Positions 1 through 64,000 of a DNA stretch of 64,000 bases are shown piece by piece. The position numbers and the translations under genes were made by a program. Source of the stretch: Podarcis muralis (lineage: Eukaryota); contig NC_135671.1 in assembly GCF_964188315.1 (NCBI RefSeq), positions 4,278,001 to 4,342,000 on the forward strand, given 5' to 3'. The notes below the pieces were generated by a model. It saw only the letters and a list, made by a program, of their open reading frames with translations, was not told the DNA's origin and did no database searches. The first letter of the stretch is position 1; each line of letters opens with the position of its first letter.

Positions 1-164
1 TTGCTAAACCATACAGGTCCTGATTTTCAACCAACATGTGATTGTGGCGATCAACTCGAATCACTAACTATAGACTGAATAAGCAGCAATCAAACAATCC
101 AAAACTGGCAACAGATAAGCAAAATCTATGTGCTAAAGACACATAGCTATTATATAACAATAGC

Positions 165-317
165 CAGGGCTCCCCCCCCCCCAAAAAAAAAATGTTTAGG
201 AGTACTCTCATTTTCCCCCTACTCATATTGAGATACCGCCCCTCAATGAGGCCAAACTTAGATTCACAAAATGTTTAGCGGTATGTGCACCCCTGTGTCC
301 CCCCAGAAAAAGCACTG
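165..317. mobile_element. hAT-type MITE
   Basis: Imperfect terminal inverted repeats cagggct.../...agcactg with a perfect 8-bp TSD acaatagc (157-164, 318-325); 8-bp TSDs are typical of hAT elements. Confidence 0.75.
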
Positions 318-590
318 ACAATAGCTATATTAACAGAGCATGATCAAAATGTATTTTCATGTATATATGCTAGGTTGCAAGCATATATTCACTTCCCTGT
401 TTAAGAGGAACTTCCTTGAACTTAGTGCGACTTACTTTTGAGTATAGAATTGAACAGTAACTCTTCTGAAAGATGTAATATTTTATCTAAAAGATGCATG
501 CCAGATATTTGTTCTCTCTCTTTTTACCAAATATTCCCCCCCCACCCGCACACATTAATCATTGATAGAAAGTAGAAATAACCTATAAAA

Positions 591-841
591 CAGTGGTTCC
601 CATATGCTCTCCCTTCCACAGACCATTTGAAAGTTGCTGAGGATCTTGATGATTTTGTTTTCTGCCGGTTGAAGCAGTTGCAATGAGACCAGTGCTAGAT
701 GCTGCATGCTATTTAATTGTATTATTTCTTACGTTGTATTCTATTGTATTACAATCTGAATTCATGGACTTTTATATAATTCAAATGGTTCTTCACAGAC
801 CACTTGAATGAAGCTTGCAGACCACAGTATGGGAACTTCTG
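591..841. mobile_element. Older hAT-like MITE
   Basis: Termini cagtggttccca / tgggaacttctg are near-inverted; flanks ctataaaa / ctatgaag match at 6 of 8 positions. Confidence 0.5.
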
Positions 842-1523
842 CTATGAAGAACATCTCTGGACCAAATCTTTCCATGGTATTAGATGTCCCAATGTCCATA
901 ACTCTGATTAGGAGACAGCATCCAAAAGGAGACAAAAGCGGAAGCCATATGGAATGGTAATGCTATTTGTACTTCAACGCTTTCTCCAAAGGGCATATTT
1001 CATTAACATATTACTGCAGATCAGTGTCTGAGTCTCTAGTCCACTGTATTAGAGTGTTCAGAGTTGAATAGATATCACAATAGCACCCACAACTAAGGAT
1101 ACAGAGAAGGGCTAAACAGTACAAACTTCAATAATAAATTCTCTATCTATACAGAAAGAGCAGTGGTTCTCAAGTAGTTCAAATTTGCAGCCATTGCTAC
1201 TAAACCTACAGATTAATTTATGCATGGTGTCAGAGAAGAAAGTGCTGCTTCACCTCCCTCTTAAAAACTGAAATACAGGAGAATCAGAAGAAGAAAAGCT
1301 ATGGATTTAGTGATGTCCCTGGAAACCTAACTGGGAATCAAGATCTACTGAAGTGTGAATGCTGTGAGTCCCACTGTCTTATGTCCAGCTTGTATATATG
1401 TGTAAATAAAACAATATTTCCTAAAGTTCCCACAGTTCCCACTTACCTTCATTCTAAGGAAACTGAACTCTGGGTAAGTACTGGAAGCCCCAGAGACTAG
1501 AGACTGGGGTATGCACAACAATA

Positions 1524-1698
1524 NNNNNNNNNNNNNNNNNNNNNNNNNNNNNNNNNNNNNNNNNNNNNNNNNNNNNNNNNNNNNNNNNNNNNNNNNNNNN
1601 NNNNNNNNNNNNNNNNNNNNNNNNNNNNNNNNNNNNNNNNNNNNNNNNNNNNNNNNNNNNNNNNNNNNNNNNNNNNNNNNNNNNNNNNNNNNNNNNNN
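1524..1698. other. Assembly gap (175 N)
   Basis: Run of N in the sequence. Confidence 1.
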
Positions 1699-2034
1699 CT
1701 GTATGGAGGAACCAAAATATTCCGCTTTTTTAGATTTCCAGAAGTTAACATGAATGAAGATTCTGGGGAGAAGGGGAGTGATAAATATGAATGGGTGATT
1801 AATAGCTCACCCTAGAGGTTGGGGTTCTAGCCTAGACTTCTCCCTGACATGCAAGTTTTATTTGTGTGGGAATTTATTTACTAAAAAATAAATAAATACT
1901 GTAGAGGAGCATTCAGTTATGCAAGCCCTCACCTGCTGTCTAAAATGCTACAGCTCAAACACAAGTTTACCAGCTCACTGAGAATGCATCAGATGCATAC
2001 AGGGGAGGATTAGGGGTGTGCTATGGGTCCCATC

Positions 2035-2398
2035 GAGGGACACGGGTGGCGCTGTGGGTAAAAGCCTCAGCGCCTAGGGCTTGCCGATCGAAAAGTCGGC
2101 GGTTCGAATCCCCGCGGCGGGGTGCGCTCCCGTTGTTCGGTCCCAGCGCCTGCCAACCTAGCAGTTCGAAAGCACTCCCGGGTGCAAGTAGATAAATAGG
2201 GACCGCTTTCTAGCGGGAAGGTAAACGGCGTTTCCGTGTGCGGCTCTGGCTCGCCAGAGCAGCGATGTCACGCTGGCCACGTGACCCGGAAGTGTCTCCG
2301 GACAGCGCTGGCCCCCGGAATCTTGAGTGAGATGGGCGCACAACCCCAGAGTCTGTCAAGACTGGCCCATACGGGCAGGGGTACCTTTACCTTTACCT
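2035..2398 (+). mobile_element. Sauria (Squam1) SINE, full length
   Basis: tRNA-derived head with B-box ggttcgaatcc, (acctt t)n-type tail, 13-bp TSD tatgggtcccatc (2022-2034, 2399-2411). Confidence 0.9.
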
Positions 2399-2584
2399 TA
2401 TGGGTCCCATCCTAGCAAGAGGGGGCTGTGGGAGGAGTGGAAGGGTAAGGTACCTCCATCAAGGTTTGAAAGCTAGAAGAGCAAATGGAATGGAAGGGGA
2501 CACCAGTGCCTCAGAAATCAGGATTTGTGTGTGTGTTGCCCTCCAAACATTTTAACAAAGCGTTTATTTAGTGCATACTTAATA

Positions 2585-2629
<45 letters not shown>
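2585..2629. repeat. (TAT)n microsatellite
   Basis: Direct reading. Confidence 0.95.
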
Positions 2630-3235
2630 CCTTACCCATACATTCTTAATAGGTTTATTTTCTTCTGCTTCAGGGGTAAGGAAGTTTCTGTTGATTATAA
2701 AGGCATCTTCTCCCTTCTTGAGACCATTTATCCCAGTAAATGACGGTGGTGAGATATTCATCTGCTTCTAGGGGGGTGGATGTCTGATATTTTGGTGGGG
2801 CAGTGGTGGTGGTGGGAGGGTTTGGCTTAATTGAGATGACGAGACAAAAGTGGGGTTTCCTTGTCATTTTTAAATGTGATTAAGAAAAGCCTACACAGAT
2901 GCTTACTGCCATGGTGAGACTCTCCACAGAAAGAAATTTGCCCACTCCCAGTCATCAAGGATGCCAACACCCCACACAAAGAAACATTGCTGAGGGGGGG
3001 AGCGACTGTCCCAACTCTATTATTAAGGGGAAAAGATAATGGAACATGTAGAGATAAGTGATATTTGTAAGTTTATTTAATCCAAACTAAGACAGAACAG
3101 TAGTCATCTCAGATATCAACCCATTTCATGTTTGTAGCACTGAGAGTGAGTAGTATTCTCCACTTCAGACACACAAGCCCAGGTGACAGGTTTCATCTCT
3201 TTCTTTTGTATAGGAAATGAGACTAGGAAGCTGCT

Positions 3236-4168
3236 ATGAGGAACCAAACATTTGTGGCTGAATTCCTTCTGCTTGGTCTCTCGAAGAGCCTGAAGATCCG
3301 TCTTTTGCTGTTTGGGCTTTTTTCTGTGACCTACACCATCACTCTGGTGGGCAACTCAATGATACTGATGCTCATCTGGCTGGACCCCCGACTCCACACG
3401 CCCATGTACTTCTTCCTGAGCCACCTTGCCTTTGTGGACATCTGCTATACATCCAGCACAGTCCCCCAGATGTTGGTGAACCTCCAGAGCCCAAGACAAA
3501 CCATCTCGTTGGCTGGTTGTGCTGTACAGATGTATGTCTTCCTGGTCTTGGCCACGAGTGAGTGCATCCTCCTGGCAGTGATGGCGTATGACAGGTATGT
3601 GGCAATATGCCACCCACTGCACTACACGTTCCTCATGAACAAGAGAGTATGCATGAAGCTAGCCGTGGCAACCTGGATGAGTGGCCTTTTATTGCCAGTG
3701 GCACACACAGTCCTCACCTGGCGGTTGCCATTCTGTGGTCCCAATCTGATTGATCACTTTTTCTGTGAAATGCCAGCATTGCTGAAGTTGGCCTGTGCCG
3801 ATACCAAGATGGTTGAAAAGGTCACTTCGGTGGGATGCATTTTCACCTTGCTTATCCCCATCTCCTTTATCTTGATGACTTACACCCGCATCCTGGCTTC
3901 CGTCTTGAAAATCCAATCTGCCCAAGGCCAGCACAAAGCATTCTCTACTTGTGTCTCTCACATATCAGTGGTGGTGCTTTTCTATGGCAGCGCCATATTT
4001 ATGTACATGAGACCTGAGTCCAGCCACTCCCCTGGTCAGGACAAAATGATCTCTCTGTTTTATAGCATTGTCATTCCATTGTTTAATCCAATTATATACA
4101 GTCTGAAGAACAGAGATGTGAAAGAGGCTTTGATTAAAATTCTCCGAAGGTGCAGAAGACCTTGTTGA
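3236..4168 (+). CDS. Olfactory receptor, class II (gamma; OR2-like), 310 aa, intact
   Basis: OR motifs LHTPMYFFLSHL, MAYDRYVAICHPLHY, DHFFCE, KAFSTCVSH, PLFNPIIYSLKN; N-terminal sequon NQT; candidate UTR splice acceptor (pyrimidine tract + AG at 3212-3213) just upstream. Confidence 0.97.
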   Translation: MRNQTFVAEFLLLGLSKSLKIRLLLFGLFSVTYTITLVGNSMILMLIWLDPRLHTPMYFFLSHLAFVDICYTSSTVPQMLVNLQSPRQTISLAGCAVQMYVFLVLATSECILLAVMAYDRYVAICHPLHYTFLMNKRVCMKLAVATWMSGLLLPVAHTVLTWRLPFCGPNLIDHFFCEMPALLKLACADTKMVEKVTSVGCIFTLLIPISFILMTYTRILASVLKIQSAQGQHKAFSTCVSHISVVVLFYGSAIFMYMRPESSHSPGQDKMISLFYSIVIPLFNPIIYSLKNRDVKEALIKILRRCRRPC

Positions 4169-4199
4169 TCCTCAGCCTAACATGAGATGCAAACCTCGC

Positions 4200-4450
4200 A
4201 CTTCGAAAGCACGCCAGTGCACGTAGATAAATAGGTACTGCTGTGGCGGAAAGGTAAACGGCATTTCCATGCACTCTGGTTTCCGTCAGGTGTTCTGTTG
4301 TGCCAGAAGCAGTTTAGTCATGCTGGCCACATGACCCGGAAAGCTGTCTATGGACAAAGGCTGGCTCCCCCGGCCTGAAAGAGAGATGAGCACCGCAACC
4401 CCATAGTCGCCACTCACTGGACTTACCAGGTCAGGGTCCCTGACCATTTT
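4200..4450 (+). mobile_element. 5'-truncated Sauria SINE, present only in unit 1
   Basis: gtagataaataggtac...aaggtaaacggc...ggccacatgacccggaa core; absent at the paralogous sites near 9685, 21660 and 27000. Ends approximate. Confidence 0.75.
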
Positions 4451-4681
4451 TAATCCTTATAGTAATAGTCTAGCAGGTCCACTGTGGTTGACTCTTTCTG
4501 GCAGTGTCTCTGCAAGGTTTCAGGCAAGGACTTTGCTATCTGTGATACTTGTGTTGTGGGTTTTTGCTTTTGTTTTACTGGTGATGATAGGAATGGACCC
4601 TGAGACTTTCCAAGTACAAAGCCTTTTCTCTGCCACTGAAATATGACCCTGTTATAGGTTTATGGATTTGTTGAAGATAAT

Positions 4682-4992
4682 GGTAACCAGCCAAGGGAGC
4701 CAGCGTTTGTCTGCAGACAGCTTTTTCTGGGTCATGTGGCCAGCATGACTAAACTGCTTCTGGCGCACGGAACACCATGATGAGTGCCAGAGCGCCTGGA
4801 AAACCACTTACCTTCCCACTGCAATGGTACCTATTTATCTACTCACGCTGGTATGCTCCAAACTACTAGGTTGGCAGCAGTTGGGACAAAGCAACTGGAG
4901 CTCAACCTGTCACGCAGATTCGAACTGCTGACCTTATGATCAACAACCCCAAGTGGCTTGGTGGTTTAGGCCACAGTACCGCCCACGTCCCT
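4682..4992 (-). mobile_element. Sauria SINE predating the array
   Basis: Reverse-complement Sauria core (gtacctatttatctact); paralogs at about 9905-10223, 21881-22193 and 27223-27543. Confidence 0.8.
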
Positions 4993-5257
4993 TTAAGTTT
5001 ATGGGTTTAATGAAGGTTTGGGGCATCAAAGCTAATTTCCTTGGAGGTGATACGTTGACTCATGTGTAACATGTGTGTATTTAAGTCAGACCCAATGTGT
5101 ATCTAAGCCATGTGCTGGACCTTGTTAATCCTTTATTTGACCAAGTGTAAAAGCTCATTAAGTTAGATAATTTTCATTTGAGTTATTAGTCTGGGGTAGA
5201 GCCATTTAGGTGACACAAAGGATTAAAAAAACGAATCACATTTGCAGATGAGTGTGT

Positions 5258-5298
<41 letters not shown>

Positions 5299-8097
5299 AT
5301 TTGTACCCCACCCATCTGACTGGGTTGCCCCCAGGAACTCTGGGAGGCTTCCAGCATATACCCTCAACTAAGGGTGTGGTGTAAAAGACAACTCTAGTGT
5401 TTTAGTGTGTTAGGAAAGGTTAGAGTTTAGAATGGAAGTTAGGAATGAAGCAACAGAGTTAGGAAGCTATGTGGGCGAGGAGCAGAGAGAGAAATTAGGT
5501 GACAAGCAGAGTGCAAGATAGTACCTGTTTGAATCCAATGCTGCGCTCCTGGAGGAGGCAAGACATTCCTGTATTGTAATGATATGTATACTGTACACGT
5601 GTAAAGAAACCCATATATCATAACCAAATGAGAACATAGTTTAAGAAATTGTAAGTTAGGGCCAGGACCTCACTCAGGGCTCGTTCACACTTTGCTTGTC
5701 TCACATCTAGAAGGCATGGATCTGAGACGTTTTCTGCTTGTCCTGAGCCTTCTCTTCACAGTCTGAGCAGGTGGCATACATGGTTTTCTTCCCATCCTCA
5801 TTTAATCCTCACAACAACCTTATGAGGTAGCTTAGATTGAGAGGCAGTGACTGGCCTATGGTCACCGAATGATCTGAAACCTGGTCTCCCAAGTCATCGT
5901 CTGACACTCTGACCACTTCACCACACTGGCTCTCTTACTTTAACTGCCATTGTTCTTTCTTATTTCTGAGCTGTTGTGTCTTCCCCCAGTCCTGCATACT
6001 GTCCCTTCCTCTCCCTTCTCCTACCCCAAGGTGAAGAAACATGCCTTGGGACAAAGGCAGAAGTGGCAGGAGGCACTCACAGCCCACAGCTGAGCATCAT
6101 TTCTCACTGGCGACTGAGGCCACAAGTCCAAGAATTTCTAGTAGGGAACTAATGCCCAGTGTGCCAGTTCCTGCTCAATGGTGGATTATCTCTCAGGGAA
6201 TGCAATGGAATTGCATATTCTCTGTTTTCCTCTGGGGGATTCTGGAGCTGGTAGTTGCATTCCCAGTCTCCAGTGGGAACAGACACTCTGCCAGGAGGTG
6301 AGAGTGATTTGTACCACATGCCACAAGGTAAGTTTCCTTGGCCTGGAGTAGGGGAAGCAAAAGGCTCCTTGGAGTCTTATGAATATTCACTTTGAATGTT
6401 CATAAAGCCTTAACTCCTTTCAGGGTGTAGAAATAACATTGGTTTTTAAAAAAGGGAAAAAAGAATGTAGAACATCTGATCGAAGTGCTGATTGTGGTTG
6501 ATGGTACCACATAAAAAGACAATTCATAGTCATTTTCTTTTCTTTTCTTTTCTATTTCTTATTTCTTTGCTTTCTTACCTGCCCTTCCCCACAAAGTCCA
6601 AAGCAGTTTAGGATATACAGTCCACAGGAATAAGCCTATTGTTTGTTTGCCTTCTGTGTCTTCACATCAGAGGTTCTTGGTTAAGTAAGGTGTTGTGTCT
6701 TAAAGCTGTAGAAGAAGGCTTTTTTCTTTTCTTTTTTACATTGGTTTTTACATTTTACATAAAATGATACAGCAACAACAACACACACAAAATCAGATCA
6801 TTACGCAGAATATGGCTCAGGTGATTTTCATAAAACATACATTTTAAATCTATTATCTGAGTCAGTAACCAGTGATCAGGGCTTGGTAAATCCCACTGTG
6901 ACAGAAGGTGATAAATAATTACAGTGAATGTCACCATGCAAATTGCAATATGGTCCGTGGCATATACAGACAACATGATGCATGGCTATGTCATTAGTAA
7001 GAGAAAGCTATTGAGATTTGCATCTCCCTCTCCCTCCGACCCAACCTCTCTTTTTGTAGGACAACCTATTATAAACCCTCAGATTCCTTCTCAGACAGGT
7101 ATTAGAAAACTAGTCTAATACCCTTATACCCCCAAATTACACTACCCCCTCCATACTATTTCTCTGATCATTTTTGGAACTGTGCCCATTGACTTTCCTA
7201 GAGGAAATGGACTGAGCATAGTTGGGAACAGCTGCAGCTGGCTTCACACAAGGAAACTGTTTAATAGCTGAGGTTCCCAAATTCTGATTGCAATCATAAT
7301 TCAGAATAAGTTTGGGGAATTGCAGGCATAGCTATGTATCCTCAGGACCAGCCCCGGAAATTTTTTTGTATCTGAGGTCAACCACAACATGTGTCAGCAT
7401 CGTCCTTGCCCCCACACCATGCAAGCTGACTAGGACCTTTGCCCCTTTTGTACACCAAGCACTCAACAGCCCCCAGGCAGCATGGCCATTGATCAGGGAT
7501 GACGTGACACCAAACAGTCAATGTTGCGTAGTGGCTGGAGTGATGGACGTGGGCCTAGGAGACGAGGGCTAAAATCCCCACTTAGCCATGAAACTCATTG
7601 GGTGACCTTGGGATAATATCTCTCCCTCTCTCTCCCTCTCTCTCTCTCTGCCTAAACCTACCTCACAGGAATGTTGTGGGGATTAAATGATAAGGGGTAG
7701 AAGATATGGACACCACCTTGAGCTCCTGGGATTAACAGGAAGAGTATAAAGGCAATAGATAAATATGGATCCGAGTGGAGGGGGCAGCAAAGGCAAAAAT
7801 GAAGCAGCATGTGGGTGGGGGAAGAAGAAAGGCAAACAAGCGAGGGAATGGGGGGCAAGGAAGGAGGAGGTGATGGGCAGGCAGAAGAAAAAAAGGCTGC
7901 CCTGCAGATTATTTGCATGGTGGGGGTGCTGTCATTAGTAACAGAATCCTTCTGAGATTTGCATTTCTTTCCGCACCATGATCTCATCATTTTAAAAAGC
8001 CCAAGTCAGTTTCCATTGCTGGACATCTGAAAGAAACCAGGAGAATTACACGCTGATACTTCTTCCATTCAGGCTTTTCTCGTGGAAAGTAATAACA

Positions 8098-9024
8098 ATG
8101 GGCATAACTACTCCTTTTGGTATCTTTTTCCAGACCATTTTAGCAATTGAGTCTGCCGTTGCCTTTTTAGGAAATGGATTTATCATAGTTGTGAATGGGC
8201 ACCGATGGCTCCAAAACTGGAAGATGGCCCCTTGCGACTTCCTCTTGACCGGTTTGAGCACCTCCAGAATTATGCTGCAGCTGACAGTCATGATCAATGA
8301 TATCCTGTACAACAGCCTTCCGGAGAACTATACTCGTACTCTTACACAGGAAATTAACACATTTTTCTGGTTATTTCTCAATAACGCCAGCTTCTGGTGT
8401 GCCACATGGCTCAACATTTTCTACTGTGTGAAGGTCACCAACTTCCCCCATCACCTGTTCCTCTGGCTGAAACTAAGGATTGATGTACTTGCACCCAGAC
8501 TGCTCGGAATGGTGGTAATAGCTTTCATGCTCTTCTCTGTTCATCCAACCATTCTTTATTTTGAAAACAAGAAACTCTGCAATCTCTCAGGAACTCTGGC
8601 ATGGAATGCCAGTCTCAACAAGGTTTGCCACGACCCATACTTCATTTTTAGAACTCTACAGTTCTGTTCTATAAGCATGAGTTTCACCCTGAGCATAATG
8701 GCATCCATGGTTTTGGTCATCTCTCTTTGGAGGCACAGAAAGAATCTAAAAAAGAGTGGCTCTGTCATTAAGGACCTCAGCACTCAAGTCTATCTCAATG
8801 TCATGAAGTCTTTGTTGTTTTCTCTGCTTGTTGACACTACGTATTTTGCTTCTTTAATCATGTCTGTGGTTCTATTTCTCAGGTATGGCACAAATAGCCA
8901 ATTAGTTATTGATATTGTGCTGTCTGCAGTCCCTTCAGCACATACCATGATCCTAATATTGTCCAATCCCAAACTGAAAGAAATCTTAATGCACATTCTA
9001 CACATCAGACAAAGGGCTAAATAA
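8098..9024 (+). CDS. TAS2R: Bitter taste receptor TAS2R, copy 1 (308 aa)
   Basis: TAS2R motifs NGFI, LLxxLSTSRIxLQ, FWCATWLNIFYCVKV, LFLWLKLRI, LxxSLWRH, PSAHTMILILSNPKLK; about 7 hydrophobic segments; uninterrupted ORF. Confidence 0.96.
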   Translation: MGITTPFGIFFQTILAIESAVAFLGNGFIIVVNGHRWLQNWKMAPCDFLLTGLSTSRIMLQLTVMINDILYNSLPENYTRTLTQEINTFFWLFLNNASFWCATWLNIFYCVKVTNFPHHLFLWLKLRIDVLAPRLLGMVVIAFMLFSVHPTILYFENKKLCNLSGTLAWNASLNKVCHDPYFIFRTLQFCSISMSFTLSIMASMVLVISLWRHRKNLKKSGSVIKDLSTQVYLNVMKSLLFSLLVDTTYFASLIMSVVLFLRYGTNSQLVIDIVLSAVPSAHTMILILSNPKLKEILMHILHIRQRAK

Positions 9025-9248
9025 AGAGAAGAGGGCCGTGGATATGCTTCCCTTGCATCCAAGAAGACAAGATTCTTTCCCTCCTTCCCTCCCTCTCTCT
9101 ATATAAAACTTGCCTCAGGTGTACTGTCTGCTGTATTTCATAATACAATAACATGAAAATGGAATCTAAGTAAAAAGAAAAACAGAAAAATAAAGAAAAG
9201 AAAATGCAGAGTTCTCTCAAGCAGATCTTAACCCTTGTCTTAAACAGA

Positions 9249-9654
9249 GTGAAATGCCAGCATTGCTGAAGTTGGCCTGTGCCAATACCAAGGTAGTTGA
9301 AAAGGTCACTTCGGTGGCATGCATTTTCACCTTGCTTATCCCCATCTCCTTTATCTCGATGACTTACATCCACGTCCTGGCTTCTCAGGATCTGAGAAAT
9401 TCAACCTGCCAAGGACAGCACAAAGCATTCTCTACTTGTGTCTCTCATGTATCAGTGGTGGTGATTTTCTATGGCAGCGCCATATTAATGTACATGAGAC
9501 CTGAGTTGAGCCACTCCCCTGGTCAGGACAAAGCGATCTCTCTGTTTTATAACATTGTCATTCGTTGTTTAATCCAATTATATAGAGTCTGAAGAATAGA
9601 GATGTGAAAGAGGCCTTGATTAAAATTTTCCAAAGGTGCAGAAGACCTTGTTGA
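9249..9654 (+). pseudogene. OR 3'-half fragment 1 (TM5-TM7)
   Basis: Colinear with 3765-4168 from EMPALLKLAC onward; lacks TM1-4; frameshift near NPIIY. Confidence 0.93.
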
Positions 9655-11996
9655 TCCTCAGGCAAACATGAGATGCTACCTTCTACTAATAGTGCAGCAG
9701 GTCTACCGTGATTGACTCTTTCTGGCAGTGTCGCTGCAAGGTTTGAGGCAAAGACTCTGCTATCTGTGAAGCTTGAGTTGTGGTTTTTTGTTTTTGTTTG
9801 TTTTTTACTGGTGATGATAGGGATTGAACCTGAGATGTTCCAAGTACAAAGCCATTCTCTGCCACTGAAATATGACCCTGTTATAGGTTTATGGATTTGG
9901 TAATGGTAAAGGTAATCAGGCCAAGGGAGCCGACGTTTGTCTGCAGACAGCTTTTTCTGGGTCATGTGGCCAGCATCACTAAACTGCTTCTGGTGCACGG
10001 AACACCATGATGAGTGCCAGAGTGCACAGAAACACCACTTACTTTCCCACCGCAATGGTACCTATTTATCTACTCACACTGGTATGCTTCCGAACTGCTA
10101 GGTTGACAGCAGTTGGGACAGAGCAACCAGAACTCACCCTGTCATGCAGATTCAAACTGCCGACCTTATGATCAACAAGCCCAAGAGGCTCAATGGTTTA
10201 GACGACAGTGCTACCTACGTCCCTTTAAGTTTATGGGTTAAATGAGGTTTTGGGGCATCAAGGCTAATTTCCTTGGAGGTGATTACTTGACTCATGTGTG
10301 TATTTAAGTCAGACCCAATGTGTATCTAAGCCATGTGCTGGACCTTGTTAATCCTTTATTTAACCAAGTGTAAAAGCTCATTAAGTTAGATAATTTTCAT
10401 TTGATGTGTTAGTCTGGGGTAGAGCTACACAAAGAATAATAAAAAAATCCCATTTGCAAATGAGTGTGTTTAATAATAATAATAATACCCCGCCCATCTG
10501 ACTGGGTTGCCCCAACCACTCTGGGAGGCTTTCAGCATATACCCTCAATGAAGGGTTTTGTGTAAAAGACAACTCCAGTGTTTTAGCGTGTTAGGAAAGG
10601 TTAGAGTATAGAATGGAAGTTAGGAATGAAGTAATAGAGTTAGGAAGCAATGTGGGCGAGAAGCAGAGAGAGATACTAAGTGAGAAGCAGAGTGCAAGAG
10701 ACAGTGTAGCCTTATTAGACTTTACTGATTGGTGGGCTCTGCATTGCTCCTGGATGGAGGAAGGAAGTCAAATGACACCGAGGGTTGGTTCAGAGAAAGA
10801 GTTCTTTATTTCTGCTCTCCGGAGCAGCAGAAAGGCACTTGCGTGGTCAGTCCACAGCAAGTCCAAAGAAATGAGAGATTTCATGCAGTATATATATCCT
10901 CCAGGCACCCTCTCCCCCTTCCCCAGGAATCTAACCACGTCAGCTTATACACGCAGGTTGACATCACAGATGTTCCTGCTCCGGTACTCTTAACCATAAA
11001 AGGGTTTTCCTTCCTGTAATCCTGACCATAAAAGGTTATTCCTGTTCCTATATTCTTATCTTGGAACAAGAGGTCACCAACTCCAAGAACATACTCTGGC
11101 GCTGTTCCCGGGCTAGGTCTGTGCCTCAGAGTGTGGTCAGGACGTAAGTTAAGACCTAGACATGTCATCCCTGTTCCACTTTGGAATGGACAAGGCCATC
11201 CGTCATTACCAGCCTTCATGGACTGATAAGGGAGAGAGCTCTGAGCACTTGTTTATACAGCTGGGTTTTGGCTCAAGAGCTCAAGTTAAAGCATTTTAGA
11301 AATGCTCCCTTGGAAAAGGAAAAAAAGGTGGATTTTATGGAGTTTGGAACTTAACAGGTTAAGTTGTTCCCATGATGCCACAACATTCTGACGTCAGCTT
11401 TCGAAGCTGGGAGGAGTTTGGGAGGAGTTTGCTGTTCCTCTCTGTGCTGTGAGAGGGAAAGGAAGCAGTTTGTCATGGCTGCAAGTAGTCCTGGATTTTC
11501 CGGAGAAATGTTGGAATAAACAACTGTAAATAGACAAACCTGTACTCTGTGTGTTTGTCAAAGGACGCGGTAGCTTTCCCGCTGTGTGAACTCTGCTGGG
11601 CGTGACTGGACGACGGAGCTAAGTGGCGCAGCTGAGGGAAGCGCGCCGGACGGCAGTAAAGAGCTAAAGCTAATTGTGGATCGTAAATCAATTAGCGGGG
11701 GTCATGCCAAAACAATCAATCAACTTGACAGGTTATGGAACTTAATCACCGATCGTAAAGCTATCACTGGAGATCTGCCGAGAGCTTTGAAGTCTGCGGT
11801 CTAGAGCAGAGAAGCACGGCAGGAGGCGGAGGCTGGAATTTGAGGCAAGCGGCTAGCTGAAAGACGCAGAGGTTTGCCTGTGTTGCTGCGGAGCCGAGAG
11901 CTGAGAGCAGCAAGGGATCGTTTCTCCACGGATGGGTGCCGGAGGAGCTTGTAATCTGTGAGTACAGCTTGGGGCCCCTTGGGAGAACGGAAGAAG

Positions 11997-12656
11997 ATGG
12001 CGGACGGCCATGATTCATTCTCCGTGCCTTTCAAAAAGTTAAACGGCCAGAATTGGGCGGAATGGAGTCGAAAGCTGAAGGCCTGGCTGGTAGCCAAGGG
12101 TCTGTGGGAGGCGGTCTTAGGGCCTCCACTGCCTCCACCAGCTGCCGGAGCTTCGGCTGCAGACATTGCAAATGCGCATGCTTCGCAGAGAAAAAATCAG
12201 AAAGCCCTGGGAGCTATAGTGCTCAGTTTGGAGGGCTCACAGTTGCCCCATGTGGAGGGTTTGGACACTGCGCATGAAGCTTATACTGCTTTGGAAAGAG
12301 TGCACCACAGAACCACGGCTGGTGCAAAAATCCACACCACCAGGCGTTTGTTTGAGATGAAGCTGCGTCCAGGTGGGGACATTAGACAGCATGTTACAGA
12401 GATGCTCTCTGTGTTTAATGAGCTGCGGCTGTTGCAGGTTAACTTCACAGATGAGCTGAAGGTATATATTTTGCTCAGCTCTCTGGACAAAAGTTATGAC
12501 AATTTATGTCTAACTTTGGAGTCTATGAGTCCGCAGGATTTGACTCTGTCATACGTCACGGGACGCTTGACTGACGAACAGGAGAGACGCGTAAGGGAGA
12601 GCAAGTCTGGCGCAGGCAGCTCCACCGGACGCAAGGGGGGGGGGCAGGCCAGATGA
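11997..12656 (+). CDS. gag: copia gag (N-terminal part; frameshifted at a G10 run just before the zinc knuckle)
   Basis: KLNGQNWAEW..., ALGAIVLSLEGSQL, LLSSLDKSYDNL are typical copia gag/UBN2-like motifs; first ATG at 11997. Confidence 0.88.
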   Translation: MADGHDSFSVPFKKLNGQNWAEWSRKLKAWLVAKGLWEAVLGPPLPPPAAGASAADIANAHASQRKNQKALGAIVLSLEGSQLPHVEGLDTAHEAYTALERVHHRTTAGAKIHTTRRLFEMKLRPGGDIRQHVTEMLSVFNELRLLQVNFTDELKVYILLSSLDKSYDNLCLTLESMSPQDLTLSYVTGRLTDEQERRVRESKSGAGSSTGRKGGGQAR

Positions 12657-14808
12657 GAGCTCTGTTCAGGCTTTTTCCACTCGTCGGTGCTATGTGTGTG
12701 GATCCAACAGCCATTTCAAAAGAGACTGTCCACAAAGAGCGAGGGCAGCTGCACAGGAAGGCTTCAAGGACACTTCCCATGGGAATCAGTCGGGTTTCCA
12801 TGGCAACCAGTCTGGAAGAGGGGGCCAGCGTGGGAACGCAAGAGAAGGACGTGGAAAACAACGTGAGGAGGCTTATCAACTAACAGCTAGTCTGGCTTTG
12901 TCTGAGGACAGCTGTGAGACAGGCTCAGAGCTTTGTTTTGTAATCGACTCTGCAGCAAACTGCAATTTGATTCCAGAGACCCCTGCTGTCGAGATGTGGA
13001 ATTGCACGGCAATTCCGACTGGAAAAACTGTACTCTTTGCAAATGGACAGAAAAAGAATGTAACTAATTCTGTGAATGTGCATGTGTTTGTTTTACAGGA
13101 GACGTTGGAGTGTTGTACCATTCCTGGGATGCACCACTGTCTTTTATCTGTGCCTTATTTGTTGAAAAAGGGGTTTAAGGTTTGTTTCGAAGATGATGTC
13201 TGCACAATCTCCAAAGGAGGGAGGATATTTGCCAAGGTTAAAAAGGGGCAGAATGATCTCTTTGTTCTTAAAACACCTCTGGAGGGTGAGGGGAAGGTTG
13301 AGAAAGCACAGGCTCTACGTGCTGAAATCAGCAATCATGTGACATGTGCACATGCGTGGCATGCAAGAACAGCTCATGGTTCTCTAGAAGAACTACAGGT
13401 GCTGCCTGAGGTTTCCAAAGGTTGTGAAATCACAGAATGTGGATGTGCTGTAAATTGTGAAACTTGCAAACTGGCAAAGGTAAGAGGATGCAGTTATCCA
13501 AAAGTGGAGAGGGAAACCACAAAACCTTTTGAACTGGTCCACATAGATTTGTGGGGTCCTGTAAAGGAGGCGAGTCTGGGAGGTGCAAGGTTTCTGCTGA
13601 CGGTGCAGGATAATTTTACGCAGAACACCTGGACCCATGGTCTCAAATCCAAGGATGATGCAGCACAGCTGATCAAAGGATGGATTGAGGAGGTGGAACA
13701 AAGGTTTTCCACCAGAGTGCAAGCAGTCACCAGTGACAGAGGAGCTCAGTTTACAGGGTCTGCTTTGCAGAAGTTCTTTCACAAGAAAGGGATACGTCAC
13801 ACAGTGACTTCACCCAATCAGAGGGGGGTGGCAGAGCTGAGAAGTGAGGCTCTGGTTAAGGCTGCACAGGTGATGCTGGCAGATTCTGGGTTACCTCCAA
13901 GGTTTTGGCTGGAGGCAATCAAGTATGTGGGCTTCACCTGGAATCGTACCTACAATTCACTAGTAGGTGACACACCCTTTGGGTTGTTGCATGGCAGGAA
14001 ACCCCAGATTCATTTTCTGCGTATGTTTGGTTCAAGTGCATCTGTGCCGGTACCTACTGCATTGCAGGGGTCAGATGGATCCAAGTTTTGGAAAATGATC
14101 TTCTGCGGGTATGAGCCAGAAGCACGTGCATGGAGGTTTGCATATCCATCAGGTGACCAGAGTAAGGTGCTGATCAGTAAACATGCTGAGTTCTATGAGC
14201 AGGATAAAAGGTCAAAAACTGCTGTCATGCGTGATGTGCTCTCAGAATGTCTATCTGATTCTGATGAGGAAAGGGAGGTAGAGGCTGATCCCGGTGATGA
14301 GGACCAGGTCCACGATCAGGGTTCAGAATCCGATGATGACGATCAGGTCACTGACCAAAGTCAGGAACAGGAGGAGGTATCTGTAGCTTCTCCACAAGAT
14401 GTTAAGAGAACACCCAAAAGCGAGCCCAGTTCTCCTGTGAGTGTAATGGAGAGGATTCGAAAACGCTTTAAGTCAGAAGGGGAATCCCTTGATGCTGAGG
14501 ACACACCTTCTGGTGGCGGTGAGTCAGAAGTAACATCTGAGTTTGTGCCTAGAAGGTCCAGTCGCACAACAAAGGGTATTCCACCTGAAAGGTATCAGGC
14601 CACAAGTGCGTGGGTATGTTTCGCACAATGTGATTCTGGGAGTGTTGAAGGGGTTCAACAGGTGCCGGGGAAAGATGCTGGAAAGAGGCACAAGGCAAAG
14701 GGAAAGGTGTTGAACTCAAAAAGGTCTTGTCAGAATGTGCGGCAAGGGGGGGTATGGAGTTTGGAACTTAACAGGTTAAGTTGTTCCCATGATGCCACAA
14801 CATTCTGA
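12645..14808 (+). CDS. pol: copia zinc knuckle-protease-integrase ORF running into the 3' LTR; no RT or RNase H
   Basis: CYVCGSNSHFKRDC knuckle, FVIDSAA (degenerate DSG), HARTAH..CETC, LVHIDLWGP / SDRG / VAE (D,D,E), RRSSRTTKGIPPERY; no YVDD or RNase H motifs follow. Confidence 0.88.
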
Positions 14809-15499
14809 CGTCAGCTTTCGAAGCTGGGAGGAGTTTGGGAGGAGTTTGCTGTTCCTCTCTGTGCTGTGAGAGGGAAAGGAAGCAGTTTGTCATGGCTGCA
14901 AGTAGTCCTGGATTTTCCGGAGAAATGTTGGAATAAACAACTGTAAATAGACAAACCTGTACTCTGTGTGTTTGTCAAAGGACGTGGTAGCTTTCCCGCT
15001 GTGTGAACTCTGCTGGGCGTGACTGGACGACGGAGCTAAGTGGCGCAGCTGAGGGAAGCGCGCCGGACGGCAGTAAAGAGCTAAAGCTAATTGTGGATCG
15101 TAAATCAATTAGCGGGGGTCACGCCAAAACAATCAATCAACTTGACAGATTTGGGGTCCCATTTCAAACTGACTGCACAGAAACCCATTCCTTCATTCCC
15201 TCCTCTTCTTTTGGACAGCCTTACGGCTCGTCCCAATCAATCAATCAAAATGTTTATTCGGCTTTACGCCCATCATGAAACACAACACAACACAACAAAA
15301 CAAATAAAAACAAATCAGATCAAATAAAACAGTGGACTCGTACAAGCCACAAGTAGTATAACACAGTTCTCAACTCAGAAGGACAGATATTAGCCATTCA
15401 TAAGAAAAGTTTAACATTAAGATTTTTTTAAAAAATAAATAATTTAGGCACTACACTAAAATCAACATCTCATGTAATTATAGAAAATTCTTATAACTA

Positions 15500-18400
15500 T
15501 CAATAATCAGCTAACATTCCATTCCGTCTCTTGTACGTGAGGACGGCTGTTAGGAATTTAGCAACCTGTAGGGTGATATAAGGATCCACATCTTGAAGAA
15601 CCCAGGCCAGCTGTAGGTCTACTGATTTGTCAGCCATAGGCTGGATTATGGAGTTTAGTATACTAGCACGGGCTGAACTGTACAAAGGGCAGATAAACAT
15701 AACATGATGTAGAGATTCAGATGTTTTCATTTCACACGCACACATTGAAGGGACTTGGCCCTTAGTGAATCTATGTCTCAGCACGTTTGTTGGAAAGACA
15801 TTAAACCTAGCTCTAATGAAGGCATATCGGTGAGACGCGGCCGTAAGCGATGTTAAGTAGGACGGAGCGCGGTAGATAGGGGTTATGCCGAAATTTAATG
15901 GCGAGCAGACTCCACCACCAGCTACGAAATTTTGGTATAGCTCCACATCATCCAGCCTTTGATTTATACACCTTTTTGCCACATTTAGATCCAGTTTGAG
16001 CAATTCAGTGGGCGAGATCTCATAGGACAGCAATTTGGCATGGATTTTTCCTGACCACAAATTGGTGAAGTCATCTCGCCACATGCATTGAATGAGATAG
16101 TGGTTCGGGAGTTTATGCCATAGGGATATCCAATAATTCAAAACTCTCCTCCATATAACTAACTCCACTGAGGGGATCTTCATTTCTAAGCGGATAGCCG
16201 CATTACTTACGCATGTTGGTAATTTTAGAAGTCGGCGTAAGAATTGGCTTTGAAGTGACTCTAAAGGTGAGAGATTTGCAAAGGCAGCCCATAGAGGTGC
16301 AGCATAGGCCATTGTGGCCATCACTTTGATGCTATACACTTTCAAGGCCGCAGGGATGAATAAGGCCCCCTCAGAGTAGAAAAAACGGAGGAGGGAGTGT
16401 GATAGGGCTTTTGTCATGTTTTGAAGATATTCAACATGCGCTTTCCACCCTAAATTATATTGAAAATAAATTCCTAAATATTTAAATTTATGTACTTGTT
16501 CGATTTTCGTGCCCTCCAGTTTCCATGAATAAAGTTTTCGACTCCTTGAAAATATCAGTACTTTGGACTTGGAATGGTTGATAGTCAGATGATTAGAATG
16601 GCAATATGTCGCAAAAATCTTTAGTGCCCTCCTTAAACCCACTCTGGAGTAAGAGAGTAGTACCGCATCATCTGCGTAGAGAAGTAAAGGACAGCGGTAA
16701 TCTGCTATACGAGGGGAGTGGATAAATTTTTGTGAGTCGGCTAATGGGTTCCTCATATCGCTGATAAATAAATTAAAAAGAAGAGGCGCTAAAATACAAC
16801 CCTGGCGTACACCCTTATTTACTGGCACTGGGTTAGTCAGATCTCCAGCAGGGGATAATCTCACCCTGGCCACGGACCCGGCATGAAGTTGGGAGATAAG
16901 CCACAATAACCTTCTATCTATTCCCCAACAAGCAAGTTTATCCCATAGTAATTTCCTCGGAATACTATCAAACGCAGCTTTCAGATCTATGAAAGCTGCG
17001 CAGAGTTGGCCCCGTCGAGGTGTCGAGTATTTCCGGGCTAAGTGATAAAGAATAATTGCCTGGTCTGTTGTGGATCGGTTTAATCTAAATCCAGCTTGCT
17101 CATGTCCAATCAGGTCAGCCTCAACTGACCACTTCATCAGCCTTGCCAGCAAAAAACGGGCATATATTTTCCCAATGGACGATAGCAGACTGATATTCCG
17201 ATAATTCCCTGGGTCACCGGGAGGGCCTTTTTTGTAGATAGGAATTATAATGGCCTCCTTCCACATTCCTGGTATTAAGCCCGTGGCATTTATTGCGTCG
17301 AATGTTTTAGCTAAAATCCCTGCCCACCATGCAGAATGAAGCTTTATAGCCTCAACAGGGACCAAATCTGGCCCAGGGGCCTTACCAGTTTTCAGCTCAG
17401 CTATCAATTCTAGGATTTCAGCAGGGTTGGTATTAGGCCAGACGGGAAGGGGATTAGAAGGTCTCCAATGAGTGGCCGGAGCTTCTGCCACTGAGAAATA
17501 TTTTCTCAGGAACTGCTCCCATGTATGTAGATGGAGTCTGGCTTGTTTACAAGCAGAGTTGAACCAAGGGGCGCCAAATTTAAAATAATCGTTTTTAGCT
17601 CCATAGGTTGTAGAAGTAAAAAAGCGAGTTAAAACGTCTATCAGGCAAGAAAAACAATTCATACAGGTAATAGGATCGCGCGAGACTATTCCTACGTCCA
17701 TCTGATCGCCAGGAAACTTTTCTCGGATAAAATCCGTATATCTATGAGTGAGGGCAGGGGACCATTTAGTCCCCTTTATTTTAGTGGACGACTCCACAAT
17801 CACCGGGATTGGGTGGGAGCGGTCGAGCAACTGCCAGTCAACACATAACTTGGTTGTCAGGGGAAGATGGTCACTAAATTGGGCATTATCAATTTTAAAA
17901 GAGGTGACATTCAAAAATAGATCCCGGGAAACCAATACATAGTCGAGAACACTGTTTGATTTTAAGCCCAGGTGGGTGAATTCTCCTGGTATGTCTGGAG
18001 GACACCTGCCATTTAATATGATTAAATTAAGGCGTAGAGTCATCTGATAGAGCATCACTCCCGCCTTATTGACTTTTACATCCTTTGATATTCTACTGGG
18101 GGTGTATACTAGATCGTAGGTTTGAACGCCGGGGTCAACCCACCACTTAGACTTTTTAAGAGCCTCCTGATTTGATGCTATCCGAGCGTTAAAATCGCCT
18201 CCAGTAATGGAGGGGACATTGGGATACTTAAGATAACAAGAAAGTAAAAAATCCTCTAGGGATTCCCATCTAGAAGTAAGATCAGCTGCTAACCCTCCTG
18301 GAGGGAAATAGACATTTGTAACCAATAAAGTGAAGTTTCCACCAGAGATCAGTCCGGTAATAGCATAAGGCGGAAATGCATGCACTAGTGAAAGTTTAGC

Positions 18401-18655
18401 CCGAAGTTTGAGGGAGATACCAATTGTAAGGCCACCTTTAGGGTGGCCACCATTCATTGACGGGCTAGCAGGCAGACATATAAACTCAAAGCCATTTAAC
18501 TCAATTTCCTCCTCCACCCAAGTTTCTTGTAATAGTATGATAAGAAAGGAATTAATATATTTTTGGAATTCTGGATCTAATTTTTTGCTTTTCCAACCAG
18601 CAATGTTCCAACTTAATATTGAAGGCTGGGGTTTCCCCGTTCCTCCAATTGACTG
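15500..18655 (-). CDS. LINE ORF2: APE endonuclease, reverse transcriptase, C-terminal CCHC; open frame begins right after the ORF1 stop with no AUG
   Basis: ILSWNIAG, LLQETW, GDFNAR, SVLDY, SDHLP; YRNISLLS, AAFIDLKAAFDSI, KGVRQGCILAPLLFNL, LLYADD, FKYLG; CACEMKTSESLHHVMFIC. Confidence 0.93.
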   Translation of the reverse strand, partial: QSIGGTGKPQPSILSWNIAGWKSKKLDPEFQKYINSFLIILLQETWVEEEIELNGFEFICLPASPSMNGGHPKGGLTIGISLKLRAKLSLVHAFPPYAITGLISGGNFTLLVTNVYFPPGGLAADLTSRWESLEDFLLSCYLKYPNVPSITGGDFNARIASNQEALKKSKWWVDPGVQTYDLVYTPSRISKDVKVNKAGVMLYQMTLRLNLIILNGRCPPDIPGEFTHLGLKSNSVLDYVLVSRDLFLNVTSFKIDNAQFSDHLPLTTKLCVDWQLLDRSHPIPVIVESSTKIKGTKWSPALTHRYTDFIREKFPGDQMDVGIVSRDPITCMNCFSCLIDVLTRFFTSTTYGAKNDYFKFGAPWFNSACKQARLHLHTWEQFLRKYFSVAEAPATHWRPSNPLPVWPNTNPAEILELIAELKTGKAPGPDLVPVEAIKLHSAWWAGILAKTFDAINATGLIPGMWKEAIIIPIYKKGPPGDPGNYRNISLLSSIGKIYARFLLARLMKWSVEADLIGHEQAGFRLNRSTTDQAIILYHLARKYSTPRRGQLCAAFIDLKAAFDSIPRKLLWDKLACWGIDRRLLWLISQLHAGSVARVRLSPAGDLTNPVPVNKGVRQGCILAPLLFNLFISDMRNPLADSQKFIHSPRIADYRCPLLLYADDAVLLSYSRVGLRRALKIFATYCHSNHLTINHSKSKVLIFSRSRKLYSWKLEGTKIEQVHKFKYLGIYFQYNLGWKAHVEYLQNMTKALSHSLLRFFYSEGALFIPAALKVYSIKVMATMAYAAPLWAAFANLSPLESLQSQFLRRLLKLPTCVSNAAIRLEMKIPSVELVIWRRVLNYWISLWHKLPNHYLIQCMWRDDFTNLWSGKIHAKLLSYEISPTELLKLDLNVAKRCINQRLDDVELYQNFVAGGGVCSPLNFGITPIYRAPSYLTSLTAASHRYAFIRARFNVFPTNVLRHRFTKGQVPSMCACEMKTSESLHHVMFICPLYSSARASILNSIIQPMADKSVDLQLAWVLQDVDPYITLQVAKFLTAVLTYKRRNGMLADY

Positions 18656-20419
18656 TCATTCGGAAAATTGGCTCAACTTTAATGCGGGAAGAGGGGAGCC
18701 AATAAAGAAATCAGTTATCTTCCTCTGATGAGAAACCTCTCGTAAAGGCTGAGTGGGATTTACAAGGTCATCTGACTGTTGAGCTTGGCCCCTCGATCTA
18801 CTAGGAGTAGGACTTTGAACAGGGGCGGACCCCTTTTCCAAAAGAGTTTGGTGGGCCACCCGGGATGGACCAGCTATCTCGTCAGTTTGGTCTCTCTGTA
18901 GCCTGCTACTGGTCTTTTGGGCTACTTGATTTATGTGGCCTGTTGGGTCTTCAATCAGTTCCGTCACTGGTCTTGTTGTTGAATCCATAATATTCCGCAA
19001 AGAGGGATAAGGCTGGGTGAGAGGGCTTTTTGGGAGGGTTTGCAAAGGCACCTCTTCTCTTGATTGGTCAGTGCTATAAGAAGGTTCCAGGTCTGGCATC
19101 GATGAATGTGTGGAAGGGGATTTTTCCTGTTGTGTGCTGCATTCTTCAGGTATGTTTTTCAATGGACGGTCATGTAAATCTATTAAGAGCACAGAGGATT
19201 GTTCTGCTTGGAGGGAAGGACTGGTAGTTGCTTCTTGGGGTTGAATGTTATCCTCCATTGCCGACATACATTTAGCATTAGATATTGAGAGATCCATATG
19301 ATCTGGTTCTTCTGGTTCTTCATGTTCGCTGTACGTGAGTATTCTGGTGCTGAGTTTCCTCATAAGTTGGGTTTTAAGCGATTCCAGTCTATTAATAATT
19401 TCTTTTTGTTCCACCACTGGTAAATCAGCAAAGGAGGCAATGAGTTCGATCTCTTCTGGTGGTGTCATGCCACTTTTCGGTTGGTCGTTGTTCTTTGCTA
19501 GGGGAGTGGAGGCCACATAACTCTTCTCCTGGGGTAGAAGACCCACTCCGGTGTCCACTGGTGGATCGGGTTTAGCAGATTTTGAGCCCTCTTTGGTTAT
19601 TGCCTCCAACAATAGGGGTTTAGGCGAAGGGTCTATAAAGGTTCTCGTTGGTGCTATCCCACAGCGAAACAAAAATGCTTTCTTTCGTAATATGATAGTG
19701 GGAATTTTTGTGGATTGGAACGCAAGCAGGACTCTCTGGAATTTATGATGATGGACAAGGGGGAGGACTGCACAGAGGTCAATTTGTGTTGCTTCCATAT
19801 TTAAAAGCACCTTTAGGAGTTCCTTAGCACCACCCAGAGTTCTCCATCTTGGGTCCCCATTTTGTATAGTTAGGCTCACTTTCCTCGGAGTTAAGATCAA
19901 GGATTGATGACCTAATTGAAGGTTAAGGTTGTATTTAAATTTGTCAGTACGTTTGTTATTTAAGGACAAACTCCTCGTCCCCTTCCTCTCTTCAAGGGAC
20001 TTTACACCGACTGACGCTGGGGAAGTAGTAACTAGCTTTTGTTGGAGGCTGTGCAGCTGGGACGAAAGATCATCTAGTCTTTTGAATATACAGTGCAAGG
20101 TTTTGATTATCAAATGGGACTGTTCAAATGTCATATGATTGGCCGTGCCAAGGACCAATTCCTCCTTCTGAGGCGAGACTACACTCTTACTGTTGGCCAC
20201 ATCGCTTGTTATTTGTGGAATTATTTGCTCTTCGTCTTTAAGTGCTGACGCGCAATCAATCAGTGGGTTGAAGCGGTTCTGAGTTTCTACCGTGTAGGAG
20301 CAATCCAGTAAATTACTCCCATCTTTAAAGTGACCTGGTTCAACCCTTGTTTGCTTTGATTTCGGAAAGGGAACGGGGACTATCTCCTCGGAATCTCTAA
20401 GGCGTTTCCCATATCCCAT
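18656..20419 (-). CDS. LINE ORF1 (587 aa): coiled-coil-like segments, central globular region, disordered C-terminus with PIP box
   Basis: Uninterrupted ATG-started ORF upstream of and in frame with ORF2, inside the TSD-bounded element. Confidence 0.88.
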   Translation of the reverse strand: MGYGKRLRDSEEIVPVPFPKSKQTRVEPGHFKDGSNLLDCSYTVETQNRFNPLIDCASALKDEEQIIPQITSDVANSKSVVSPQKEELVLGTANHMTFEQSHLIIKTLHCIFKRLDDLSSQLHSLQQKLVTTSPASVGVKSLEERKGTRSLSLNNKRTDKFKYNLNLQLGHQSLILTPRKVSLTIQNGDPRWRTLGGAKELLKVLLNMEATQIDLCAVLPLVHHHKFQRVLLAFQSTKIPTIILRKKAFLFRCGIAPTRTFIDPSPKPLLLEAITKEGSKSAKPDPPVDTGVGLLPQEKSYVASTPLAKNNDQPKSGMTPPEEIELIASFADLPVVEQKEIINRLESLKTQLMRKLSTRILTYSEHEEPEEPDHMDLSISNAKCMSAMEDNIQPQEATTSPSLQAEQSSVLLIDLHDRPLKNIPEECSTQQEKSPSTHSSMPDLEPSYSTDQSREEVPLQTLPKSPLTQPYPSLRNIMDSTTRPVTELIEDPTGHINQVAQKTSSRLQRDQTDEIAGPSRVAHQTLLEKGSAPVQSPTPSRSRGQAQQSDDLVNPTQPLREVSHQRKITDFFIGSPLPALKLSQFSE

Positions 20420-20960
20420 AATTCAGATGTCAAGAAGGGGGGGGGGGATAGTATTTCAAAGTCGGCGTCTTCACCTTCTCCCTCACAAGCCGGCAATTTA
20501 GGTCTATAAGGAGACTACCGGTAAGCAACACAGACCGTTCCTTTGAAGTCCTACTCCCACCAGGACTAAGACTAATATAAGTTTCTCCTTCGAAGCTTAT
20601 CGCAGGGCCCACCGCGGGTCGGTCTCAGATGAAAGGGGAACTCCCAAAGGCCTCACCTTAAACAGGGGAGTTTCTCTTCGTACCAGAGGTGCAGGTCCGA
20701 AGGATTGTTGTTCTATGAAGCACACAAGTTTGGCACCACCCAGATCAATCCAAAGCAATCCTCCTTCGTCAAACTTAGTTAAAATCTGGCATCACACCAG
20801 TGGAGAGTCCAGCAATTACTTGTCTAGCAAAATGCAAAACTAAAGTAAATAGCTTACTCCAACGGTTGTAAAATCCAAGTCAGGAGAAGAGGTCGGAGAG
20901 AACTGGAAGGAGGAACCTTACACGGTGGCCATCTTGGAAGCTCTCCCAGGCTCGTCCCAA

Positions 20961-21160
20961 GGCATTGGCCGGTATTCTCATGTCAGTGCTATAATCTGGG
21001 GCCGAATCATTCGTGACATGTTTTATGCATCATATTTTGCAGGCATTGCATTAAGCAGGGTATACGGGTGCAGAAAAGAAGCAAGATTAGCAAGGGGCCT
21101 ATTAACATCATTAAAAGTCCTCTAAGCCACCCAAGGTTCAGAAGCCACTCAGTCAACCAA
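20961..21160 (-). mobile_element. env: ERV env TM remnant (unit 2 copy), cut by a deletion at about 21160
   Basis: Near-identical to 28741-28940, which encodes the TM anchor GWLRGLLMMLIGPLLILLLFC. Confidence 0.75.
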
Positions 21161-21231
21161 AACAGGAAAAGAAAGAAAAGAAAATGCAGAGTTCTCTCAA
21201 AAAGTAGATCTTGACCCTTGTCTTAAACAGA

Positions 21232-21638
21232 GGGAAATGTCAGCATTGCTGAAGTTGGCCTGTGCCAATACCAAGGTTGTTGAAAAGGTCACTTCGGTGG
21301 GATGCATTTTCACCTTGCTTGTCCCCAACTCCTTTATCTCGATCACTTACATCCACGTCCTGGCTTCCCAGGACCTGGGAAATTCAACCTGACAAGGGCA
21401 GCTCAAAACATTCTCTGCTTGTGTCTCTCATGTATCAGTGGTGGTGCTTTTCTATGGCAGCGCCATATTAATGTACATGAGGCCTGAGCGGAGCCACTCC
21501 CCTGGTCAGGACAAAGCAATCTCTTTGTTTTATAACATTGTCATTCCCTTGTTTAATCCAATTATATAAAGTCTGAAGAATAGAGATGTGAAAGAGGCCT
21601 TGATTAAAATTCTCCAAAGGTGCAGAAGACCTTGTTGA
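21232..21638 (+). pseudogene. OR 3'-half fragment 2
   Basis: Same breakpoint as fragment 1; disrupted reading frame. Confidence 0.92.
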
Positions 21639-24600
21639 TCCACAGGCATACATGAGATGCTACCTTCTACTAATAGTCCAGCAGGTCCACTGTGGTTGTC
21701 TCTTTCTGGCAGTGTCTCTGCAAGGTTTCAGGCAAAGACTCTCCTATTTGTGAAGCTTGTGTTGTGGGTTTTTGTTTTTGTTTTACGGATGATAGGGATT
21801 GAACCTAAGATCTTCCAAGTACAAAGCCTTTTCTCTGCCACTGAAATATGACCCTGTTATAGGTTTATGGATTTGGTAATGGTAAAGGAAATCAGGCCAA
21901 GGGAGCTGGCGTTTGTTTTCAGACAGTTTTTTCTTTGCCATGTGGCCAGCATGACTAAACAGCTTCTGGCGCATGGAACACCATGACGAGTGCCAGAGTG
22001 CACGGAAACACCACTTACTTTCCCACCGCAGTGGTACCTATTTATCTACTCACACTGGTATGCTTCTGAACTGCTAGGTTGGCAGCAGTTGGGACAAAGC
22101 AACCAGAGCTCACCCCACCATGCAGATTCGAATTGCAGACCTTAACAAGTCCAAGAGGTTTGGTGGTTTAGATGACAGTGCTACCTACGTCCCTTTAAGT
22201 TTATGGGTTAAATGAAGTTTTTGGGGCATCAAAGCTAATTTCCTTGGAGCTGATAGCTTGACTCATGTGTGTATTTAAGTCAGACCCAATGTGTATCTAA
22301 GCCATGTGCTGGACCTTGTTAATCCTTTATTTGACCAAGTGTAAAAGCTCATTAAGTTAGATAATTTTCATTTGATGTGTTAGTCTGGGGTAGAGCCATT
22401 TAAGCGACACAAATGATAATAAAACAATCCCATTTGCAAATGTGTGTGTTTCACAACAACAACCGCAACAACAACAACAACACCCATCTGACTGGGTTGC
22501 CTGAACCTCTCTGGGAGGCTTCCAGTACATACCCCCAATGAAGGGTTTTGTGTAAAAGACAACTCCAGTGTTTTAGTGTGTTAGGAAAGGTTAGAGTTTA
22601 GAATGGAAGTTAGGAATTAAGTAATAGAGTTAGGAAGCAATGTGGGTGAGAAGCAGAGAGAGAAATTAAGTGAAAAGCAGAGTGCAGGAGGCAGAAGAAA
22701 TATATAGGGTTGGTTGAAATCAATGCTTCGCTCCTGGAGGAGATAAGACAATCCTGGATTGTAATGCTGTGTATATATGTGTAAATAAACCATATATCAT
22801 AAAGACACTACAGTCTCTGCTGTGCCTCATTCGAAAAGGAAACACAGACCTTGGGTGAAAGTGAACCTGGTACCCCTGCAATCTCACACTGCTCGGTGAT
22901 TGGGGTGCCCTGTAACAGCCCCTTTCTTTGACCTGCATGCGGAACCAAACAAGAACATAGCTTAAGAAATTGTAAGTTAGGGCCAGGACCTCACTCAGGG
23001 CTCGTCCACACTTTGCTTGTCTCACATCTAGAAAACATGGATCTGAGACATTTTCTGCTTGTCCTGAGCCTTCTTTCACACTCTGAGCAGGGGACATACA
23101 TGGTTTTCTTCCCATCCTCATTTAATCCCCACAACAATCTTATGAGGTAGCTTAGGCTGAGAGGCAGTGACTGGCCAAAGGTCACCAAATGAGCTTCGCA
23201 GCTGAGTGGGGATCTGAAACCTGGTCTCCCAAGTCCTCGTCTGTCACTCCGACCACTTCACCACACTTGGTCTCTTACTTTAATTGCCATTGTTCTTTCT
23301 TATTTCTGAGTGTTGTGTCTTTCCCCAGTCCTGCAAACTGTCCCTTCCTCTCCCTTCTCCCACCCCAAGGTGAAGAAACATGCCTTGGGACAAAGGCAGA
23401 AGTGGCAGGAGGCACTCACAGCCCACAGCTGAGCATCATTTCTCACTGGGGACTGAGGCCACAAGTCCAAGAATTTCTAGCAGGGAACTAATGCCCAGTG
23501 TGCCAGTTCCTGCTCTATGGTGGATTATCTCTCAGAGAATGGAATGGAATTGCATATTCTCAGTTTTCCTCTGGGGTATTCTGGAGCTGGTAGTTGCATT
23601 CCCAGTCTCCAGTGGGAACAGACACTCTGCCAGGAGTTGAGAGTGCTCCCCACCATATGCCAAAAGGTAAGTTTCCTTGGCCTGGAGTAGGGGAAGCAAA
23701 AGGCTCCTTGGAGGCTTATGAATATTCACTTTGAATATTCATAAAGCCTTAACTTCTTTCAGGGTGTAGAAATAAACTTGATTTAAAAAAAAAGAAAAAA
23801 CCAATGTAGAACCTCTGATCGAAGTGCTGATTGTGGTTGATGGTACCACATAAAAAGAAAATATACAGTCATTTTCTTTTTTCTTTTCTTTTCTTTTCTT
23901 ATTTCTTATTTCTTTACTTTCTTACCTGTCCTTCCCCACAAAGTCCCAAAGCAGGTTACGATATACAGTCCACAGGAATAAGCCTATTGTTTGTTTGCCT
24001 TCTGTGTCTTCACATCAGAGGTTCTTGTTTAAGTAGTGTGTTGGTGTTAGAGTTGTAGAAGAAGGCTTGTTTTTTGTTTTGTTTTTTTACAATGTTTGGT
24101 GCCTACATAAAATGATACAACAACAACACAAAAATATCACTCAGGTGATCTTCATAAAACATACATTTTAAATCTATTATCTGAGTCAGTACCCAGTGAT
24201 CAGGGCTTGGTAAATCCGACTGTGTCAGAAGGTGATAAATAATTACAGTCAATGTCACCATGCAAATTGCAATATGGTCCTTGGCATATACAGACAACAT
24301 GATGCATGGCTGTGTCATTTGTAAGAGAAAGCTATTAAGATTTGCATCTCTCTTCCCCCCACCCAACCTCTCTTTTTGTAGGACAACCGATTATAAACCC
24401 ACAGATTCCCTCTCAGACAGATATTAGAAAACTAGTCTAATACCCTTATACCCCCAAATTACACTACCCCCTCCATACTATTTCTCTGATCACTTTTGGA
24501 ACTGTGCCCATTGACTTTCCTAGAGGAAATGGACTGAGCATAGTTGGGAACAGCGGCAGCTGGCTTCACACAAGGAAACTGTTTAATAGCTGAGGTTCCC

Positions 24601-25418
24601 AAATTTTGATCACAATCATAATTCAGAATCAGTTTGGGGAATTGCATGCATAGCTATGTATCCTCAGGGCCAGGCCAGGACATTTTTGCATCTGAGGTGA
24701 ACCACAACATGTGTCAGCATCGTCCTTGCCCCCCACACCATGCAAGCTGAGTAGGACCTTTGCCCCTTTTGTACACCAAGCACTCAACAGCCCCCAGGCA
24801 GCATGGCCAATGATCAGGGATGATGTGACACCAAACAGTCAATGTTGGGTAGTGGCTGGAGTGATGGACATGGGCCTAGGAGACCAGGGCTAAAATCCCC
24901 ACTTAGCCATGAAACTCATTGGGTGACCTTGGGATAATATCTCTCCCTCTCTCTCCCTCTCTCTCTCTCTGCCTAAACCTACCTCACAGGAATGTTGTGG
25001 GGATTAAATGATAAGGGGTAGAAGATATGGAAACCACCTTGAGCTCCTGGGATTAACAGGAAGAGTATAAAGGCAATAGATAAATATGGATCCGAGTGGA
25101 GGAGGCACCAAAGGCAAAAATGAAGCAGCACGTGGGTGGGGGAAGATGGAAGGCAAACAAGCGAGGGAATGGGGGGCAAGGAAGGAGGAGGTGATGGGCA
25201 GGCAGAAGACCAAAAGGCTGCCCTGCAGATTATTTGCATGGTGGGGGTGCTGTCATTAGTAACAGAATCCTTCTGAGATTTGCATTTCTTTCCACACCAT
25301 GATCTCCTCATTTTAAAAAGCCCAAGTCAGTTTCCATTGCTGGACATCTGAAAGAAACCAGGAGAATTACACGCTGATACTTCTTCCACTCAGGCATTTT
25401 TGGCAGAAAGTAACAACA

Positions 25419-26345
25419 ATGGGCATAACTACTCCATTTGGTATCTTTTTCCAGACCTTTTTTGCAATTGAGTCCACTGTTGCCTTTTTAGCAAATGGAT
25501 TTATCCTAGTTGTGAATGGGCACCGATGGCTCCAAAACTGGAAGATGGCCCCTTGCGACTTCCTCTTGACCAGTTTGAGCACCTCCAGAATTATAGTGCA
25601 GCTGACCATCATGATAAATAATATTCTGTACTACAGCCTTCCAGAGAACTATACAGGTAGTTTTACACAGGAGATTGGCACATTTTTCTGGTTATTTTTC
25701 AGCAATGTTAGCCTCTGGTGTGCCACATGGCTCAACATTTTCTACTGTGTGAAGGTCACCAACTTCCCCCATCACCTGTTCCTCTGGCTGAAACTAAGGA
25801 TTGATGTACTTGGACCTAGGCTGCTCGGAATGGTGGTAATAGCTCTCATGCTCTTCTCTGTTCATCCAACCATTCTTTATTTTGAAAACAAGAAGCTCTG
25901 CAATCTCTCAGGAACTCTGGCATGGAATGCCAGTCTCAACAAGGTTTGCCACGACCCGTACTTCCTTTTTAGAACTCTACATATATGTTTTTTATGCATG
26001 AGTTTCATCCTCAGCGTAATGGCATCCATGGTTTTACTCGTCTCTCTTTGGAGGCACAGAAAGAATATGAAAAAGAGTGGCTCTGTCATTAAGGACCTCA
26101 GCACTCAGGTCTACCTCAACGTCATGAAGTCTTTGTTGTTCTCTCTGTTCTTTGGTATAACCTATTTTGCTGCTGTAATCATTCCTACGGCAAATTTGGG
26201 CTGGTATGGCACAAATAGCCAATTAGTTATTGATATTGTGCTGTCTGCAGTCCCTTCAGCACATACCATGATCCTAATATTGTCCAATCCCAAACTGAAA
26301 GAAATCTTAATGCACATTCTACACATCAGACAAAGGGCTAAATAA
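25419..26345 (+). CDS. TAS2R: TAS2R copy 2 (308 aa)
   Basis: Same motif set as copy 1; intact ORF. Confidence 0.96.
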   Translation: MGITTPFGIFFQTFFAIESTVAFLANGFILVVNGHRWLQNWKMAPCDFLLTSLSTSRIIVQLTIMINNILYYSLPENYTGSFTQEIGTFFWLFFSNVSLWCATWLNIFYCVKVTNFPHHLFLWLKLRIDVLGPRLLGMVVIALMLFSVHPTILYFENKKLCNLSGTLAWNASLNKVCHDPYFLFRTLHICFLCMSFILSVMASMVLLVSLWRHRKNMKKSGSVIKDLSTQVYLNVMKSLLFSLFFGITYFAAVIIPTANLGWYGTNSQLVIDIVLSAVPSAHTMILILSNPKLKEILMHILHIRQRAK

Positions 26346-26567
26346 AAAGAGGGCTGTGACACGCATCTCTTGCATCCAAGAAGACAAGATTCTCTCCCTC
26401 CTTCCCTCCCTCTCTCTATATAAAACTTGCCTCAGATGTACTGTCTGCTGTATTTCATAATACAATAACATGAAAATGGAATCTAAGTAAAAAGAGAAAC
26501 AGAAAAATAAAGAAAAGAAAATGCAGAGTTCTCTCAAAAGTAGATCTTAACCCTTGTCTTAAACAGA

Positions 26568-26974
26568 GTGAAATGTCAGCATTGCTGAAGTTGGCCTGTG
26601 CCGATACCAAGGTAGTTGAAAAGGTCACTTCGGTGGGATGCATTTTCACCTTGCTTATCCCCATCTCCTTTATCTCGATGACTTACATCCTCGTCCTGGC
26701 TTCTCAGGATCTGAGAAATTCAACCTGCCAAGGACAGCACAAAGCATTCTCTACTTCTGTATCTCATGTATCAGTGGTGGTGATTTTCTATGGCGAGCGC
26801 CATATTAATGTACATGAGACCTGAGTCGAGCCACTCCCCTGGTCAGGACAAAGTGATCTCTCTGTTTTATAATATTGTCATTCGTTGTTTAATCCAATTA
26901 TATAGAGTCTGAAGAATAGAGATGTGAAAGAGGCCTTGATTAAAATTTTCCAAAGGTGCAGAAGACCTTGTTGA
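26568..26974 (+). pseudogene. OR 3'-half fragment 3
   Basis: Same breakpoint; extra deletion at tatggc/gagcgcc causes a frameshift. Confidence 0.92.
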
Positions 26975-28025
26975 TCCTCAGGCAAACATGAGATGCTACC
27001 TTCTACTAATAGTCCAGCAGGTCCACCGTGGTTGACTCTTTCTGGCAGTGTCTCTGCAAGGTTTGAAGCAAAGACTCTGCTATCTGTGAAGCTTGAGTTG
27101 TGGGGGTTTTTTTTTGTTTGTTTTTTACTGGTGATGATAGGGATTGAACCTGAGATCTTCCAAGTACAAAGCCATTCTCTGCCACTGAAATATTACCCTG
27201 TTATATGTTTATGGATTTGGTAATGGTAAAGGTAATCAGGCCAAGGGAGCCGACGTTTGTCTGCTGACAGCTTTTTCTGGGTCATGCGGCCAGCATCACT
27301 AAACTGCTTCTGGCGCACGGAACACCATGATGAGTGCCAGAGTGCACAGAAACACCGCTTACTTTCCCACTGCAATGGTACCTATTTATCTACTCACACT
27401 GGTATGCTTCCGAACTGCTAGGTTGGCAGCAGTTGGGACAGAGCAACCGGAGCTCACCCCGTCATGCAGATTCAAACTGCCGACCTTATGATCAACAAGC
27501 CCAAGAGGCTCAATGGTTTAGACGACAGTGCTACCTACGTCCCTTTAAGTTTATGGGTTAAATGAAGTTTTGGGGCATCAAGGCTAATTTCCTTGGAGGT
27601 GATACCTCGACTCATGTGTGTATTTAAGTCAGACCCAATGTGTATCTAAGCCATGTGCTGGACCTTGTTAATCCTTTATTTAACCAAGTGTAAAAGCTCA
27701 TTAAGTTAGATAATTTTCATTTGATGTGTTAGTCTGGGGTAGAGCTACACAAAGAATAATAAAAAAAATCCCATTTGCAAATGAGTGTGTTTAATAATAA
27801 TAATAATACCCCGCCCATCTGACTGGGTTGCCCCAACCACTCTGGGAGGCTTTCAGCATATACCCTCAATGAAGGGTTTTGTGTAAAAGACAACTCCAGT
27901 GTTTTAGCATGTTAGGAAAGGTTAGAGTATAGAATGGAAGTTAGGAATGAAGTAATAGAGTTAGGAAGCAATGTGGGCGAGAAGCAGAGAGAGAAATTAA
28001 GTGACAAGCAGAGTGCAAGAGGCAG

Positions 28026-29388
28026 TGTAGCCTTATTAGACTTTACTGATTGGTGGGCTCTGCATTGCTCCTGGACGGAGGAAGGAAGTCAAATGACACC
28101 GAGGGTTGGTTCAGAGAAAGAGTTCTTTATTTCTGCTCTCCGGAACAGCAGAAAGGCACTTGCATGGTCAGTCCACAGCAAGTCCAAAGAAATGAGAGAT
28201 TTCATGCAGTATATATATCCTCCAGGCACCCTCTCCCCCTTCCCCAGGAATCTAACCACGTCAGCTTATACACGCAGGTTGACATCACAGATGTTACTGC
28301 TCCGGTACTCTTAACCATAAAAGGGTTTTCCTTCCTGTAATCCTGACCATAAAAGGTTATTCCTGATCCTATATTCTTATCTTGGAACAAGAGGTCACCA
28401 ACTCCAAGAACATACTCTGGCGCTGTTCCCGGACTAGGTCTGTGCCTCAGAGTGTGGTCAGGACGTAAGATAAGACCTAGACATGTCATCCCTGTTCCAC
28501 TTTGGAATGGACAAGGCCATCCGTCATTACCAGCCTTCATGGACTGATAAGGGAGAGAGCTTTGAGCACTTGTTTATACAGCTGGGTTTTGGCTCAAGAG
28601 CTCAAGTTAAAGCATTTTAGAAATGCTCGCTTGGAAAAGGAAAAAAAGGTGGATTTGGGGTCCCGTTTCAAACTGACTGCACAGAAACCCATTCCTTCAT
28701 TCCCCCCTCTTCTTTTGGACAGCCTTACAGCTCGTCCCAAGGCACTGGTTGGTATTCTCATGTCAGTGCTATAATCTGGGGCCGAATCATTCGTGACATC
28801 TTTTACGTATCATATTTTGCAGGCATTGCATTAAGCAGGGTATACGGGTGCAGAAAAGAAGCAAGATTAGCAAGGGGCCTATTAACATCATTAAAAGTCC
28901 TCTAAGCCACCCAAGGTTCGCAAGCCACTCAGTCAACCAAGACATGTCCCATCCGTTCCAGGTTGGGACAACAACATGGGCTACTTTTTCTATTTCTGCT
29001 GCCAGGTGTCAAATAGCTTCACCATGGTCAGAGATGTTAAAGCAGCAGGCTCCTCCCATCAAATGTAATGCGGCACAAAATCCGGCGGAACCCAAAATCG
29101 GGGCCGTAACTGAGGACTCATTCCAAGGCACAGGGAGGAGGGGTATTCCTCCCAAAGCATCTGTAGGTCCCAGAGTGCAGACCGTGCAATTGGTTCGGTT
29201 TGCAGAATAGGCTACCATTTCTGCCATTTGCAGCCATTTATTGTACGTGTTGCGGACACCCCATTCTCTCATTAGCCGCTGGGTTACCTTAAGTGGTGTG
29301 CCCCAAAACCTCCAACAACAACTGCTCTTGCTCTAGAGAGTCTGCAGAGCGCACCTGTCCCGGTCGCAGTAAAAACCGGAAGTCGGAG
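28026..29388 (-). mobile_element. env: ERV remnant: intact 3' LTR (28026-28699), PPT, internally deleted env (about 28725-29290)
   Basis: Minus-strand translation NKWLQMAEMVAYSANRTNCTVC ... GFCAALHLMGGACCFNISDHGEAI*HLAAEIEKV ... WLRGLLMMLIGPLLILLLFC..IPCLMQC; PPT aaaagaagaggggggaa before TGAAGG. Confidence 0.8.
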
Positions 29389-30488
29389 TCCCAGTTTCCC
29401 GTGGGAACAGACATTCTGCCAGGAGCTGAGAGTGATTTGTACCACATGCCGCAGGGTAAGTTTCCTTGGCCTGGAGTAGGGGAAGCAAAAGGTTCCTTGG
29501 AGGCTTGTGAATATTCACTTTGAATGTTCATAAAGCCTTAACTCTTTCAGGGTGTGGAAAAAACCTTGATTTAAAAAAAGGGGGGATGTAGAACCTCTGA
29601 TCCAAGTGCTGACTGTGGTTGATGGAACCACATAAGAGGACAATTCACAGTCATATTTTTTATTTCATTTCATTTTGTTTATTTTATTTCTTATTTCTTA
29701 TTTTTACTTCTTACTTCTTATCTTTCTTACCTATTCTTCACTTCAAAGTCCCAAAGCAGGTTACGATATACAGTCCACAGGAATAAGCCTATTGTTCAGT
29801 TTCTGTTAATTGGTTCTCGTGGGAAACTTGCAGATTCTAGCTTCGCACAATTAACTCAAGCTGGTGTCAATTTACTCTTGGCAGAAAGCCCAGGTCTGCT
29901 TGACCTAGAAACTACTCTGATTGGTTAACGACCAGCACTCTGCTCTGTTATCAAGGGATTGCTAGCTCAGTTTGAGGTGAGGTGTTGTTAGGAGTAGAAG
30001 TGCTGTGTATGGTTTTGAGAGAGAGAAAGAGAGGGTTTATTTTACTTTTACTTGTATGCAGAAACTCTGCTGGTTTTATTTTCTCCTTTTTAATAAATCC
30101 TGTAAATAGTTATTCTGAGTCTAGCTGACTAGTCATTACTGCCGCAACTAGCTTCTTCGCTGTGCAGGAAAACTCTGCTACGTTTGGGCTAAAGCCAGTA
30201 GGGCTATGCCTGACACTCCAAAGTTCCATGAGGTTATGGGCATTGTGCTGCCAGCCTGAGTTGCGGTGGTGTCAGCATCAACGGCGTTGGTTCCAGTAGT
30301 TCCAGAAGTTGTTGTTCCTGCTGGTGCAGCAGATGGACTCTGGCTGGTTCCTGACCGTGGTGAGCTGGTGACGCAGTGGACACAAGGACAACAGCTGCAG
30401 CGTGTGAGTGCTGGGTGCTGTGGTTCCTGTTTTCTCTCTCGGTGGTCGTGAGTAGCTGGTTCCGGGTTCCAGGGACATCGCTCTCAAG

Positions 30489-33122
30489 ATGGCCTCACAA
30501 CCAGTTCAGATGGCTTTTGAGCGTCTGAATGACTCCAATTACTTGCTGTGGTCGGAACGCATGCAGGCAGTGCTGCAGAGGGATCGTCTCTGGCAAGTGG
30601 TGAGTAAGTTTCCTGCGAAGCCTGATGATGAAGACCTCGATAACGACCAAAGAGCAAGGGCCACAATTGTCTTGGGGCTGGAAGATTCCCAGTTGCCGTA
30701 TGTGAGGGGAATCAAGACAGCTAGAGGTGTGTGGCAAGCACTTAAAGAACTCCATGTGCGTGAGACAGCGGTTTCCAAGCTGTTCATTCGCAAGGCATTG
30801 TACAAGGCAATGTTACAGCCTGGGGTTACAATGCAGGAACACCTACACAGTTTACAGTTAAAGTTTGCTGCACTACAGGAAAGAGACTGTGCGTTAGACC
30901 AGCAGGAGAAGGTGGCTATTATTTTGAGTTCTCTCCCGGAAAGCTGGGATAATTTAGTTTTGTCTCTAGAAGGCATGCAGGAGCATGATTTATCAGTCAG
31001 TTACGTTACTGGGCGTTTGATTGAAGAATGGCAGAAGAGGCAAGAAAGGTCGCTGGCTGCAGAGGCTTCTACAGGCGGGCGGTTTGGAAGGAGTTCTCAT
31101 GCCGTGCCAGAGGTGAAGCAAGAGCAGCATACCGGTGAGGAGTCAGCGTTTGCTGTTAGGCGTTGTTTCCAATGTGGGTCTTCAGCGCATCTAAAACGAC
31201 AATGTCCGGAGTTGGTCAAGTCTCAGTTGCCGGTGCAGGAGCAGAGACGAGATCAGCAGCAGCAGCAGCAGCAGCGTAAAAAGAAATTCTTCAAACGAAA
31301 ACAGTCGGCTCAGCTGGTGACCGGCGAGGTCAAGATTGCTGATGAGAAACAAGCGGTCTGGGTGGTCGATTCGGGAGCATCTCGCCACATAGTAAATTCA
31401 GATGAATTGTTTGTTTCCAAGAACTCAGCACAGCGCAGCCAGGTGGCTCTAGCAGACGGAAGTACTTCCGAAGTGATTTCGGGGGGTGCAGTTTTTGTTC
31501 CTTGTCTTCGTGAATGCCTGCAAAATGTACTTTGTGTGCCTTCATTAAGGAGCAATCTGATGTCTGTAGATTGTTTGCTAAAAGCTGGGTTTAAAGTGCA
31601 TTTTGAAGGAGACAGTTGCATCATTAAGAAGGCTGGTGAGATTTTAGGCACTGCTAAGTCAGAGGGAGGCTTGTTTTGGCTTAAAGCAGGATCTCAAGTT
31701 GCAGCAGTAGTCAGTAAATCTCAGCCTGCAGTGAATAACAAAGCTATACATGACAACTGTGTGCACTTATTGCATAGGAAAATGGGGCATGCTTGCTGGA
31801 AAAGTGTACTAAAAATGTCTGAATTGGCTGATGGGGGTAATTTAAAGAGTTGTAACAAGTACCTTGATTGTAATGTGTGTAAAAAGGTTAAAACCCACAG
31901 AGTCTCTTACCCCAGAAGTGACAGAGTTAGTGAGTCACCGCTACAGCTGGTTCACATGGACGTAATTGGTCCATTTGCTGTAAGCAGGGGTGGATCGCGC
32001 TTTTCACTAACAATTGTGGATGACGCCACACGTTATTCTTGGGTTTTTCCCATGAAGAATAAGGGTGATGTGTTCACTAAGTTTAAAGGCTGGGTGGCAT
32101 CTGTGGAAAGATTTCTGTCCACGAAACTTAAAAGGATACAGACGGACAGAGGTGGTGAATTTATGTCAAATGCCTTTAAAGATTGGTTACAAAAGCGTGG
32201 CATTGGGCATAGAAAAACGAACGTTTTTTCCCCAGAGGAGAATGGCGTTGCAGAGCGGAAAAACAGATCTTTACAAGATATGATGTTTGCCATGCTTGAG
32301 GATGCTGATTTGCCCATGTCTTATTGGGGGGAGAGCATGCTCACCGCGTGTTATCTCCAAAATAGGCTCTTTCATCAAACAATAGGTACAACCCCGTACT
32401 TTAAATTGTTTCAGAAAAAACCCAAAATTGACCATTTGCATGTGTTTGGATCAAAAGCCTGCGTATTAATTCCAAAACAAATGAGGAAGAAGGGAGATCC
32501 TAAGACCAAACAGTTAGTGTTTGTGGGTTACCAGGAGCTGGGAAAAGGTTTCCGCTTTGCTGAAGGGACAAATGGCATTGTGATCTCCAGGAATGCCAGT
32601 TTTTGTGAACATAGTGGCTGGGAGAGACTACATGCCAATACTGAGGTTTGGTTTGAACCTTCCCAGGAGCTTCATGACTCTGAAGGTAAACATAGAGAAT
32701 CAGAGTCTGAGGGGGAGGAAAGTTCAGATAAGAGCTCTCAAGAAAGTGGTGTTAGCCAAAGACCAGTTGCTAAGCAACAAAAGAGAGGTCGTAGTTCTGA
32801 GGAGGAAAGTGGGTCAGAAGAAAAATTTTCTCCCAGAAGATCTAAAAGACAAAACAAAGGAGTGCCTCCGGTGCGTTTTTCCCCAGATACTGCAAATGTG
32901 TTTAGTGTGATCGCAGAACCCAAGAGTTTTCAGGAGGTGTTAAAGTTACCAAAAGAGGAGGCAGAGCTCTGGAAACAGGCAATGGAGGAAGAGATGTCCT
33001 CTCTGAATGAGCACAAGGTCTTTACACCAGTAGCAGCGCCTGAGGGGGCAAAGATTGTAGGCTGCAGGTGGGTAAACAAACTAAAAGGTTTGCCAAACAA
33101 TTGTCCAGTAAGTTCAAAGTGA
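30489..33122 (+). CDS. gag-pol: copia gag-PR-IN polyprotein, frameshifted at the RT deletion (about 33073)
   Basis: RRCFQCGSSAHLKRQC, WVVDSGAS, HRKMGH..CNVC, LVHMDVIGP, TDRGGEF, ENGVAERKN, KIVGCRWV. Confidence 0.93.
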   Translation: MASQPVQMAFERLNDSNYLLWSERMQAVLQRDRLWQVVSKFPAKPDDEDLDNDQRARATIVLGLEDSQLPYVRGIKTARGVWQALKELHVRETAVSKLFIRKALYKAMLQPGVTMQEHLHSLQLKFAALQERDCALDQQEKVAIILSSLPESWDNLVLSLEGMQEHDLSVSYVTGRLIEEWQKRQERSLAAEASTGGRFGRSSHAVPEVKQEQHTGEESAFAVRRCFQCGSSAHLKRQCPELVKSQLPVQEQRRDQQQQQQQRKKKFFKRKQSAQLVTGEVKIADEKQAVWVVDSGASRHIVNSDELFVSKNSAQRSQVALADGSTSEVISGGAVFVPCLRECLQNVLCVPSLRSNLMSVDCLLKAGFKVHFEGDSCIIKKAGEILGTAKSEGGLFWLKAGSQVAAVVSKSQPAVNNKAIHDNCVHLLHRKMGHACWKSVLKMSELADGGNLKSCNKYLDCNVCKKVKTHRVSYPRSDRVSESPLQLVHMDVIGPFAVSRGGSRFSLTIVDDATRYSWVFPMKNKGDVFTKFKGWVASVERFLSTKLKRIQTDRGGEFMSNAFKDWLQKRGIGHRKTNVFSPEENGVAERKNRSLQDMMFAMLEDADLPMSYWGESMLTACYLQNRLFHQTIGTTPYFKLFQKKPKIDHLHVFGSKACVLIPKQMRKKGDPKTKQLVFVGYQELGKGFRFAEGTNGIVISRNASFCEHSGWERLHANTEVWFEPSQELHDSEGKHRESESEGEESSDKSSQESGVSQRPVAKQQKRGRSSEEESGSEEKFSPRRSKRQNKGVPPVRFSPDTANVFSVIAEPKSFQEVLKLPKEEAELWKQAMEEEMSSLNEHKVFTPVAAPEGAKIVGCRWVNKLKGLPNNCPVSSK

Positions 33123-33991
33123 AAGACTTAGGCCCGGTTAGGACATATCTAGGGTTGGAAGTGTGCTGGGCCCAAGATGGCAGCTGTCTAATTAGTCAGC
33201 AGAACAAAGTCAAACAACTACTGACTACATACAGGATGCAGGATTGCAAAGGGGCAGTGGTGCCTATGGATCCAGGTTTCATAAAAACACTTCATACAGA
33301 TGAGAGTCCTGAATTTGAACATCCTGATGTATATCATTCTGTAATTGGAAGTTTATTGTATCTAGCACAGTGGTCCAGACCTGATATTAGTTATGCAGTA
33401 GGCATATTAAGTAGATTGGTCTCAAAACCCACACTAAATGCCTGGAAAGGGGTAAAACAAGTTCTGAGATATCTCAAACAGACAATTGGCTATATGTTAC
33501 AATTAAATTCTTCAGAGGATGAAATGTTGAGTTGCTACTGTGATAGTGACTGGGGAAATTTGCCGGATAGAAAATCTGTCACAGGACTAGTCATAATGGT
33601 CGGTGGAGCTTTAATCAGCTGGCGGTCACGCAAGCAAGACGTTGTAAGTGTGTCATCAACGGAATCGGAGTACGCCGCATTGAGTGAATTGTGCAACGAG
33701 GTGATTTATTTCAAGCATTTGTTAGCAGATTTAAATGTAAATTGTGGAGAACCAGTACAAGTTTACATTGATAATCAAGCTTGTATAACCTTAAGTAAAA
33801 CAGAGGGTTTTAAATCGCGTTCCAAGCATATCTCTGTAAAATACCAAAATGTACGTTGCTGTGTACAAGACAATGTAATCACCTGTACTTATGTATCAAG
33901 TGAAGAAAATGTAGCAGATGTGTTAACTAAACCATTGGCAAAGATAAAGAACAAGCGAATGTGCAAGGGTTTAGGTTTGCTGGAAAAATGA
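33074..33991 (+). pseudogene. pol: copia RT C-terminal part and RNase H
   Basis: FKVKDLG..YLG, YHSVIGSLLYL, RPDISYAV, YCDSDW, STESEY, DNQA, KHISVKY, ADVLTKPL; YVDD region missing. Confidence 0.9.
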
Positions 33992-35915
33992 TCTCCTACA
34001 TAGGTGTATTTGGTGTTAATTGTTCAGCAGAATCTGTGAGGGGGTGTTCAGTTTCTGTTAATTGGTTCTCGTGGGAAACTTGCAGATTCTAGCTTCGCAC
34101 AATTAACTCAAGCTGGTGTCAATTTACTCTTGGCAGAAAGCCCAGGTCTGCTTGACCTAGAAACTACTCTGATTGGTTAACGACCAGCACTCTGCTCTGT
34201 TATCAAGGGATTGCTAGCTCAGTTTGAGGTGAGGTGTTGTTAGGAGTAGAAGTGCTGTGTATGGTTTTGAGAGAGAGAAAGAGAGGGTTTATTTTACTTT
34301 TACTTGTATGCAGAAACTCTGCTGGTTTTATTTTCTCCTTTTTAATAAATCCTGTAAATAGTTATTCTGAGTCTAGCTGACTAGTCATTACTGCCGCAAC
34401 TAGCTTCTTCGCTGTGCAGGAAAACTCTGCTACGTTTGGGCTAAAGCCAGTAGGGCTATGCCTGACACTCCAAAGTTCCATGATTATTTGCCTTCTGTGT
34501 CTTCACATCAGAGGTTCTTGGTTAAGTAAGGTGTTGTGTCTTAAAGCTGTAGAAGAAGGCTTTTTTCTTTTCTTTTCTTACATTGGTTTGCTGCCTACAT
34601 AAAATGATACAGCAACAACAACACACACAAAATCAGATCATTACGCAGAATATGGCTCAGGTGATTTTCATAAAACATACATTTTAAATCTAATATCTGA
34701 GTCAGTAACCAGTGATCAGGGCTTGGTAAATACCATTGTGACAGAAGGAAATAAATAATTACTGTCAATGTCACCATGCAAATTGCAATATGGTCCTTGG
34801 CATATACAGACAACATGATGCATGGCTGTGTCATTTGTAAGAGAAAGCTATTAAGATTTGCATCTCCCTCTCCCTCCAACCCAACCTCTCTTTTTGTAGG
34901 ACAACCTATTATACACCCACAGATTCCCCCTCAGACAGATATTAGAAAACTAGTCTAATACCCTTATACCCCCAAATTACACTACCCCCTCCATACTATT
35001 TCTCTGATCATTTTTGGAACTGTGCCCATTGACTTTCCTAGAGGAAATGGACTGAGCATAGTTGGGAACAGCGGCAGCTGGCTTCACACAAGGAAACTGT
35101 TTAATAGCTGAGGTTCCCAAATTCTGATTGCAATCATCATTCAGAATCAGTTTGGGGAATTGCATACATAGATATGTATCCTCAGGACCAGCCCAGGACA
35201 TTTTTTTGTATCTGAGGTGAACCACAACATGTGTCAGCATCGTCCTTGCCCCCCACACCATGCAAGCTGACTAGGACCTTTGCCCCTTTTGTACACCAAG
35301 CACTCAAAAGCCCCCAGGCAGCATGGCCAATGATCAGGGGTGACGTGACACCAAAGAGTCAATGTTGGGTAGTGGCTGGAGTGATGGACGTAGGCCTGGG
35401 AGAACAGGGCTAAAATCCCCACTTAGCCGTGAAGCTCATTAGGTGACCTTGGGATAATCTCTCGCTCTCGCTCTCTCTGCCTAAACCTACCTCACAGGAA
35501 TGTTGTGGGAATTAAATGATAAGGGGTAGAAGATATGGACACCACCTTGAGCTCATGGGATTAACAGGAAGAGTATAAAGGCAATAGATAAATATGGATC
35601 CGAGTTGAGGAGGCACCAAAGGCAAAAATGAAGCAGCAGGTGGGTGGGGGAAGAAGGAAGGCAAACAAGCGAGGGAATGGGGGGCAAGGAAGGAGGAGGT
35701 GATGGGCAGGCAGAAGACCAAAAGGCTGCCCTGCAGATTATTTGCATGGTGGGGGCGCAGTCATTAGTAACAGAATCCTTCTGAGATTTGCATTTCTTTC
35801 TGCACCATGATCTCATCATTTTAAAAAGCCCAAGTCAGTTTCCACTGCTGGACATCCAAAAGAGACCAGGAGAATTACACTCTGATACTTCTTTTCTTGT
35901 GGAAGAGTAACAACA

Positions 35916-36839
35916 ATGGGCATAACTACTCCATTTGGTATCTTTTTCCAGACCATTTTAGCAATTGAGTCCGCCATTGCCTTTTTAGGAAATGGATTTA
36001 TCATAGCTGTGAAAGGACACCGATGGCTCCAAAACTGGAAGATGGCCCCTTGCGACTTCCTCTTGACCAGTTTGAGCATCTCCAGAATTCTCTTGCAGTT
36101 GACGGCCATGGTGAGTTCCCTTCTGTACTACAACTCTCCATTGAGCTATATGCGTATTTATGATGAGATTTGCACATTTCTGTGGCTGTTTCTCAGCCAT
36201 GTCAGCCTCTGGTGTGCCACATGGCTCAATATCTTCTACTGTGTGAAGGTCACCAACTTCCCCCATCACCTGTTCCTCTGGCTGAAGCTAAGGATCGATG
36301 TACTTGGACCCAGACTGTTCGGAATGGTGATCATAGCTCTCATGCTCTTCTCTGTTCATCCAACCATTCTTCATTTTGAAAACAAGAAGGCCTGCAATCT
36401 CTCAGGAACTCTGACATGGAATTCCAGTCTCAGCATGGTTTGCCACAACCCATTCTTTGTTTTTAGAACTCTACAGTTATGTTCTTTATGCATGAGTTTC
36501 ATTCTCAGTGTAATGGCATCCATGGTTTTACTCATCTCCCTTTGGAGGCACAGAAAGAATATGAAAAAGAGTGGCTCTGCCATTAAGGACCTCAGCACTC
36601 AGGTCTATCTCAATGTCATGAAGTCTTTGCTGTTCTCTCTGTTCTTCAACGTTACTTATTTTGTTTCTTTAATCATTCCTATGTTTAGTCTGTACAGGAA
36701 TGGCACAAATGGCCAATTAGTTTCTGATATTGTGCTGTCTGCAGTCCCTTCAGCACATACCATGAGCTTAATATTGTCCAATCCCAAACTGAAAGAAATC
36801 TTAATGCACATTCTACACATCAGACAAAGGGCTAAATAA
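35916..36839 (+). CDS. TAS2R: TAS2R copy 3 (307 aa)
   Basis: TAS2R motifs; intact ORF. Confidence 0.95.
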   Translation: MGITTPFGIFFQTILAIESAIAFLGNGFIIAVKGHRWLQNWKMAPCDFLLTSLSISRILLQLTAMVSSLLYYNSPLSYMRIYDEICTFLWLFLSHVSLWCATWLNIFYCVKVTNFPHHLFLWLKLRIDVLGPRLFGMVIIALMLFSVHPTILHFENKKACNLSGTLTWNSSLSMVCHNPFFVFRTLQLCSLCMSFILSVMASMVLLISLWRHRKNMKKSGSAIKDLSTQVYLNVMKSLLFSLFFNVTYFVSLIIPMFSLYRNGTNGQLVSDIVLSAVPSAHTMSLILSNPKLKEILMHILHIRQRAK

Positions 36840-38188
36840 AGAGAAGAGGGCTGTGGATATGCTTCCCTTGACTCCAAGAAGACAAGATTCTCCCTCCCCC
36901 CCCCCCTCAGCCTCAGATGTACTGTCTGCTGCTCCTTTTTTAAAAATAATAACAATAAGATCTTCATAATACGATAACATAAAAAGGTATCTATGTAAAA
37001 AGAAAAACAGAGAAAAATAAAGAAAAGAAAATATGGATTCCTCTCAAAAGTAGGTCTTAACTCTTGTCTTACACAGATCGTGATGGACCCTCCCAGCTCT
37101 GACCTAGGAGCTCTCCTTTCTTCTCCTCTTCTCTCACTCAGGGAGGTCTTCCCTTCCCTGTCTCTCCATCCACTACCTACATGTAGCAAAGGCATCTTCC
37201 TCACTGCAAGAAGTGAAATTAAAATGAACCAGGCAGAAGGCCTTTATGGTAGTCGCACCCACCCTGTGGAACATCCTCCCAACTGATGTTGAAGAGAAAA
37301 GAACTATATAACTTTTTGTAGACATCTGAAGGTAGCCCTGTTTTGGGAAGCTTTTAATGCTCAATGAGTTTTTCTTTTCCTCTGTCAAGGGAAGCCATTC
37401 AGAGTGGCTGGGGCAACCTAATGAGAAGGGCAGGATATAAGAAACTGATGATGATGATAATGATTACTGCTGCTGCTGCTGCTGCTACTACTACTACTGC
37501 TTCTACTATGGCTCAGCTCAAATGCCTGCCCATGAGGCAACCCCAACATCTCACAAATACTTCATTGACCCATCTGCTCTTCTACAGTAGTTCAGTAGCA
37601 TTTCCTATCCATGGGGTTGAAGGCTGTTTCACACTTAACATGGCAGCCCAGGAACATCATTGTAGCAAAAACATTAGCCACCGTGGAGACAAAAGGTGTG
37701 AATAGGAGGGGCACATATGTTGAGTAATATTTAGTGCACAATTTGCCCAATGGAGACTGAAGAAACTGGCAGAACAAAGAGGGAGGGTATTGGCGAGGTG
37801 AGGATGAAGAGAGCTACAATTCCTATTTTATCCCAATTTTGAAAAATACTGTGATTGCGAATATGATAAGAGTTGTTAAACAAGATCAAATGAGTAGGAG
37901 GCTCACATTAAGGGGACAGCAAGATAAAATCACAGTGGGGGGACTTTTGATATTAACATTTTATTGAAAAACTTTCAATTATAAAGAAAAAAGTGATTCA
38001 AAGAAGAAAATAAAAATAAAAGGCACAAGAATGTGTTGAAAGAAACGAAACATGAATATACGCATTATACGAAAAATACCCTAACTCATACATTCTTATA
38101 CAAATTTGATATTGGTATCATAATACATATGAAAATATTAATAGCCTGCTGCATTTTGTATAAAGACATTCAGGATATTGTCATATTT

Positions 38189-38256
38189 CATAGAATCATA
38201 GAATCATAGAATCATAGAGTTGGAAGAGACCACAAGGGCCATCGAGTCCAACCCCC
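38189..38256 (-). mobile_element. CR1-type 3' end (CR1 LINE or CR1-tailed SINE fragment)
   Basis: (catagaat)n is the reverse complement of the CR1 (ATTCTATG)n tail, followed by gagttggaagagacc...gtccaacccc. Confidence 0.7.
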
Positions 38257-38738
38257 TAACAAACAAAGTCTAGGTCTGTAAGCAATTTGTCCATAAGTTG
38301 TGAGTGTTCTCATTGTGGTGAACTTGGGATAATTTCAGGATACTCTCCACCGGAAAGAGACAAGAAGACCACTCTGTTAGTTTTTGCAAGCGACAGGAAG
38401 GAATGTAACCAAAATATCAGAAATTGAGAGGTTACTTATGGTGAAACAGAATTACTACCAAGCACTGTAAAATTTATACCCACAACAACAACAAAAACCA
38501 CCCCAAACTGATAGAGAATGGTTGCTCATTGAAGTCTCAGTACGTGAACATCATGACACCTGGTTCTCTCATTAGTAACCGAACCCTACTGAGATTTGCA
38601 TTTTTTCCACATCATGATTTCATCATTTTAAAAAGCCCAAGTCTCCAGAGTTTCCACTGCTGGACATCCGAAAGAAACCAGGAGAATTACACATTGATAC
38701 TTCTTCCATTCAGGCTTTTTTTGTGGAGAGTAACAACA

Positions 38739-39668
38739 ATGGGCATAACTACTCCATTTGCTATCATTTTCCGGACCTTTTTAGCAATTGAGTCGGCTGT
38801 AGCCTTTTTAGGAAATGGATTTATCATAGTTGTGAATGGGCACCGATGGCTCCAAAACAGGAAGATGGCCCCTTGCGACTTCCTCCTGACCAGTTTGAGC
38901 ACCTCCAGAATTCTGTTGCAGCTGACCATCATGATAAATAACATTCTGTACAACAGCCTTCCGGAGAACTATACAGGTACTTTTACACGAGATATTGGCG
39001 CATTTTTCTGGTTATTTTTCAGCCAAGTTAGCCTCTGGTGTGCCACATGGCTCAACATTTTCTACTGTGTGAAGGTCACCAACCTCCCCCATCGCCTGTT
39101 CCTCTGGCTGAAGCTAAGGATCAATGTACTTGCACCCAGATTGCTTGGAATGGTGATCATAGCTCTCATGCTCTTCTTCTCTGTTCCTTCAACCATTCTT
39201 CATTTTGAAAACAAGAAGGCCTGCAATCTCTCAGGAACTCTGACACACAATGCCAGTCTCAGCAAGGTTTGCCACGACCAGTTCTTTGTTTTTAGAATTC
39301 TACATTTCTGTTCTTTATGCATGAGTTTCACCCTCAGTGTAGCGGCATCCATGGTTTTGCTCATCTCTCTTTGGAGGCACAGAAGGAATCTAAGAAAGAG
39401 TGGCTCTCTCATTCAGGACCTCAGCACTCAGGTCTGTCTCAATGTCATGAAGTCTTCGTTGTTCTCTCTGCTCATTGACATTACGTACTTTGCTGCTTTA
39501 ATCATTCCTGTAGGCGGTTTAGTCAGTTATGGCACAAATGGCCGATTAGCTCTTGAGTTTGTGCTCTCTGCAGCCCCTTCAGCACATACCATGATCTTAA
39601 TATTGTCCAATCCAAGACTGAAAGAAATCTTAATGCACATTCTACACATCAAACGAAGTGCTACATAA
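38739..39668 (+). CDS. TAS2R: TAS2R copy 4 (309 aa from MGITT; an in-frame upstream ATG at 38553 could add 62 aa)
   Basis: TAS2R motifs; intact ORF. Confidence 0.95.
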   Translation: MGITTPFAIIFRTFLAIESAVAFLGNGFIIVVNGHRWLQNRKMAPCDFLLTSLSTSRILLQLTIMINNILYNSLPENYTGTFTRDIGAFFWLFFSQVSLWCATWLNIFYCVKVTNLPHRLFLWLKLRINVLAPRLLGMVIIALMLFFSVPSTILHFENKKACNLSGTLTHNASLSKVCHDQFFVFRILHFCSLCMSFTLSVAASMVLLISLWRHRRNLRKSGSLIQDLSTQVCLNVMKSSLFSLLIDITYFAALIIPVGGLVSYGTNGRLALEFVLSAAPSAHTMILILSNPRLKEILMHILHIKRSAT

Positions 39669-40152
39669 AGAGAAGAGGGCTGTGGACTTGCACCCCTTGA
39701 ATACAAGAAGACAAGATTCTCTCCCTCCCTCCCTCCCTCTCTCTCTAACTTTCCTCCGATGTACTGTCTGCTGTTTTTCATAATACAACATAATACAACG
39801 TAATACAACGACGGGGAGGAATGTGACCAACTTATCAGAAATTGAGTGGTTACTTCTGGTGAAACAGAATTACCTAGATTTCAAGCACTGTAAAATTTAT
39901 ACACACAAAAAAACAACAACCCCACCCCAAACTGGTTGCTCATTGAAGTCTCAGTACCTGAACAACATGACACCTGGTTCTGTCATTAGTAACTGAATCC
40001 TACTGAGATTTGCATTGTTTCCACATCATGATTTCATCATTTTAAAAAGCCCAAGTCTCCAGAGTTTCCACTGCTGGAGATCCAAAAGAGACCAGGAGAA
40101 TTACACGCTGATACTTCTTCCACTGAGGCATTTTTGGCAGAAATTAACAGCA

Positions 40153-52198: not shown

Positions 52199-53125
52199 AT
52201 GGGCATAACTACTCCACTTGTTATCTTTTTCCAGATCATTTTAGCAATTGAGTCTGCTGTAGCCTTTTTAGGAAATGGATTTATCATAGTTGTGAATGGG
52301 CACCGATGGCTCCAAAACAGGAAGGTGGCCCCTTGCAACTTTCTCTTGACCAGTTTGAGCATCTCCAGAATTATGCTGCAGCTGACCATCCTGACAATTA
52401 ATATTCTGTACTACAACTCTGCAGAAAGTGGTATGCGTACCTATGGACAGGATATTGGCACATTTTTATGGTTATTTCTCAGCAACGCCAGCCTCTGGTG
52501 TGCCACATGGCTCAATGTCTTCTACTGTGTGAAGGTCACCAACTTCCCCCATCACCTGTTCCTCTGGCTAAAGCTAAGGATCGATGTACTTGCACCCAGA
52601 CTGCTTGGATTGGTGATAATATCTCTCATGCTCTTCTCTGCTCATCCAACCATTCTTTATTTTGAAGCGAAGAAGGCCTGCAATCTCTCAGGAACTCTGA
52701 CAAGGAATGCCAGTCTCAGCAAGGTTTGCCACCACCCATTCTTTGTTTTTAATACTCTACAGTTCTTTTCTATATGCATGAGTTTCATCCTCAGCGTAGT
52801 GGCATCCATGGTTTTGCTCATCTCTCTTTGGAGGCACAGAAAGAATATGAAAAAGAGTGGCTCTGTCATTAAGGATCTCAGCACTCAGGTCTACCTCAAT
52901 CTCATGAAGTCTTTGTTGTTCTCTCTGCTCGTTGACATTACGTATTTTTCCACTTTAATCATTCCTGTAAGCGGTTATTTCAGGTATGTAGCATATGACG
53001 GTTTCAGTTTGGCAGTAGTGCTGTCTGCAATCCCTTCAGCACATACCATAATCTTAATATTGTCCAATCCCAAACTGAAAGAAATCTTATTGCGCATACT
53101 AAACATCAGAAATGTGGCTTCATAA
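52199..53125 (+). CDS. TAS2R: TAS2R copy 8 (308 aa)
   Basis: TAS2R motifs; intact ORF. Confidence 0.95.
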   Translation: MGITTPLVIFFQIILAIESAVAFLGNGFIIVVNGHRWLQNRKVAPCNFLLTSLSISRIMLQLTILTINILYYNSAESGMRTYGQDIGTFLWLFLSNASLWCATWLNVFYCVKVTNFPHHLFLWLKLRIDVLAPRLLGLVIISLMLFSAHPTILYFEAKKACNLSGTLTRNASLSKVCHHPFFVFNTLQFFSICMSFILSVVASMVLLISLWRHRKNMKKSGSVIKDLSTQVYLNLMKSLLFSLLVDITYFSTLIIPVSGYFRYVAYDGFSLAVVLSAIPSAHTIILILSNPKLKEILLRILNIRNVAS

Positions 53126-54049
53126 AGTGAAGAGGGCTGTGAGCACGCATTCCTTGTATCCAAGAAACCCCCCCCCCCCCTTAAATACTTGTCTGTTCCT
53201 CCTAAACCTGCCCGGAGTTTTATTCCTGCCTAGAAATCCAACCTTTGATCATTATTTACACAGATCCTTCCACTTGTCAATCATTACTAACAGCGATATT
53301 GGTAATGAGTAAGGTGGAAATAAAATATTTATTCATTCTTCCGTTTTTAATTATAGATTCATTCATTTAGTATAGATCTTCGGAACATTTTCTTAGAGTC
53401 AATGCCTGGAGTCAGCACTTTCCTTGAATATATTTATAAGAATATATATATTCATTTGCTGGTGAGGAACATCAACGAACAGGGTAAAACCTACCTATAG
53501 ATCAGAAGTTGGTTGACGATTTCTATGATCCATGATTGGTCATCAAATAGCAGGAAGGAGCCTCTCTGAACATCGTTTGGGATTGTCACGATGACTTACA
53601 TGACTTAGTGAGCTATTATATCTACAATCTAATTCAGAGCTAGATATATGTATGTTTATTCATTTGCCCTTATGCAGATAAGGGGACCAGGCAAGGCTGC
53701 CCTCTTTCGCCCTTATTATTTATCATGGTACTTGAACGCCTAGCGATTGTAATAAGGAAAGACACAAAGATAAAAGGCATAACAGTTGAGGAAAAAATCA
53801 CATAAAATAAAGGCCTTCACAGATGAACTGATATTAACAACCGAAAACCCAGAAGAAAGTGTGCCACAAAAAATAGAAAAAAATCTTGAATTCGGGAAAG
53901 TAGCAGGATTCAAGTTAAACAAAAACAAGACCAATATGTTAGCAAATAATATGACTATTTAGGAAAAAGAAGAATTACAAAGATATCAGGATTGGCAATA
54001 GTAAACAAAACCAAGTACCTGGGAATCTGGCTGACAAACCAAAATAGTA

Positions 54050-54291
54050 CAGTGGTACCTCGGGTTACAAACACCTTGGGTTACAGACACTTCGGGTTAC
54101 AGACTTCGCTAACCCAGAATTAGTACCTCGGGTTAAGAACTTTGCCCCAGGCTGAGAACAGAAATCACACGGTGGCGGTGCAGCAGCAGCGGGAGGCCCC
54201 ATTAGCTGAAGTGGTACCTCAGGTTAAGAACGGTTTCAGGTTAAGAACAGACCTCCGGAACAAATTACGTTCTTAACCCGAGGTACCACTG
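54050..54291. mobile_element. Tigger/Tc1-mariner-type MITE nested in the L1
   Basis: TIRs cagtggtacctcgggtta / taacccgaggtaccactg; TA TSD on both sides. Confidence 0.9.
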
Positions 54292-55141
54292 TAACCTATT
54301 TAAAGACAACTATACAAAAATTTGGAAAGAAGTCACAAGAGATTTGGAAATCGGGAATAAGTTAAGACTTTCACTTTGTGGCAGGATATCAGTAGGACAA
54401 ATGAATGTGTTGCCTAAAACGATGTTTTTATTTCAAATGATATCAATCATTGGAGGGGAGGGCAGTTTCAAATTATAGCAAATAGACCTATCAAAATTTA
54501 TTTGGCAGCATAAAAAAACAAGAATTAAATATAAACTTTTAATAGATAAAATATACAGAGGTAGATTGGCATTATCTGACCTAAAGTTGTATTACGATTC
54601 GGTTTGTTTAAATTGGTTAAAAGTAGATATTATTACAGGATGGATATTTACTGGACCTAGAAGGGTTTAATAACCGCTATGCGTGGCATGCGTATTTAGG
54701 ATACAAAAAGGTGAAAGTTCACAGGGGATTTACTAATCATATCATAAGAAAATTGATATACAGAGTATGGGTAAATACAAAGAACTACTAGAACCAAAGA
54801 CACCCTGGTGGATTTCGCCTTTAGAAGCAATAACGGTAAAAAAGAAAAATATGGAACTAAATTGGACTACGAATAAGGATTAATTAAAATAAATTAATAA
54901 TAAGCTGATATTAAAAGACTATGAGGAAATAAGACATCATCAAACAGGGTGGATTCAGTATCACCAACTAAATGAAGTGTTCAAGGCAGACAAGAAAAGA
55001 GGCTTTACAGAGGCAATCTCATTACTAGATAAAGAATTATTACAAAATAACACCAAGATAATTTCTAAAATTTATGAAACATTACTGGAGTGGGAGGTGA
55101 AGGATGAACAGGTAAAAGAGGTGATGATTAGATGGGCTATA

Positions 55142-55507
55142 AGGTAAAGGTAAAGGTACCCCTGCCCGTACAGGCCAGTCTTGACAGACTCTGGGGTTGC
55201 GTGCCCATCTCGCTTAAGAGGCCGGGGACCATCGCTGTCCGGAGACACTTCCGGGTCATGTGACCAGTGTGACAAAGCTGCTCCAGCGAACTGGCACTAG
55301 AGCAGCACACGGAAACGCCGTTTACCTTCCCGCTATAAAGCGGTACCTATTTATCTACTTGCACTTAAGTGTGCTTTCGAACTGCTAGGTGGGCAGGAGC
55401 TGGGACCGAACGACGGGAGCTCACCCCGCCGCGGGGATTCGAACCGCCGACCATGAGATCGGCAAGTCCTAGGCGCTGAGGTTTTACCCACAGCGCCACC
55501 TGCGTCC
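55142..55507 (-). mobile_element. Sauria SINE nested in the L1
   Basis: (aaggta)n tail, full body, 12-bp TSD agatgggctata (55130-55141, 55508-55519). Confidence 0.92.
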
Positions 55508-56213
55508 AGATGGGCTATAGATATAGATAAAACTATCGAATTATCATCATGGAAAGAATTATGGAAAGAGAGTTGAAAATTTACAGCTTGTGAAGCGATA
55601 ACGGAAAATTTAATAAAGATGTTTTACAGATGGTATTTAACACCAATCAAAATATGTAAAATGTATAAAACTAAATCAAATCTGTGTTGCAGGTAGGGGA
55701 CACTCATACATATGTGGTGGAGATGTGATAAAATCAAAGGCTTCTGGGATATAGTGTATGAAGAGTTAAAGAAAATGTTTAAACAAAACTTTGTTATGAA
55801 AACAGAAGCTTTTTTATTGGGGATACTAGACACAGATATTGCCAGAGAAAATAAGAAAATATTCCTGTAAGCCGCAGGAGCGGCAAGAACACTAATTGCC
55901 AAAAATTGGAAAAAAGAAATAATCTCGACAAAAAAAAGAATGGCAAGACAAATCATTTGATCATATTGAATTGGCTAGAATGACAGAGGCAATTAGGGGT
56001 CAAACCAAGCAAAAATTCCAAAAAGAATGGGTAAAATATAGAGAATATCTTAAAAAGCAGTGCCCTCAAATTAATACTTGGACTTGTTTCGATTAACTTC
56101 TGCAGAATAATTTATGGTACTTAAAAACAGAAAGAAAAAGGGCTAATAATGAACTAAAAAGGAGACAATTTACCAAAAATAAGTCAATTAGAAGAAAAGA
56201 AGAACTGAAATAT

Positions 56214-56254
<41 letters not shown>

Positions 56255-56478
56255 AAAACAAATAATATAAAGTTGTCATACTTTATCATGTTTTATTTGT
56301 ATTTTTGGTTTTGTGTTCTGTTGTTGCTTTTCTTTTGATTCTGTACTATTATTTTCATGTTTAGTTTGACAAGTGTGTGTATGTGTTGTAAATAAATGCA
56401 ATTAAAAAACGAAGAAACAAAACAAAACCAATCATTTGCTCTTATGTAGCTGTATTATTTCTTTTGTGACAAAAATAT

Positions 56479-56619
56479 TGATGGCTCAGTTGGTAGAGCA
56501 CGAGACTCTTAATCTCAGGGTTGTGGGTTCAAGCCCAATTTTGGGCAGAAAGATTCCTGAATTGCAGGGGTTGGACTAGATGACCTTCGTGGTCCCTTCC
56601 AACTCTGGTTCTATGAGAT
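56479..56619 (+). mobile_element. tRNA-Lys-derived SINE with CR1-like tail (Squam2/Anolis SINE2 type)
   Basis: gctcagttggtagagcacgagactcttaatctcagggttgtgggttcaagccc head joined to gggggttggactagatgacc...ccttccaactct tail; paralogs at about 41780 and 46140 keep only the first 25 nt or so. Confidence 0.8.
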
Positions 56620-57269
56620 ATTGCAAGTCCATGGGGAGTCCAGGGATGGTTGCGCCCTCCCTGGATCTCTAACCCACACCCCAGCTTATGCACCCCAGGG
56701 GGTCACTTCGGTGCTGCTAACGTACTGTTTTGACTTCACCCCACCCCCCACTTCAAAAGGTGCAGTCCGTTCTCTCTCTCGAGACAGGCAGATGCCATCC
56801 ACATTCTTTTTATGAACAATCTTCTCTATTTTAGGTTCAATGGTGGTTTGCCTTGGAATGGAAAAAACTGCACATACCCTCTACTGGAATGCCCCATCCA
56901 GATTCATGCCTTGAATAGGATGCCCTGCTTTGTCAGTGACAGCCTGGATGCAGAGAAGTGATGTGAGGCACTAGCAGGGGAACCTGCAAGGGAACCCCAA
57001 AGGGAAGACAACTTAGAGCCAGGGGATTGGTGGTGGGATGACCATGTGTGGTCAGAAGGAGAACAGGGAGCAAAGTAGAAGGAGGAGGTATTGGAAGCTG
57101 AAGAGGTAACAGGGTTTAGTGAGCAGGAAGAGGCTGTGGGAAACAGTAATCCTGAATGAGAGGCAGAAGAGGAGGCTGGAGAGGAGAGGGTCAAGAGGCA
57201 GCAGCAAGTCAGGCTGCTAAAGAGGCCAGGGAGTCTCCCCCTCCTGCTGCGACCAGCTCCCCTCTCCTT

Positions 57270-57868
57270 TGTGGGAATGATCAGGGAGGCAGGAGAGGAT
57301 ATATTGTTTAATTATATCCTTCCCAACTTGTGTTAGCAAGTTCTACAATTTAGCAGAGTCACATTCCCCTTTTTAAACTTGTACAGCAGATAACGTCTTT
57401 GGCAGGCTTGTTTAAGCCTCAAAATAAGTTTCCTGGTAATTCCCCTTTTATTCCCTCATAAAAGAAATAGACGCGACACAGTCTTGTATATAAGTATATA
57501 AAACAGTTTACTCACATTCTGTTCACAAATGGATCCCAGGAGGCAGACTTAAGTTACAAAATATATACACCTGGAATCTATCCCATAAGGATATAGTTCC
57601 TTTGTCCTCTCTTGGCTGCAAGCCAAGAGAGCATCTCAGGCTATGAAGATTTTTGCTTCTTTGAGGAATGGAGTCAGAGAGATGGCTACCTCCACTGTGC
57701 TATTTTCTTACCTGCTTGGTGAGGTCACGCCCACATCTGGTCACATGTAGAGGAAGTTTGTCCCAGCCCAGGAGCAAACAGGAAGTTCCGACTGGCTGGT
57801 CCAGACATCCTCTTTTACATCCACTCTAGGAATGTTATATTTGACTGCTCTGTGTTTCACATCCCACA
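57270..57868 (-). mobile_element. Solo LTR nested in the older solo LTR
   Basis: 7-bp inverted termini tgtggga / tcccaca; absent from paralogs at about 42418 and 46780; imperfect 4-bp flanks cctt/ccct. Confidence 0.75.
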
Positions 57869-58355
57869 CCCTCTGGTCTCCCAGAACCCATGGAGGTATG
57901 AAGAGGGTGGAACACAGATAGAAAGACAGAGAATATTCCTGTTCCTTGGGTAAGTTGCTGGCAAGAAGGAGACTTGGAGAGTTGTGGGAGGGCAGGGCAT
58001 TGGGCAGGGCATTGGGGAAGAGTTGCTGGGCTCACTAGGCCTGAGCTGTTCTGTTTCCTTGAATAAAGAGTTAACTTCACTGGCACCGGCTGTTTTATTT
58101 CTGACATCCCCCTGACTCTTGCCTTGACATGCTGCCACCACCACTTCAGACAGTGGCTATGGCAATCCCACCACGTAAAGCAGCAGTGGGGCAACAGCTC
58201 CCTCCTCCTCTTCCTCATCTGTGCCATTTCTCTCAGGTGCCACCCAAAGCAGCTGCTTCATCCCATGTCATTCTTGGGCAGGTTCTTTTTTCCCTAATGG
58301 ATGAGGCCAACCCAAGGAGCTGTCTTGAGAATTGTGAGACAGTACATATACAGAA

Positions 58356-58730
58356 TACGTATATATTCACTCAGCGGGACGCGGGTGGCGCTGTGGGTAA
58401 AACCTCAGCGCCTAGGACTTGCCGATCGCATGGTCGGCAGTTCGAATCCCCGCGGCGGGGTGCGCTCCCGTCATTCGGTCCCAGCGCCTGCCAACCTAGC
58501 AGTTCGAAAGCACCCCCGGGTGCAAGTAGATAAATAGGGACCACTAACCAGCGGGAAGGTAAACGGCGTTCCGTGTGCTGTGCTGGCCCGCCAGATGCAG
58601 CTTGTCACGCTGGCCACGTGACCTGGAAGTGTCTGCGGACAGCGCTGGCTCCCGGCCTATAGAGTGAGATGAGCGCACAACCCTAGAGTCTGTCAAGACT
58701 GGCCCGTACGGACAGGGGTACCTTTACCTT
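58356..58730 (+). mobile_element. Sauria SINE
   Basis: Full body and tail; 13-bp TSD tacatatacagaa (58343-58355, 58731-58743); about 19 extra nt at the 5' end. Confidence 0.9.
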
Positions 58731-59499
58731 TACATATACAGAAACCTATGGAGGTTTGAACAGAGAAGCTTTGGGTTAGTGTGTGAATGCTCCAGGTTCT
58801 GAGTTACTTAATATCCCCAGGCCTGGGACTGACCTGTGAACCTGACTTTCCTGTATTCTTTTGTTGCCGTTCAATCCTGACATCTGGCTTACTCTTCAGT
58901 CCTGCTTCCTAGATATCCCTTGGCTCTAAATGGCGGTTTGTTTGTTTTTTGGTCCTGACTTCTTACTTGCTCTCAGTCCTGGTTTCCCCTTTGGTTCCCT
59001 TGACTCGCAAGGCTTCAATCCATGGCTCACCTAAGATTTGTCCCCATGACGCAGCCCCAAAGCATCTCACAAATACCTCATTGATTTAGTTGCTCTTCTA
59101 CTGTAGTTCAGTACATTATCCTATCCATGAGGTTTAACATTTCACATTATCACAAGTTGGGAGGTCACTTATGGTGGAACAGAATTACCTAGAGTCCAAG
59201 CATTGAAAAATTGATACCCCTGCAAAAAAAAATGTATACCCACCCAAACTGACAGAGATTGGTTGATCATTGAAATCTCAGCATATGTCGAAATCCAAGT
59301 ATATGTGAATAACATGATACCTGGTTCTGTCATTAGTAACAGAAACCTTCTGAGATTTGAATTTCTTTCCACACCATGATCTCATCATTTAAAAAGCCCA
59401 AGTCTCCAGAGTTGACACTGCTGGACATCCAAAACAAACCAGGAGAATAACAATCTGATACTTCTTCCATTCAGGCTTTTCTCGTCAAAAGTAACAACA

Positions 59500-60414
59500 A
59501 TGGGCATAACTACTCCATTTGGTATCTTTTTCCTGCCCATTTTAGCAATTGAGAGCGCTGTTGCCTTTTTAGGAAATGGATTTATCATAGTTGTGAATGG
59601 ACACCGATGGCTCCAAAACAGGAAGATGGCCCCTTGCGATTTACTCTTGACCAGTTTGAGCACCTCCAGAATTATGCTGCAGCTGACCATCTTGATAAAT
59701 AATATTCTGTACAACAGCCTTCCAGAGAACTATACGCGTATTTTTACAAGAGAGATTGGCGCATTTTTCTGGTTTTTTCTCAGCAATGTTAGCCTCTGGT
59801 GTGCCACATGGCTTGATATTTTCTACTGTGTGAAGGTCACCAACTTCCCCCATCACCTGTTCCTCTGGCTGAAGCTAAGGATCGATGTGCTTGTATCTAG
59901 ACTGCTCGGAATGGCGATCATAGCTCTCATGCTCTTCTCTGTTCCTCCAACCATTCTTTATTTTGAAAATAAGAAGCTCTGTAATCTCTCAGGAACTCTG
60001 ACACAGAATGCCAGTCTCAGCGAGGTTTGCAAAGACCCATTATTTGCTTTTAGAATTCTACAGTTCTGTTCTATGTGCATGAGTTTCATCCTGAGCGTAA
60101 CGGCATCCATGCTTTTCCTCATCTCTCTTTGGAGGCACATAAAGAATCTAAGAAAGAGTGGCTCTGCCATTAAGGACCTCAGCACTCAGGTCTATCTCAA
60201 TGTCATGAAGTCTTTGTTGCTCTCTCTGTTCTTTGGCATTACGTATTTTGCTGCTTTACTCATTCGTATGGCTAATTTCTACATGTCTGGCACAAATATG
60301 CTATTAGTTTTTGATTTAGTGCTGTCTGCCCTCCTTTCAGCACACTCAGTAATCTTGATATTGTCCAATGCAAAACTCAAAGTAATCTTAGTGCACATTC
60401 TGAACCTCAGATAA
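59500..60414 (+). CDS. TAS2R: TAS2R copy 9 (304 aa; most divergent C-terminus)
   Basis: TAS2R motifs; TM7 reads LSAHSVILILSNAKLK instead of PSAHTMILILSNPKLK. Confidence 0.93.
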   Translation: MGITTPFGIFFLPILAIESAVAFLGNGFIIVVNGHRWLQNRKMAPCDLLLTSLSTSRIMLQLTILINNILYNSLPENYTRIFTREIGAFFWFFLSNVSLWCATWLDIFYCVKVTNFPHHLFLWLKLRIDVLVSRLLGMAIIALMLFSVPPTILYFENKKLCNLSGTLTQNASLSEVCKDPLFAFRILQFCSMCMSFILSVTASMLFLISLWRHIKNLRKSGSAIKDLSTQVYLNVMKSLLLSLFFGITYFAALLIRMANFYMSGTNMLLVFDLVLSALLSAHSVILILSNAKLKVILVHILNLR

Positions 60415-61092
60415 AGAAAAGAAAGCTTTTGACATGCATCCCTTGTGCAAAAGAAAATCCCCAAAGATTTTCACACCAGCCATTCTCCCTCTCGCTCTAT
60501 CTGTATATGTATATGTATATGTGTGTGTGTGTGTGTAATACTTGCCTCAGGTGTATTGGCTTGTATTTCTCCCTTCCCATCCCAAATAGACAAGATCCTA
60601 CCATTTATTAATTTCTGGGGTTTAGGAGGGTCCCCCTCACAAATCTATAACACCATCAACAAACTACTTTATTTTAGCTTCAAATGTGGTTTGCCTTGGA
60701 ACGGAGAAGATTGCACGTACCCCTCTGCTGGACTGCCCAATCCAGATTCATGCCTTTAAGAGGATATTTTCATTCACAGTTGGCACTAACAGAGGCAGAT
60801 GTTGTGGTGTGGGGAGTGAAGCCTTGGGATGCAGAGATGTGTGGCTCAGAATCTGCTCTTCATCCCCCAACCTAGACTGCTACCCTCAGATAGGCTGAAA
60901 GGGGCACCCACTGTTAGAGTAAGGGTATTTTCACATTGCCACCTTAGTGTGCAATATTCTGTATTCCCTTCAACTAAACTCAGGAGTAAATATGTATAAA
61001 TACTGGAAATACTTGTCCTAATCATTTAGTTCATTGGAACTTTTTCTAATCAGTTGACCATTATGACAAATAACAACATGTAATCTACTCCT

Positions 61093-61475
61093 CGCCGAAG
61101 AATTGATGCTTTTGAATTCTGGTGCTGGAGGAGACTCTTGAGGGTCCCATGGACTGCAAGAAGATCAAACCTCTCCATTCTTAAGGAAATCAGCCCTGAG
61201 TGCTCACTGGAAGGACAGGTCCTGAAGCTGAGACTCCAATACTTTGGCCGCCTAATGAGAAGAGAAGACTCCCTGAAAAAGACCCTGATGCTGGGAAAGA
61301 TGGAGGGCACAAGGAGAAGGGAGTGACAGTGGACGAGATGGTTGGGTAGTGTTCTCGAAGCTACCAGCATGAGTTTGACCAAAGTGGGGGAGGCAGTGGA
61401 AGACAGGAGTGCCTGGCGTGCTCTGGTCCATGGTGTCACGAAGAGTCGGACACAACTAAATGACTAAACAACAAC
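61093..61475 (+). mobile_element. Bov-B (RTE) LINE 3' fragment
   Basis: Characteristic RRIDAFEFWCWRRLLRVPWTARRSNLSILKEISPECSLEG coding end, ...gtcggacacaactaaatgactaaacaacaac tail, 11-bp TSD aatctactcct (61082-61092, 61476-61486). Confidence 0.93.
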
Positions 61476-62198
61476 AATCTACTCCTTGCCCTGAGATTTG
61501 AAACTCTTCCTTTACAATATTGCAAAGTTCATTCATTTACGACTTCTATAAATCTCTTTCCTTCTTAAAAGCATTGTTAATTTAACTGGCCCATAATCTC
61601 TAGTGTTTCTAGATGGTGATGATATTGACTTGTTTGGTTTTAATGTTATCCTATTTTTAGTATGTTAACTGCTGTAAACTGCTCTGGTAAACCTTGGAAT
61701 GAAAGACACTATAGAAATGATTTTATCAATAAAGTAGTAATACAATGGTATTTTTTGCTTGGTTTCAGTGATTTTCCATATTTCATGGCAAGAGGTAGAG
61801 CCAGACTCTTCCTCAGACTGCCTCCATCCCATCTCAACAGGCTTTATCCCTAACCTGCTCTCACTTTGCTGCCTAGGTAGGCCTGACCTTCCTACAGGGA
61901 GTGAGCTGATGATACAGTGCATGGAAATTCAGCAATTTGTTTACAGCAACCACAGAGCATGCCAGCTATCCAAAGTCAATTATGCAAACGAAAAATGGAA
62001 ATGCTGTAAAAGAATCTCTCGGGACTTTGCATTTCCATTTGTCTGAAATCAGAGGAAAGCATCCCTCAGTTTGGTTCCCACTTCCCCCATGATATATAGT
62101 TTAAAACATAGGTGGCACTGGAAGATTGTATCTGAGTGCTGTTAGCAGTTTCCTGGAGTTTCTTCTGTCTCTTCCTGGCTGGACCTTGCATGTCATGG

Positions 62199-64000
62199 TG
62201 TCAGAAGTCAAGTTTAAAACGCAAAGTTCCCCAGGGAGGGAGGGCAGTTTGGGCTAGCAAGCATCCCAAAACCTTAAAACTCCCAAAGCCAGAAGAACCC
62301 AGTCTGTGTCTCTGGTCCCCTACAAATATATCCATTGGAGGTTGTAGTGGTTATGAGTTACTCGTGCGTAAACTGCCACCTCTCTAGGCTTAATTGCCTT
62401 GGTTAAACCGTTCTGACTGCACAGCCCCTCTCAGCGTGGCTGTCTCAGTCGCTGGAAGAATCTGTCTGTGGGCGTTTCTTAAACCTCTTCCAGCATAGAA
62501 GCTGTTTGACACCCAGTCGTCTCCGCCTCTCGCTGCACGGGAGTCTTCTGAGCAGGGAGGGCGTGGGTAGTGGAGGACCTGTGCTCTCCTCACGGATGTC
62601 CAGTGAAGAATCTCAGAGCTCTCCCTCCGCTTCCTCCAGTTGCCCCACCTTTTCCCTGGTGTCACTTTGATTTCCTTCCTCCTCTACCGGGCTCCTCCTT
62701 CCCCTGGTGCTGGGTCCCTCGCCAGCAGAATCAGGGAGCCTCCCCTCTGCCTCTCACTCTGATGTCAGTTCCCTGACATCTACCTCCCCTCCAGGACCCC
62801 CTCCACCCCCAGACCGACCTGTGGAACCAATTTCTTTCCCTTCTTCGCCTGACGAGGCAGGGAAACCCCGGAAGGAACTGTCACCGTCCTCAGTGGAATC
62901 GAAACCCGCTTCCCACCCGCTCTGATTCCTCCCAACGGGGTGGCCCTCCCAGTCCGATTCTTCTTCCTCCCCCTCGGAGTCTGAAAACCCCTTAAAACTC
63001 TCTTCGTCGTCGGTGGTTCCAAATTTCTCCCCCCAGAATCTCTCCAGGGGTTTGGGCTTGTTTGGGAGCTGGCGGTGGAATACCTCCACCAGATACCTGT
63101 CCTCGATGGCTTCAGCAGGAACCCACGTGTTTTCTGACCCGGGCTCCCCTTCCCAAGCCACCAAGTACTCCACCTGGCGCCCTCGCCACCTTGAATCGAG
63201 TATTTCCGTGGCCGAGTGAAGGTGTTCCCTTTCTTCTACCTGCGGTTGTGTGGTGACTCCCCCCTCTCGTCCCGGGAATTCCCGCCCCTCCCTGTGTGGT
63301 GAGAGTAGGGATCTGTGGAACACCGGGTGTATTTTCATGCTGTCGGGCAGCTTGAGCTTAAATGCCACGGGGTTTACCTGCTGTGTTACCTCAAATGGCC
63401 CCAGCCGTCTGGGCTGCAGCTTTTTGCAACCCCCTTTGAAGGGTAATCCTTGGCTGGACAACCACACCCGGTCCCCCACCCGTATGGTCTCCCCTTCCCT
63501 GCGGTGCTTGTCTGCCTGCCTCTTGTATACTTCCTTGGCCCGCTCCAAGTTCATCTTAAGTTGCTGGTGCAGGGCCTCCATTTCTTCCACAAACTGCTCC
63601 GCCGCGGGTACACTCCAGTTTTCCTTCTCGCTCCCCGGGAAAGCCCTGGGATGACACCCATAATTGGCCATGAATGGGCTCATTCCCGTGGACACGTGCT
63701 CAGCGTTATTGTACGCAAATTCAGCCAGCGCCAGTTTCTCTACCCAATCGTTTTGCCTCTCGCTGACATAGCAGCGTAGGTATTGCTGGAGTATACTGTT
63801 TGCTCTTTCTGCTTGCCCATTGGTTTCTGGGTGTCTCACTGTCGAGAACCCCACCTCGACTTGCAGCAAGCTCATGAGCTTCCTCCAGAACCGGGAAGTA
63901 AATTGTTTCCCACGGTCGGAGATAACCCTCAAGGGGGCGCCATGCAACCTGAAAATGTGCTCCACAAACAACCGTGCCGTTTCCTCCGCCGTCACTGCAT
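62199..64000 (-). mobile_element. Ty3/gypsy chromovirus 3' part: integrase, chromodomain and 3' LTR (about 62199-62778)
   Basis: Purine tract ggaggggaggtaga then TGTCAGGG at 62778; the left LTR end (TGACA at 62199 or 62191) is uncertain; element continues beyond the window. Confidence 0.88.
62754..64000 (-). CDS. pol: gypsy pol C-terminus (integrase core, GPF/SH3-like region, chromodomain, acidic tail)
   Basis: ISDRGKQFTS, HPETNGQAERAN, GPFEV, IHPVFHRSLL, EILDSR..YLVAWEG..ENTWVP; frame open to the window edge. Confidence 0.92.
   Translation of the reverse strand, partial: AVTAEETARLFVEHIFRLHGAPLRVISDRGKQFTSRFWRKLMSLLQVEVGFSTVRHPETNGQAERANSILQQYLRCYVSERQNDWVEKLALAEFAYNNAEHVSTGMSPFMANYGCHPRAFPGSEKENWSVPAAEQFVEEMEALHQQLKMNLERAKEVYKRQADKHRREGETIRVGDRVWLSSQGLPFKGGCKKLQPRRLGPFEVTQQVNPVAFKLKLPDSMKIHPVFHRSLLSPHREGREFPGREGGVTTQPQVEEREHLHSATEILDSRWRGRQVEYLVAWEGEPGSENTWVPAEAIEDRYLVEVFHRQLPNKPKPLERFWGEKFGTTDDEESFKGFSDSEGEEEESDWEGHPVGRNQSGWEAGFDSTEDGDSSFRGFPASSGEEGKEIGSTGRSGGGGGPGGEVDVRELTSE

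Follow-up and report, generated by a model that had tools for sequence, protein, structure and literature searches.

Comparative evidence for a possibly leaky UGA-C between ORF1 and ORF2 in a lizard LINE family

The element and its two reading frames

The window, a 64,000-nucleotide stretch of Podarcis muralis contig NC_135671.1, carries on its minus strand a full-length young LINE, here termed family A (Table 1). Over window 15234-20937 the copy is 99% identical to a second copy, C6. It has the hallmarks of an APE-type element, namely a target-site duplication (12 bp), a tandem-repeat tail (TTGA)n and no LTR, and the endonuclease (PF03372) and reverse transcriptase (RT, PF00078) of ORF2 both scored above the Pfam cut-off. 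Its LINE group may be the RTEX clade. No esterase was seen in ORF1 by Pfam or structure matching, and an RRM-type domain is predicted instead; esterase ORF1 proteins occur in some RTEX elements and are not universal (PMC3905857).

Table 1. Features of the family A copy, in window positions
Feature	Position	Strand	Remarks
5' target-site duplication, 12 bp	20949..20960	minus	same letters as 15225-15236
Full-length young LINE (APE-type non-LTR retrotransposon), family A	15237..20948	minus	12-bp duplication at both ends
ORF1, 587 aa from ATG at 20419	18659..20419	minus	stop-to-stop frame 20422-18656, 588 codons
PIP-box-like peptide QRKITDFF, 23 residues upstream of the stop	18704..18727	minus	sister families
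Single in-frame TGA separating ORF1 and ORF2, predicted readthrough codon	18656..18658	minus	30/30 aligned copies; TGA in 21/21 in-frame families
3' context CAG-TCA	18650..18655	minus	across families only +4 C common
Predicted hairpin, begins 6 nt past the stop, family A-specific	18618..18649	minus	folding; sister-family comparison
ORF2 frame without AUG start, 1051 aa in the window copy	15500..18655	minus	15-codon lead, APE endonuclease, RT, C-terminal CCHC-like segment
3' UTR	15237..15499	minus	AATAAA and (TTGA)n repeats at end
3' target-site duplication, 12 bp	15225..15236	minus	pairs with 20949-20960

ORF1 gave no Pfam match. Its structural model comprises a long helix (residues 86-131), an RRM-like domain (175-262, predicted with pLDDT >90), a helical hairpin (321-362) and a long low-confidence tail. 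RRM-type structures matched residues 175-267 of the model at Z 7-8, with the RRM of human L1 ORF1p (Z 7.0) among ties, and the best Foldseek hit had an E value of 2.7e-3. ORF1p is predicted to be of the type with a multimerising helix and an RRM, as in APE-type LINEs; the helix-RRM-helical order would be common to L1 and family A. A search of the ESM Atlas with residues 30-370 returned a top score of 0.85, which serves as a lead only. Peptides like QRKITDFF were found at the equivalent place in sister families B, F1, F5 and F6, while C and D carry FL variants of it. We take the peptide to be PIP-box-like, with putative binding.

ORF2 matched Exo_endo_phos (residues 14-263) and RVT_1 (475-730) in Pfam, and the nearest solved protein is human L1 ORF2p (PDB, E 8e-52). 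No protease domain was found in family A by Pfam. The WN motif lies at residue 16, LQE at residue 42 and the first Met at residue 67 (18457), so there is no in-frame AUG ahead of the endonuclease motifs, as the preliminary description had claimed. The window copy has a 225-nt in-frame deletion at about 17524; ORF2 of intact copies measures 1126 aa, and intact ORF1-TGA-1126 aa was present in 4/6 full-length copies fetched. The fusion of about 1640 aa that had been put forward corresponds to the window copy (1639 aa, with its internal deletion), while the family's own fusion would be 1714 aa long.

The stop-to-stop frames of ORF1 and ORF2 (20422-18656 and 18655-15500) are in the same phase, and the junction reads TCC GAA TGA CAG TCA ATT GGA GGA ACG GGG AAA CCC CAG CCT TCA ATA TTA AGT TGG AAC. 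The in-frame TGA-CAG-TCA in a single phase, described earlier from this copy, was borne out by the letters, the frames and the other copies: TGA-CAGTCA is present in 30/30 aligned family A copies, with zero indels over the 105 nt shown. No aligned copy lacked a base or carried a sense codon at the TGA, either of which had been named as evidence against readthrough. The genome holds 34 exact matches to the 17-mer starting at the stop, against 0 for a control, and every one of these 34 junction-spanning copies agrees, which confirms that the layout is no one-copy accident. Contigs filed under a second organism label also span the junction; among the differences listed, none falls between 18597 and 18683.

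The copies also bear on removal of the stop from the RNA by splicing or editing. TGAC is readable as a branch point, the stop-to-WN lead of family A contains four AGs, and the leads of F5 and F6 are pyrimidine-rich. Retrotransposition should carry such a spliced or edited RNA back into the genome. However, a query wholly downstream of the lead found 35 family A places, and the 32 that reach its first base all belong to the 34 with an intact stop; the other three start inside the endonuclease. The intact stop in 32/32 counts against such removal. Moreover, the AG before W is missing in families B and F1, and no joints were seen in eight RNA runs of thin coverage. Five raw RNA runs had few junction reads at most (mean depth 0-2.4), apparently antisense and again without joints. 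We give splicing or editing very little chance.

Stop, context and lead in sister families

The same genome contains 23 related families, whose ORF2 proteins are 28-65% identical (to family A for the 21 in-frame families) and whose synonymous sites are near saturation where measured. This number is a lower bound, as the genome searches scored 40 or 150 of 63-849 candidates each. Left out of the counts were L127 and L129, each a lone degraded copy belonging to the frameshift branch, two L1-like bystanders (one each at L032 and L418), and loci in which the endonuclease start was not located (6/200 and 8/110).

The junction stop lies in the frame of ORF2 in 21/23 families. In these it is TGA in 21/21 and TGA-C in 18/21; F13, F17 and N4 have TGA-A, and one F17 copy has TAA. 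ORF2's own terminal stops are TGA in 8/19 and TGA-C in 1/19 (junction contrast, Fisher p 2e-7). Because some families share junctions by descent or recombination, they were merged into 14 junction lineages, of which 12 have TGA-C (p 3e-6, tips treated as independent); the families are kin, so the p values overstate independence. An ORF of at least 400 codons closes in frame at the junction stop in 19/21 families, and in F18 and N2 no long ORF1 was seen in the copies fetched. For four new families the layout was predicted before they were fetched: all four were in frame with TGA and three had TGA-C. The layout is fixed in family A and has been retained in divergent sister families. Of 13 distant relatives from metagenomes whose junction could be placed, none combined a long in-frame ORF1 with TGA-C.

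The context beyond the fourth base is less uniform. CUA, CGG or CAR follows the stop in 12/18 TGA-C families and in 0/3 of the prospective set; CUA or CGG is found in 6/21 families, and family A has CAG. CARYYA, which had been proposed as the readthrough signal, fits the CAG-TCA of family A but is not general, occurring in 2/21 families (A and D only).

The pattern might simply be an inherited layout without current function, in which a single ORF was once split, TGA-C is ancestral and ORF2 is made via internal entry or a sub-genomic RNA. The families do share ancestry, some share junctions outright, and the RNA reads are without sense-strand coverage to show transcript forms. However, TGAC has persisted through the turnover of flanking and synonymous sites. 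In seven families TGAC is invariant, yet 0/30 nt upstream of the stop are, and four-fold sites are 29-37% identical in six A-group families. The terminal stops of ORF2 vary freely in the same elements. An idle relic is in our view highly unlikely.

Restart at the overlapping AUGA, as in SART1, would need a subsequent +1 shift into ORF2. Such an overlapping AUG is present in 8/21 families, family A among them, owing to the A preceding the UGA. It is out of ORF2's frame in all 8 families and absent in 13/21, and no copy is short of a base, which leaves this route hardly credible.

AUG-independent termination-reinitiation has a better claim, although we still regard it as unlikely. Ribosomes would remain after ORF1 and restart in frame within the lead, giving free ORF2p; in family A the restart might perhaps use the ACG at codon 6, which has a G..G context and immediately precedes the inner hairpin. 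Like family A, mammalian L1 and Bombyx SART1 have a bicistronic LINE RNA (PMC5972666, PMC5009743). L1, with a 63-nt spacer and an AUG, and SART1, with an overlapping stop-start, are both described as giving free ORF2p, and SART1 coupling is aided by downstream structure. L1 is a precedent (PMC5009743, PMC5972666): ORF2 initiation in mammalian L1 is held not to require its AUG, and a fusion therefore does not follow from the lack of one; for human L1 the mechanism is treated as open, an unknown AUG-independent initiation being invoked (PMC5009743). Slow termination at UGA-C could also favour restart. In-frame AUGs are present in the leads of F1, F17 and N3, but absent from those of the other 18/21 families. 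No start position is shared: no near-cognate codon stands at a common position, and the leads of F5, F12 and F16 have none whatever. Nor is there an obvious need for UGA over UAA or UAG, or for one frame across leads of nine lengths (7 to 64 codons from stop to WN), and the families with a -1 slippery site retain a fusion-type layout.

Frameshift branch and RNA structure

In the remaining two of the 23 families ORF2 overlaps a homologous ORF1 in the -1 frame at an in-phase U_UUU_UUA, again with no AUG. The site is kept in 16/16 and 9/10 copies, respectively. It sits within a conserved ORF1 peptide, and the chance of an in-phase heptamer in such overlaps is 0.11-0.16. The two families are sisters and count as one event. 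Structure 3' of the slippery sites gave z values of -0.2 to -2.5 (rough shuffle). Placement of this branch inside the clade is moderately supported, since deep nodes differ between two FastTree trees. The in-frame UGA and the -1 slippery layouts would both yield an ORF1-ORF2 fusion.

The stem-loop that had been described 6 nt after the stop is a predicted fold in family A. Folding 18610-18660 gives the hairpin (18649-18618) as the structure of lowest energy (-15.1 kcal/mol, z -2.6, 3/200 shuffles equally good), but four longer windows around it reached z values of only -0.25 to -1.26, and when the coding region was cut into 1627 overlapping windows of 40 nt, 12 folded equally well, a count that includes the junction's own. 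Two shared variants keep or extend the hairpin (21/30 copies gain a pair; the loop is GAAA or GGAA) and three single-copy changes weaken it; this is not covariation. As a clade-wide signal the hairpin was rejected: the six nearest sister families have no counterpart of a GNRA hairpin at 6-nt spacing. No shared 3' structure was found in 108 nt of seven families (7 consensus pairs, -1.09 kcal/mol), and the covariation expected of a conserved stem did not appear, with 0 compensatory pairs. Synonymous conservation does not rise after the stop, unlike at many viral UGA sites. A crude scan, without a proper control, for distant pairing between the lead and other parts of the element placed the best duplex at +700 and not at the 3' end. 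No Rfam match indicating selenocysteine recoding was obtained at E <= 1 over 15150-21000, a search that could miss unusual SECIS forms.

Proposed translation and known systems

According to the literature, no stop context in mammalian cells is leakier than UGA-C, for which PMC4615788 cites one mammalian reporter study with 3-4% readthrough. Judged from sequence comparison, readthrough of the UGA-C probably yields the ORF1-ORF2 fusion of family A. Most ribosomes would terminate at UGA-C and set ORF1p free, and at most a few percent would insert an amino acid at UGA and read on. Endonuclease and RT would be present as a low-abundance, gag-pol-like fusion, which would keep the ORF1p:RT ratio high and hold the enzyme, through ORF1p multimers, on the RNA that encodes it. 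The stop tetranucleotide would be the signal, to which the hairpin may add in family A, yet not clade-wide. In one branch, -1 frameshifting seems to have replaced readthrough, which would preserve the fusion. The AUG-less fusion via a leaky UGA suggested by the preliminary description has strong comparative support in the TGA and TGA-C counts; CARYYA and the hairpin did not hold as general signals. Natural fused proteins of 1316-3755 aa were not found at E <= 0.001 among 5910 candidates, which is weak evidence, and no close ORF2 protein match was longer than 1187 aa.

An evenly balanced proposition is that this vertebrate LINE clade makes its RT solely as a recoded ORF1-ORF2 fusion, by ancestral UGA-C or derived U_UUU_UUA and with no protease, and that its ORF1p carries the PCNA-binding motif that L1 has in ORF2p.

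In Paramecium, UGA is the sole stop. For Group 3 non-LTR elements of P. tetraurelia, readthrough of the ORF1 stop is suggested from consensus sequences (PMC5405496). These are APE and RT-bearing LINEs with both ORFs in one frame, as in family A, but they belong to a ciliate and a separate clade, and their sister groups are said to need frameshifting or reinitiation (PMC5405496). Readthrough had been called uncharacterised in a LINE; we found no experimental report in the literature searched (Repbase reports and subscription journals were not searchable), but the suggestion itself exists for Group 3. In Dictyostelium, the APE-type LINEs TRE5-A and TRE3-A are said to depend on -1 frameshifting for ORF2, which would thus be made as a fusion (PMC5911963). 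The two slippery-site families resemble them; the TRE elements target tRNA genes and use frameshifting, whereas 21/23 lizard families are in frame.

Viral readthrough sites, in the Beier-Grimm scheme of type I CAR-YYA (TMV) and type II (alphavirus, tobravirus), offer a further comparison (PMC3159437, PMC4615788). They share with these LINEs UGA-C, a following CUA, CGG or CAR (12/18) and the polymerase as a C-terminal extension, but the LINEs have no shared 3' stem and no peak of synonymous conservation. Type I is defined on UAG, and the LINE families have UGA throughout; its CARYYA is confined to families A and D. Family A agrees with type II in UGA-C, but has neither the CUA/CGG triplet nor a conserved compensatory 3' stem. 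Among LTR elements, SIRE1 is an example of readthrough. In S. japonicus Tj1 (PMC5911963) and MuLV (PMC3159437) a single stop likewise governs how much structural protein is made relative to polymerase; LTR elements cut the fusion with their own protease, a domain not found in family A.

The 23 coexisting, recently active families of one vertebrate genome provide a ready-made natural series (in-frame UGA-C, UGA-A, AUG-bearing and -1 slippery), which makes the question of ORF2 translation addressable by short reporter tests. If readthrough holds, a LINE would function with its RT covalently joined to ORF1p, and its mobility would depend on the host's termination fidelity. Gene prediction that places the start of ORF2 at its first Met or GTG would then miss the first catalytic motifs of the endonuclease.

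The element and its ORF1-ORF2 junction

The LINE in the window (family A) is an APE-type element by all features tested, and may belong to the RTEX clade. Beyond the ORF1 stop the ORF1 frame continues for 1051 codons encoding an APE endonuclease and a reverse transcriptase (RT). In the window copy ORF2 carries a 225-nt in-frame deletion between these domains, and four of the six full-length family-A copies fetched have an intact ORF1, TGA and 1126-aa ORF2. A Podarcis lilfordi protein was the nearest named match (94% identity), which makes a lacertid lizard the most likely host. The junction was re-read from the window and agrees with the preliminary description, as does the absence of an in-frame AUG ahead of the endonuclease motifs. 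In family-A ORF2 the WN and LQE motifs lie at residues 16 and 42 and the first Met at residue 67, so that translation starting from this AUG, or from the GTG codon (18517), would lose the first endonuclease motifs.

Pieces of family-A ORF2 are contained in lizard gene models for KIF6 (kinesin) and a vomeronasal receptor (protein matches P0008 and P0019), probably as annotation artefacts. A Copia-type LTR element adjoins the LINE. Its two frames differ in phase, no RT domain was found, and related elements flank two further fetched loci (L031 and L034).

Features of the LINE, its neighbour and the -1 overlap loci (window positions unless a contig of the searched genome, G000, is named)
Feature	Position	Strand	Remark
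LINE element	20948-15237	minus	12-bp target-site duplication, (TTGA)n tail
ORF1	ATG 20419, TGA 18658-18656	minus	587 aa
PIP-box-like peptide	18704-18727	minus	23 residues before stop, A group (A and nearest sisters)
Copia-type element	11336-15151	plus	399-bp LTRs, 99.2% identity
Copia-type, gag-like frame	11955-12656
Copia-type, integrase-bearing frame	12595-14808
-1 overlap locus L189	G000:C2:1597700-1603900		heptamer 84 nt before WN codon
-1 overlap locus L192	G000:C9:10313700-10319900		heptamer 84 nt before WN codon

Alignment of genomic copies had been proposed as a check of the junction. In all 30 aligned family-A copies the frame, the TGA and the following CAGTCA were the same and the junction was free of indels; neither a missing base nor a sense codon at the TGA, both named beforehand as speaking against readthrough, was present. 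Both frames were open over the 1.7 kb fetched per side in 12 of these copies. The 17-mer starting at the stop has 34 genomic matches, against none for a control. Because family-A copies are 93-100% identical, this uniformity speaks to the state of the active element and not to selection. A query wholly 3' of the lead (the codons from junction stop to WN codon) matched at 35 family-A places. In 32 the match extends to the first base of the query, and every one of these has an intact stop; the other three start within the endonuclease, and no spliced or edited copy was found among the 35.

Two family-A subtypes (L035-L040) were seen, one with a (TTGA)n tail and the window-type 5' UTR, the other with a (TTG)n tail and a 5' UTR diverging upstream of about window position 20680. 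A short hairpin-like motif ahead of AATAAA recurs in many families.

Junctions of the sister families

To find sister families, the genome was queried with DNA of the junction and with fragments of the endonuclease from more distantly related elements; for each ORF-length class one or two copies were then fetched before junctions were inspected. This yielded 23 families whose ORF2s are 28-65% identical to that of family A; the 13 ORF1s aligned have a central domain in common. A stop lies upstream of the endonuclease in the ORF2 frame in 21 of the 23; 19 of the 21 have an ORF of 400-837 codons terminating at this stop. The stop is TGA in all 21, followed by C in 18 (CTA 5, CAA 4, CAG 2, CTC 2, CTT 2, CGG 1, CTG 1, CAT 1) and by A in three. 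ORF2's own terminal stops, serving as control, were TGA in 8 and TGA-C in 1 of 19 intact elements. The difference in TGA-C (18/21 versus 1/19; Fisher p = 2e-7) is overstated in significance, related families being counted as independent. Since several families have junction sequence in common, some of them apparently through recombination, junctions were also merged into 14 lineages; 12 had TGA-C (p = 3e-6, again overstated, with lineages counted as independent).

Despite this kinship, time has sufficed for neutral sites to change: identity at four-fold sites is 33% across six of the closest families, and among seven families no position in the 30 nt ahead of the stop is invariant. The lead has nine different lengths (7-64 codons) with ORF1 still in frame, and 18 of 21 leads are devoid of AUG. 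For four of these families, fetched last, the outcome was predicted beforehand. All four were in frame with TGA and three had TGA-C, but the prediction failed for the next triplet (CUA, CGG or CAR in 0/3 new TGA-C families).

Five families (F9, F10, F12, F19 and F20; L161, L164, L168, L177 and L180) combine very different ORF2s with common ORF1 ends and junction, as do F17 and N4 (L166, L401), which points to ORF1-ORF2 swaps with the frame kept. At locus L126 an F1-type ORF1 end and stop are joined in frame to a frameshift-family ORF2. One 30-Mb contig (C20) bears a large share of the full-length copies of many families, including 11 of 16 family-C matches in one search, as might be expected if it were a repeat-rich chromosome with little recombination, such as a W.

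Probable readthrough and other possible routes to ORF2

The layout, its fixation, the retention of UGA-C and the absence of AUG are observed, and readthrough of the junction UGA-C is probably how ORF2 is made. Among stops UGA is the leakiest, and leakiness is highest with C at +4; one mammalian study found 3-4% readthrough at UGA-C, compared with 0.01-0.1% as the general basal range (PMC4615788). Most ribosomes would end at the UGA and release ORF1p, while a few would insert a residue and produce a 1714-aa ORF1-endonuclease-RT protein that would join ORF1p multimers on its own RNA. By analogy, the junction would work like type II viral readthrough and gag-pol. Strictly it belongs to neither viral type: type I has UAG as its stop, and it departs from type II in the CUA/CGG triplet and the shared stem.

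Reported viral motifs are UGA-CUA/CGG and stop-CAR-YYA (PMC3159437). The CARYYA match noted previously is present in families A and D but, confined to these two, is not a clade signal. Likewise, in family A the first 45 nt fold best into the proposed hairpin (z -3.2), which common variants keep and which may stimulate readthrough there, but it is not clade-wide. As the clade's signal it was ruled out: of the other families, 16 were folded and all fell short of z -1.7 over the first 45 nt, and the consensus fold of seven A-group families has -1.09 kcal/mol and 0 compensatory pairs. Synonymous conservation in A-group families does not rise 3' of the stop. Type I motifs are reported to work without structure (PMC13517186). 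Elsewhere in A-group ORF2, one 25-codon window (codons ~936-960) has a four-fold identity of 0.73 versus a mean of 0.33, which may reflect few sites or an RNA element.

Three UGA-A families, one TAA copy, three leads with AUG, the lack of a common structure and the L1 precedent for AUG-independent initiation (PMC5009743) speak against readthrough. The AUG-bearing leads (F1, 5 codons before W; F17, 31; N3, 2) and this precedent favor AUG-independent in-frame reinitiation, which we nevertheless consider unlikely; all remaining explanations together are more improbable still. Natural ORF1-ORF2 fused proteins of 1316-3755 aa were absent at E <= 0.001 among 5910 candidates, which is weak evidence against a fusion. 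Over the junction, five raw RNA runs had a mean depth of 0-2.4. In distant metagenome relatives (22-26% identity; 80 loci) none of 13 located junctions had the TGA-C layout, which also speaks against readthrough; in two such relatives a long ORF, in frame, is closed by TGA-A or TAG-G.

The earlier statement that readthrough is uncharacterised in LINEs holds for experiments, no case being found in a literature search largely outside subscription papers and Repbase, but readthrough has been suggested for Paramecium Group 3 (PMC5405496). For Dictyostelium TRE5-A/TRE3-A a -1 frameshift is stated (PMC5911963).

Candidate frameshift sisters and the ORF1 protein

In the two remaining families (L189, L192) ORF1, ending in TAG-A and TAA-A, overlaps ORF2 in the -1 frame without an in-frame AUG. 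T TTT TTA is found in ORF1 phase in 16/16 and 9/10 copies, and U_UUU_UUA is the HIV-1 slippery sequence (PMC4373837); both families are candidates for programmed -1 frameshifting. They are sisters, nested with moderate support among readthrough-type families in both trees. The heptamer falls within the codons for an NG[SC][IV]F peptide, which the in-frame families specify with no such U run. Its chance probability in phase is 0.11-0.16, the two families representing one event. On its own this layout is weak evidence, but a clade that requires a fusion would be expected to show it.

ORF1p is predicted to consist of a long helix, an RRM, a helical hairpin and ~220 low-confidence residues, which could form a flexible linker. 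Besides the A-group peptide, six other families (L161, L164, L168, L177, L180, L185) have a PIP-box-like QxKIxxFF/YF close to the N-terminus of ORF1, and the pattern was found in none of the ORF2s of these or the A-group families; the L1 PIP box is in ORF2p (PMC10830420). As an alternative to fusion, ORF1p could supply the motif in trans. If the fusion is made, the PIP-box-like motif would be on the RT-bearing chain.
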